IMG/VR virus record: IMGVR_UViG_3300030493_000343
Coordinates: 1 to 37,742 of that record
Direction: 5' to 3' (one strand)
Length of the DNA: 37,742 bases
Source of the DNA: a virus
Lineage: Duplodnaviria > Caudoviricetes
The notes beneath the pieces are model-generated. The model searched no databases. It saw only the letters and a list, made by a program, of their open reading frames with translations, and was not told where the DNA came from. This document shows positions 1 through 37,742 of this stretch, piece by piece. How positions within the stretch are numbered: position 1 is the stretch's first letter; every line of letters begins with the position of its first letter. Both the position numbers and the translations under genes were made by a program.

Positions 1-222
1 AAAAGTTTCGAGCCCTAAAGCAGTATACATCGCTTCCTCAATTTGGCCTCCGAAAAGGTCGCATGCCATCAGTACCATGACCGGGCGTAATCGTTTACCT
101 CCCATGTTGAAGGTATATTGAATGGGTTGGTAGAGGTTTGCAGGCCGGGCAGTGCCTAGCTGTTCAGCTTCTTTTTCAAGCAGGCCGGCAAAAGCGGTTT
201 GCAATGATTTTATGGAGTACAT
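1..222 (-). CDS. Polyprenyl synthetase family protein (IspA/GGPP synthase-like), 5' part; runs off the window
   Basis: Manual translation from ATG at 222: MYSIKSLQTAF...NLYQPIQYTFNMGGKRLRPVMVLMACDLFGG...ALGLETF. GGKRLRP is the trans-prenyltransferase region I motif. Starts 2 nt after the transporter stop. Confidence 0.92.
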   Translation of the reverse strand, partial: MYSIKSLQTAFAGLLEKEAEQLGTARPANLYQPIQYTFNMGGKRLRPVMVLMACDLFGGQIEEAMYTALGLETF

Positions 223-224
223 GC

Positions 225-2636
225 TTAACTTTCTTTTCTGGTTACAGGTTCTTCGATTTCCAGCTCTTCGAGCTCGATATCTTCTTCCTCGTCATAAATA
301 GTCAGCAGCGGCTCATTAAAGGCTTTGGTTGTTGTTAGCCTGTCCAGTCCGATCAGCAAGCTCGGGAGCAGGATCAGATTCGCCATTACGGCCACCAGCA
401 GGGTCAGGGAAACCAAAACCCCTAAAGCCGCGGTTCCGCCGAATTTGGAGATACTGTAGACACCAAATCCAAAAAACAGGACGGCAAATGTGTACAGCAT
501 GCTCATTCCCACCTCACGTACCGTTTGTTTGACGGCAAGCGGAATATTCTGTCCGGTCAGCTTCAATTCCAGCCGGTATTTGGACAGAAAATGGATGGTG
601 TTATCCACGGAGATCCCAAATGCAATACTAAATATCAGTAAGGTGGAAGCCTTTATCGGAATGCCGGTATATCCCATAATCGCAGCGGTGAAGATCAGGG
701 GAAGAAGGTTGGGGATGAGCGACAGAATAACCATCCTCCATGAATTGAACATCGTTGCCATAATGGCTGCGATCAGGATGATCGCCAGTGCCACGCTTGA
801 GATCAGGTTGTCAAGCAGGTACTCGGTTCCCTTGAAGGAAACCACACTCGACCCGGTAACGGTTACCTTGTATTTCTCTTTCGGAAAAATGGAATCCACT
901 TCACGGGTGATGCCGGCGTAAAGCTCGTCCATCGCTTTAGTCCCGATATCCTTTACCCTGAAGCTCATGCGGGTAATCTGCTGGGTACTGTCTAAAAAGG
1001 AATGGAGCTGACCGATACTGTTTTGTGAATCCTGCAGGGAATTATTGGCATAAGCCAGGATAAAGTTCTTTTCCTGGTTCGTTGGCAAGGTGTAGTATTT
1101 TTCCTTTCCGTTGTAGAAAGCCTGTTTCGAAAATTTCAGAATATTGATCACCGAAAGGGGAGCTGACAATTCAGGATGATGCATCAGTTGCTGCTCCAGG
1201 TTGTCAATTTGTTTGAACGTAGCCATGCTCATGGCTTCTTTCGGTTTCTTTGCATCGATCACGATTTCCATGGGCAGAACACCATCAATATGATTCTCAA
1301 AGAATTTGAGATCCTTGTAAATCACATCGCTTTCGGGAATATCATCGACCATATACCCGGAACTTCTGATTAAGGTTGTGCCGTAAATGCCTGCCAGGAG
1401 TACGATAAAAGCTGAAATATAAACTGTTTTGATATGATTGGTGGTCAGGTTGACCAGTTTTTCGATTACATTTTGCAGGTGCTTATTTTCCAGGTGTTTG
1501 ATGTGCCGGTGTTTCGGGGGCCTGATAAAGCTGAAGATAGCCGGGAGCATGATGATTGCCAGGAGATATAACGCCATGATGTTCAGGGAGGCAATGATTC
1601 CGAATTCCCTGAGGAGCTGGCTGTTGGTAATGATAAAGGTGGCGAATCCGCAGGCTGTGGTCAGGTTGGTCAGGAAGGTGGCTGTACCGATCCTGATGAT
1701 CACCCGCTGAAGGGCTTTGATTTTATTTCGGTGAGCCCTGAATTCATAGTGATACTTATTGAGCATGTAAATGCTGTTTGGGATCCCGATCACGATCAGC
1801 AGGGAAGGAATCATTCCGGTGAGCAGTGAAATTTTAAAGCCCAGTAAAGCCATACTTCCCATTGCCCAGATCACGCCGGTGATTACGATTAGCAGTGGGA
1901 ACAGGACAGCCTTTAGTGAACGGAAAAAAATAAATAAGATCAGTGCACACAATCCGACGGCCAGTGCGCTGAACATGTAGACCTCATTTTTGATGCGGAT
2001 CGAATTGATCACCCGGATATACGGCAATCCGGAATAATGAACATCCAGCTTTGTTTCTTTTGCGAAAGCGTCGCATCTGTTTTTGATCGCCAGCACCAGC
2101 TTTTCACGTTCCTTCGATTTCATCTTATCCTTGCTGACTGTGATGCCCAGCATATAAGCATGGTCTTTGGGATTATATAAAAGCCGGCGATAAAAGGGCA
2201 AGGAATGCAAGGTTTCGGACAGGCTGTCCAGTTCTTCCTGACTGGTTATGCGTTTCGGGAAAACCGGTTCCAGTTCGAATTTTCGTTCCCCTGTGTTTTT
2301 TTTCAGATTATAGGCGCTCGACACGGAGATCAGGTTGTCAACCCCGTCCGTGTTGCTGAGATCTTCATTGAGCTTCTGCCATTTGCTGAAGTGGGAGAAT
2401 TGAAAGAAGTCGGGATCAATGATGCCGACTACAATCAGATTTCCTTCTTCACCGAAAGTACTCTTAAAATTCTGATAGTCAATATAAGCGGAATCTTTTT
2501 GAGGGAGGATTTGCGAATATTCGTATGACATTTCGACGCGCGTTGCCTGGTATGCCATAAAAACGGTGACTAAACCAAGCACGATAAGCAGAAGAATCCT
2601 GTTTCGGAGAATAAACCTGGAGAACCGAACCCACAT
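225..2636 (-). CDS. MMPL/RND family transporter (host)
   Basis: Two-fold repeat of 1 TM + soluble loop + 5 TM, with GIPNSIY and GISVDNTIHF motifs. Start moved to ATG 2636 (MWVRFSR) because a promoter-like TATTTTCG lies just upstream on the minus strand (2669-2662). Confidence 0.9.
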   Translation of the reverse strand: MWVRFSRFILRNRILLLIVLGLVTVFMAYQATRVEMSYEYSQILPQKDSAYIDYQNFKSTFGEEGNLIVVGIIDPDFFQFSHFSKWQKLNEDLSNTDGVDNLISVSSAYNLKKNTGERKFELEPVFPKRITSQEELDSLSETLHSLPFYRRLLYNPKDHAYMLGITVSKDKMKSKEREKLVLAIKNRCDAFAKETKLDVHYSGLPYIRVINSIRIKNEVYMFSALAVGLCALILFIFFRSLKAVLFPLLIVITGVIWAMGSMALLGFKISLLTGMIPSLLIVIGIPNSIYMLNKYHYEFRAHRNKIKALQRVIIRIGTATFLTNLTTACGFATFIITNSQLLREFGIIASLNIMALYLLAIIMLPAIFSFIRPPKHRHIKHLENKHLQNVIEKLVNLTTNHIKTVYISAFIVLLAGIYGTTLIRSSGYMVDDIPESDVIYKDLKFFENHIDGVLPMEIVIDAKKPKEAMSMATFKQIDNLEQQLMHHPELSAPLSVINILKFSKQAFYNGKEKYYTLPTNQEKNFILAYANNSLQDSQNSIGQLHSFLDSTQQITRMSFRVKDIGTKAMDELYAGITREVDSIFPKEKYKVTVTGSSVVSFKGTEYLLDNLISSVALAIILIAAIMATMFNSWRMVILSLIPNLLPLIFTAAIMGYTGIPIKASTLLIFSIAFGISVDNTIHFLSKYRLELKLTGQNIPLAVKQTVREVGMSMLYTFAVLFFGFGVYSISKFGGTAALGVLVSLTLLVAVMANLILLPSLLIGLDRLTTTKAFNEPLLTIYDEEEDIELEELEIEEPVTRKES

Positions 2637-2860
2637 AATGAATGTTTCAAAAAATTCAGGACGAAAATAGTCATTAAATCGGGAATATGAAAAACGTATA
2701 AAAAAAGAAGGTAAGTGATGTTCCCCGGGATTGGCTTGTTGTTTGCAGTCAGAAAGATAGCTTAAAACCATTAAACGACTTGCAGTTTTATACTTTGTTT
2801 CCTGATTCCGGCGGGAAAAGATTTTTTTTGCAAAAAGTTTTTTGTTTTCGGAAAAGCTGT

Positions 2861-2868
2861 TATTTTTG
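2861..2868 (+). promoter_or_regulatory. Bacteroidota sigma-A -7 element (TAnnTTTG) for tRNA-Asn
   Basis: TATTTTTG about 45 nt upstream of the tRNA; TTTG at 2841-2844 (short 16-nt spacer). Confidence 0.65.
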
Positions 2869-2911
2869 CAACGCTTTTGAAACGCAAGGGCACAACAACA
2901 AGATAAAAAAT

Positions 2912-2985
2912 TCCCTAGTAGCTCAGTTGGTTAGAGCGGCGGACTGTTAATCCGTAGGTCGTAGGTTCAAGTCCTACCTGGGGAG
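2912..2985 (+). tRNA. tRNA-Asn (GTT)
   Basis: Acceptor TCCCTAG/CTGGGGA, D arm AGCTCAGTTGGTTAGAGC, anticodon arm GCGGA-CTGTTAA-TCCGT (GTT at 2946-2948), T arm GTAGG-TTCAAGT-CCTAC; CCA not encoded. Confidence 0.98.
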
Positions 2986-3001
2986 CGAAATGTGTAAAAT
3001 T

Positions 3002-3040
3002 AATCCGTTGTAAATCAGTAACTTACAACGGATTTTTTAT
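3002..3040 (+). terminator. Intrinsic terminator after tRNA-Asn
   Basis: Perfect 12-bp stem AATCCGTTGTAA (3002-3013)/TTACAACGGATT (3023-3034) followed by a T run. Confidence 0.85.
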
Positions 3041-3045
3041 TTTAC

Positions 3046-3067
3046 TTCCCAACACATTTCCCAACAC
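3046..3067. repeat. Direct repeat TTCCCAACAC x2; probable integrase arm-type sites
   Basis: Exact 10-mers at 3046-3055 and 3058-3067, about 60 bp inside the tRNA junction, next to an IHF-consensus match at 3013-3025. Confidence 0.6.
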
Positions 3068-3108
3068 TAGTATAAATGGAAAAGCAATAAGCTACTGGCC
3101 CCGGATCT

Positions 3109-3146
3109 AAAAGAAAAACCCGGGATTTTTTAGTTCCCGGGCTTTT
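3109..3146 (-). terminator. Hairpin terminator for leftward prophage transcripts
   Basis: CCCGGGA (3119-3125)/TCCCGGG (3135-3141) with an A run on the left (U tract on the minus strand). Confidence 0.6.
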
Positions 3147-3287
3147 CCCTATTATTCCACCCTCAAGTTAAGCGCCAAAAAAAGAGCGGTAAACAAAGTA
3201 TATGAAAGTTAAAACTTTTTTGCGAATTTAGCAAGAGAATAAGCAAAGACTCTGCACCTTTATCTGTCCAATGTTCCGGCGTCATCC

Positions 3288-3545
3288 CTATTGACCTTCG
3301 CCGGATTTCAGTATTTCTTTCACTTCGTTGTTGATTCGCGTTCTGTGAGGATCGTTAATAGAAGAACTGAATTCTTTAACTTCTTCGCTCCAATATCCTT
3401 TTTCCTTTGCCAGTTTCAATAGTTCCAGTTTGAGGAGCAGTATTTGGCGGGCTTTTGACTTATTCAGTTTCCTGACGCCTTCGATAAGAATAGTCAACTC
3501 ACCAGAGTCCAGGGTCGAAAGCTCCGGGATGTAAAATGTTTTCAT
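3288..3545 (-). CDS. Hypothetical phage protein (85 aa)
   Basis: Clean ATG ORF with helical, charged composition; no motif recognised. Confidence 0.6.
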   Translation of the reverse strand: MKTFYIPELSTLDSGELTILIEGVRKLNKSKARQILLLKLELLKLAKEKGYWSEEVKEFSSSINDPHRTRINNEVKEILKSGEGQ

Positions 3546-3740
3546 GATGGATTGTCAAAAATTGCGGTTCAAGATTAGCAACATTTTTGTTACCGTCCAA
3601 TATGTCTTTCGTCTTTTCTTTGTTTTTAATAAAAAGGTGATGTTATTGTCATCTGTAAATTCAAAACAGATGTACAATATGACAAGCACAGAGAGACTTG
3701 AAAGCCTGTATCTGGATATACGCAGGATTGCTTAAAGTCA

Positions 3741-4028
3741 TTATTTCTCTTCTTCGCTCTTTCCGAACAGTCGTGTAAGAAGTGGATTCATATTATTCAG
3801 GGCGTTCCTTTCTTCTTCATTCAAGGGACGGGGGGTAACTAATTTGATTAGCTCGAGTTTTGCCTTTACCCGGTCTTTAATCCGCAGTTTTTTCACTTCC
3901 TTGATGAAGGTATCGAAATCATTGTTGACGTAATCAATGATCCTGCCTTTTACGGTCAATTGAAGCTTGTTTTTTGCTCCTACCGGCCGACCGTTTGGGT
4001 TATTTGTTTTTCCTTTTACTCCCGCCAT
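3741..4028 (-). CDS. Putative terminase small subunit-like protein
   Basis: Start MAGVKGKTNNPNGRPVGAKNK (N-P-x-G-R-P-x-G-x-x-N-K motif typical of DUF5681/TerS-like N-termini). TACTTTTG -7 element at 4062-4055. Confidence 0.55.
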   Translation of the reverse strand: MAGVKGKTNNPNGRPVGAKNKLQLTVKGRIIDYVNNDFDTFIKEVKKLRIKDRVKAKLELIKLVTPRPLNEEERNALNNMNPLLTRLFGKSEEEK

Positions 4029-4101
4029 ACTTCTGATAATTACAAATCTTAACACAAAAGTATCCTTTTGAACCTGCGGGATGACTGTTCCCCAAAGTGA
4101 C

Positions 4102-4111
4102 TTTTCGACAT
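4102..4111 (+). promoter_or_regulatory. TTTTCGACAT motif, copy 1 (putative phage regulator site)
   Basis: Exact 10-mer also at 18900, 18922 and, inverted, at 28977; all copies found are at gene boundaries. Confidence 0.55.
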
Positions 4112-4190
4112 TGATTTGATTTTTGCATCATAGCCAAACCACAATTTTTTGAATCGGTTTATTTGTGCCTGAACGAAAAAATAAACTGAT

Positions 4191-4760
4191 ATGGCAAGTG
4201 CTTTAAGTGGAGCTACAGGCGGTGCCGCTACCGGGTCTGCTCTGGGGCCATGGGGTACGGCAATCGGAGCCGGTGTCGGGCTGCTGGGTTCTTTTTTTGG
4301 AGGCAGGAAGGCTGCAAAGCAAAGAAGGAAAATGAACCAGTATCTCAATACACAGGATACTGAAAACAAAGCATGGTATAACACAAATGCCCTTTCTGAT
4401 TATACGCAGAGGTCCGACACCCAGAACCTCATGCGCAATTTGCGTGAGAATCTTTCCCGCCAGAATAAGGCTGCCTCCAACACCGCTGTAATCACCGGTG
4501 CCACTCCGGAACAACAGGCCGTTCAGAAAGAGCTGTCAAACAAAGTTATCTCCGATACATACGCGAATGTCGGAGCCATGGGGCAGCAATACAAGGACCG
4601 TGTTACTTCCCAATACCTGAACCGCAGGGCTGACATCGCCAATCAGCGGATGGGGATGATGGAAGGGAGCGCGCAAAGCGGTGAGAATCTCATGAACTCA
4701 GGATTTAACCTGTTTTCCAATTCAGCAGCTTCATTGGCAAATCAACTATTAGGGAAATAA
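4191..4760 (+). CDS. Putative DNA ejection/pilot protein
   Basis: Gly/Ala-rich hydrophobic N-terminus (GAATGSALGPWGTAIGAGVGLLGSFFGG) followed by Q/N/A-rich helices; first gene of an internal-virion-type cluster. Confidence 0.65.
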   Translation: MASALSGATGGAATGSALGPWGTAIGAGVGLLGSFFGGRKAAKQRRKMNQYLNTQDTENKAWYNTNALSDYTQRSDTQNLMRNLRENLSRQNKAASNTAVITGATPEQQAVQKELSNKVISDTYANVGAMGQQYKDRVTSQYLNRRADIANQRMGMMEGSAQSGENLMNSGFNLFSNSAASLANQLLGK

Positions 4761-4763
4761 GGC

Positions 4764-5846
4764 ATGGCATTGATTGATGATATCCTGAAAAATACGAAAC
4801 CGGTCAATCCGATCCCGGCCAGGTCGGTCCAATACCACGATTTACCGATCTCAACAGGGGATTTTGAGTACCTGCAGAAAATAGGCTTCTCCCCGGACGC
4901 TATCAGGTCCGCATACGCTCCTTATGATCCTGACTCCAATAAAAGTGTTCTTGAGAACATTTATAAGCTTTCAGCCAAACAGCCTTCCGCTCCTGACGAA
5001 AAGAAGGTACAAAACGCACAGACTATTGCCGGTATAGGTGATGCCCTGGGAATGCTGGGGCAAATGTGGGCAGCCGGAAAAGGAGCGCATGTCAGGGAAA
5101 GGGATTACGGTCAGACAGCGTCCGGTCAGTTATCGGACAGGGTTGATCAGCTGAGAAACCTCTATACGCAAAGATCTGCAGAATATGACCAGGGCTTGTA
5201 TGACGCGAGAATGAGAGATTTTGTTCGTGGACTCAATGACTATGACACAAACAGGAAAGGGATCCAAACCTCTCTGCAATCAAAAGCAAAAGCGGACATG
5301 GCTCAAAAGAACTGGGAAACGAAGTTTGACCAGAACCAAAAAAACTTTGAGACTTCACAGAAAGCAAAAAGAGAGAACGATGCCGTAACACAAGCGCAGG
5401 GATGGGCCAGGGTTCAGGATGCACAAAACAGGACGCTTGCATATATAGCAAAACAAGGGACAACAGGGAATTATCAAATGATCATTCCCGCAAACGCAAG
5501 TGACCCGGAGGCACAAACCGATCAGTTTGGAAATCCTATCCGATCCCTAACGATGTCGGAAGGGCAAATCGATGCTTACGCCAGACAAGCGCTCAATGAT
5601 CCTGCTTTTCTACAAAGACACCCTCAATTGGTCCTGCAAAGGCCTGACCTTACAGGTTCCGGATCTTATCGCTATAAACCCAATCAGGATATCGCTGCCG
5701 CCTATGTGAAAGAACTGTATGATGCAGGCGCTCCCGCGGATTCGCAACAGTTTGATCTTTCCGCTTCATCGCGTCCTGCCTACCGTGGACCGGTGAGAAA
5801 TGATGAAAGTGATGAATGGGATGAATTTGAAGTTTCTGAATTCTAA
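4764..5846 (+). CDS. Putative internal virion/ejection protein
   Basis: 360 aa, IAGIGDALGMLGQMWAAGKG amphipathic segment and coiled coil; lies between the pilot-like and giant virion genes. Confidence 0.6.
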   Translation: MALIDDILKNTKPVNPIPARSVQYHDLPISTGDFEYLQKIGFSPDAIRSAYAPYDPDSNKSVLENIYKLSAKQPSAPDEKKVQNAQTIAGIGDALGMLGQMWAAGKGAHVRERDYGQTASGQLSDRVDQLRNLYTQRSAEYDQGLYDARMRDFVRGLNDYDTNRKGIQTSLQSKAKADMAQKNWETKFDQNQKNFETSQKAKRENDAVTQAQGWARVQDAQNRTLAYIAKQGTTGNYQMIIPANASDPEAQTDQFGNPIRSLTMSEGQIDAYARQALNDPAFLQRHPQLVLQRPDLTGSGSYRYKPNQDIAAAYVKELYDAGAPADSQQFDLSASSRPAYRGPVRNDESDEWDEFEVSEF

Positions 5847-5855
5847 ATATAAGTT

Positions 5856-8800
5856 ATGCCACTTTATACAAGCAAAGGGAAAATATACGATATACCTGAT
5901 AACCGGGTGAATGCTTTTCTGCAGGCAAGGAAAGATGCAAAGCCTTTTGAAAAGAAAAAGATTAACCTTCCCCCTGTTCCGGTTCCTGCAAACGAGGGAT
6001 TATCTTTTACTCCTTCCCAATCTTCATTTTCTCCTTCATTGAAAGCTGAAGATACGGTTGCGACCGCGATGCAGAATTTTGATCGATTGAAGGCAGAGCA
6101 ACCCAATGTACCCCGTGAAAAAGGGTTCTGGAACACATGGGCCGGTGATGCAGTAGAGAAGCTGGGGGAAGGCACAGCGTGGGCAGGCGAAGGTATCACC
6201 CGATTTGCTAATCTTCCCGTAAAGGTTTATGCCAATACCATAGCAAATAAAGAGGGGATGAACCCGGAAGAGAAATACGCCTTCTCGAAGCTAATGGCCG
6301 CTTCTGCTGCGAATACTTTGAATGTAGAGATGACCGCTGACGCACTGAAGGGAGTACAGGAAAAGCTAGCCGGTAAAGCTGACCGATACGGGGGTAAAGA
6401 TTTTGCCGATTTATGGAAGGCAGGGGACAAGAGCGGGGCTATTGGCCATATCATGCTGGAAGGAGTTAAGAGCCTCCCAATGTCGATAATGGCCGGCGTT
6501 AATCCGGGTGTAGGTTTATCGGTTATTGGTGCGGCTTCTACCGGGCAGAAATATGAGGACCTATCGGACACTGAAAAGCCATCAGCTTTTGCATCATCGA
6601 AGGAGTGGCAGGATTACAGGAGCAATATGTCCATGGGGGAACTGGCCAAGGTTTCCAATGCATTTTTAAGCGGGGCGGCCGAAGCTGGCAGCGAACTCCT
6701 GGGATCGATCCCAATTTTTGGTTGGTTAGGCCGCACATACGCCAAACTTGGAGGGAAAGCAACGGGCGACATCGTTAAAAAAGGCGTTAAGAAGTGGATG
6801 GACGGGATGTTTGACCGTTATGGTCTTCTACTCGCACCTATCGCAGAAGGAAACGAGGAAGTGGCCAACAAAGTTGCCGAGAATACCATCGACTATTTGA
6901 CAGGAGCCAGAACCGACTTTAAACCCTTTGAAGGTACCGGAGAATCGTTCGTTTACGGCGCTGGTGGTGGTGCTCAGTTTTCAGTAGCCGCACTACCTGG
7001 CGTAATAGCCAATCGCTTCACTGGGAAAAGGCAAACGGATATGCCGACTGTTCCTGAAATCAGCATACAGGATCAGGTTAATACCCGGATGCAGCAGGTC
7101 CAGCAGGCTATCCGTGAATCAGCCAATCCTGATATGGGCGCAGTTGTTTCCGCTATCGTCCAGGGCGGTGAACAGCCTGTCCGTATTACCGGCGGTCGTA
7201 TTGTGACCAGACAGGACGGAAGTATAGACCGGGAAAACTCTGACAAGCAAATCTTCTACATTGATGAACAGGGAAACAAGAAAGTCACCTCCATTGATTT
7301 CGTTGAAGAAATAGCAGAAAATATGCCCCTTCCGGATGCCCTGAACTACGCAGGTCAGACTATTCAGGATGAATTCAGGGCAGAGCAGGAAAACGCCGCA
7401 GTACGTCCATACGAAGTGAATGAAACCGTCACGGCTGATATGGGCAACGGGATCACATTTACAGGTCAGATTACAGCTGTCGATGATCAGGGAATGTATG
7501 TTGTCACCGATGCCCAGACCGGCCAGCAGGTAACCATTGAACCCAGGCAAATTGTCGATCAGGACAACATACAGGGTGTTGAGAATGGATCCGTTGTCGA
7601 CTACATGGATGATCAGGGCAACGAGAGAACCGGGACCGTGGACGATGCTCACGGGGTCAGGCCTCAGGGTTTGGTAATCATTGACGGGGAGGGCATCCCT
7701 ATTGAGAAAATTTTAGGGCTGACAGAGCAAAGGAAAGCAGAGCAGGCAACTCAGACACACGGGCAGCCTATGTCTGCACCGCCCATAAAGGCTATCCGGC
7801 TGGGGAAAGATTCTTTTGATTTCAAACAGAATGATGACGGTTCCTTCACCTTTGTTCCATCTGAAAAACTTGATGCCGATAGCGCTTTGGAGAAGCTCGA
7901 AAAAGAATTCAAGGATAATAAGAAGTGGGAAGTAGTTGCCGGGAAAGAACAAATCGAAGTGCCCCCGGCAAACCCGTTTCAGGATCCTACTTTACAAACT
8001 GTCGTGAAAAGCATTCAGATAAGGCGTAAAAATAATCAAAATGCTACACAGCCAACGGGCGGAGACAACAACTTGTCAAAAAGTGAGGTAGATCCCGGAT
8101 TGAAGGCCGAAGCTGAAGCGGAAACAAAGCCGTCTTATTCCTTCAACGGGAAGGATGTTTCAAAAGACTATGTCCACGGAGTTATCGAAGATGCGCAAAG
8201 TAAAGAGGATCTGGCCGGACTGACCTACAGAAATGATCCGGATATCGATGCCATGATCGAAAAGAAATTTCCTGCGCCAAAAACTACCTACCGGATCGGA
8301 AAAACAGAAGTTTCCCGGGACCGGGCATTGGCCAGAATTGACATGGCCGGAACACAGGAACAATTAGAGGAACTGAAGATCGGGAACGATCCGCAGATGC
8401 AGCAAGCTTACAATGCAAAGCTGGCCGAATTCCGGGAACGGGATGACCAGGCTCAGGCTGAAATTAACCGGAAGCATGACAAGCTTGTCTCGATGATGCA
8501 GTCATACAACCAGATTTCACCCGCAGAAAGAAGGCGTATCAATACAGCCTCCATGATGCAGCTTGCTTCTGAATTAGGCTACTACGTAAAGTATGAAAAC
8601 GGCAACGGTGTCCGGATCTTTAGAAACGGTACTGAAATCCGCAGGAATGCGGACAGATTGTCCAATGATGAAATTCAGTCTCACCGCTCATTATCTGACT
8701 ACGATGAGCCGGTTCAAAAGTTGGCCGGTTCTTTATTGCTCCCGTTGAACGTTGAAGGAGTAGAAATCGGCACCATGCAGCCCAAAGAGATTAACCAGGC

Positions 8801-11800
8801 TATTTTGGATGTCCAGGCGGGAAAGAAAACAGTTCTTTCCAACCAGCTTCTTGATGAAATTGAGAAAATTCATACCTCAGGCATCGTGCGGATTAAAGGT
8901 GACCGGAAGACCGGATTTCCCGGAATGGAGGTCCCGATCGATGAATATGTATCCATGATCAACAGCGATATGAGTGAAGCCGATAATAACGCAGCTGTGC
9001 TCATTCCTGAAGATGTTGCCCTAAATATCGAACAAGATCAGTTATCCCCTGAAATACTCAGCCAATTTGAAAACCTAATATTTGAAGGATATGAAAACAC
9101 CCAGCGACAAACCACAGGTACAGAACAACCCAATGCCCAGTCCGGCACAAGTGAAAGCGTACCTGAAACTTCGCAACCACAGGAATCTGAAAATGTTGAA
9201 GGAGAAGTACCGGAACAAGTAACCGACAGCATTTCAGAAGATGAAAAACCTGTTGAACCAGCCGGAGAAATTGATTCAGTCGAACAGGGAGAAAATACCC
9301 CAGAGGAAGAACAAAGGAAGGGAGTCAGCGAAGGATTGGAAGAAAAAGGGACACAGACTACCGCAAACCAGGTGACATCTGGTTTTAATGGTGATTTCCT
9401 TGCTTTAGCTAACCGGGTGATAGAGAATGATAAAATCAGGCAGGAAGAAGCAAAGGTCAATACAAATCCCTCTGAAGCGCAGAAAGAAGCCGGTAATTAT
9501 AAGAAGGGCCATGTCAGGACCCAGGGTTTTGATATCACCATCGAAAACCCCAAAGGATCCGTTCGTTCAGGAGTAGATGAAGATGGCCGGGCATGGGAGC
9601 ATACCATGCAGAATTCATACGGCTATTTCAAACGTACTGAAGGAAAGGACGGAGATCAGATAGACGTTTTTTTAGGCGATAATCCAACTTCCAAAAGAAT
9701 CTTAGTTGTTGACCAGAACAACCCATACACAGGCGAATTTGACGAGAGCAAAGTCATGTTAGCGTTTGATACCGCCCAGCAAGCGAAAGATGCATACATG
9801 TCAAACTATGAACCCGGTTGGACCGGATTCAGAACAATTACCGAAGTGCCGGTTGAGAAATTCCGGGAATGGCTGTATGACGGTGCCAGACAGAGGAAAC
9901 CGTTTTCGGAGTATAAAGGCATGTCAGATCTAGTTAAAATACAAAAAGAAAATAATAACTTTGAGGAAAACCAGATAGATGAAAGAGCGCAAACGTATAA
10001 AACCAAAGAAGGGCAAGAAATACAATATACCCTCCAATTTGGTGACTACGACAGGACAGGCACCGGTGACCTACAACGGAAAGATAATCAAAGACAATCC
10101 CCAAGTCTTAGAAAATTAAGGCCAGGCGAAATTTCATCTGTAGAGATGAAATACACCGCGGATAAAAATTTTGTATTCGACGGCCGGAACAAAATTGAAA
10201 GCACCGATGATGTTGCCTACCTTTTCAGGCAGCTTGAAAATAAGTCGGTGGAAAATATGTTTGCAGCCCTGATTGACGAAAAGGGAAAACCTACTATTCT
10301 GCATCTTTCCATGGGAGGCCGTGCCGGAACGGTGATTGATTTTGGTATCCTGTCCGATGCAATTCACCGCTTTAAGCCGAAAAAGGTTTATCTTTTGCAC
10401 AATCATCCCTCCGGAAACCTTCAGTATTCAGAGGCAGATATAAGGATGCATCAAAAAGCCCGTGACGCTTTTGGCCAAGACCTGATCGGAGAACATATCA
10501 TCATCAATACTACTTCAGGGCAATATGCCAGCTTTACGACCAGATATGACTATGAGATATCAGACCGTCCAATAGATGTTGAAAATGCCCGGAATTACCG
10601 TGTTTTGAAATTTGACAAACAGGTATTCAGAGAAAACACAGTACTGCCGGTACAGGTTACAGGTTCCGCTGATGTGGCAAAGTTTGTAACAGCACAGCGG
10701 TTTTCCGCAAAGGATAAGCAATCCGTACTGTTATTGAGCAGAAGCAATAACATTGTGGCTTATCTTCATATTTCTTCCACGGATTTTTCGTCAAAAGAAA
10801 GCGTTGAAAATCTCATTAAGGAATTACAGGCCTATGCCGGGCGTTTCGGGGCAAAAGGCATTATACTAACCGGAAAAATTCCTGATACAAAATCAAAGTA
10901 TGATGCTCAGGAGTTACAAAATTTCCGGATTGGTATCAGATCTCTAAAAACCAATCTTGAGAACCTGGATGTGTCCCTGTTGGATTATGTTTTTGTAAAA
11001 TCAGATCTGAACCATGAGTCTATGGTCGATGAAGGACTAATGGAACCGGAAGGGGAATACAGGCCTTTGGGCAGAATCACAGTTGACGGGATTGACCGGC
11101 CTGCAAAAAACAGTGAAGGAAAGACAATTCACCCCACGGAGTCGGGGATCAGAAATTTCTGGCGGTGGTTCTCTGATTTTGATAAAGCAAAACGCATCGA
11201 GAAGTTAAGAAATTCAAAACCCATTGAAATTACGGGTAATGAAATCACTCCAAGTGATGATCTGAAAGAGTATAAGAAGAACGCGCTGGAATATGGGAAG
11301 AAACTCCAAGGAGAATATATAAATAAAGATACCGGCGCAACTGTTATGTTGCAACGCGGAAGAAGGAACGGAGGAATAAATGAAGTACTGCAACATGATT
11401 ATAAAGATGTTGAACATCTACAGTCGATTGCCGCTATTCCGCAGATAATCGAAAATGGAATTTATATCGACAGTAGAGAGAACGATAATAAGGAAAAAAA
11501 TCCCGATGTTGCGCGATACGATTATTATGTTTCTGGGTTAAAGATTAGTAATGTTGACTATACTGTTCGTTCAAGCATTGCAATTGACACGAAAGGGAAC
11601 CGTTATTACGACCACAAGTTGACGCAGATAGAAAAAAGAAAACTGCTTGATTCACTTTCCGGAATAACAACTCCCGGGTTTAATCAAGCAGTTTATAACG
11701 GTTTTGGCACAACGCCCGGCACTAAGCCTACTACCGAATACAAAGATAAAAAATTACTTGATCTTTTACAAGTAAGGTCATCAAAAGTGATTGATGGCCA

Positions 11801-14800
11801 AGGAAGACCATTAGTTGTATACCACGGCAGTCCGGTAAAAGGCATCCAGACTTTTGACCTTAATAAATCAGGGCAGAATGTTCAGGGAGAAAGAGGTGCA
11901 GTTTTTTTCACCGACAACGAAAAATTAGCGGATGATTTTTCTTATGAGCGCCTTTCGACGAATGTTCCATTTAAAGATATAAAGGGTAAAAAGGGGCAGG
12001 TCTATCCTGTTTACCTGAGAATGATGAACCCGTTTGATCTTCGGAATATGACCCCGGAAATGGCTGAAATTCTGTCAAAAGAGGATGGATTGCTTTCTTG
12101 GGAACAGGTTATTGAATGGTCCAAAGTAAAGAACAGGCAGCTTATAAAGGCCGGATTACCTAAGCCATTGAGTAAGTTAGCCGCCTACGGCTATGATGGA
12201 GTGATAGCTGGTTTGAATGAGGGTGGTTCGGAATATGCCGTCTTTGATCCTTCGCAGATTAAATCAGTTGAAAATGAGGGAGCCATTGATTCAGAATTCT
12301 TCGATATCTTAGAAGAACAGAAAGCAGGATACTCAAAATCCAGCGGATCCACATCAAATAAAAATCAACCCGGAACAACTGAGCAGGCCCGTATTGAGTT
12401 GGACAAAAGGCTTAAAAATTTAAGGTTTCGTATCCGGGAAGCATGGGAAGACCGCCATTTGGCCGTAAAAAGATTTCTGGACCTTCTCCGTGAAAAAGGA
12501 ACTGAGATTCCCGAATATAACGACTATTACCTGCAGGCGACCCACATCAACGGTAAAATAGATGCACAGCTAAACCAGTATGACAGGAGCTTTCATGTGC
12601 CGCTTAATGATGCAATCCGTGACCTGGAAGACAATGGAGCCAGTTACAGGAGCATAGAGAACTATGCGATTCTCAAACACGGGCTGGAACGCAACGAATG
12701 GATGCGGCAAAAAGCCATTGATGATTTCATGGCTGCCAACCCTGATGCAACCTATGACCAGATTACAAAGTTTGAAGATCGTCTCCCGGATGACTTTTCC
12801 GGGATCACCGCAGTCCAGGAAGAGGTAGAGATGTCAGCCGAAGAATTCATAAGCGATTTCGAGGCCAAGACAGGCAGCCAAAAACTTCTTGATAATTTCT
12901 GGGGCAAAGTCAAAGAGGCCACATCGTTTGCACTAAAAAAGCAGCTTGAAGGCGGATTGATTGACAAGAAAACCTATGACGAACTTATTGCCCGTTACCG
13001 GTATTACATTCCCCTTCGCGGTCACGATGCAGAAACGGCGGAGGACAGGTGGGATTACAGTCCTGATATGGGGACCTACTTTTCTGCTCCTTTACTTGTG
13101 GCAAGGGGAAGAAAAACAAGGTCTGAAAGCCCGTTTGCCTTTATCAGTCAAATGGCTCAAAGCGCAGTTACTTCCTCCAACAGGAATTTGCTCAACCAAA
13201 CGCTGTTAAGACTGGCCGGTAAGGACAAAACAGGATTGTTAAAGGCAAGCAAAACATGGTATGTACAGGCCGGGGTTAACAACGAAGGGAAACCCGTTTT
13301 TGAATCCCGGTCTCCCGCTTACTCGGATGATGCCCAAACATTCAGAGAGAATATTGAGGAATTCGAAGAGCAGATGAAAAAACTGGCCGAACAGGGTCTT
13401 GCATTCCAAAGCGGAGCAAAGCTGAATATCGGCGGACTGTTTATTAAACCTTCACAGGCGGAGCAACACGAGGTTCATGTTTACCAGAATGGCGTTGAAC
13501 ACGTTGTTTACATTAACGCCAATCCTGCTGTGTCCAGGGCTATTACCGGCATGAATTCCAAAGATCTGCACAAGGATCTTCAATGGCTTGCTAAAAGATC
13601 GAAATGGATGGCGGCCAATTTTACCACGAGGAACCCGGTCTTTGTTTTATCTAACTTTTCCCGTGACTATATTTTTGCCTCGTCCATCCTTTCTGTGAAG
13701 GAAAATGCGCTGTATGCATTACAATTCCAGCGAAACATTCTGAAATCAGCCGGGGCGTTGCAGCGATATTTAAGAGGCAAAGCGGACCTGAGTAAAGCCG
13801 AGGACCGGTTTATGGTGGAATATATCATGAACGGGGCAAAGACCGGATTTTCTCACCTGGTAGAACTTCAGACAATCCAAAAGAAGATTGAGCGGGAACT
13901 GAAGAAAGGCGACAAAAAGAATGTCTTTAGATACCTGATTGATACGATTGGCTCTTTTAATGAGTTCGCGGAGAACTTATCCCGGTTATCGGTTTATATC
14001 ACCTCCCGGGAACAGGGCCGGGGTATTGTCCGGTCGGTTTCCGATGCGAAGGAAGTTACAGTAAACTTTAACCGCTCAGGTGCCGGAGGCTACGGATCCC
14101 AATGGATCAGGCCCCTTTATCTGTTTGTCAATGCAGGGATTCAGGCTTTGTCAAATTTTACCAAAGTAGCCGGGAAGAATCCCGGTAAGACAGCGCTCCT
14201 TGTTTCATCTTATGCCATGACCGGCTTTTTGATGCCCATGGTAGCTTCTCTTCTCGGCGGTGATGACGGACTGGATGAATACTTGAAACTGAGTGACTGG
14301 GAACGCCAGAATAACCTTTGCATATACACCGGTAAAGGTTTTATTAAGATCCCGTTACCTCACGAATTGCGGGTATTCAATAAAATGGGTGATGAGATTT
14401 ATCAGTCTGCATTCGGGCAAAAGGATGTGGCACAATCGATTCTTGATGTGTCGCTTGGATTTGCCGATCTTATTCCGGCCAATCCAATGGGATCACTGGA
14501 AATAGAATCCTGGTCAAACCTGCTTCCGGATGTATTTCGTCCCTTTGCCAACCTTGCCGAAAACAAAAACTTCATGGGCGGCAGGATATGGAATGAATGG
14601 GCTGATCCGAATAAACCGGGTTATTTAAAGGTAAGAACAAACAAACGGGGCGAACCATACGCGCCTTCTTTCCTGGTTCGGATTGCTGCCGATTTGGACC
14701 GGGCTACCGGAGGTGACGGGGTGGAAAAAGGACTGGTCAGTTTTAACCCCGATAAGCTGAATCATATCATGAGAGGATACTTCGGCGGGCTTTACAATGT

Positions 14801-15230
14801 GGCCCAACAAGGACTGGATATCGCAAGTAAAACCTACGACTGGACACAAACCGGAGAATTTGAGTTAAAGGCAAGGGAAACTCCCCTGCGCACTTTCTAT
14901 ACTTCTTCTGATGACCTGCAGGTGTCAGGTAATGGATTGAATTCTAAATATTACAAGGTATCCGGCCAAATGCAGGAAGTGGACAGAAAGATAAAGGGGT
15001 ACCGCGATCAGGCTGCATCCGGAGAATTAAGCCTTGGCGGGTTCTCTGACAAGATAAAAAGTATGGGGTCTGATGTGGAAAGATTAAAACGGACAGACCC
15101 TATTATTAAATCGATCAAACGATATGAAAGCTATCTCAAAGAGCTGAACGGACAGGACCAGAAGGAACTTGAAAAAGTAATCTCAAACTTAAAAAAAGAG
15201 GTAATCAGTATTAACAACCAAACAGAATAA
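5856..15230 (+). CDS. Large polyvalent virion protein (InPase, JAB/RadC x2, LPD3-like, ART-PolyVal-like, LPD38-like C-terminus)
   Basis: Motifs: PSEAQKEAGNYKKGH...ENPKGSVRSG...YGY...DGDQIDVF...FDESKVML (InPase, ~9456-9918); LLHNHPSG...SEAD (JAB, ~10190-10510); NKDTG...IPQIIENG...RYYDHKL (LPD3-like, ~11180-11640); GRPLVVYHGS...FFTDN...YPVYL...GYDGVI...EYAVFDPSQIKS (ART-like, ~11780-12290); TVNFNRSG...IKIPLPHEL...YFGG (LPD38-like, ~14050-14800). Confidence 0.88.
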   Translation: MPLYTSKGKIYDIPDNRVNAFLQARKDAKPFEKKKINLPPVPVPANEGLSFTPSQSSFSPSLKAEDTVATAMQNFDRLKAEQPNVPREKGFWNTWAGDAVEKLGEGTAWAGEGITRFANLPVKVYANTIANKEGMNPEEKYAFSKLMAASAANTLNVEMTADALKGVQEKLAGKADRYGGKDFADLWKAGDKSGAIGHIMLEGVKSLPMSIMAGVNPGVGLSVIGAASTGQKYEDLSDTEKPSAFASSKEWQDYRSNMSMGELAKVSNAFLSGAAEAGSELLGSIPIFGWLGRTYAKLGGKATGDIVKKGVKKWMDGMFDRYGLLLAPIAEGNEEVANKVAENTIDYLTGARTDFKPFEGTGESFVYGAGGGAQFSVAALPGVIANRFTGKRQTDMPTVPEISIQDQVNTRMQQVQQAIRESANPDMGAVVSAIVQGGEQPVRITGGRIVTRQDGSIDRENSDKQIFYIDEQGNKKVTSIDFVEEIAENMPLPDALNYAGQTIQDEFRAEQENAAVRPYEVNETVTADMGNGITFTGQITAVDDQGMYVVTDAQTGQQVTIEPRQIVDQDNIQGVENGSVVDYMDDQGNERTGTVDDAHGVRPQGLVIIDGEGIPIEKILGLTEQRKAEQATQTHGQPMSAPPIKAIRLGKDSFDFKQNDDGSFTFVPSEKLDADSALEKLEKEFKDNKKWEVVAGKEQIEVPPANPFQDPTLQTVVKSIQIRRKNNQNATQPTGGDNNLSKSEVDPGLKAEAEAETKPSYSFNGKDVSKDYVHGVIEDAQSKEDLAGLTYRNDPDIDAMIEKKFPAPKTTYRIGKTEVSRDRALARIDMAGTQEQLEELKIGNDPQMQQAYNAKLAEFRERDDQAQAEINRKHDKLVSMMQSYNQISPAERRRINTASMMQLASELGYYVKYENGNGVRIFRNGTEIRRNADRLSNDEIQSHRSLSDYDEPVQKLAGSLLLPLNVEGVEIGTMQPKEINQAILDVQAGKKTVLSNQLLDEIEKIHTSGIVRIKGDRKTGFPGMEVPIDEYVSMINSDMSEADNNAAVLIPEDVALNIEQDQLSPEILSQFENLIFEGYENTQRQTTGTEQPNAQSGTSESVPETSQPQESENVEGEVPEQVTDSISEDEKPVEPAGEIDSVEQGENTPEEEQRKGVSEGLEEKGTQTTANQVTSGFNGDFLALANRVIENDKIRQEEAKVNTNPSEAQKEAGNYKKGHVRTQGFDITIENPKGSVRSGVDEDGRAWEHTMQNSYGYFKRTEGKDGDQIDVFLGDNPTSKRILVVDQNNPYTGEFDESKVMLAFDTAQQAKDAYMSNYEPGWTGFRTITEVPVEKFREWLYDGARQRKPFSEYKGMSDLVKIQKENNNFEENQIDERAQTYKTKEGQEIQYTLQFGDYDRTGTGDLQRKDNQRQSPSLRKLRPGEISSVEMKYTADKNFVFDGRNKIESTDDVAYLFRQLENKSVENMFAALIDEKGKPTILHLSMGGRAGTVIDFGILSDAIHRFKPKKVYLLHNHPSGNLQYSEADIRMHQKARDAFGQDLIGEHIIINTTSGQYASFTTRYDYEISDRPIDVENARNYRVLKFDKQVFRENTVLPVQVTGSADVAKFVTAQRFSAKDKQSVLLLSRSNNIVAYLHISSTDFSSKESVENLIKELQAYAGRFGAKGIILTGKIPDTKSKYDAQELQNFRIGIRSLKTNLENLDVSLLDYVFVKSDLNHESMVDEGLMEPEGEYRPLGRITVDGIDRPAKNSEGKTIHPTESGIRNFWRWFSDFDKAKRIEKLRNSKPIEITGNEITPSDDLKEYKKNALEYGKKLQGEYINKDTGATVMLQRGRRNGGINEVLQHDYKDVEHLQSIAAIPQIIENGIYIDSRENDNKEKNPDVARYDYYVSGLKISNVDYTVRSSIAIDTKGNRYYDHKLTQIEKRKLLDSLSGITTPGFNQAVYNGFGTTPGTKPTTEYKDKKLLDLLQVRSSKVIDGQGRPLVVYHGSPVKGIQTFDLNKSGQNVQGERGAVFFTDNEKLADDFSYERLSTNVPFKDIKGKKGQVYPVYLRMMNPFDLRNMTPEMAEILSKEDGLLSWEQVIEWSKVKNRQLIKAGLPKPLSKLAAYGYDGVIAGLNEGGSEYAVFDPSQIKSVENEGAIDSEFFDILEEQKAGYSKSSGSTSNKNQPGTTEQARIELDKRLKNLRFRIREAWEDRHLAVKRFLDLLREKGTEIPEYNDYYLQATHINGKIDAQLNQYDRSFHVPLNDAIRDLEDNGASYRSIENYAILKHGLERNEWMRQKAIDDFMAANPDATYDQITKFEDRLPDDFSGITAVQEEVEMSAEEFISDFEAKTGSQKLLDNFWGKVKEATSFALKKQLEGGLIDKKTYDELIARYRYYIPLRGHDAETAEDRWDYSPDMGTYFSAPLLVARGRKTRSESPFAFISQMAQSAVTSSNRNLLNQTLLRLAGKDKTGLLKASKTWYVQAGVNNEGKPVFESRSPAYSDDAQTFRENIEEFEEQMKKLAEQGLAFQSGAKLNIGGLFIKPSQAEQHEVHVYQNGVEHVVYINANPAVSRAITGMNSKDLHKDLQWLAKRSKWMAANFTTRNPVFVLSNFSRDYIFASSILSVKENALYALQFQRNILKSAGALQRYLRGKADLSKAEDRFMVEYIMNGAKTGFSHLVELQTIQKKIERELKKGDKKNVFRYLIDTIGSFNEFAENLSRLSVYITSREQGRGIVRSVSDAKEVTVNFNRSGAGGYGSQWIRPLYLFVNAGIQALSNFTKVAGKNPGKTALLVSSYAMTGFLMPMVASLLGGDDGLDEYLKLSDWERQNNLCIYTGKGFIKIPLPHELRVFNKMGDEIYQSAFGQKDVAQSILDVSLGFADLIPANPMGSLEIESWSNLLPDVFRPFANLAENKNFMGGRIWNEWADPNKPGYLKVRTNKRGEPYAPSFLVRIAADLDRATGGDGVEKGLVSFNPDKLNHIMRGYFGGLYNVAQQGLDIASKTYDWTQTGEFELKARETPLRTFYTSSDDLQVSGNGLNSKYYKVSGQMQEVDRKIKGYRDQAASGELSLGGFSDKIKSMGSDVERLKRTDPIIKSIKRYESYLKELNGQDQKELEKVISNLKKEVISINNQTE
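9091..9222 (+). CDS. Candidate nested +1-frame mini-ORF (43 aa) inside the polyvalent gene
   Basis: MKTPSDKPQVQNNPMPSPAQVKAYLKLRNHRNLKMLKEKYRNK*. Overlies a low-complexity linker; near-consensus AATATTTG at 9077-9084. Confidence 0.35.
   Translation: MKTPSDKPQVQNNPMPSPAQVKAYLKLRNHRNLKMLKEKYRNK
9979..10119 (+). CDS. Candidate nested +1-frame mini-ORF (46 aa) with its own promoter
   Basis: MKERKRIKPKKGKKYNIPSNLVTTTGQAPVTYNGKIIKDNPQVLEN*. Perfect TAACTTTG -7 element at 9956-9963, 15 nt upstream; fills the InPase-JAB linker. Confidence 0.5.
   Translation: MKERKRIKPKKGKKYNIPSNLVTTTGQAPVTYNGKIIKDNPQVLEN
11631..11736 (-). ncRNA. Candidate structured antisense sRNA inside the polyvalent gene
   Basis: Minus-strand TTG-N20-TATCTTTG promoter (11771-11741); perfect 13-bp inverted repeat 11640-11652/11682-11694 followed by a U tract; inner 6-bp stem with a 7-nt loop. 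Confidence 0.6.
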
Positions 15231-15232
15231 TC

Positions 15233-17203
15233 ATGATCAAGGCAAACGTTAAGCTGGCTGCAAAGTATTTCCCTAAAGAGAAAAAGGACAGGGAGAAGAT
15301 TGACACGGCAAAAAGCGGGGATACCAGGAAAAACAATATTGTTTTAATGGACGCCTTTACTGCATGGACGGGGCTCGACTCTTTCAGGAAAATGGCCGAA
15401 AGAAACAAAATGTACACCTTTTCGGATCAATGGGGAGACCGGATTCCTAATCCGGACGGTCCGGGATCGATAACCGAACGCCGGAATATATTGAATCAGG
15501 GCAGTATACCGCTTCAAAATAACAGGATCCGCGGAATTGCCCGGTCCGTTATTGGTGTTTTTCAAAGTATGCAGACTGAACCGGTGTGTACGGCCAGAGA
15601 CCGGGATGAGCAGTCTGACGGGGAAATGATGTCCGCTACCCTCCAGTACGTTTACCAGCGTAACAAGTTGTGGGGATTGGATAGCAATTGCCTTTTGTAT
15701 TTTATCGTTACCGGCGTTGGCGCTTTTAAAAGCACATGGGGGTGGAGGAACGGCTCCATGGATGTTTGGGATAACCTGGTTAATCCGAACAGGTTGTTTT
15801 TTGACAACCATATGCAGGATCCCCGCCATTGGGACTGCCATTTGATCGGTGAAATACACGACGTGGGCCTGTATGACGTGATGGCGCAATTCTCACACGG
15901 CTCGCGTGAAAAAGCAGAAGAAATACGAAGGATCTATGCCGGTTGCAACAGGGAGCGGACAATCGCCTATGTGGATAACCTGAGGGAAAACCTAAGGAAT
16001 CATTTGGATTTCTTTATCCCCACCGATGAGACCAGGTGTCGGGTGATCGAAATATGGAAGAAAGAAAGCAAAGAAAGGCTGTTGGTCCATGATGCTTTGA
16101 CCGGAGAGTTCTACAAAGCTGAACTGGAAGATGAGCGCAAATTAACCCAAGAGAATAAAATCCGCAAGGCAGATCAGGCAGCCCAGGGAATTGCGCCCAA
16201 AGATATGAAGCTGATAAAATTCGTTTGGTTTATCGATAACTACTGGTATTACTATTACATGTCGCCGCAGGGCGATGTTCTGGATGAAGGAGAAACACCT
16301 TTCTGGCATGAATCACACCCATATTCATTTAAGGTGTACCCCTTCTATGATGGTCAGGTTTTCCCGTTTGTCAGCGACTTTATTGATCAGAACCGTTACA
16401 TTAACCGGCTGATCACTTTACAGGACTTTGTTATCCGATCATCTGCCAAAGGTGTACTGGCCGTCCCGGATGACCTGCCTGACGGGTGGCCCATAGAGCG
16501 ATATGCCAGCGAATGGGCCAGGTATAACGGTGTTATCCTCTTTAAGGCAAAGCCAGGCGTCCCGTTGCCACAGCAAATTGTTTCCAACGTATCGCAGTTA
16601 GGAATAACGGATATGCTCTCGATCCAGCTTAAACTACTCGAGGACATATCCGGAGTACAGGGAGCGCTGCAAGGGCAGGCGCCCAAAGCAGGAACGCCAG
16701 CATCTCTTTATATGCAGCAAACGCAGAATTCATCAACATCCCTTACCGAAATATTTGAAGCATTCCGGGAATTAAGGGAAGAACGGGATATGAAGAATAT
16801 GAAGCTGATCCAGCAGTTCTATACCGAGCCACGGTATATTAATATCAGCGGGAACAGTGCACAGGGCAAAAGGATGGTGTATAATCCGCAAAAGGTCCGG
16901 AATGCCGAATTCGATCTTTCGATAACAGAAAGTACTTCTACCCCTGCCTATCGGATGGTTATGAATGACTTTTTGATGCAGATATACAATACCGGCCAAA
17001 TATCCCTGGAAGAAGTACTTCAAAACGGGGCTTTCCCGTTTGCCGATAAGTTGCTGCAGTCGATCAAGGCGCGCGGCGGTCAGATAGGTGCCGGCAATGT
17101 AGCTCCTGAAGGCGGACAGGTCGTGCCGCAGGATATCGGGCAGCAAGTTATGCAGGGTACAAGCCCGATCGTTCAGCAGATGTTAACCAGAAAAGCCGCT
17201 TAA
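15233..17203 (+). CDS. Portal protein (P22-like)
   Basis: 656 aa; SDQW...IPLQNNRIRGIARSVIG, FIDQNRYINRL, LLEDISGVQGALQG, FDLSITESTSTPAYR patterns of P22-type portals. Confidence 0.85.
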   Translation: MIKANVKLAAKYFPKEKKDREKIDTAKSGDTRKNNIVLMDAFTAWTGLDSFRKMAERNKMYTFSDQWGDRIPNPDGPGSITERRNILNQGSIPLQNNRIRGIARSVIGVFQSMQTEPVCTARDRDEQSDGEMMSATLQYVYQRNKLWGLDSNCLLYFIVTGVGAFKSTWGWRNGSMDVWDNLVNPNRLFFDNHMQDPRHWDCHLIGEIHDVGLYDVMAQFSHGSREKAEEIRRIYAGCNRERTIAYVDNLRENLRNHLDFFIPTDETRCRVIEIWKKESKERLLVHDALTGEFYKAELEDERKLTQENKIRKADQAAQGIAPKDMKLIKFVWFIDNYWYYYYMSPQGDVLDEGETPFWHESHPYSFKVYPFYDGQVFPFVSDFIDQNRYINRLITLQDFVIRSSAKGVLAVPDDLPDGWPIERYASEWARYNGVILFKAKPGVPLPQQIVSNVSQLGITDMLSIQLKLLEDISGVQGALQGQAPKAGTPASLYMQQTQNSSTSLTEIFEAFRELREERDMKNMKLIQQFYTEPRYINISGNSAQGKRMVYNPQKVRNAEFDLSITESTSTPAYRMVMNDFLMQIYNTGQISLEEVLQNGAFPFADKLLQSIKARGGQIGAGNVAPEGGQVVPQDIGQQVMQGTSPIVQQMLTRKAA

Positions 17204-17204
17204 T

Positions 17205-17702
17205 ATGAAACCGGTAACGTTTATTTACTCGCACGATAATATCTTCCAGGGCGTAAAACAGGAAGCCTCCCATTTGGCTATACGGAAAGCAGACAAGGAC
17301 GGAAACAGTTTGTTTGAACAGATGGTCTTTGATGAAGCATATCTGCCAAAATTCCGGGAACTGTTCTTCGACGCGCAGGCCGAAGTGACTCCGGCCCTGT
17401 CTGCCTACATGAAGGAAATTCCCGTTGAACCTGAATATTTTGAAACGCAGGATTTTTCCAAGAACCGGGATTATACCTTTAGCCTGATTATGCCCGATGA
17501 CTTCAATTTTCACCTGGTTAAACCGGTTGATATCAAGATCAGGCAATTCCTGATTTCATATATCATGTATCGCTGGTTGGAAACCAAATTGCCCGGTGAC
17601 GCAGCTACCTTTTTCGAACGGGCTGGTAAGGTGCTAACTGAGGTAAAGGCTTTACTCAGTGTACGGGTTGGCCGAATACGAAGATGGACAGGATATTGGT
17701 AA
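17205..17702 (+). CDS. Putative head-tail adaptor/virion protein
   Basis: 165 aa helical protein starting 1 nt after the portal stop; position-based call. Confidence 0.5.
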   Translation: MKPVTFIYSHDNIFQGVKQEASHLAIRKADKDGNSLFEQMVFDEAYLPKFRELFFDAQAEVTPALSAYMKEIPVEPEYFETQDFSKNRDYTFSLIMPDDFNFHLVKPVDIKIRQFLISYIMYRWLETKLPGDAATFFERAGKVLTEVKALLSVRVGRIRRWTGYW

Positions 17703-17706
17703 GAAG

Positions 17707-17731
17707 AAAGCCAGGGGTTACCTGGCTTTTT
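17707..17731. terminator. Bidirectional intrinsic terminator
   Basis: AAAGCCAGG-ggtta-CCTGGCTTT between convergent operons. Confidence 0.8.
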
Positions 17732-17778
17732 ATCTTGAAGTCATTCGTTTGAGATGCTGCGGCTGTTCCGGATGATTA

Positions 17779-17958
17779 TCATTTTAGTAGTTCAATCAGT
17801 TTTCCGTTCATTCCTCCCCTACTCCTTACTTTCCTTTCCCTGGCCAGCTGGTTTAGTTCGTTTCGCCCGGGTTCTCCAAACTTGTTCAGTACCTCTACCA
17901 GGCGAAAGAACGGCCAGCCGGTTAGGGCATATTCTTTATTTAAAAATTCTTCTACCAT
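17779..17958 (-). CDS. Small protein, possible winged-helix (59 aa; missing from the ORF track)
   Basis: MVEEFLNKEYALTGWPFFRLVEVLNKFGEPGRNELNQLARERKVRSRGGMNGKLIELLK*. Overlaps the rhomboid 3' end and fills the gap to the terminator. Confidence 0.55.
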   Translation of the reverse strand: MVEEFLNKEYALTGWPFFRLVEVLNKFGEPGRNELNQLARERKVRSRGGMNGKLIELLK

Positions 17959-18463
17959 CGGGAAATCTCATTTCCTTTATTAATCGACAGCATGCGTAGA
18001 TAAATATTCCCGTCAAAAAAGACAGTGAGTGAAGGATATGATTGCTGGTTTTACTAAGAGAGCTGACGGTTAAGGCGATAACCACTGTTGTCAGGAATAT
18101 CACGTACTTTCTTAAGTTTAAAATCTTAATCCCGTTACTGAAAGCTGTTATGCCAACATACAGCCCGGTCATCATATAGATCATGCCGGAGGCGCCAACG
18201 GTTGGAAGATCATCAGCTGCAAGAAATGATAACAGAAATCCTCCGGTCAAGGAAGCTAAAATAAGGATCCATTTACTGATTAGTCGTTCCGTGGCACGGA
18301 AGATTCCCACAAAAGCCAGCGAGTTGACCATTAAGTGAATTAAACCTGCATGCTGAAACAAGTAGGTGATATGAGTATAAAATGGCGATGTGTTTGTGTA
18401 TCCCAGCTCGCTCCCAAAGAAGACATATACCAGGATAAATACAAGTACGAATACATATTTCAT
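17936..18463 (-). CDS. Rhomboid family intramembrane serine protease
   Basis: FQHAGLIHLMVN (HxxxxHxxxN), catalytic VGASG, His in the last TM (NHILHSLSFLTG); about 6 hydrophobic segments. Confidence 0.88.
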   Translation of the reverse strand: MKYVFVLVFILVYVFFGSELGYTNTSPFYTHITYLFQHAGLIHLMVNSLAFVGIFRATERLISKWILILASLTGGFLLSFLAADDLPTVGASGMIYMMTGLYVGITAFSNGIKILNLRKYVIFLTTVVIALTVSSLSKTSNHILHSLSFLTGIFIYACCRLIKEMRFPDGRRIFK

Positions 18464-18846
18464 ACAAGGCTCGGCTTTTTAAGGAGTTGATAGTACAGAT
18501 TCATGGCCCGGGGAGCTGATATGTAAAACCGCGGGGCGCTTTGTTCTGAAATGATCCTTGCTATTTGAGAAACAGCCATTTGTGGATTCTCTTTTGACAG
18601 CTCGATATGCCGGGTATAAATCTCGGTGTAAAGGTCATACTTTGCATCTAATCTTGGTCTGGCATGCCTGGCCCTTCGAATGATCACATAACAGGCACGG
18701 GCAGAAAGGTAGAATGACTTTGCGGGATGATGGATGGCCTTTTTTACAATATCAGAAACAGATATGTAAGACCCCGATTCTTTGCGTATCGACTCACATA
18801 CGTTAAAGAAATCTTCGTTTCGTTCTTCTTCGTAGAATAATCTCAT
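18460..18846 (-). CDS. Putative DNA-binding regulator with internal duplication
   Basis: ATG 18846. Repeats SVSDIVKKAIHHPAKSFYLS / AVSQIARIISEQSAPRFYIS; TAATTTTG at 18859-18852; 4-nt overlap with the rhomboid start. Confidence 0.55.
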   Translation of the reverse strand: MRLFYEEERNEDFFNVCESIRKESGSYISVSDIVKKAIHHPAKSFYLSARACYVIIRRARHARPRLDAKYDLYTEIYTRHIELSKENPQMAVSQIARIISEQSAPRFYISAPRAMNLYYQLLKKPSLV

Positions 18847-18899
18847 GTTCACAAAATTACAGGGACGCAAAGTTTTCTTTCGGGTGATGGGGGTGTTTG

Positions 18900-18931
18900 T
18901 TTTCGACATTGGAAACGGCACTTTTCGACAT
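18900..18931 (+). promoter_or_regulatory. Tandem TTTTCGACAT motifs (copies 2 and 3) in the divergent promoter region
   Basis: Exact copies at 18900-18909 and 18922-18931 (22-bp period); degenerate TTTTCGCACC at 18941. Confidence 0.6.
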
Positions 18932-19010
18932 GGGTAGCTGTTTTCGCACCAATGACTTACAAAGGAGTTGTGATTTCTTTTTTTTGCTGTGAGTAATTAA
19001 AAAATTTATC

Positions 19011-19775
19011 ATGGCTGATATTGAAAAAGAAATGACAAATGACCCCCCGAAGGGGCGTGCAGCTATCCTGGGAATGTACAAATCGGCCAACCCTGATATG
19101 CAGGATGATCCGGACGATGACAATCTTTTGGGATTTGCCCACGAACGATACTCGGACCTTGAAGGAAGGCATAAATCATTAAGCGATGCCAATACCAGGC
19201 TGGCGGACCGGATCGCCAAAGATCCGAAACTGGCTGCTGTAATTTCCATTCTTCTTGGAGATGAACCCAAATCACTTCCCTACGCTGTTGCCAATGTTTA
19301 CGGGAAAGAACCCTTCGACCTGGAAGGGGAAGCTCTTAACGACTTTGAGACGGGGTATCAGGAAAACCTGAGCCGGTTGGCTGAAAGCGAAAAATTGCAG
19401 GCTCAGGCCATGGAAAATATTGCCAAATACCAGGAACGGCTTGAAAAATACGGGAAAGACAATTCCCTGACTGAAGATCAATTGGACCAGGTACACAATG
19501 CCGTTGTGCAGATGGCTGAAAGCATCCTGATGGGAGATATTCCCGACAACCTCATTGATTTGGCCCATAAGGGACTAAGCTATGACAAAGATGTGCAGGA
19601 GGCCGCACAAACCGGGATGATTGAGGGAAAGAACCAAAAGATCGAGGCCAAAATGAAGGAGAAAACGGAAAGCGCCCCTGTTCCTGACCTGGGGAATTCC
19701 TCCGGTGCGGGGAGGAATAAACCGGGACAAATGAAAAAGAACAAAAGCTTTTTTGATGAATTAAAAGATGTTTAA
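19011..19775 (+). CDS. Putative capsid scaffolding protein
   Basis: Acidic, coiled-coil 254-aa protein directly upstream of the capsid gene. Confidence 0.65.
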   Translation: MADIEKEMTNDPPKGRAAILGMYKSANPDMQDDPDDDNLLGFAHERYSDLEGRHKSLSDANTRLADRIAKDPKLAAVISILLGDEPKSLPYAVANVYGKEPFDLEGEALNDFETGYQENLSRLAESEKLQAQAMENIAKYQERLEKYGKDNSLTEDQLDQVHNAVVQMAESILMGDIPDNLIDLAHKGLSYDKDVQEAAQTGMIEGKNQKIEAKMKEKTESAPVPDLGNSSGAGRNKPGQMKKNKSFFDELKDV

Positions 19776-19791
19776 TAATAAATTGACTAAA

Positions 19792-21153
19792 ATGAAAGAT
19801 CTGTTTAAGAAACTTAAAGACAGTGGATTGCTGTTATTTGTATTCATGCTGCTTTGCTCCTTTTTCGGAGTAAGTGACGGCGGTATGCTTACGGCCGAGG
19901 CCATTCTTCCTGCCGGTGGTGGTGCTGTTGAAACTGACGCCATGGTTACTGCAACGGAAACCAGGACCAATTCGCCGGATTTACTTCTTGATACTATTGA
20001 TAAAAAGGTTACCAAAATACGGCCTCATGACGTCGTATTGGATACGATTTCGCGGCATACCGGAGATGTTAAAACCAGCGACAACCAGACTGTGCGGCAT
20101 TACGCGATCGATGTAATTGATATGACTGCCACACTTACCGCCGCTTATGCCGGCGGTGATTCCCAGACAGCGCTGACCACATCAAATAACAAGGTCTTTG
20201 CCAGTGAGCAAACCATTATATGTTTAGGTGTTTCAGGCTATAAAGATGATCATGTTACGGTTGATCCCGACCACGATCTGATGCTGTATGTTACAGGTCA
20301 CGACGCCGCAAAGAAGCCGCTGGTTACAGCAGTCAACGGGACGGGCGCTGATGGTATGACAATACCGGCCATTGCACTGAATACCGTTTTACTTAGGGGT
20401 GGCAGGGCCGGATCTGAAACCCAGATCCAGACTGATCCTTATTCCGGAGTTCCGACAGACTTTACGCAGTACCTGCAGAAGTTCATGGCCCAGGTTGAAA
20501 TGTCTGAAATCTTTAAACGTGCAGATAAGGAGACAGACTGGGAGTTTACCGATGCAGAGGAAGAAGCTGTTTTTGATATGAAACGTGTTCAGAATGTGTC
20601 GTATTGGAAGGGCAAAAAAGGACGTATCAAGGTTACCAACAAGCACAATAAAAAGGATGAAGATGTTTACTTTACTGAAGGGATATGGACACAGGCCGGA
20701 AAAGAATTTGACTTCGACGGTACTGTGACTATCAATAAGATGGTAACGTTTATGAAGACCAGTTTTACAGGGAATGCTTCGGGGAAGAAAAAGGTATTCA
20801 TCGTCGGGAGCGATCTGCTCGAAAAGCTGGAACAGGTTGAGTATAACAGGATCGTGTATGTTGGCGAGAGGCAGAAGGCTCACGGGCTTGAATTCAGTTC
20901 TATCGTGTCAAAATTCGGGATGCTGCTTATCGCTCACGACCAATCTTTGGACGATATCGGAATGTCTGCCTGCGGGTTTGTTCTTGACGCCGACTTCCTG
21001 CGTAAATGGACAATGGGCTGGAAGGTTAACAACTTCGACTTCCGTAAATCCGGGCAGTCCGACTCTGATGGCCGGGGTCTGATTGAGCCTTGCGGATTGG
21101 TTCTTAAGAATCCGAAAGCGCACGTTCGTGTTTACTTTAACAAAGTGGCATAA
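19792..21153 (+). CDS. Major capsid protein with N-terminal hydrophobic leader
   Basis: Follows the scaffold. IDKKVTKIRP..VLDTI, TQYLQKFMAQVEMS, EEEAVFDMKR...YWKG, YFTEGIW, KFGMLLIAHD and C-terminal CGLVLKNPKAH fit HK97-fold (SU10/DUF5309-like) capsids. Alternative start at 19768. Confidence 0.8.
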   Translation: MKDLFKKLKDSGLLLFVFMLLCSFFGVSDGGMLTAEAILPAGGGAVETDAMVTATETRTNSPDLLLDTIDKKVTKIRPHDVVLDTISRHTGDVKTSDNQTVRHYAIDVIDMTATLTAAYAGGDSQTALTTSNNKVFASEQTIICLGVSGYKDDHVTVDPDHDLMLYVTGHDAAKKPLVTAVNGTGADGMTIPAIALNTVLLRGGRAGSETQIQTDPYSGVPTDFTQYLQKFMAQVEMSEIFKRADKETDWEFTDAEEEAVFDMKRVQNVSYWKGKKGRIKVTNKHNKKDEDVYFTEGIWTQAGKEFDFDGTVTINKMVTFMKTSFTGNASGKKKVFIVGSDLLEKLEQVEYNRIVYVGERQKAHGLEFSSIVSKFGMLLIAHDQSLDDIGMSACGFVLDADFLRKWTMGWKVNNFDFRKSGQSDSDGRGLIEPCGLVLKNPKAHVRVYFNKVA

Positions 21154-21548
21154 TGGCTACAAAAAGATATAGATCTTCTACGGGAGTACAGCTTGTATTT
21201 CCCATAGAAGTTGGAGGTAAAGAAATGTTTATTGAACTTATCGGACCGAGAAGTGAGTTTATCACCTCGGACGAAAAGATTCAAACAGCGCTTGAAACCA
21301 ATAAGCGTTTTAAAGCCGGATTTGTTGTCCTGGCAGAAACATTCGGAGAGGCAAAAAAAGCTGAAAAGGAAAAAACACCTGCCCCTGGAGGGACGACAGA
21401 AGTTCCTGAGATTACCAATATCCAGGAAGCAAAGGAATATTTGCGCGCAGATCCTTATAAGGTAGCTCATCAAAGCCTTAATACTCCGGATAATATTCTC
21501 AAAAAAGCCGCAGAGCTGAATATCATATTTCCAAACTTAAAAGTTTGA
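21153..21548 (+). CDS. Hypothetical head-associated phage protein
   Basis: TAATG coupling to the capsid gene; small C-terminal helical domain (EAKEYL...ILKKAAELNIIFPNL). Confidence 0.65.
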   Translation: MATKRYRSSTGVQLVFPIEVGGKEMFIELIGPRSEFITSDEKIQTALETNKRFKAGFVVLAETFGEAKKAEKEKTPAPGGTTEVPEITNIQEAKEYLRADPYKVAHQSLNTPDNILKKAAELNIIFPNLKV

Positions 21549-21568
21549 TGTTTTCTAAAACTTAACCG

Positions 21569-21607
21569 AAAAAGGCTGTTGGTACCGGGTTACCGGCAGC
21601 CTTTTTT
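21569..21607 (+). terminator. Intrinsic terminator after the capsid operon
   Basis: AAAAGGCTGTTGGTA-ccgggt-TACCGGCAGCCTTTT hairpin with T run. Confidence 0.8.
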
Positions 21608-21618
21608 CATAAAAAGAA

Positions 21619-22284
21619 ATGACAAAGGCAGACTTCATATCGCGCACAATGCAAATCATGAATGAACTGGGATGGGATGATATTTCATCCGGTGCATTTT
21701 TTAATTCGGATGCAACTAAAGTTGAGAAGCATATCGAAAGCGTATTTGTCGATGCATGGCGAAAAGCCACAGCGTTATTCCCTAAAGTCTACTTTGAATC
21801 ACGGGATTTTTCGGCAAGCAAGCTGACATATGATATCAGTACCGGGACCGGGTTCATCCTGCTGCCGGCTGACTTCTATTTGCTGTTTTCCTTTAAGATG
21901 AAAGGATGGCAAAAAAGGGTCGAAACAGCATATTTGTTTTCTGATCCGATTGCCTCTGTCCAGGCGAATGAATATACCCGTGGAAACCATATAAGGCCGG
22001 TTGTCATCCGGACAATCAAGCCCGTACTCACACGCGAAGGAGACAATTTTGTAACGAAGATGAAAGATGCGTTGGAATACTATTCTCTGCCAAAAGGCAA
22101 AGTTCATCAGGTGGAAGAGGCAATCTACATTCCGCTTATCCAACCTCTGAGCGATGAAACAATCCTGAATGAGAAACTAATTGCACCGCTTGCCTATCTG
22201 TGCGCAAGTCAGGTGTTCATCATATTTGAAAAATCCGAAATAGCTAAAGTTTTGGAGTTAAAAGCAACTGAAATAATTAGATGA
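21619..22284 (+). CDS. Putative virion structural (tail adaptor-like) protein
   Basis: 221 aa between the head and tailspike genes; GFILLPADFYLL pattern; position-based call. Confidence 0.5.
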   Translation: MTKADFISRTMQIMNELGWDDISSGAFFNSDATKVEKHIESVFVDAWRKATALFPKVYFESRDFSASKLTYDISTGTGFILLPADFYLLFSFKMKGWQKRVETAYLFSDPIASVQANEYTRGNHIRPVVIRTIKPVLTREGDNFVTKMKDALEYYSLPKGKVHQVEEAIYIPLIQPLSDETILNEKLIAPLAYLCASQVFIIFEKSEIAKVLELKATEIIR

Positions 22285-22285
22285 T

Positions 22286-25200
22286 ATGACCGATACGACT
22301 ATAGGATATGATTTGGCAAAAGCCCTTAATAATATACCTGTTTTAAGGTACCTGAAAGATCCTGTTACAACCATTGAAGAATTGTGGCTAAAATATCCAC
22401 AGGGCGGCGAATACGGGTGGTATGCCTTTGTAGTATCGAAACAAACATTTGTTTGGTGGAATACAGAGGAAAGCGATTGGGAATTTTTATCCAAAGGAGA
22501 CCTTCAAACAATGCTTGGCGTTGACCCATCCTTGCTGGCAGAGGGTGATACGCCTGTATGGGACGGAGCCGCGTTCGTTGTAAGAAAATTGTCAGATAGT
22601 GTCAATTTAGAGACTAAATCTAACCTAACAATAGGGTTGAAAGATAGTAACTATAATGGCTTTATCTGCGACTCTTTATCAAAACTAAAAACACTTATTG
22701 CGGCTAATGTAAAAGGGAAATATGTCATCAATTCCGATATAGATTTGGACGAAGATATTGTTATCCCTCCAGAAACCACGCTTGAATTTAGACAATCCGG
22801 AATATATCCGCAAGGACACAAAATAACATTTCAGAACACAAATATCATTGCAGATAACCATATTTTCAAGGGATTATTAGGGACTATAAATGAGGAAAAT
22901 TTAGGAAACGAGTACTCGATAAATTCTCCTTTTTTTCCAAGTTTTACGTTTGCTGGTAAACTTGCAAATGACCAAATACAGGCATCTTGGTTTGGAGCTA
23001 AAGGAGATGGCGTGATTACGGATAATATACTTCAAACCGGTTATACGGATAATACTCTTGCTTTATACGCAGCTTTTTATGCTTCGCAAATGTTTGGGGG
23101 TAAGATCGTAAAACTTGATGATGGGGTATTTGTTGTTGATTATCGGATTCATGTAAATCATTCTCATACTGGTATAGTTGGGAACGGATTTAAGACGATG
23201 CTAATGGATGGGTACAATAACCTCATGTCTCCTGATGTGATCCAGTTCGGGACAACTACTTACATTAATGAGGTTTGGGATCCTTCCAAATGGCCAACCA
23301 AAACACTCGATGGAAGCAGGGATTTAACCGCTGACGAATTATCCAGAATTAATATTGAGGACATCACAATTAGGAACATTAAGTTCTCTAATCTGACGGG
23401 GTATAATGACCTTAAGTCACCTGATTATGGAGGTAATCTTGAAAAATATACGGCGTACAGTAACAGGTGGTATGCAAATACAAACAGAAGAAACCACGCC
23501 ATTGGGATCCGGAGCTGTAAAAATATCAAAATCAAAGATATTTATTTATGGAAGGTTATAAATGTCGGGATTGAGATAAGGGACTGTTACAATGTTACAT
23601 TTCAGAATTCTTTCTTTTCCTATATGCGTTCTCTGAAATATGCAGCAGGAGGTGGATTACACGGAGGAAATATGATTGATATTATGCCTCCCCCAACCGG
23701 AACCATTCCTTTTGAGTACACGGATAATTTTGATTTGGGGCATATTCTTCTTGACAATCTGCATGTGATAGGTTCCGAACTGAATCTGAATGCCGCCTCA
23801 CAAAAAATGTTTATCCCTGCTGTTTATGGCGATCAGGTTAATGAATGCAATGTAGGAATCCAGGCCAGTACAGGATTAAGCACAGGTACGTATTACAACA
23901 TCAAGAATGATCACAATTACTCTGTTATCATTACGAATTGCTCTATCCGGTTTGCAAAAAACGGGATTATGCTTGAAGGGCTAAGCTATAATGGGTCTTC
24001 CGGTAGTATTTTGGACTGTACCGTTATGGATTGCCTCAGGGGAGTTTGGTTGCACCCGGCGACTTTGAGTATTTCGCAGAATTACGGGGTTAGGTCAAAG
24101 AATATCATTATCAAAGGCAATCTTTTTAAGCGAATAGTTGAAAGAGGCATAACTGGTTCTGTCAGCTATGCCAATATTTCGGATAACATTTTTGATGAAT
24201 TCGCGATCCTTCCCGATGATGCGCTTCTAAGTGGATTGTCGGATATAAGAAGGGTGGGAATTGAGCTTCGTGCCCCTGATTTCCAGGGTCTGTATAATAC
24301 ATACAACGTTCAGGAATTTGGAAACATTGTAATCAAAAACAATATTTTCCGCAAAATCGACTATTTGATTGATGATGCTGATGGGAATACGGTTAACAAA
24401 GCTGCCAAGTTCATTTATATCCAGGGGTATGAATCCGGGACCAATAAGTACCGGAATATTCAAATAGAGGGAAACATTCTTGAATCGAACAATATCAGGC
24501 TCAGTACAAGTATCTCGATGGGGGTAATATATATAACTGGCGGAGTAAGCAATGTTACGATAAAAAATAACATTCTTCACAATTTGGCGAATCATGGTAT
24601 TTTTGTTTTAAATGACGGAGACTTCAGACCAGAGGATATCTATATTGAAGGCAATTCGTTCAGAAATTTAAGTTTTAGTGGTTTAAAACATAATGCCGTT
24701 TACCTGCGCGCATGTGGAGATAACATCAATGTAATCAATAATGATATTCACGATTGTCAGTATATAGCAAGGGTTGAAGCCAGTTCTACGAGTTTTGGAA
24801 ACATGGTGATCCGCGATAACCGGTGGGAAAACCTTGATCTTGCAGATGGTCATTCCATCGAATTAACCGGATACACAATAACTCGCCATAAATTTGCATT
24901 TGAACGAAACTACGGAAGGAATTTCAGTTCCATGGGAATTGATTCATTACCGGCAACGCTTTTCGTTAGAGGGGAAAAGATTGAAAATATTTCTACTGAG
25001 AGTGCTTTAAATAATATCAGTTACTACAGGAATATAAATGCCGGGACACCCGGTACGTGGATTACTCACAGAAGTTCCAATTTAAGCTCTGGCGCTACCG
25101 CTGACAGACCCATTCTTACTGCTGATGATAGGGGTACAAAGTACTTCGATACAACATTAAACATTACAATAATCTGGAATGGATCAAGGTGGAACAAAGC

Positions 25201-25390
25201 AGACGGGTCACAAGCCGATACTTTAACGGCCGGAACATTCGCTGAAAAACCGGTGGCTTCAAATATTTATTTAGGATATAAATACTTCTGCTCGGATAAA
25301 CAAACAATAGAAGGTGCTACGGACGGGATAGAAATAAACCATAAAGGATCCGACGTATGGGTAGATGCTTTAGGAAGAATTGTGAGTTAA
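22286..25390 (+). CDS. Tailspike / polysaccharide depolymerase (right-handed beta-helix)
   Basis: WFGAKGDG...DNTLAL (pectate-lyase-3-like start), many IxIxxNxF repeats, C-terminal GATADRP...YFDTTL...WNGSRW module. Confidence 0.8.
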   Translation: MTDTTIGYDLAKALNNIPVLRYLKDPVTTIEELWLKYPQGGEYGWYAFVVSKQTFVWWNTEESDWEFLSKGDLQTMLGVDPSLLAEGDTPVWDGAAFVVRKLSDSVNLETKSNLTIGLKDSNYNGFICDSLSKLKTLIAANVKGKYVINSDIDLDEDIVIPPETTLEFRQSGIYPQGHKITFQNTNIIADNHIFKGLLGTINEENLGNEYSINSPFFPSFTFAGKLANDQIQASWFGAKGDGVITDNILQTGYTDNTLALYAAFYASQMFGGKIVKLDDGVFVVDYRIHVNHSHTGIVGNGFKTMLMDGYNNLMSPDVIQFGTTTYINEVWDPSKWPTKTLDGSRDLTADELSRINIEDITIRNIKFSNLTGYNDLKSPDYGGNLEKYTAYSNRWYANTNRRNHAIGIRSCKNIKIKDIYLWKVINVGIEIRDCYNVTFQNSFFSYMRSLKYAAGGGLHGGNMIDIMPPPTGTIPFEYTDNFDLGHILLDNLHVIGSELNLNAASQKMFIPAVYGDQVNECNVGIQASTGLSTGTYYNIKNDHNYSVIITNCSIRFAKNGIMLEGLSYNGSSGSILDCTVMDCLRGVWLHPATLSISQNYGVRSKNIIIKGNLFKRIVERGITGSVSYANISDNIFDEFAILPDDALLSGLSDIRRVGIELRAPDFQGLYNTYNVQEFGNIVIKNNIFRKIDYLIDDADGNTVNKAAKFIYIQGYESGTNKYRNIQIEGNILESNNIRLSTSISMGVIYITGGVSNVTIKNNILHNLANHGIFVLNDGDFRPEDIYIEGNSFRNLSFSGLKHNAVYLRACGDNINVINNDIHDCQYIARVEASSTSFGNMVIRDNRWENLDLADGHSIELTGYTITRHKFAFERNYGRNFSSMGIDSLPATLFVRGEKIENISTESALNNISYYRNINAGTPGTWITHRSSNLSSGATADRPILTADDRGTKYFDTTLNITIIWNGSRWNKADGSQADTLTAGTFAEKPVASNIYLGYKYFCSDKQTIEGATDGIEINHKGSDVWVDALGRIVS

Positions 25391-25417
25391 CTGAGCTAAA
25401 ATAAAAACTCAAAAAAG

Positions 25418-25873
25418 ATGAAAGCTATGATTATTGTTATATGGATTGCCTTCGCCATGTACGCCCTGGTCTTTTTAGCGGTTATGGCAGACTTATGGTC
25501 CGGCGTTAGAAAAGCCAGGATTTTAGGCAAAGCCAGAACCTCATACGGATTAAGAAGGACAGTGGAAAAGATGGTTAAATACTATAATCTTCTTCTGATC
25601 CTGTCAATCATTGACTGTATGCAGATTGTCTGCATCTGGTACCTGGACACCTATTACGGGTTTACAATCCCGCTGATCCCCATTATAACTATTGTGGGCG
25701 CCATTGGTGTCGGGCTTATCGAGCTTAAATCGATCTATGAAAAGGCGGATGACAAGGAACTCCGGAAAATTACCGAACTCACCGGGAGCATTATCTCCAA
25801 TAAGGATGACCTGAAAAAGGTTACTGCATCTATTATCGATTACCTGAAAAACGAGAACAATGAAACTGTCTGA
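25418..25873 (+). CDS. Holin (phage holin 4-like)
   Basis: TM segments, ADLWSGVRKA...TSYGLRRTVEK...IELKSIYEK; overlaps the lysozyme start. Confidence 0.85.
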   Translation: MKAMIIVIWIAFAMYALVFLAVMADLWSGVRKARILGKARTSYGLRRTVEKMVKYYNLLLILSIIDCMQIVCIWYLDTYYGFTIPLIPIITIVGAIGVGLIELKSIYEKADDKELRKITELTGSIISNKDDLKKVTASIIDYLKNENNETV

Positions 25874-26390
25874 GAAAGGCCTTGAATTCCTGAAATGTTA
25901 CGAAACCCTCCATGACGGAGATCTTAGTATGATCGGATTGCAACCCAAACCTGACGCCGCGGGTATCTGGACGGAAGGGTACGGGCATGCAATGGTTCTG
26001 AACGGTAAGTTTCTGGACATAAAGAAATATCCGACTCTGTCCGGCGTTCTGCCGTTTGCGAAAGTTAGGACCGAAAAAGAAGCGGAAGGGTTATTAAAAA
26101 AGGATGTTGCTGTCAGGGAGGCACAGGTTAACAGCTGGCTGAAAGTAACACTGGAACAAAACCAGTTTGACGCTCTCCTGCTCCATACCTTCAACTGCGG
26201 GAAAAGCGATACCCTTTACAGGCTGATCAACGCCAAAGCCGATGAGAAGGCGCTCAAGGATTGGTGGATTAACCATTATACGACAGCTTCCCAAAAGGAG
26301 TTGAAGGGGCTGAAACTTCGCCGGTTGGACGAGTGGGAAGCATGGGCCTGCGGCGATTATCTCAGGGGATATAATCTTAGGGCAGCATGA
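25860..26390 (+). CDS. Endolysin, GH24 lysozyme
   Basis: SEKGLEFLKCYE...DAAGIWTEGYGH, LEQNQFDALL..FNCG, LKGLKLRRLDE. Confidence 0.9.
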   Translation: MKLSEKGLEFLKCYETLHDGDLSMIGLQPKPDAAGIWTEGYGHAMVLNGKFLDIKKYPTLSGVLPFAKVRTEKEAEGLLKKDVAVREAQVNSWLKVTLEQNQFDALLLHTFNCGKSDTLYRLINAKADEKALKDWWINHYTTASQKELKGLKLRRLDEWEAWACGDYLRGYNLRAA

Positions 26391-26881
26391 AAAACATTGT
26401 CTTAATACTGATGATTGCGTTGGCCGGCTGCCATGGAAGAAAACAGCTTGTCTCAGTTTCCTGTCTGGATCTGAAAGACAGTACCCGGATTGAGGCTAAT
26501 CTCGATGCCGGAACATTAAAAGCCGCTTTGAGACAGATCCAGCGAACAGAGAGAAGGCAAATACAGGCAGATGAAAAGAAAGCGGTCACGGAGTCGAATA
26601 ACGAAGTTAGGAATAACGCTATCCATGCAAAAGCCGATGTGAAGAATAACCGGATCGATTCAGGTGTGGAAAAAGGGCAGACAAACGCGGATGTGAAAAA
26701 GGAAAAGGCAAAGGCCGGTGTGGAGAAAGCAAAAGCGAAATGGCTCCCCAATACGCTAAAATGGGGATCTGCTTTTCTGCTTGTCCTGCTTGGCGCGTTC
26801 ATTTACATTAAGAAAAAGACCAGTATCCTGACAAAGATAAAAAGTATTGGGACCTGGCTGTTTAAAATCATCAAATCTTGA
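26387..26881 (+). CDS. Putative unimolecular spanin
   Basis: Lipobox LAG-C15 plus a C-terminal TM (WGSAFLLVLLGAFIYI-KKK), directly after the endolysin. Confidence 0.65.
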   Translation: MKNIVLILMIALAGCHGRKQLVSVSCLDLKDSTRIEANLDAGTLKAALRQIQRTERRQIQADEKKAVTESNNEVRNNAIHAKADVKNNRIDSGVEKGQTNADVKKEKAKAGVEKAKAKWLPNTLKWGSAFLLVLLGAFIYIKKKTSILTKIKSIGTWLFKIIKS

Positions 26882-28977
26882 TCGATGCAAGCAAAATAGT
26901 AGAAGAGAACCTCCGCAGGCGGAAAAGACTAAACAGCCCTTATGATCAGATGACTGGGGAAGGGTGCCAGGGAGAAAGGGTGCGACTGGAAATAAAGGAC
27001 GCTCCCTTTCCCGTTTTATTTATCCCGGAGCCGATGATGCAGGAAGAGGTTTGTAAGTTGCTGCAGGAACATGGCTCTATCAGGGAGGTTTATAAAAGCT
27101 TCGGAGTTAAAGAGGTAACAGAAGAACTCTGGTCGGACTTCTGGATTAGCTTTTGCGAACTGCGATATAAGTATGACTTTGAGTTTTTTGCTATTACCTG
27201 CATCACCATCCGGGATAAAATTTCAGCAAGGGATATTCCCTTTAAATTAAACAGAGGGCAAAGAAGGTTATTGGACCGGTTGGAAGGAATGCGAACAGCT
27301 AACGTTCCGATCCGTATTATGGTGCTTAAGGCACGGCAGTGGGGAGGATCTACCCTTATTCAGCTTTACATGTTCTGGATCCAGATGATCCATAAACGGA
27401 ACTGGAACAGCGTGATCTGTGCTCACATCAAAGACGGTGCAATCACGATCCGGGCCATGTTTGAACGGGCCATCAAAAATATGATCCCGGTTAGTGGCAT
27501 TTGGCATGTGATCAAAAACTACCAGAATACCCAAAATATCAAAGAAGTGCCTGAGCGCGGATGCCTGATAACGGTAGGAACTGCGGTAGAACCTGACTCT
27601 GTCCGTTCCCAGGATGCCAAGATGGTCCATTTTTCTGAAATGGCGTATTACCCCAACACGGACAATAACAACCCCCAGAAACTTGAAACCTCTATTGTGG
27701 GGTCGATCCCGGCAGAGCCTTATACGTTGGTTGCCCGGGAAAGTACGGCAAATGGTGTTGGGGATTACTTTTATGAAGAATGGGAAAAGGCAAAGATGGG
27801 AGAAACAGCCTATGACGCGGTGTTTGTGGAATGGTTCCTGATCAACATTTACAGCCGGGATTTTAACGGGTACTATTTTCTTCATAACGGGAAAAAGAAG
27901 AAAGGGAGCACAGAAGACTTTATCAGGTCAATGAATGAATACGAGATCAACCTTTTTAATAATAAACCGGATTGTACCCTTGAAAATATCAACTGGCGAA
28001 GGTTAAAAAGAGCGGAAGTGCCATCGGAGGCAACCATGAAACAGGAATACCCCTCTGACGATATCGAAGCCTTCCAGGATTCCGGATTGCCTGCATTCAG
28101 GTCTGAAGATGTAGAGGCATTAAGGAAAGACTGCCGTCTTCCGGAAGCAATTGGCGAACTGGTTTCAGACTGTCCTGCTGCCCTGGCAAAGCTGGAACCA
28201 AAAAGAAGAAAGGAAATACTGTCGAATATCCGGTTTGTTGAAAACAAAGATGCACTGGAGGACATCCAGACTTCCGATCCAAAATTGAAGGCCCGTGGTG
28301 AAAGAGATAAGTTAAAGGTATGGGAGTTCCCGGATACGTCCTTTAAAGTGAGCAACCGCTATGTTGTTGTCTTTGACCCGCAGAAAGGACTTTCAGAAAA
28401 GGCAGACTGGGGTGTTATCGCGGTGTTTGACCGGTATTGGATGAAGTATGGCGGCGTTCCGGAGATTGTTGCTGAATGGCGTGGCAGGGTTGACAAGGAT
28501 AACGCTATTTGGATTGCGGCCATGGTTGCTGAATTTTACAACAACGCCCTGCTGGTTGTGGAAAGCAATACATACGATACGGACGATAAGGAAGACGATG
28601 CCGAATTTATCTTTGATACGATCACTGATTACTACGGGAATCTATATTCCAGGACTCCGGCAGACAAGATCCGGGAAGGAGCGCCCATCGAATACGGCTT
28701 TCATACAAACCGGAGTACAAAGCCGATGATCGTTGGGAATTTTGTCGCTTTGCTCCGCGAGAGAGGATATAAGGAAAGAAACCCGGAGGCGCTTAACGAA
28801 GCAAGGGTTTATGAGAAAAAACAGAATGGAAAATATGGCGCCAAGGAAGGAAAGCACGATGATATTATAATGACCCGGATGATTGGTGGGCATATCTGTT
28901 ATAAATTACCCCTTCCGGCTGTTATTGAAGAAATGAAATATACTCCCGCAAGGCTTGTTGGAGAATCAAGTATATGA
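26878..28977 (+). CDS. terL: Terminase large subunit
   Basis: Walker A VLKARQWGGST, Walker B VHFSE, ESTANG motif, nuclease motifs VVVFDP, LVVESN, GKHDD; TTG start overlapping the spanin stop. Confidence 0.93.
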   Translation: MIDASKIVEENLRRRKRLNSPYDQMTGEGCQGERVRLEIKDAPFPVLFIPEPMMQEEVCKLLQEHGSIREVYKSFGVKEVTEELWSDFWISFCELRYKYDFEFFAITCITIRDKISARDIPFKLNRGQRRLLDRLEGMRTANVPIRIMVLKARQWGGSTLIQLYMFWIQMIHKRNWNSVICAHIKDGAITIRAMFERAIKNMIPVSGIWHVIKNYQNTQNIKEVPERGCLITVGTAVEPDSVRSQDAKMVHFSEMAYYPNTDNNNPQKLETSIVGSIPAEPYTLVARESTANGVGDYFYEEWEKAKMGETAYDAVFVEWFLINIYSRDFNGYYFLHNGKKKKGSTEDFIRSMNEYEINLFNNKPDCTLENINWRRLKRAEVPSEATMKQEYPSDDIEAFQDSGLPAFRSEDVEALRKDCRLPEAIGELVSDCPAALAKLEPKRRKEILSNIRFVENKDALEDIQTSDPKLKARGERDKLKVWEFPDTSFKVSNRYVVVFDPQKGLSEKADWGVIAVFDRYWMKYGGVPEIVAEWRGRVDKDNAIWIAAMVAEFYNNALLVVESNTYDTDDKEDDAEFIFDTITDYYGNLYSRTPADKIREGAPIEYGFHTNRSTKPMIVGNFVALLRERGYKERNPEALNEARVYEKKQNGKYGAKEGKHDDIIMTRMIGGHICYKLPLPAVIEEMKYTPARLVGESSI

Positions 28978-28986
28978 TGTCGAAAA
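28977..28986 (-). promoter_or_regulatory. TTTTCGACAT motif, copy 4 (inverted)
   Basis: ATGTCGAAAA at the terL stop, 40 nt upstream of TATTTTTG (29027-29034). Confidence 0.5.
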
Positions 28987-29042
28987 CATTTGGTTGTGAA
29001 CGCATTATTGACAGATAATACTGGCTTATTTTTGCAAAAAAG

Positions 29043-29426
29043 ATGTCTATGATTAAAGAGATTGCTTTGGATTTCAAAGAATACCGGATCTGGTTTCAAA
29101 ACTGGTTGTTTTACTGGCGGCACTCAATTAAAATGAGCCTGGCTATTAAGCTGGCCGATATTAAGCAAAAGGCTTTCAATAAACGGTATTTTATCATGTT
29201 ACTGGAATTATCTGCAGGTGATAAGCTTGTTTCGATAAACAATAAGGAGTTTGATAAATGCAAGCGAAAAGGCTGGCTCCCGAAACGAATGACCATGCTG
29301 GAGTTGGAGAGGGAGAGTTTTTATCAGACGGCACTGAGCCGGAATAATAAGGTAAGTTCAAAAGACCGGAAGGCGGCAAAGGAAAGATATTTAAAGTATG
29401 CGAAGAAATATTTGCGGGCAGGTTGA
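29043..29426 (+). CDS. Hypothetical basic phage protein
   Basis: 127-aa ORF with an upstream TATTTTTG element and a downstream terminator. Confidence 0.7.
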   Translation: MSMIKEIALDFKEYRIWFQNWLFYWRHSIKMSLAIKLADIKQKAFNKRYFIMLLELSAGDKLVSINNKEFDKCKRKGWLPKRMTMLELERESFYQTALSRNNKVSSKDRKAAKERYLKYAKKYLRAG

Positions 29427-29453
29427 TTTAGTTTAGCGATGTGGTTTAATTGG

Positions 29454-29482
29454 AAAAGAGGGGTGAAAGCCCCTCTTTTTTT
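29454..29482. terminator. Intrinsic terminator (likely bidirectional)
   Basis: AAAAGAGGGG-tgaaag-CCCCTCTTTT followed by further T. Confidence 0.85.
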
Positions 29483-29655
29483 ACGTGAAAACTTCTTTCA
29501 AAATATCAACCGGGTAGGTGTGCTTTGTGCCATATCGCTTGCTTGGGATAGTTCCCGGTTCGATATTCCTCTCAGCGCACAGTTTAGCGGCCTTTCTCCC
29601 GAAAACACGGGAATCATACAGGCTAAGAACTATATTGTGGATGTTACAGTAATCG
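29481..29655 (-). pseudogene. Remnant of an antirepressor-like C-terminal domain
   Basis: YCNIHNI...FGRKAAKLCAERNI...SKRYGTKHTYPVDILKEVF resembles phage antirepressor C-termini; the upstream in-frame sequence is the TA promoter region and does not look protein-like. Confidence 0.45.
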
Positions 29656-29681
29656 CAATGGCCTTTTTCTGTTTTTTTTTG

Positions 29682-29689
29682 TAACTTTG
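29682..29689 (+). promoter_or_regulatory. -7 element of the toxin-antitoxin operon
   Basis: TAACTTTG ending 35 nt before the antitoxin ATG. Confidence 0.65.
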
Positions 29690-29723
29690 AACCAAAATTG
29701 GTACACATTTAAAATTTGAAGAT

Positions 29724-29984
29724 ATGGCGGTATTACAGGTAACGGCGAGACAGTTCAGGGAGAAACAAAAAAGCTTCTTCGAACTGGCGGACAAGGGGCA
29801 AAAAGTAATCATCAAAAGGGGCAGGAAACAGGCCTATGTACTGACCCCGATTGATGACGACGACTTGTATTTTACCCCGGAAATGCTCGAAAAAATAGAC
29901 CGCTCGATGCGGCAGGCCCGGGAAGGAAAAGTAACAACGGTAGAGACAGAAGAAGAGCTCACGAAATTTCTTGACAGTTTATGA
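29724..29984 (+). CDS. Phd/YefM family antitoxin
   Basis: VTARQFREKQKSFFELADKGQKVIIKRG Phd fold; ATGA overlap with the toxin. Confidence 0.88.
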   Translation: MAVLQVTARQFREKQKSFFELADKGQKVIIKRGRKQAYVLTPIDDDDLYFTPEMLEKIDRSMRQAREGKVTTVETEEELTKFLDSL

Positions 29985-30256
29985 GCTACAAAATCTGCTT
30001 TACGCAGGAGGCTGCAGAGGACCTTTCTAAGCTAAAGAAAAATGAACCGGCAGCGTTCAAAAAAGCTGAAGAACTTCTCAGGGAACTAAGAGAACATCCC
30101 CGTACAGGAACGGGGAGACCCGAACAAATGAAGCACGGGTACAAAGGATGCTGGTCAAGACGGATCACGCAAAAACACCGCATGGTCTATTCCGTTGACG
30201 ATGAGAAAATAACTGTCTTGGTTATTTCAGCCATGGGCCACTATGGTGATAAATAG
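29981..30256 (+). CDS. yoeB: Txe/YoeB family toxin
   Basis: HPRTGTGRPEQMK...WSRRITQKHRMVY...GHY. Confidence 0.93.
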   Translation: MSYKICFTQEAAEDLSKLKKNEPAAFKKAEELLRELREHPRTGTGRPEQMKHGYKGCWSRRITQKHRMVYSVDDEKITVLVISAMGHYGDK

Positions 30257-32872
30257 TTATTTCATTTTTGAATTACCGTATTCGTTATCTGCCAATACAT
30301 CGATAAACTGAATCTCTGTTCCATCGCTGACTTGCCCGCCAAAAGAGAACAAAAATTGTCGGAATTTGACCGATCCCATAAGTCCCATATCGATATCTCT
30401 CAGGTTATTCGGCTTCATCTGTAGCCCGCGGGTCCCTTTGAATAGTGCGCCATCGTTCGAGTGATGTATCATACAAACAGCGGCCTTGCCCACAACAGGC
30501 GTATTCAGCTCATAGATCGTAGCCCGCAGGATCATCCGCTCCAACTTCTTCACATCCTCTGAGCCAAAAGTGAGTGGCCTGGTTATAAAACTCATATGTG
30601 CTGTTGAGCTGTTAGCTTCAGAAAAGTCTTTCAGCTTTTGCCCTTCCAGTACCAGCAATTTGGCCGGGGTATTCTTTATGATCAAACTGATCTTTTCCGT
30701 AGACCGGTAAAACAACTTAGCCGGGATATTTAAAACGAAATTAAAGTCTGATTCCTTATCGGATATGATCAACTCCGATTCAAGCGGGTTGTACGCGATA
30801 TTATCCAGAGCTGACAGGTAAGTCAAGAATGAACTTTGATACGGGTCATGGACAACACCGGTTACCTGGTCGGGCTTCTCAATATTTAGCGCAACAGGGG
30901 CCTGCTCTAATTGTGGTGACAACAGCTCAACCGATTGTCCGTTAATCAGCATCAGTCCCCGGGGACCTGTAAAAACAACTCCAAACGGTGTGGAACAAAC
31001 AACTTTGGTTGTAGGAGCTTCCGGGTAAGTCGGAGCCGACAACGTAGAATAAACTACTTCCCCGGTGCCTACAGCAAGCGTCCAGATACCTTGGGTAGTG
31101 AAAATATACAGCGGATATTGTCCATAGTTACGATCTGCAACATTCATGGAGTTTGTTGCTACGGCCAATATTTCCCCACTGCCAGCTTGATAGACGTTCT
31201 TGTTAAGGAATGATAAAGGATTTGACAGTTCAGATACCTTAATCTTATTACCTTCCTGTAAGGTAACAGGCGTCGAACTGTATGGCGACGCCGAAAGAGC
31301 TGTATTTGTAGTCTGGACAATCGGGTTTAAGCCATCATTCAGGTAATAGGCAAGGTTCAGGAAGTTGTGTTCCTTAAGATTAACGGCTAATACTTTGTAC
31401 CAGCTACCTGATGAATGCCTGTATACAGTGAGCTTCTTTGCCCGCGGATCAGGATATGATATAAACCCGCTCAAGAACAGCTTATAAATGCCGGAAGCGT
31501 CAGTATTGTATAATCCTTTATATACCTTTTCGTTAGCAAGACCTGTATTAATCTCAACTTCGATCAAAAGACTGTCCCAAATCGGACCCGGCGCATCCGC
31601 GTATTTATATCCGTTATAATTGCCGTACGTGGTAACATTCGCATCAAGCCATAGAAAATAATCCGGATTAAATCCTTTAAAAAAAGTTGTTTTTATATCG
31701 GCCAGATGGAGCCGGTTGTTATAGGCGTAACTTACTTTAGCCCCGTATTTGTGATTTGAAAAATTATCATCGGTCATTACTTCCTGCTGTATCAGATTTT
31801 CTGCGGAAGAAACATCCTTGTTTTCAGACAGGAATTCATAAGGGCTTAGTACGCTTGCTGACGTCCCTAATTCAAAACTTTTAACCAGATAGAAGCTGGA
31901 AGTATTCGCAACATTCTTTAACGCCTCGGCAGGAATCAGAGTTATCGCCTGGCGGTCCCAGAATGTTGCCGATGAGCTTGTGGGAAGGTCTTTTATATTA
32001 TCAACCTGAGATATGCCAAGGGGTGCGGACATGAAAAGATCAACTGATTGTATGATATCCGCCCATTCGGAAAACCCGGTCAAGTCAAACCATGTGTAAA
32101 TACGATACCCGTACACGTCGGTATATGATGCATCGTCGAGTTCTCCGGCCGCATCAAAATTATAGTATAAACGTTTAAGATCGAGTATGTTCCTGACAGG
32201 CATAATCAGGATAGGAGGAGAATGCTTTGTCAGGGTTCCGTCGTATAGCCTGAAGGCGTAGCGGACAAAGCAAGCATCAAAAAGCTGGTATCCCTGTGCA
32301 GCTATAGGATCGCCGTTTTCGTCAACTCCGCCGTTAACTAAAACGTCCATCGCCTTATTTATAAGCCCTTTTGCAGATTTTAAAAAGTTATCAGTCGTTC
32401 GGGTTATCGTTCCGTGACCGTACTCGTTAATAAAATAATATTTAGCGTGTGACATTACCGTGGATGTTTTGAAACTAAGCGGCGGGCATTGCGGCATTTC
32501 GCCCAAAAACCGGTATTGACCATTGCGGAAAAACAAGTAGAATACAGAATCATCCGTAACGATTGATAAGGTATTGCCTATCTGCTCAATCCCGTTGACT
32601 GACGTACCGATGACGGTTATTGCATCGGGGTTTGCGTCCCGGATGTCGTAGTAAACGGTTCCGCCAATAGTGCCAATCCAGTTTTCGTAATCGTTGCCCC
32701 GGTGTACAAAAACGATATTATAACTCTGAGATAAATCCTGGAGAATCTTCCTGGGCGAAACAGGATGCATCGCACCGTTTTTAGGACGTAGATTGACCAG
32801 TGAACGGGTTGCACCTTCTTCGTAGGCGCTTGTTGTGGAAATTCCTTTGATTGGTATAGAAAATCTTGCCAT
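30257..32872 (-). CDS. Tail stabilisation/nozzle protein (P22 gp10-like role)
   Basis: 871-aa beta-rich protein; SLVNLRPKNG, YNNRLHLAD, IKVSELSNPLSF, YGQYPLYIFTTQGIW pattern of podovirus tail hub proteins. Confidence 0.6.
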   Translation of the reverse strand: MARFSIPIKGISTTSAYEEGATRSLVNLRPKNGAMHPVSPRKILQDLSQSYNIVFVHRGNDYENWIGTIGGTVYYDIRDANPDAITVIGTSVNGIEQIGNTLSIVTDDSVFYLFFRNGQYRFLGEMPQCPPLSFKTSTVMSHAKYYFINEYGHGTITRTTDNFLKSAKGLINKAMDVLVNGGVDENGDPIAAQGYQLFDACFVRYAFRLYDGTLTKHSPPILIMPVRNILDLKRLYYNFDAAGELDDASYTDVYGYRIYTWFDLTGFSEWADIIQSVDLFMSAPLGISQVDNIKDLPTSSSATFWDRQAITLIPAEALKNVANTSSFYLVKSFELGTSASVLSPYEFLSENKDVSSAENLIQQEVMTDDNFSNHKYGAKVSYAYNNRLHLADIKTTFFKGFNPDYFLWLDANVTTYGNYNGYKYADAPGPIWDSLLIEVEINTGLANEKVYKGLYNTDASGIYKLFLSGFISYPDPRAKKLTVYRHSSGSWYKVLAVNLKEHNFLNLAYYLNDGLNPIVQTTNTALSASPYSSTPVTLQEGNKIKVSELSNPLSFLNKNVYQAGSGEILAVATNSMNVADRNYGQYPLYIFTTQGIWTLAVGTGEVVYSTLSAPTYPEAPTTKVVCSTPFGVVFTGPRGLMLINGQSVELLSPQLEQAPVALNIEKPDQVTGVVHDPYQSSFLTYLSALDNIAYNPLESELIISDKESDFNFVLNIPAKLFYRSTEKISLIIKNTPAKLLVLEGQKLKDFSEANSSTAHMSFITRPLTFGSEDVKKLERMILRATIYELNTPVVGKAAVCMIHHSNDGALFKGTRGLQMKPNNLRDIDMGLMGSVKFRQFLFSFGGQVSDGTEIQFIDVLADNEYGNSKMK

Positions 32873-32932
32873 TTTTTTTGATAAAAATAAGTTGGTAAAA
32901 ATGTTGAATCCGGACTTGATGCAAAAAAATGA

Positions 32933-33196
32933 TTACGGATCAACTGCTTTGAGAAATGGAACAGCGATTTCATCGTTACATGAGATGAGATTTTCAGCAC
33001 GCTTTATTCCGCTGCTGATTGTTGAATGCGCCTTTCGATTAAACATGGCTGCAATATCAACCATCTTCAGTCCTTTCCTGTTGAGATATCTCCAGTATAC
33101 TGCCCGGGCAATGGCTACTTCTTGTTTGCGGGTTGTCCCTTTTATGGTATGAACCGGAATGTTGATTTGGTTGGCGTAATGTTCGAGTGTTTTCAT
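32933..33196 (-). CDS. Stand-alone DnaA domain IV-like HTH protein
   Basis: IKGTTRKQEVAIARAVYWRYL...KMVDIAAMFNRKAHSTISSGIKR mirrors the DnaA C-terminal pattern (R..ei..aRq.amyL...IG..F.RDHTTV). Confidence 0.8.
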   Translation of the reverse strand: MKTLEHYANQINIPVHTIKGTTRKQEVAIARAVYWRYLNRKGLKMVDIAAMFNRKAHSTISSGIKRAENLISCNDEIAVPFLKAVDP

Positions 33197-33411
33197 TATT
33201 GCTTAAGTGGTTAATGATAAATTTTTTATGCGTTTCCTGATTAAAATATGATCATGATTGTTTTGAGAAGATGATTAAGATTTTTTCCTTATGTTCTATT
33301 TGAATTCCCATTTAGTTACCGTAACTTTCATTTGACCTTTATGATTTACAAATAGATAGAATTGTTAGTCCGATCTTTAAAAGATTGCAAAACCATCAAA
33401 AACAAACCTTT

Positions 33412-33885
33412 ATGGGAAGACAAATAGTCACCGAAAAAGACCTGTCCTATTTTTATGAGTTGGAAGATTCAGTTGCATCTTCAAGGGAATATGCAAGATC
33501 AGAAGAATCACAGGACAAAGAGAACATTAAAGTCGTAAGCATCGAAAGTAAGGACGATTATTTTAATCGGCTGTTGAAATATATTCCGGCAGAAATTGTT
33601 GGATTATATCTCACTCTTGCTAATATCACAAACACGCAATCTGTTGCTGAATGGATTAGCTGGTTTGTTTTTGTCGTTTGCTTGTTATTGACTCCGTTAT
33701 ACCTCTGGAGAGTATTGAAAGTAATGAAGTCCACCCAACTCATTATCTCCACCTTATCTTTTGTGGTTTGGAGTTACGCTATTGGAGGCCCTTTTGAACA
33801 AAGTGGATTGTTTAACAATGTTTTTGCTGCAATTCTTTTGCCGATCTACACGGTACTAATCCCAATTATTAAACCTGAAAATTGA
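33412..33885 (+). CDS. Moron: 4-TM membrane protein
   Basis: DYFNRLLKYIPAEIVGLY...LLTPLYLW...SFVVWSYAIGGPF; opposite strand to neighbours, AT-rich; ATG 33412. Confidence 0.75.
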   Translation: MGRQIVTEKDLSYFYELEDSVASSREYARSEESQDKENIKVVSIESKDDYFNRLLKYIPAEIVGLYLTLANITNTQSVAEWISWFVFVVCLLLTPLYLWRVLKVMKSTQLIISTLSFVVWSYAIGGPFEQSGLFNNVFAAILLPIYTVLIPIIKPEN

Positions 33886-33994
33886 TATGTGATTAATTTA
33901 AGTCTTTTCACTGATAGGAGTGAATCACAATTTTATTGACAAACTGAATAAGACAACCGTTTATATTTCAGAACAAAAACAGCCATAAATTATT

Positions 33995-34651
33995 ATGAAT
34001 AATATATTTCAGAATTCATGGTTCATAGCTATAGCCAGTTCGGTTGTATCAATAGTAGTTGTTTCGCTTCTTCACTCATTTTCAAAGTTAGTGCGGTCAT
34101 TATTTGGGATATATTCTGGTCAATATGTTTCTATTACGGAGGTTCCTCCGATTGGTAATTATTTAATTGAAAATGTTAGATGTAGACATTGGGCGAATAG
34201 ATTGACAGGGAAGATAAATGGTGTAGCAGTGCTTGACAGAAAAAGTCATAGCAATCTTGGAGAGAATCAGGGGAACTACCAGTTTACAGGTTTTGTTAAA
34301 GAACGTGTTATTGTCTTGTCATATCAAACAACGGTTTCTCGTTTACATAGTATCGGAGCCATTTCGATGAAGGCGGATGCTCTAGGATTCATATTTTCAG
34401 GGAGCTGGATAGGACTTGTTAACAACAATCTCAAAGTAGGTAAATGCAAGTGGATTAGGATATCTCCACCGATTTCAGCCAGGAAGAATCGCGAATATTT
34501 AATAAATTATGCATTACAAATGATCAACTTTAATTCAATTGATGAAGTGATTGAATTTCAATCACTTGAGAAATTTTATTATTTTAAAAGAGTACAAAGA
34601 GATAAATATAACTTTTTATCGCAATTGTTTCGCTTTAGTAATAAGCAATAA
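33995..34651 (+). CDS. Moron: TM + beta-barrel protein (Cap15/S-2TM-beta-like)
   Basis: N-terminal TM, then beta-strand pattern YSGQY, LTGKI, YQFTG, VLSY, GAISM, FSGSW, KWIR; AT-rich. Confidence 0.5.
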   Translation: MNNIFQNSWFIAIASSVVSIVVVSLLHSFSKLVRSLFGIYSGQYVSITEVPPIGNYLIENVRCRHWANRLTGKINGVAVLDRKSHSNLGENQGNYQFTGFVKERVIVLSYQTTVSRLHSIGAISMKADALGFIFSGSWIGLVNNNLKVGKCKWIRISPPISARKNREYLINYALQMINFNSIDEVIEFQSLEKFYYFKRVQRDKYNFLSQLFRFSNKQ

Positions 34652-34846
34652 TTAATCTTGAGCCTACTTTCGTTTAATGGCTCTAAAAGAATATCATTAT
34701 TCCAAGGAGAATCCTGAGGAACAAATACAGACTAGATTCTTCCCTTTTCATTCTTTATAGTCCAATGGTCCATGGAGTAATTCTATAAACAGCCAACCGA
34801 CAATTAAATGGATCAGCCTATTTTCTGTCGGCTGGCCAAATCCGTT

Positions 34847-35029
34847 TCATCTTGATTGATAATTTGAAAGTTGCTGTTTTAGGTGGTCAATCATCATCTT
34901 TAATCCGGCTGCAGGCTTGGTGTGTTCAATCCAGGGCTTACCTGCTTTCATGAGCTCGATACACTCGCCTTTAATTGTGTCGTACTTTTTCTGGTATTCA
35001 GATAAAAGTTCCTCTAACATTTCTTTCAT
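34847..35029 (-). CDS. Hypothetical phage protein (60 aa)
   Basis: Tightly packed in the leftward early operon. Confidence 0.6.
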   Translation of the reverse strand: MKEMLEELLSEYQKKYDTIKGECIELMKAGKPWIEHTKPAAGLKMMIDHLKQQLSNYQSR

Positions 35030-35032
35030 TGA

Positions 35033-35254
35033 TTATTGATTTAGTTTTCCGATTATTAACCTAGATGATGTCTCTAAAAGCGGAGTTCCTGCTGGCATCC
35101 CTGTTTGATAACTTAGTAACGCTTGCCCTTCCCTGGACTCTGGAATAAGTACTGGACCGAAATCTTCGATAACACGATCGACAATGCAAACACCATAATG
35201 CTTGTGGCTTACTTTGTCTCCATTTCTTAATGAATAAATGTCTTTGTTTTTCAT
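35033..35254 (-). CDS. Hypothetical phage protein (SH3/KOW-like start)
   Basis: LRNGDKVSHKHYGVCIV; ATGA coupling to the upstream gene. Confidence 0.65.
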   Translation of the reverse strand: MKNKDIYSLRNGDKVSHKHYGVCIVDRVIEDFGPVLIPESREGQALLSYQTGMPAGTPLLETSSRLIIGKLNQ

Positions 35255-35898
35255 TGATTGCTGATTAGTTCGAATTCATACGCGAAAACAAAGGGATTGG
35301 AATTCCATGTCCCCTTCCCGTTTATAGAATCAATAAGGGTGGCAAACGCTTCACGTGGGCTTTCATACTCTTTACCATCTCCATTTTTGTAACACACCGT
35401 GGCTGTCAGGACGCATCCCAAAGCAGGCTTTGCAACCTCTTTAAATTCAAATGTTATTCCTTCGTCCATGCAGTCTTCCTCTGAAATATCCTGGAGTCTC
35501 TCTACCCGAACGCCATTTATTTTGATGAAGTAACGCGCAGCGCTTTTGGGCATAAAGAGTTTGTTTTTCCACTCCACATTACCAAAATTCAGAAGAATGT
35601 TTTGCGGAGGATATTTATATGCAATATTGCCTTTTAGATCAATGCAATACGGTTCTTTGAGAAATACCGTTTCTCCGGGCTTGTAACGTGGCGAGATTCG
35701 CCACTCCATTTCGGTTCCAGGCTTTACGGTTCTCTCATTTTCATCAAGAGCGAATACCCCGGTTACCTGTCCTTTTTTATTTTTACTTACCTGTATGCCA
35801 AAGGCATTTTTAGGACAAGTAATTATTCTTCTTGTCTTTGTTTTATAGCCGTCCACTACTTTAGGGAATAACGACTGTTGAAAACATATCCCTTTCAT
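35251..35898 (-). CDS. ASCH/PUA-like phage protein
   Basis: GYKTKTRR, YKPGETVFLKE, FMPKSAAR, VRVERLQDISEEDCMDEG, WNSNPFVFAYEF. Confidence 0.8.
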   Translation of the reverse strand: MKGICFQQSLFPKVVDGYKTKTRRIITCPKNAFGIQVSKNKKGQVTGVFALDENERTVKPGTEMEWRISPRYKPGETVFLKEPYCIDLKGNIAYKYPPQNILLNFGNVEWKNKLFMPKSAARYFIKINGVRVERLQDISEEDCMDEGITFEFKEVAKPALGCVLTATVCYKNGDGKEYESPREAFATLIDSINGKGTWNSNPFVFAYEFELISNQ

Positions 35899-35923
35899 TG
35901 GTTATTGATTTAAAATTTGCGGG

Positions 35924-36799
35924 TTACAATTCATCGATGTACGTCCTCAATTGTTTCCGATATTCTTCCTGCTCGGTTTCTTGAGATTCAATCAGCTCGT
36001 CATACCGGGAATAATCGAATACTTCATCAATAGAGTCCTGACACATAGTTTGTAACATCTCAGGCTTTACGGCATCAAGTTCCACCTGTCCCAGGCCCGT
36101 CCAATTGGCAGTACGGCTATCTGATTCTTTGGCCGGAGCAGGAGGCAGGCCCCATTCAAGTACCTGGTCCTTCATTAATGCGATTCGTTTTAATTCGATA
36201 CTTTCGCAGCCTAACCGGATAATATTCTCCTGAATTGATCTCGGGATATCTTCACCGGAAGGATCGTAATCTCCGAAATATAATATTATTGGTGTTTTAC
36301 CCTGTCTTTCAGCTTCGCGAAATCTCGAAGTAGCTTCATTCAAAAATGTCAATGACGGGTACCCCTTGCATGCTCCCAGAGCGACCCTGTTTCGGATGCA
36401 TACACTTTGGAAAACTCCCTGTAAAGCTTTTTTTTCAATAAGTACTTCCGGATAGTATTGCTGATTTTCCCACCTATTTTTGAAGTAGTTTTTCATCCAC
36501 AAACCAATCTGATGCTTTGCCTCTTCTATAGAATCATCCAGATCGGTTCTCTCAAATTTTGTTTGCCCGATCATCGACCTGTCATGGTCAGAAAAAGCGT
36601 CAAAGTCAACAAGATCGCCCCAGCGGGCATCAATCATTGCTGATACTACTCTCTTGTAATGCTTCAGGGAATTTGTCATCCCAATGGATACAAGCTGGTA
36701 ATGAAGTCCTCTTAAGGTTAATATTCCCTTTTCGTAACGGTTAACTATTTCAATTGAATTCTTCGTAATCCATTCTTTACTAAAGATATCACGTGCCAT
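35924..36799 (-). CDS. Topo VI-A/Spo11-like winged-helix + TOPRIM protein
   Basis: LTLRGLHYQLV, EVLIEKKAL, KGYPS, YFGDYDPSG, RIAL, ELDA motifs. Confidence 0.8.
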   Translation of the reverse strand: MARDIFSKEWITKNSIEIVNRYEKGILTLRGLHYQLVSIGMTNSLKHYKRVVSAMIDARWGDLVDFDAFSDHDRSMIGQTKFERTDLDDSIEEAKHQIGLWMKNYFKNRWENQQYYPEVLIEKKALQGVFQSVCIRNRVALGACKGYPSLTFLNEATSRFREAERQGKTPIILYFGDYDPSGEDIPRSIQENIIRLGCESIELKRIALMKDQVLEWGLPPAPAKESDSRTANWTGLGQVELDAVKPEMLQTMCQDSIDEVFDYSRYDELIESQETEQEEYRKQLRTYIDEL

Positions 36800-36879
36800 A
36801 TTGCATTAATTTTTAATGTAAGAATTTCCCGTTCACCCTCCCGGATGGCAGTATTGAGTTATGTTGTTTCAGTTTGTGT

Positions 36880-36996
36880 TTAATCGCAGTCAGCCGGGTT
36901 GTACGGCTTCTTCTTTTGGTGAGCGCCCCGGTTAAAGGCAAGTACAAGGAAAAGTAATACCAGGTATGATATTACAATGCAGAATGCTGTTTTCAT
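36880..36996 (-). CDS. Small single-TM protein (38 aa; missing from the ORF track)
   Basis: MKTAFCIVISYLVLLFLVLAFNRGAHQKKKPYNPADCD*, just downstream of ssb. Confidence 0.5.
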   Translation of the reverse strand: MKTAFCIVISYLVLLFLVLAFNRGAHQKKKPYNPADCD

Positions 36997-37028
36997 AAGT
37001 TTTTGTGCGGTTTGATTGTGAATAATTA

Positions 37029-37460
37029 TCAAAACGGAAGGTCGTCGTTAGGATCAGGTTGAGACTCAAAAGTACTCACAGGCGTTCCGGATGCCGTTTT
37101 AGCTTCCGGTTTGGGCGTAGTGGCTGATTCATTTCGCCATTCCAGGATCTCAAACTCATCACTGATCACTTCCGTGGTGTAGTGCTTTACCCCGTTCTTG
37201 TCATCCCATGTCCGGGTTTTCAGTTTGCCAGATAAAAAGACTTTCATACCCTTGACGGCATACTTTTCAACGATCTCGGCCAGCTTTCCCCAAATGACGA
37301 CGTTGTGCCAGTCGGTTGTCGTGATTTTCTCCCCGGTTTTTGAGGTATAGCCGTCATCCGTAGCCAGGGAAAAGGTTGCTACGGTGATACCCGTGTCAAG
37401 TCTTCTGATAGTGGGATCCTGACCCAATCTTCCGATCAGGATAACTTTGTTTACACTCAT
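37029..37460 (-). CDS. ssb: Single-stranded DNA-binding protein
   Basis: MSVNKVILIGRLGQDP...DWHNVVIWGKLAE...acidic DDLPF tail. Confidence 0.97.
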   Translation of the reverse strand: MSVNKVILIGRLGQDPTIRRLDTGITVATFSLATDDGYTSKTGEKITTTDWHNVVIWGKLAEIVEKYAVKGMKVFLSGKLKTRTWDDKNGVKHYTTEVISDEFEILEWRNESATTPKPEAKTASGTPVSTFESQPDPNDDLPF

Positions 37461-37476
37461 GATTGATTTTAAATGT

Positions 37477-37740
37477 TTATGATTTTTTTTCTTTCTTCAA
37501 TTCAGATTCAACCTTTTTTTTGAGGTTTTCATAGTCCTTTGCCTCTTTTTCCTTATCCTGGATTTCGATAAAGTATTTTGCTCGTTCTCTCCGGAATTCC
37601 CGGCAAATGATCAGTATTTGGGTTGCATCGATCCGGTTGTAAAACGGGGCATAATGACCGTTCTTGATCCGCTTAAAGAGAAGGGTTAATTCAGCAAGGT
37701 TTAACATGTAGATTTCATCGTACATGTAAGAGGCGAGTTC
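37477..37740 (-). CDS. Phage replication-region protein (DUF6633-like), 5' truncated by the window
   Basis: LNLAELTLLFKRIKNGHYAPFYNRID; the frame is open to the window edge. Confidence 0.65.
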   Translation of the reverse strand, partial: ELASYMYDEIYMLNLAELTLLFKRIKNGHYAPFYNRIDATQILIICREFRRERAKYFIEIQDKEKEAKDYENLKKKVESELKKEKKS

Positions 37741-37742
37741 GA

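Follow-up and report, generated by a model that had tools for sequence, protein, structure and literature searches.

Candidate RNA and protein genes nested in the linkers of a giant phage polyvalent protein gene

Polyvalent proteins contain many predicted nuclease and toxin domains and have no visible immunity genes, which raises the question of how the producing cell tolerates them; genes nested within the polyvalent gene itself would offer a testable answer. We examined one such gene in a 37,742-nt stretch of viral DNA (the window), for which the original prediction had proposed overprinted antidotes, two proteins and one RNA, in three inter-domain linkers. This DNA, from a phage or prophage, also encodes a portal, an SU10-type capsid, a terminase and an endolysin. 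Five Pfam families within the giant ORF (InPase, RadC/JAB, LPD3, ART-PolyVal and LPD38) place it among the polyvalent proteins, and its neighbours are virion genes (portal, capsid, terminase and gp14-like). The domain limits in the protein are residues 1207–1340 for InPase, 1449–1561 for RadC/JAB and 1802–1918 for LPD3. No small gene flanks the giant ORF, in agreement with the original observation: the upstream ORF stops at 5846 and the portal gene begins at 15233, 2 nt past the stop. The domains are internal, and the layout differs from that of a toxin at the C-terminus with a small immunity gene of its own downstream. The gene and the domains concerned are:

5856..15230, plus strand: giant polyvalent protein gene, 3124 aa, in the phage head/ejection module
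8448..9080, plus strand: conserved domain without an assigned family (residues ∼865–1075), directly upstream of mini-ORF A and likely the partner of A
9474..9875, plus strand: InPase domain, with no nested partner assigned
10200..10538, plus strand: RadC-like JAB domain (Pfam)
11178..11779, plus strand: LPD3 cassette, comprising the domain (11259–11609), the RNA-coding linker and the promoter, inserted in the N-terminal part of ART-PolyVal

The published consensus of Bacteroidota promoters is TTTG at −33 and TANNTTTGY at −7 (PMC8748976). Promoter elements had been claimed for all three linkers, and exact −7 boxes are indeed present for the antisense unit and for mini-ORF B; the claim fell short for mini-ORF A, which has only a box with one mismatch, and at the −33 position of B, which reads TTA and not TTG. 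In the window alone TAnnTTTG is not enriched (30 matches, 31.3 expected), nor does the giant ORF hold more motifs than its synonymous shuffles (sense, 3 and 3.1; antisense, 4 and 5.5), and the predicted enrichment in polyvalent genes emerges only over relatives. This lack of enrichment within the window favours an explanation of all three elements as by-products of the protein sequence (a KD..L.S.LQ motif and NE/DE dipeptides). We consider that explanation scarcely credible, contradicted as it is by fixed synonymous positions, a host-matched promoter switch, independence of reading frame, covariation and a mapped transcript, all described below.

The antisense unit downstream of LPD3 consists of:

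11741..11771, minus strand: antisense Bacteroidota promoter, with −7 box TATCTTTG (11741–11748), 20-nt spacer and −33 TTG (11769–11771)
11699..11736, minus strand: 5′ module of the predicted RNA, a three-way junction (J) whose loops are conserved and which has two hairpins of 3 bp each
11630..11694, minus strand: 3′ module of the predicted RNA, a long stem-loop (11640–11694) and U-rich tract, a predicted intrinsic terminator

A profile search for LPD3 in the fetched loci gave 142 matches. Six without the anchor motif were dropped, as were the incomplete locus L056 and duplicates, and the remainder represent 64 distinct downstream regions and 60 distinct promoter regions. Four of the 60, from Neisseria, two Pasteurellaceae and one further contig grouping with them, carry a sigma-70 promoter (TTGCAA-17 nt-TATCAT) at the place in question. 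Among the other 56, an antisense TAnnTTTG stands at the identical place in 55, and there is no variation at positions where a change would be silent in the protein: the preceding C, the lysine codon AAA and the final A of the −33 codon were each found in 56/56. The two free letters of the −7 box vary, altering the encoded residue (KD, KG, KV, KY, KI). The Bacteroidota box is also retained in four of the 56 regions that come from bins labelled Bacillota or Actinomycetota, labels that probably reflect misbinning. Taken together, these alignments provide firm comparative evidence that the antisense promoter is selected at the DNA level and that its type matches the promoter of the host. The promoter type and most of the named relatives point to Bacteroidota as the host of the window's phage. 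We regard the RNA gene after LPD3 as almost certainly real.

The same promoter was counted in 37 non-redundant polyvalent ORFs, selected for containing LPD3, where 107 full antisense promoters were found against 16.5 in synonymous shuffles (maximum 23); 208 other ORFs gave 14 against 6.6. To LPD3 were assigned 45 of the 107, and the reading frames vary (71, 34 and 2). Locus L077 has eight full antisense promoters beside its LPD3. Of the 62 matches not assigned to LPD3, 26 were sent to Pfam: 20 lie after MuF_C, PBECR1–3 or LPD13, one after a distant LPD3 and one after an ART, with no informative family for the remaining four. Domain specificity was measured as the presence of an antisense −7 box at most 270 nt downstream of a domain (14.5% at random). 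Such a box followed LPD3 in 42/43 cases, MuF_C in 25/26, PBECR1 in 9/9, PBECR2 in 7/7, PBECR3 in 4/4, LPD13 in 3/3 and one unnamed domain in 5/5, these counts being biased upward because seeds for the positive group were taken from promoter-bearing copies. The corresponding values were 1/7 for PBECR5, 3/22 for InPase, 0/12 for ART, 0/22 for LPD38, 0/5 for the kinase, 1/5 for ParB and 0/2 for JAB. Proteobacterial-type loci were excluded from the promoter-enrichment, Pfam-assignment, sense-box and domain-specificity counts. By these counts the antisense promoter clearly tracks domains of the predicted BECR type and not the other domain types tested, PBECR5 being mostly without it. The proposal that each domain travels with its own element is supported for LPD3, which forms one cassette with the RNA gene, and not for ART, LPD38 or InPase.

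The RNA predicted from the minus strand runs from ∼11736 to ∼11630 (∼105 nt), beginning with J and continuing through the long stem-loop into the U-rich tract. The antisense hairpin claimed for this position was recovered, with a fold that beats 200/200 shuffles (z −3.76; second run, z −3.42), and 53 of 62 distinct homologous RNAs fold at z < −2. Folding alone is weak evidence of strand, with the sense sequence at z < −2 in 54/62 and the antisense sequence the more stable in 56/62; the RNA is assigned to the antisense strand because of its promoter and not its folding. Within J, 98% of the cells are paired and nine of the 11 pairs are compensatory across 23 distinct sequences, counts that are inflated by the relatedness of the sequences and exceed those of shuffled and slid controls. 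Moreover, J keeps invariant unpaired bases besides its compensatory stems. The minimum free energy fold of the window's RNA taken as a single sequence differs from the J fold. Across the aligned sequences the RNA structure evidently covaries. With all domains pooled, a rule of hairpin plus U-tract was satisfied at 45/104 promoter matches and 24/300 random places; the window's terminator was not flagged by a simple terminator scan. A search of Rfam returned no family at threshold, and of two chance-level matches in 8900–12000 none was on the RNA. Behind other domains, folding above chance is uneven (MuF_C, 16/19; PBECR1, 4/9; random, 4/40), and the RNAs after PBECR2 (0/5) and after one unnamed domain (0/5) gave no above-chance fold in 110 nt.

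In 2.1 Mb of loci, all 28 occurrences of J are antisense and directly after LPD3. The window's RNA is of a two-module form, two modules being stacked in 15 of 82 protein linkers, and modules typical of another LPD3 subfamily are found behind domains in proteins that lack that subfamily. The RNA types cluster on the LPD3 tree (13 changes, against 29.9 when shuffled and a least possible of 6), a relation that is not one-to-one. Furthermore, the N-terminus of ART-PolyVal shows an empty site in the protein P0123 and filled sites elsewhere, and the identical combination of domain, RNA and promoter occurs beside other neighbours in other proteins. These arrangements establish, as far as comparison of sequences can, that promoter, RNA and LPD3 move as one cassette.

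Transcription of a homologous unit can be read from published data on Neisseria gonorrhoeae MS11, in which the giant gene of prophage NgoPhi2 has a sense RPKM of 4.5 and an internal antisense transcript with a primary start, NgncR_132, an RPKM of 604 (Remmele et al., 2014; PMC4176332, Table S1). NgncR_132 is a single row of that table, 309 nt long and absent from the main text, where these prophage regions are described as mainly silent (PMC4176332). On L062, a locus encoding a giant protein with LPD3, we mapped its start to 10481 when counting from the capsid side and to 10491 when counting from the gene start, the mapping being arithmetic across two strains with an uncertainty of ±10 nt. The start at 10481 lies 7 nt below the −10 box of the homologous post-LPD3 promoter, and that strand of the L062 gene has no other sigma-70-like promoter. 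This tabulated transcript is consistent with the claim that the internal unit is expressed in the lysogen, in that transcription of the Neisseria homologue goes together with near silence of the prophage gene; the window's phage itself is represented by sequence only. The length of 309 nt exceeds the ∼80 nt predicted for the Neisseria homologue and means that the transcript reads into the LPD3 coding region, which fits a plain antisense RNA.

What such an RNA would act upon depends in part on the nature of LPD3. The modelled domain (pLDDT 81.5) has its best structural matches among CdiA toxin domains (7m5f_C, Z 5.4, rmsd 3.2, 87 aligned residues; 6cp9_A, Z 5.3), followed at lower scores by MqsR, BrnT, RelE and colicin D; the overall range, Z 3.6–5.4, is weak, and Foldseek with the same model returned nothing at E ≤ 0.001. 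LPD3 is likely an RNase of BECR-like fold, an assignment that this model supports weakly. In the mechanism that we propose, the host RNA polymerase would transcribe the antisense RNA in the lysogen and the folded RNA would bind LPD3, acting as an RNase, in the manner in which type III antitoxins bind their toxins. The RNA would protect the cell from the protein, whether this is made by leaky expression, newly synthesized or injected by a related phage, and the extra modules from other LPD3 subfamilies may broaden that protection. That the RNA acts by binding the LPD3 protein seems to us a little short of an even chance.

The main rival is a cis-antisense regulator comparable to lambda OOP or the type I antitoxins, in which the RNA pairs with the giant message, leaky transcripts are cut or left untranslated in the lysogen, and the domain itself is unbound. 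By construction the RNA is fully complementary to the message; the 309-nt Neisseria transcript covers the final part of LPD3, with the sense gene hardly expressed; many of the hairpins have short apical loops suited to kissing; and RNA types swap among close domains. However, pure antisense pairing requires no internal fold, yet J conserves one, in both its unpaired bases and its stems. Likewise, one silencer per gene would suffice, yet there is one unit per BECR-type domain, up to the eight full promoters of L077, and unrelated domains are followed by stacked modules from other subfamilies. We judge this rival unlikely, and prefer the reading in which the RNA binds and restrains the LPD3 domain.

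The two remaining linkers hold the predicted out-of-frame mini-ORFs, both present and both in the +1 frame:

9077..9084, plus strand: imperfect −7 box AATATTTG, with one mismatch and only 6 nt before the ATG of A; doubtful
9091..9222, plus strand: mini-ORF A, ATG start, 43 aa, basic, +1 frame; likely real
9956..9963, plus strand: sense −7 box TAACTTTG; the ATG of B follows after 15 nt
9979..10119, plus strand: mini-ORF B, 46 aa, basic, +1 frame; stops where the JAB module begins

The start codon of B, its 46 codons and its stop are retained in 3/3 JAB loci despite differing upstream sequence, the chance background being that 11.5% of 46-codon windows in the +1 frame are open. Its TAACTTTG box is exact in one of the three loci, having one mismatch in L031 and being absent in L030; no change in it is listed for a close relative of the window. 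Ratios of synonymous to non-synonymous changes between window and L031 were 8/25 in the +1 frame and 4/30 in the main frame, and between L030 and L031 they were 9/27 and 5/30; between window and L030 they were 5/27 and 13/18, favouring the main frame. The close relative, whose substitutions were drawn from contigs of four runs, probably of DNA, divides B into two parts: changes in the first half favour the main frame (+1 frame, 0/9; main frame, 4/4), those in the second half the +1 frame (6/4 and 1/8). The idea that the linkers are by-products of their nested genes is accordingly retained in so far as the nested genes shape the linkers, and not in full, as the evolution of B in its first half follows the main frame.

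A profile built from three B peptides matched 13 proteins among 1.84 billion. Six are separately called proteins of 50–93 aa that carry the same motifs in both halves; the other seven, longer proteins matched in several short stretches, were set aside. Pattern searches for DNA homologous to B found only the window's contig and that of L031, with 6/401 genomes at chance level, and the JAB region had no match in GenBank phages. On these comparisons, B belongs to a conserved family of small proteins linked to JAB; most likely it is a genuine protein, and the existence of the gene we consider highly probable.

In the relatives, an ORF out of frame with the main gene and no shorter than 25 codons lies behind a sense −7 box in 34/137 cases, against 16.1 in shuffles; other genes gave 13 against 13.9. 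Among the +1 ORFs, family alpha (14 sequences) is better conserved in the +1 frame than in the main frame in 55/55 divergent pairs, and family gamma (5 sequences) in 9/9; with all +1 ORFs pooled, the +1 frame is favoured in only 72 of 252 divergent pairs. Gamma is placed after a ddrB-ParB module, and another nested family precedes Kinase-PolyVal. Selection on the second frame, the mark of an overprinted gene, is therefore seen in alpha, in gamma and in the second half of B with its homologues, and for A it is read from proteins alone. These conservation patterns indicate that nested +1 proteins are real in the relatives.

For alpha, a complex was modelled with the segment upstream of its gene in locus L033. 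The score was 0.80, against 0.00 for the best of three controls; the mark set for such scores was attained by 116 of 157 solved pairs and two of 215 mismatched pairs, the runs agree in at least 97% of contacts and the pLDDT of the partner is at least 88. The modelled interface covers acidic helices of a domain without a known toxic fold, for which Foldseek found no match at E ≤ 0.001. The model predicts that alpha binds its upstream neighbour, and the prediction concerns binding, not inhibition. The alpha pair is not detectably homologous to the A pair of the window.

Such an interface, on acidic helices, would also suit partners that aid the activity of their domains with no inhibition, the RNA being a guide, a cofactor or a host-factor decoy, and A and B acting as chaperones in the folding or packaging of the giant protein. 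The same could be said of the MuF-C of phage Mu, described as predicted to be inactive and RNA-binding (Iyer et al., PMC5512222), yet MuF_C is among the domains that carry the promoter. On the other hand, expression in the uninduced lysogen coincides with little giant protein being made, and the empty Rfam search also counts against this explanation, which we regard as improbable. The preferred reading remains that of binding and restraint.

Mini-ORF A begins just past the unnamed domain and ends ∼85 codons before InPase. It had been predicted to belong to InPase, an assignment that we reject, as InPase is preceded by many unrelated linkers and the A-compatible linkers follow the upstream domain. 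That domain occurs in five other proteins at 45–76% identity and has no match in Pfam, PHROG or Atlas, and none to the alpha domain. Dipeptides capable of encoding a start and a stop stand at the places of A in 5/5 protein homologues (against backgrounds of 5.7% and 14%; over this stretch two of the five hardly differ), and the residues at the start-capable dipeptide vary while the start capability stays. Furthermore, of 99 sites that changed, 71 fit the +1 peptide of A (background compatibility ∼0.5). A whole-protein test was gap-free over the core of A in one of the five homologues (13/16; background 0.54), and in the other homologues several windows outside A scored equally high. Viral, metagenome and pattern searches for homologous DNA matched only the window's own phage, and no separately called homologue of A was found. 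From these protein comparisons A is likely real, with a doubtful promoter; we hold its existence to be probable, with less assurance than that of B.

Both mini-ORFs could be frames left open by chance, the linkers containing little Leu, Ile or Val, beside an RNA gene that is real. The rate at which 46-codon +1 windows are open, the pooled conservation of +1 ORFs, the presence of an exact promoter of B in only one of three loci and the absence for A of an exact promoter, a DNA homologue or a separate homologue all lean in that direction. Against it, B has six separately called homologues with both motif halves and a synonymous bias in the +1 frame, and A keeps its start-capable dipeptide in every homologue while the residues vary. 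We think this account rather improbable. In the preferred reading A would bind the domain upstream of it and B would bind JAB, each as an inhibitor or a chaperone. To our knowledge, InPase, JAB and the upstream domain of A are not known toxins.

We conclude that the nested elements are real or likely real, and from their arrangement we infer an antidote function. Our main reading, to which we assign a probability of roughly 50%, is that the giant gene contains a conserved antisense RNA gene and two likely +1 protein genes, each product likely binding and restraining the adjacent domain. Nesting would ensure that a domain retains its partner gene when domains shuffle inside one reading frame. 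More tentatively, and with a probability we would place well under one half, polyvalent genes at large may be arrays of effector–antidote cassettes, in which BECR-type RNases carry an antisense RNA inhibitor in their tail codons, the inhibitors of other domains are overprinted proteins, and stacked modules represent immunity acquired to RNases that rival phages bring. Such RNAs would make up a new antitoxin class, spread from Bacteroidota to Proteobacteria and invisible to annotation. In that case the 'linker' sequence of thousands of phage genes would conceal RNA and protein genes, and domains cloned without their own tail (∼110 nt) may show altered toxicity. If the RNAs bind BECR-fold RNases, they would constitute a novel type of RNA antitoxin as well as natural inhibitors of nucleases.

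Our literature search, confined to open-access papers and the main text of preprints, found no description of nested RNA or protein genes in polyvalent genes, and the word 'antisense' does not occur in the available text of bioRxiv 10.64898/2026.08.28.747851. The phage polyvalent proteins already described (Iyer et al., 2017; PMC5512222) resemble the present one in domain set (InPase, RadC/JAB, LPD3, ART and LPD38), virion-gene context and mosaicism; they differ in that we found no mention of nested genes or cognate antidotes in that paper, the main text of which does not use the word 'promoter'. MuF polymorphic toxins are likewise virion-associated effectors of temperate phages with a small partner gene, and Jamet et al. 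(2017; PMC5576092) report that, of 191 toxin genes, 89.4% have a small ORF downstream. There, as described, a C-terminal toxin is followed by a separate downstream gene, whereas here the domains are internal and the partners overprinted, as RNA or as protein. NgncR_132 of MS11 NgoPhi2, as tabulated (PMC4176332), shares with our unit an antisense start at the homologous post-LPD3 promoter, and differs from that of the window in its length of 309 nt, its sigma-70 promoter and its type of hairpin.

Type III toxin–antitoxin systems, among them ToxIN, AbiQ and CptIN, are defined in PMC11980606. The likeness to the present unit is that a small RNA with a defined structure, in some cases made up of several modules, accompanies a predicted RNase. 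In contrast, the RNA here lies downstream, antisense and inside the toxin ORF, with its own promoter and terminator and no tandem-repeat pseudoknot array; it neither forms same-strand repeats upstream of the toxin nor matches a known antitoxin RNA family in Rfam. Known type III toxins are MazF-like, whereas the domain here is predicted to be BECR-like. Lambda OOP RNA and the type I antitoxin RNAs are cis-encoded antisense RNAs with their own promoter and terminator, found in prophages, and our unit likewise has its own promoter and predicted terminator opposite the target strand; unlike them, it is written in in-frame linker codons, once per RNase-like domain, and has conserved internal modules. 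For the protein genes, the closest likeness is to lambda Rz/Rz1, in which a small +1-frame gene lies inside a larger phage gene and its product binds the larger protein. However, these spanins are lysis lipoproteins and not effector partners, and they are not carried by shuffled domains, whereas A and B would each accompany a domain of the polyvalent protein as its binding partner.

Nested genes in the +1 frame were found in polyvalent loci of relatives (L numbers; positions after the colon are those of the locus), and fall into the following groups.

L033:4023-4268, L085:7845-8084, L079:7974-8168, L111:6954-7136 and other loci: family alpha, nested +1-frame genes
L044:3666-3827, L120:5916, L038:6621, L121:4368, L056:5178: additional nested +1 families, downstream of ddrB-ParB modules
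L121:6690-6887, L049:2014: nested +1 ORF directly ahead of Kinase-PolyVal, with an exact sense -7 box (TAnnTTTG)

The family alpha proteins (58-94 aa) are helical and without annotation, and their genes lie downstream of the part of the polyvalent gene that encodes an unnamed acidic helical domain, to which they are predicted to bind.

Antisense units were also seen in relatives. A single polyvalent gene (L077:801-8598) carries eight full antisense promoters, placed after MuF_C, PBECR1, PBECR3 and LPD13-type domains. In L036, a tandem duplication of the LPD3 tail (1781-2050), the linker with the predicted antisense RNA, has resulted in one promoter over two hairpin-plus-terminator units. The giant gene of the Neisseria strain of L062 ends about 600 nt before the stop of the annotated gene of N. 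gonorrhoeae MS11 (L062:13150-13755).

Three further features lie elsewhere in the window.

225-2771 (-): MMPL/RND membrane protein gene, left end
17936-18921 (-): two genes, one for a rhomboid-family protein
29724-30256: ordinary two-gene pair including a RelE-like toxin (phrog_1213), with TAACTTTG upstream at 29682

The MMPL/RND gene may represent host DNA at a prophage junction. The rhomboid pair, possibly a moron, is oriented opposite to the head genes and is preceded by a -7 box at 18852-18859, which sits within the second of its two genes.

Downstream of JAB, the segment 10560-11060 is conserved in all three JAB loci; it gave zero Pfam matches and is possibly a second, degenerate JAB-like domain. 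Upstream, the main-frame peptide QYTLQF (10020-10043) overlaps the first half of mini-ORF B, the 46-aa +1-frame ORF ending at the JAB module, and is retained in close relatives. The peptide is similar to a sliding-clamp-binding motif and may account for the main-frame selection in that half.

What the first reader, a model, noticed from the sequence alone, without database searches (positions are those of the whole stretch)
11631..11771. Complete antisense sRNA unit right after the RNase-like LPD3 domain
Seen on the minus strand: TTG (11771-11769)-N20-TATCTTTG (11748-11741), then about 105 nt containing a repeat CCGGG[C/A]GTTGT (42 nt apart), a perfect 13-bp stem AAACTGCTTGATT/AATCAAGCAGTTT, and a U tract TTCTTTTTT. 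The stem encloses CCGGGA-GUUGUUA-UUCCGG, a 6-bp stem with a 7-nt loop whose G-U pair works only on the minus strand. Known: LPD3 has been predicted to be a BECR-fold RNase, and type III TA systems use repeat-containing RNA antitoxins. Inference: an RNA antitoxin or decoy, possibly mimicking an anticodon stem-loop, encoded within the toxin's own ORF.
Basis: partly seen in the sequence, partly recalled or inferred. Interest (0 to 1): 0.85.

Follow-up and report, generated by a model that had tools for sequence, protein, structure and literature searches.

The report
Hidden RNA antidote inside phage toxin
A phage's giant multi-domain gene carries, on its opposite strand and right behind a predicted RNA-cutting domain, a conserved small-RNA gene that likely makes an antidote binding that enzyme; this copy also carries a second RNA module that was likely taken from a related phage, which would make it an RNA form of acquired immunity.

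Summary
The unit is real. Behind LPD3 domains (122 non-redundant loci) lies an antisense promoter fixed at synonymous sites, whose form follows the host phylum, then a covarying RNA and a U-tract. A homologous unit is transcribed from the predicted start in two published Neisseria gonorrhoeae datasets; there are no RNA data for this window. LPD3 models as a BECR RNase (modest Z). A strict promoter follows 33 of 41 BECR-type domains and 0 of 74 others, and correctly predicted LPD13 as BECR-like. Correction: the RNA has two modules. Orphan cassettes without LPD3 exist. Best reading (0.62): an RNA antitoxin of a virion-borne RNase; main rival: base-pairing antisense (0.2). Binding and toxicity are untested; anticodon mimicry is weak. 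Not found in print (10 searches). This scan noted the general design before on other DNA (e1-9712188, e1-9750241, e1-2668651).

The parts
11769..11771 (-). -33 element (TTG) of the antisense promoter
   Evidence: Overlying Gln codon is CAA in 119 of 119 loci against 71 expected
11741..11748 (-). -7 element TATCTTTG, Bacteroidota sigma-ABfr type
   Evidence: Lys AAA 104 of 104 (61 expected), Asp GAT 115 of 117 (68), preceding codon ends in C 104 of 122 (28); consensus as in PMC7366714
11632..11736 (-). Predicted small RNA, about 105 nt; start 11735-11737 inferred
   Evidence: homologous unit transcribed in Neisseria; no RNA data for this window
11698..11737 (-). Module A: three-way junction (5-bp stem, two 3-bp hairpins with 5-nt loops); goes with this LPD3 clade, likely the cognate antitoxin
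   Evidence: 97.8% of cells paired, 9 of 11 pairs with both-side changes; 4-fold sites 81% identical against 27% in LPD3
11640..11694 (-). Module E: 13-bp terminator stem carrying the apical hairpin; matches the RNA of a sister LPD3 clade, likely acquired
   Evidence: 76% paired, 12 of 19 pairs with both-side changes; 36 of 36 nt match to L156
11659..11677 (-). Apical 6-bp stem with 7-nt U-turn-type loop
11632..11639 (-). U-tract of the predicted intrinsic terminator
   Evidence: Ile ATA 102 of 117 (40 expected), Glu GAA 107 of 122 (75), Lys AAA 99 of 122 (72)
11259..11609 (+). LPD3 domain (PF18798, residues 1802-1918), predicted BECR-fold RNase with invariant His in the first helix and a conserved C-terminal strand motif
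5856..15230 (+). 3124-aa phage polyvalent protein (InPase, RadC, LPD3, ART-PolyVal, LPD38) between an internal-virion-like gene and the portal gene

Best explanation
The unit is a small-RNA gene written antisense into the linker behind the LPD3 domain, and its RNA likely folds into an antitoxin that binds and blocks that predicted RNase. Shown: promoter, structure and terminator are conserved at the DNA level, and a homologous unit is transcribed in a lysogen. Inferred: the polyvalent protein is packaged and injected; host RNA polymerase makes the RNA from the prophage or the incoming genome; module A neutralises this phage's own LPD3; module E, taken from a sister clade, would protect against that clade's LPD3 brought in by a rival phage. 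A host that destroys the incoming DNA would keep the injected RNase and lose the antidote (speculative).
For: One unit per RNase domain, not per gene: strict promoter after 33 of 41 BECR-type domains and 0 of 74 other domains in 20 genes; L246 has 11 units in one ORF. LPD13, flagged only by having the unit (3 of 4), then modelled as BECR: top 7 VIA rows are RNase toxins, Z 6.2-4.4. Each domain family, and each LPD3 clade, has its own RNA family (RNA similarity in 89% of 74 pairs at 75% or more LPD3 identity, 0.8% of 2674 pairs below 45%). In module A the unpaired bases are invariant while stems covary, the pattern expected of protein recognition (inference). 9 of 28 long RNAs carry two or more modules; in 4 of the 9 (window, L074, L076, L135) the foreign module lies between the domain and its cognate module. 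Orphan cassettes without LPD3: L330 (modules A and E in tandem, each with a promoter), L333, L324. Expression of a homologue: NgncR_132, 604 RPKM against 4.5 for the sense gene, and an FA1090 transcript starting at the same mapped base.
Against: No toxicity, binding or rescue data. No RNA data for this window. The Neisseria transcripts are annotated at 309 and 147 nt, longer than the about 78 nt to the predicted terminator, so they overlap LPD3 codons. Transposon insertions in NgncR_132 are tolerated (8; adjusted p 0.076), though the sense gene is nearly silent there. Physical linkage alone could give clade congruence. LPD3 fold scores are modest (Z 6.4, rmsd 3.5, 93 aligned; Foldseek E 4.7e-3). 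Anticodon likeness is weak and absent for module A. Iyer et al. argue that PBECR domains may spare host tRNA and rRNA.
Confidence: 0.62

Rival explanations
1. Base-pairing antisense RNA: it pairs with (or its transcription collides with) the late mRNA behind the RNase codons, silencing leaky toxin expression in the lysogen and excluding superinfecting phages that carry the same sequence, as STnc6030 does for BTP1.
For: Perfect complementarity by position; high antisense and low sense signal in a lysogen, with transcripts longer than the hairpin; loops fit the U-turn pattern that I recall from plasmid antisense RNAs; the acquired module is a 36 of 36 nt match to its donor, as pairing would need; STnc6030 precedent (passages).
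Against: One unit would silence the whole mRNA, yet units follow each RNase domain and no other domain. A cis-antisense loop co-mutates with its target and need not stay fixed, yet unpaired bases are invariant where LPD3 synonymous sites are saturated. Orphans keep the fold with changed stems.
Confidence: 0.2
2. The RNA is a cofactor, guide or packaging partner of the RNase domain (an active ribonucleoprotein), not an inhibitor.
For: The same one-to-one domain and RNA pairing and structural conservation.
Against: Orphan cassettes and foreign modules have no enzyme to assist; no variable guide segment: the invariant part is the unpaired part; high expression while the gene is silent.
Confidence: 0.08
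3. A tRNA-like decoy aimed at host defence nucleases or other host proteins, placed in a linker only because linkers tolerate it.
Against: 0 of 74 linkers after non-RNase domains carry the strict promoter; RNA type tracks the phage's own RNase clade; no Rfam match.
Confidence: 0.06
4. A sense-strand mRNA element (attenuator, pause or processing site), with the promoter-like words being protein constraints.
For: The plus strand also folds (z -4.6; below -2 against synonymous recoding in 76 of 122).
Against: G-U pairs 455 against 179 and lower energy on the minus strand in 113 of 122; promoter fixed at synonymous sites, switching to sigma-70 form in Pasteurellaceae, Neisseria, Treponema and Nitrospirota, and kept out of frame or after stops; antisense start mapped by RNA-seq in a homologue.
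Confidence: 0.04

Closest known systems
Type III toxin-antitoxin systems (ToxIN, CptIN, TenpIN; also AbiF, AvcID)
   Same: An RNase paired with a non-coding, structured RNA that has its own promoter and intrinsic terminator; likely direct inhibition (inferred here).
   Different: Here the toxin is a BECR-fold domain inside a 3000-aa virion protein; the RNA lies downstream, on the opposite strand, inside the ORF; no tandem pseudoknot repeats upstream in one operon (criteria from PMC12283969 passages); no Rfam match.
PBECR/MuF-C domains of phage polyvalent proteins (Iyer et al. 2017, PMC5512222)
   Same: [quoted passage not shown]
   Different: Section 19 (read whole) names no immunity factor or RNA and lists LPD3 apart from the PBECR families.
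Polymorphic toxin immunity and orphan immunity arrays (CdiI; acquired interbacterial defence of Bacteroidales; recalled, not from a call)
   Same: One immunity unit directly behind each toxin domain; foreign and orphan units accumulate.
   Different: The immunity unit here would be an RNA, antisense and in frame within the toxin ORF, and delivery would be by the virion.
STnc6030 antisense RNA of Salmonella prophage BTP1 (PMC7067206, passages)
   Same: Lysogen-expressed antisense RNA within late, DNA-injection genes; protects against related phage.
   Different: 786 nt, proposed to act by base pairing; no link to an RNase domain, no compact covarying fold reported in the passages read.
NgncR_132 of Neisseria gonorrhoeae MS11 (PMC4176332 Table S1)
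   Same: Maps to the homologous unit behind an LPD3 domain.
   Different: Listed only as an antisense transcript; no paper in the library names it in its main text; single rod-type RNA without module A.

Membership tests
Type III TA (ToxIN/CptIN/TenpIN) | Antitoxin array upstream of the toxin, same strand, one operon, terminator between them | tested here: not met
   RNA is downstream, antisense, inside the ORF
Type III TA (ToxIN/CptIN/TenpIN) | Tandem repeats that fold as pseudoknots | tested here: not met
   Covariation supports a three-way junction and a rod; only an 11-nt word is shared; no Rfam hit. Pseudoknots were not searched for as such.
Type III TA (ToxIN/CptIN/TenpIN) | Toxin of the ToxN/AbiQ family | tested here: inconclusive
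   Pfam gives LPD3 only; top fold rows are BECR toxins; absence from the list does not exclude
Type III TA by mechanism | RNA binds the toxin protein and inhibits it | not testable with these tools
   Indirect support only
BECR-fold RNases (colicin D-like, PBECR) | [quoted passage not shown] | tested here: met
   Model pLDDT 87; best rows 7m5f_C Z 6.4 rmsd 3.5 over 93, 6cp9_A Z 5.1, BrnT, MqsR, colicin D; Z under 8, so moderate
BECR-fold RNases (colicin D-like, PBECR) | [quoted passage not shown] | tested here: met
   H64 in 90% or more of 72 sequences; last-strand motif invariant, but the loci were selected on that motif
BECR-fold RNases (colicin D-like, PBECR) | RNase activity and toxicity | not testable with these tools
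   No assay
Cis-antisense regulators (STnc6030, type I antitoxins) | Transcribed antisense to the target mRNA | tested here: met
   By position; transcribed in a homologue
Cis-antisense regulators (STnc6030, type I antitoxins) | Acts by pairing, lowering target mRNA or translation | not testable with these tools
   Per-domain distribution and invariant loops argue against it as the sole role
Anticodon stem-loop mimic | 5-bp stem, 7-nt loop and sequence like a host anticodon arm | tested here: inconclusive
   N-U-NNN-U-A loop on 4 bp or more in 38 of 122 against 5-12 shuffled; likeness to 41 arms of one host in 22 of 122 against 6-15; module A does not fit
Bacteroidota sigma-ABfr promoter | TAnnTTTG at -7 and TTTG near -33 | tested here: met
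   -7 box perfect; -33 has TTG (3 of 4 letters) at 20 nt

The most novel reading that the evidence does not exclude
Phages run a polymorphic toxin system whose immunity is RNA: virion-injected BECR RNases each have a dedicated antitoxin RNA hidden antisense in the codons behind them, so the cell survives only while the phage genome is intact and transcribed, and prophages and hosts collect foreign RNA modules into multi-module RNAs and orphan arrays as acquired immunity against rival phages' injected RNases.
Probability: 0.4. Interest if true: 0.95.

Novelty: new variant of a known kind. Interest (0 to 1): 0.84.

Why it matters
PBECR, MuF-C and LPD domains are common in phage virion proteins and have no known immunity partner; this gives a direct, cheap answer to test (domain with or without a 40-105-nt RNA). 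It would extend RNA antitoxins to the BECR superfamily, explain the conserved linker peptides of these proteins as promoter and RNA code, give a sequence flag for unrecognised RNase domains (it called LPD13), and add RNA-based acquired immunity to phage-phage and phage-host conflict.

Tried and rejected
Rfam: no credible match. Generic promoter and terminator scan does not see the unit. Sequencing runs: no RNA holder listed; the four wastewater runs laid are contigs and probably DNA, so they say nothing on expression. Profile search of solved structures: nothing significant. LPD3 against LPD13 profile: no match (probability 1.4%). The tree was the quick version, 116 columns, many open forks, with the window's row near a long branch; I used it only as a picture. 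A motif-based typing of RNA modules was not run; one search gives an alignment-based answer instead. Module A model: found in 1 of 151 Bacteroidales genomes searched, that one being a known LPD3 locus, so no sign of a host RNA it copies. Anticodon mimicry: weak. Distant LPD3 in isolated phages: Burkholderia phage vB_E192a has an antisense sigma-70 site after the gene but no significant fold (z 0.25); Achromobacter phage CF418P1 has a rod (z -1.6) but no scan hit, so both are hints only. PMC4148029 main text does not mention NGO1092. Literature searches without a describing paper: (one search was for the promoter consensus). Closed bioRxiv supplements (BECR classification preprint) may list LPD3 or LPD13 as BECR.

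Full report
Observation. They lie inside a 3124-aa ORF (5856-15230) with InPase, RadC, LPD3 (residues 1802-1918), ART-PolyVal and LPD38 domains, between a weak T7 gp14-like gene and a portal gene, with capsid, lysozyme and terminase genes further on. A tRNA-Asn at 2912-2986 beside a host-type MMPL gene suggests a prophage edge (inference). A perfect 13-bp inverted repeat arises in 2 of 300 codon shuffles of the ORF, and the promoter is the only perfect match of its type on the minus strand of the window.

Relatives. A degenerate pattern for the LPD3 C-terminus gave 105 viral and 127 genome stretches. Of 172 non-identical ends I dropped 5 false matches; 150 of the 167 left had the promoter-encoded peptide (one mis-anchored locus, L196, set aside), and 122 remained below 90% identity. 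The set is biased to domains with that motif. In these the promoter is fixed at synonymous positions: Lys AAA 104 of 104 (61 expected from LPD3 codon use), Asp GAT 115 of 117 (68), Gln CAA 119 of 119 (71), preceding codon ending in C 104 of 122 (28); the U-tract shows the same bias. Some control codons also departed from expectation in the other direction (z down to -7.7), so the background is rough. The form follows the host: TAnnTTTG in Bacteroidota (consensus in PMC7366714, one passage), TTGCAA-17-TATCAT in Pasteurellaceae and Neisseria, TTGACA-17 forms in Treponema and Nitrospirota. Of the 17 loci without the anchor, 4 were truncated; among the other 13, four score like the training set although out of frame or broken by stops (L153, L154, L187, L212), most others show a promoter by eye, and L172, L224, L242 do not clearly.

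Strand and structure. Between promoter and U-tract lies an RNA of median 78 nt (69-225). It folds better on the minus strand in 113 of 122, with 455 G-U pairs against 179, and beats synonymous recoding (z below -2) in 111 of 122 against 16 of 120 for an LPD3-body control; the plus strand passes in 76 of 122. The window's RNA has two parts. Module A (11698-11737) is a three-way junction: in 21 distinct copies 97.8% of cells pair and 9 of 11 pairs show both-side changes (0 of 500 shuffles); RNAalifold finds the same fold unprompted; junction and loop bases are invariant. Across 14 loci, four-fold sites are 27% identical in the LPD3 body (495 of 1817) and 81% in module A (524 of 643).

Which module belongs to this domain. 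RNA similarity follows LPD3 identity (tree), which linkage alone could cause. More telling: the window's closest LPD3s (78%) carry module A with a plain terminator hairpin, while carriers of module E are at most 68% identical, yet module E matches L156 over 36 of 36 nt. Of 28 long RNAs among 115, 9 hold two or more recognisable modules; in the window, L074, L076 and L135 the foreign module sits between the domain and its cognate module, with donors as far as 48% (L074). Orphans exist: L330 has an A cassette and an E cassette in tandem, each with a promoter, behind the stop codon of an unrelated gene; L333 has an E cassette in a polyvalent gene with no LPD3 in the 700 nt before it; L324 has module A among rods that look like those of MuF-C and PBECR1, in stop-rich DNA. 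Another phage carries 11083-11788 between divergent flanks, so domain, RNA and promoter move as one cassette.

The protein. The LPD3 model (pLDDT 87) has the helix-plus-sheet BECR layout; best matches are CdiA-CT 7m5f (Z 6.4, rmsd 3.5, 93 aligned; Foldseek E 4.7e-3, probability 1.0) and 6cp9 (Z 5.1), then two secretion-system proteins, BrnT, MqsR, colicin D and E5, RelE. These scores are moderate. His64 is conserved in 90% or more of 72 sequences. Iyer et al. (PMC5512222; passages and section 19 read) list LPD3 apart from PBECR; a 2026 BECR preprint has no LPD3 in its main text (supplements closed).

The unit marks RNase domains. I scanned 20 of 31 non-redundant giant genes with Pfam (the 11 left out were mostly proteobacterial-type or partial; one best stretch per family). 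A strict antisense promoter lies 15-90 codons after 17 of 20 LPD3, 8 of 10 MuF-C, 4 of 5 PBECR1, 1 of 2 PBECR2, 3 of 3 PBECR3, 0 of 1 PBECR5 (33 of 41), after 3 of 4 LPD13, and after 0 of 74 other domains; the -7 box alone gives 36 of 41 and 6 of 74. One gene has 11 units. As a blind test I folded LPD13 (4 sequences, pLDDT 81): its top 7 VIA rows are RNase toxins (Z 6.2-4.4) and Foldseek's first is BrnT.

Expression. Nothing bears on this window. In the N. gonorrhoeae genome behind L200 the unit follows LPD3 in a 2435-aa gene, with -10 at L335 7021-7016. In strain MS11 (PMC4176332, Table S1 rows read) NgncR_132 starts at 1122204, antisense in NGFG_04208, at 604 RPKM against 4.5 for the gene; anchored on the neighbouring 1296-nt gene this is L335 7009 (plus or minus 1), 7 nt after the -10 box; anchored on the gene start it would be 7019, since the strains differ by 10 nt. 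In FA1090 (PMC5399841, one supplementary row) an antisense transcript starts 2669 nt from the stop of NGO1092, again 7009 if the stops coincide (873 RPKM with iron, 11 without, at 4 h). Against a tidy picture: annotated lengths are 309 and 147 nt, not about 78, and 8 transposon insertions were found (adjusted p 0.076).

Mechanism. Shown: a conserved antisense transcription unit with a covarying fold, one per BECR-type domain, expressed in a homologous lysogen. Inferred: the domain is an RNase toxin; the protein is virion-borne (gene context; Iyer et al.); the RNA binds and blocks it (0.62); extra modules give cross-immunity. The base-pairing rival (0.2) explains position and expression but not one unit per RNase domain or invariant loops at saturated synonymous distance. 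The two roles could coexist. Rod loops share a U-turn-like N-U-Y-G-W-U-A word (38 of 122 against 5-12 shuffled and 2 on the sense strand), and some resemble Thr-UGU or Asn-GUU anticodon arms, but against 41 arms of one host the excess is small and module A does not fit; substrate mimicry remains a guess.

Known systems and novelty. It would work like a type III toxin-antitoxin pair but fails the family's layout criteria (PMC12283969 passages); it is laid out like a polymorphic toxin with immunity behind each domain (recalled), but with RNA; it shares position with STnc6030 (PMC7067206 passages). No describing paper was found (listings only except where named); the library lacks most subscription papers. 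This scan has noted the general design on other DNA; those notes are not independent support. What this locus adds is the two-module RNA, the cognate and foreign assignment, orphan tandem cassettes of the same two modules, and the domain-level test.

Verdict. Real feature; new variant of a known kind (RNA antitoxin by likely mechanism, new enzyme superfamily and gene layout); interest 0.84.

Noticed in passing
L246 residues 1766-1902 of the large ORF (L246:5282-5722); also L299, L284, L309: LPD13 (PF18825, function unknown) is followed by the antisense unit and models as a BECR RNase fold.
   Followed up: yes
L324:300-1000: Stop-rich cluster of RNA modules resembling those of MuF-C, LPD3 and PBECR1 domains, without the domains: a possible orphan immunity array.
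   Followed up: partly
L330:460-790: Two tandem orphan cassettes (modules A and E) behind a small gene that resembles window ORF 3741-4055 by eye.
   Followed up: partly
L244, L246, L247, L249, L309 (after MuF-C): MuF-C RNAs end in 5-bp stems with 7-nt loops; the L309 loop equals the host Leu-UAG anticodon loop.
   Followed up: no
L111, L135, L043: RNAs of 200-225 nt with three or more modules; L111 has three full rods in a row.
   Followed up: partly
window 2912-2986 and 3000-3050: tRNA-Asn(GTT) at the likely prophage edge, followed by a strong inverted repeat and T-tract; host-type MMPL gene at 225-2771.
   Followed up: no
window 11083-11788: A different phage in wastewater contigs carries this stretch nearly unchanged between divergent flanks: domain, RNA and promoter move as one cassette; protein P0005 is 96% identical here.
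   Followed up: partly
L337:1378-2003: Burkholderia phage vB_E192a has a stand-alone LPD3 gene after the minor head gene, with an antisense sigma-70 site (10 of 12) in the gap behind it.
   Followed up: partly
FA1090 1051763-1051909 (PMC5399841 supplement): The homologous antisense transcript differs about 80-fold with iron at 4 h (873 against 11 RPKM); one row only.
   Followed up: no
window 30257-32872 (-): 871-aa gene with only an unknown-function PHROG match, opposite the late genes.
   Followed up: no

Follow-up and report, generated by a model that had tools for sequence, protein, structure and literature searches.

The window, that is the whole 37,742-nt stretch of tailed-phage DNA analysed here, comes from a phage of Bacteroidales type and carries a head module of portal, scaffold-like and major capsid genes, and between the first two lie, on the opposite strand, a gene for a small rhomboid protease and one for a conserved helical protein (Table 1). 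The capsid protein matches the SU10_MCP family (E 5e-23), and its best Foldseek matches are the Vibrio phage VP1 capsid (E 3e-21), crAss001, SU10 and HK97, so that it combines the HK97 fold with a place in a portal-scaffold-capsid module. Its start at 19792 was taken from homologues, while the ORF finder opens at 19768. Position and an acidic, helical make-up suggest that the 254-aa protein is the scaffold. Since scaffold, portal and terminase contain no membrane segment, assembly should be cytoplasmic. The preliminary description had recognised no canonical prohead protease, and this was confirmed: a scan of 30 window ORFs, from a record that is 58% complete, turned up no prohead-protease family, and none appears in the annotation or, by Pfam, in 40 of the 62 genes of the complete relative BS-TP4. 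Soluble classical prohead proteases of the S78, S49 or U9 types were likewise not recognised in the head module, and these searches revealed no protease besides the rhomboid.

Table 1 Features of the head module and other genes of the window referred to in the text
Feature	Position	Strand	Remarks
P22-like portal protein	15233..17203	+	no membrane segment
Minimal six-helix rhomboid serine protease	17936..18463	-	175 aa; from ORF, PF01694, AF2 and Foldseek
Rhomboid residue S92	18188-18190	-	further residues: H38, H43, N47, G90
Rhomboid residue H145	18029-18031	-	
Conserved helical phage protein	18460..18921	-	153 aa; upstream of rhomboid; phrog_27246
Scaffold-like protein	19011..19775	+	254 aa; no membrane segment; phrog_22323
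Major capsid protein	19792..21153	+	453 aa; SU10_MCP family, HK97 fold
Capsid leader	19792..19896	+	residues 1-35; basic n-region 1-12, hydrophobic 13-27 (19828-19872)
Large terminase	26878..28977	+	moved away from the rhomboid operon
Other proteins with a membrane segment	25418-25873, 26387-26881, 33385-33885, 33995-34651		

The rhomboid ORF matches PF01694 above the cut-off (E 3.4e-10), its AF2 model (pLDDT 94) has the six-helix rhomboid fold, and Foldseek retrieved mostly GlpG with TM scores up to 0.74. The catalytic-type residues, Ser92 in a GASG motif and the TM6 histidine His145, are invariant in 52 of 52 non-redundant rhomboids together with G90 and the His/His/Asn set of loop 1 and TM2 (H38, H43, N47); mean column identity among these proteins is about 25% and dN/dS is 0.18. 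The WR motif in loop 1, a feature of active rhomboids (S54), is absent from the window rhomboid and not conserved in the alignment of its relatives (A6), and no NCBIfam model matches the protein. It is nevertheless a genuine and intact predicted protease, in agreement with the minimal rhomboid described before. With GlpG of E. coli and H. influenzae and with AarA (MEROPS S54, PF01694) it shares the fold, the GxSG serine, the TM6 histidine and the usual, periplasm-facing orientation, but it is phage-encoded, has only 175 aa and lacks a soluble domain. Its identity to four host Bacteroidales rhomboids is 17-22%.

The rhomboid gene indeed lies between portal and scaffold, where prohead proteases were said to be usual, but it is not placed like a prohead-protease gene transcribed together with the head genes. 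It overlaps the 153-aa gene by 4 nt, and in most relatives this operon leads into the large terminase gene (terL). The pair also runs into terL in three isolated temperate Bacteroides phages, BS-TP4, BKO1-TP3 and BF1-TP2, and therefore the rhomboid belongs to a divergent packaging operon. These isolates have the same module with rhomboid and leader and an identical rhomboid position, and their capsid proteins are 32-36% identical to that of the window; in their records, and in the supplement, the rhomboid is annotated, the capsid gene is labelled DUF, and the main text does not mention the rhomboid (PMC12694917). Where the rhomboid is missing, the 153-aa gene directly precedes terL, and from its position the product may be a small terminase or a late regulator. 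The ESM Atlas gave no family for this gene or for the capsid leader, and promoter scans remained at chance. Rhomboid and capsid distances correlate over 52 clusters (rho 0.70), which clearly indicates co-inheritance with the head genes and argues that the rhomboid is passed on like a core gene. The fixed position before terL and the vertical inheritance oppose an accessory or superinfection-exclusion gene.

In the capsid leader the hydrophobic stretch is followed by a Gly/Asp turn, a short M-L-T-A limb and a Glu. The best 15-mer hydropathy is 2.79 (residues 13-27) compared to at most 1.46 elsewhere in the protein, and 116 of 120 close homologues reach at least 2.0; the other four are one fragment, two calls from an inner Met and one foreign N-terminus. 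The TM-like N-terminal segment seen earlier is thus well founded, but the AEA site, named earlier for an alternative cleavage by host signal peptidase, is not conserved, the family pattern being G-x-M-[MT]-A followed by D, E, A or N. A layout of basic n-, hydrophobic h- and polar c-region is kept while the sequence drifts (dN/dS ∼0.30, compared to 0.06 for the capsid core). AT content is 0.80 upstream of the leader start, 0.43 upstream of the inner Met and 0.76 upstream of leaderless starts, and A occupies position -3 at 28 of 51 leader starts and 8 of 44 inner Mets. Due to this context and the purifying selection, a downstream start at the Met in GGMLTA, named earlier as a reason to give up the leader, is unsupported. 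Together these features are strong evidence that the leader is conserved and translated. A lipoprotein leader was rejected, since a lipobox cysteine is present in none of 51 leaders from phages with the rhomboid and in none of 17 from phages without it.

Counted as clusters at 90% identity, 52 combine rhomboid and leader, none has the rhomboid without a leader, and 30 have neither; the rhomboid is missing from every one of the 30 leaderless clusters that are fully flanked. A leader but no rhomboid is present in 18 phage-like clusters with terL close by, including all 12 of one environmental clade, and in 28 terminase-less clusters. In four records of a leader-bearing prophage clade, one of them 93% complete, a rhomboid profile found nothing, while a positive control matched. 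The profile was used because tblastn with the single window rhomboid gave no match in the phage collection, where the gene is nevertheless present in three records, so that negatives of that search could not be trusted. Locus L220, an 11-kb fragment, keeps the leader and locally lacks the rhomboid. L231, nested among rhomboid-bearing phages, has lost only the rhomboid gene, with portal, terL, scaffold and capsid genes intact, and its leader is without the hydrophobic stretch. Of the double losses 29/30 belong to a single clade of chromosomal clusters without terminase; relaxed selection would explain these equally well. The genomic context covers neither the clade of the leaderless P0257 nor the A8 clade, and L047, where a solitary capsid gene sits next to a transposase in host DNA, was left out; a capsid match was present in 3 of 401 sampled host-phylum genomes. 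As read from these genomes, the coupling clearly runs one way: an independent distribution, which would have spoken against a functional link, is contradicted by the rhomboid (52/52 with leader), but not by the leader, which is often alone.

The leader ends also differ with rhomboid presence. With the conserved Ala as anchor, a pattern chosen after seeing the sequences, and with Fisher tests that ignore relatedness, an acidic residue follows in 29/48 leaders with rhomboid and in 0/38 (0/15 and 0/23) without. Two sister contrasts point in the same direction (7/10 vs 0/26 and 3/3 vs 0/11). Rhomboid-bearing leaders frequently have Val at -4 (37/48) and a bulky residue at -3 (37/48); a small -3 residue is found in 11/48, with other small-x-small sites upstream, and in 13/15 and 17/23 of the rhomboid-less leaders. 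Partial correlations with the rhomboid across clusters (leader 0.31, scaffold 0.25, 153-aa gene 0.21) gave no specific leader-rhomboid co-evolution.

We propose that the HK97-fold capsid protein is made with its 35-residue hydrophobic leader inserted in the inner membrane, probably as a hairpin or re-entrant loop with N-end and capsid domain both in the cytoplasm. The phage rhomboid would cut at the outer Gly/Ala-rich turn, and the remaining stub would be too short to anchor, which would release the capsid protein, or the procapsid, to the cytoplasm. Where the phage rhomboid is lost, host proteases might stand in (Bacteroidales have two tandem rhomboids). We give even chances to such an anchor cut by the phage rhomboid. 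A membrane-tethered capsid matured by this enzyme had already been suggested; the leader and the one-way dependence favour it, while the many leaders without rhomboid and the need for a hairpin weaken it.

Topology is the main weakness of this model, since simple N-in insertion puts the capsid domain in the periplasm. The n-region carries at least +1 in 51/51 leaders and the c-region is at most 0 in 49/51, favouring N-in, C-out. Bacterial rhomboids are reported to prefer N-out substrates (PMC2941825, PMC7232013), and the leader charges do not match a canonical single span with N-out and C-in. As the rhomboid faces the periplasm and the leader N-end is basic, cleavage needs a hairpin or re-entrant leader, of which only the second limb would run N-out to C-in. 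In rhomboid-bearing phages this limb is weakly hydrophobic (mean 1.07), which makes a hairpin marginal exactly where the model needs one. In several leaders that occur without a rhomboid, 35-47 uncharged residues that include a Pro/Gly turn give enough length for two membrane helices. The substrate motif given in PMC2941825 (small P1, hydrophobic P4 and P2') fits by eye V27/G30/M32 and other registers, but sequence of this kind matches it too easily. When the rhomboid and capsid residues 1-52 were predicted as a complex, the score was 0.01, and this was counted neither way.

Known systems resemble parts of this arrangement. Trimming by AarA activates TatA. The cut lies in an N-terminal extension of TatA (PMC2941825), whereas in the proposed capsid substrate the hydrophobic stretch precedes the cut, which would require a hairpin or looped-back binding of the kind suggested there for Star. 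The T4 prohead is described as assembling on the inner membrane and as released after a maturation cleavage in which the capsid protein loses its N-terminal part (PMC9958956); there the portal provides attachment and soluble gp21 inside the prohead the protease, as compared to a capsid anchor and a membrane protease here. The proposed Nixviridae, unrelated phages of Porphyromonas gingivalis, likewise are Bacteroidota phages having an HK97-type capsid with a predicted signal peptide, for which removal by a phage protease was proposed (PMC10367356). However, that capsid protein has 668 aa, belongs to phrog_21862 and is accompanied by an S49 prohead protease, and the word rhomboid is absent from the main text and the phage annotation file. 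Rhombosortase is described as a rhomboid dedicated to a terminal signal that is basic, hydrophobic and rich in Gly; this GlyGly-CTERM signal is C-terminal on exported proteins, while the capsid signal is N-terminal and no NCBIfam model matches.

Alternatively, host proteases may cut the membrane anchor in every member and the rhomboid something else late in infection, such as holin-like, spanin-like, ejection or host membrane proteins. The 18 phage-like clusters with leader only, host rhomboids in 50 of 50 genomes searched (50 of 80 loci), the further membrane-segment proteins of the window (Table 1) and an unrelated 175-aa rhomboid in the moron region of Stenotrophomonas phage DLP3 (PMC7326821) are in line with this reading. 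We consider it rather unlikely, as it leaves unexplained why 0/52 rhomboid clusters lost the leader, the coupled loss in L231 and the shift in leader ends. A leader outside the membrane, acting like a small delta domain as a hydrophobic assembly peptide on scaffold or subunits with an unrelated rhomboid, appears improbable: leaderless capsid proteins persist and AF2 places residues 12-24 in a free helix (low confidence), but the layout survives sequence drift as in membrane-targeting peptides and a separate scaffold gene exists. Export to the periplasm through a Sec signal peptide that signal peptidase I removes is more doubtful still. The charge pattern and the small -3 residues of rhomboid-less leaders would suit it, and SignalP gave Sec/SPI for the capsid leader of the Porphyromonas phages (PMC10367356 supplement). 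Against it stand the bulky -3 residues of rhomboid-bearing leaders, the lack of export signals in portal, scaffold and terminase, and the Bacteroidetes Q rule, a statistical one, which 2/92 leaders follow compared to 30/65 host secreted-like controls. DNA packaging moreover requires cytoplasmic DNA and ATP, which counts against export. Production of the capsid protein mostly from the inner Met, with a minor or absent long form, is hardly credible and an internal start was rejected, since this Met, although close to the end of the leader in 44 cases with rhomboid and about where leaderless relatives begin, has no initiation context, the scanned window is free of Met in 19 leaders, and purifying selection acts on the leader.

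Capsid proteins of the HK97 fold are regarded as soluble and as matured by soluble proteases. We regard it as possible, at slightly less than an even chance, that a large and common family of Bacteroidota phages of the short-tailed type builds HK97 heads from membrane-anchored precursors, with an intramembrane protease of its own as the maturation enzyme. If true, heads in a widespread group of gut phages would be assembled by a new, membrane-coupled route, and a minimal enzyme would supply a natural phage enzyme-substrate pair, adding to the few natural substrates for rhomboids of the prokaryote type. Rhomboid maturation of a tailed-phage head would be undescribed, and our literature search found no paper on the pairing of a rhomboid with a leader-bearing capsid protein. 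The capsid group comprises 334 representatives at 50% identity (E up to 1e-30), and 31.3% of 930 gut viromes contained BS-TP4 (PMC12694917). Cultured members of the phage group exist.

The presence of a rhomboid protease gene together with a hydrophobic N-terminal leader (residues 1-35) on the capsid protein is a real, family-wide feature. From the window and 288 further loci, 262 were retained, after window duplicates, two loci with a poor capsid match and those whose capsid gene is truncated or short were left out, and these form 141 clusters at 90%. Rhomboid and leader coincide in 52 clusters, while no cluster has a rhomboid without a leader. The leader occurs without rhomboid in 18 clusters that have a terminase nearby and in 28 that have none, and neither is found in 1 and 29 clusters, respectively; upstream DNA was too short for judging in 13/141. 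The co-occurrence asked for in the preliminary description thus holds in one direction: a rhomboid always comes with a leader, but the leader often stands alone. On the tree, the leader is absent from up to nine branches, all rhomboid-free. Eight of these lie within a single clade, which contains real prophages as well as a terminase-less chromosomal cluster from Muribaculaceae and their relatives (rhomboid in 0/80 loci of the cluster, leader missing in 43/80). On the ninth, L231, the rhomboid gene is cleanly missing between the gene for a 153-aa protein and the large terminase gene (terL), and the hydrophobic stretch of the leader is lost. The L231 head module looks intact with both gone, which makes it a natural control; its capsid protein carries a C-terminal extension of ~80 residues. 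An environmental clade (44 metagenome and 2 viral loci) has a rhomboid in none of its loci, with terL abutting in many, and retains long leaders in its full-length members, which counts against a tight coupling. A rhomboid profile search was also negative in four rhomboid-less records, one of them 93% complete.

The window capsid protein has an HK97 fold, and the leader is found in 116/120 close homologues and, as read by eye, in the majority of full-length sequences from the top 150 representatives (50% identity). When the Met with most upstream A was picked in each group, an AT-rich context was present at the upstream Met and absent at the inner Met, and leaderless relatives have acquired such a context at their new start. 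Estimated from 35 pairs with incomplete independence and close to saturation, dN/dS comes to 0.30 in the leader, compared to 0.18 in the rhomboid and 0.06 in the capsid core. Start context and dN/dS together indicate that the leader is translated and under selection, and the downstream Met, previously considered as the possible true start, is disfavoured.

The rhomboid gives a confident, GlpG-like structure model. Profile searches found 73 rhomboid ORFs in 86 sequences (window duplicates counted), and H38, H43, N47, G90, S92 and H145 are invariant in 52/52 non-redundant proteins. Since loops 2 and 4 and the C-terminus are enriched in basic residues (window; mean of 31 aligned proteins), the protein is predicted to be oriented as rhomboids usually are, its active site toward the periplasm. 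Rhomboid and capsid-core distances correlate over the 52 clusters (rho 0.70). Identity to four host rhomboids is 17-22%, and all 50 host genomes searched encode their own tandem rhomboids. The gene overlaps that of the 153-aa protein, and its transcription diverges from the scaffold and capsid genes. The next gene is terL in most relatives; in the window, terL is detached from both genes. The 153-aa gene is retained even in terminase-less clusters, and its product may be a small terminase or a regulator.

Features of the window and of two comparison loci
Feature	Coordinates	Strand	Remarks
MMPL/RND-family membrane protein gene	225-2771		left end of window
Polyvalent protein, 3124 aa	5856-15230		domains InPase, JAB, LPD3, ART-PolyVal, LPD38
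Rhomboid, 175 aa	17936-18463	-	PF01694 match
Conserved unnamed helical protein, 153 aa	18460-18921		
Capsid protein, 453 aa	19792-21153	+	SU10_MCP family
Large terminase	26878-28977	+	placed after lysis genes
YefM/YoeB-type toxin-antitoxin pair	29724-30256		
Head module of L231	L231:5429-7066		
Chromosomal mini-cluster example	L123:9466-14338		Paramuribaculum intestinale DSM 100749

How a membrane protease could act on a capsid protein depends on leader topology. If it were a simple signal peptide, the leader would send the capsid domain out of the cytoplasm, which is incompatible with a portal, scaffold and terminase that stay there; the leaders also do not follow the Q rule. Their charge pattern is N-in, while bacterial rhomboids prefer N-out substrates (PMC2941825, PMC7232013). 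As a hairpin or re-entrant loop, the leader would reconcile N-in charges and cytoplasmic assembly with this preference: the first limb would run outward, a Gly/Ala/Asp turn would lie near the outer face, where the rhomboid active site sits, and the second limb would come back N-out to C-in. Cleavage at this turn would leave too few hydrophobic residues for anchoring. We give this scheme, inferred throughout, about even chances; the short second limb of rhomboid-bearing leaders makes a hairpin marginal there. The longer second limbs of rhomboid-less members would suit host rhomboids. A membrane step in head maturation is a plausible but unproven prediction.

Among leaders with identifiable start and anchor (a conserved Ala near the leader end), rhomboid-bearing ones terminate in a short G-V-M-M/T-A limb; an acidic residue comes next in 29/48, compared to 0/15 and 0/23 rhomboid-less leaders. 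Second-limb hydrophobicity is 1.07 in rhomboid-bearing and 1.9 in rhomboid-less leaders, and two sister contrasts differ at the leader end in the same direction. Leader type may track rhomboid presence, a lead and not a test because the anchor pattern was picked after inspection.

No publication on a rhomboid-capsid leader pairing was found by title and abstract, with subscription journals mostly outside coverage. One study reports capsid signal peptides together with an S49 protease in another Bacteroidota phage family (PMC10367356). In its supplement 3, gene 28 of Nixviridae phage016a, located after the capsid gene, encodes a 219-aa product whose long basic-hydrophobic-Gly/Ala leader resembles the long leaders of window relatives; leaders of this kind may therefore be widespread among virion proteins of Bacteroidota phages.

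The chromosomal mini-cluster (L088-L167) lies among housekeeping genes and comprises genes of scaffold-like, capsid, adaptor, portal and 153-aa-like type. It lacks a rhomboid, and only 1/80 loci have terL at a distance of up to 10 kb. Its neighbours are variable (a U32 peptidase-like gene in 14/76), and a scan confirmed at least 544 stretches, not all necessarily of this cluster. A description was not found in the literature search. It looks like a domesticated capsid module and is possibly GTA-like.

The window record is a virus rated 58% complete. Its gene layout, with P22-like portal, the 3124-aa polyvalent protein, lysozyme, large terminase and a gp7/gp14-like ejection protein, suggests a short-tailed temperate phage. 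Since the same module occurs in three isolated Bacteroides temperate phages (BS-TP4, BKO1-TP3 and BF1-TP2), we infer a Bacteroidales-type host group. The MMPL/RND-family gene is probably host DNA at the prophage border.
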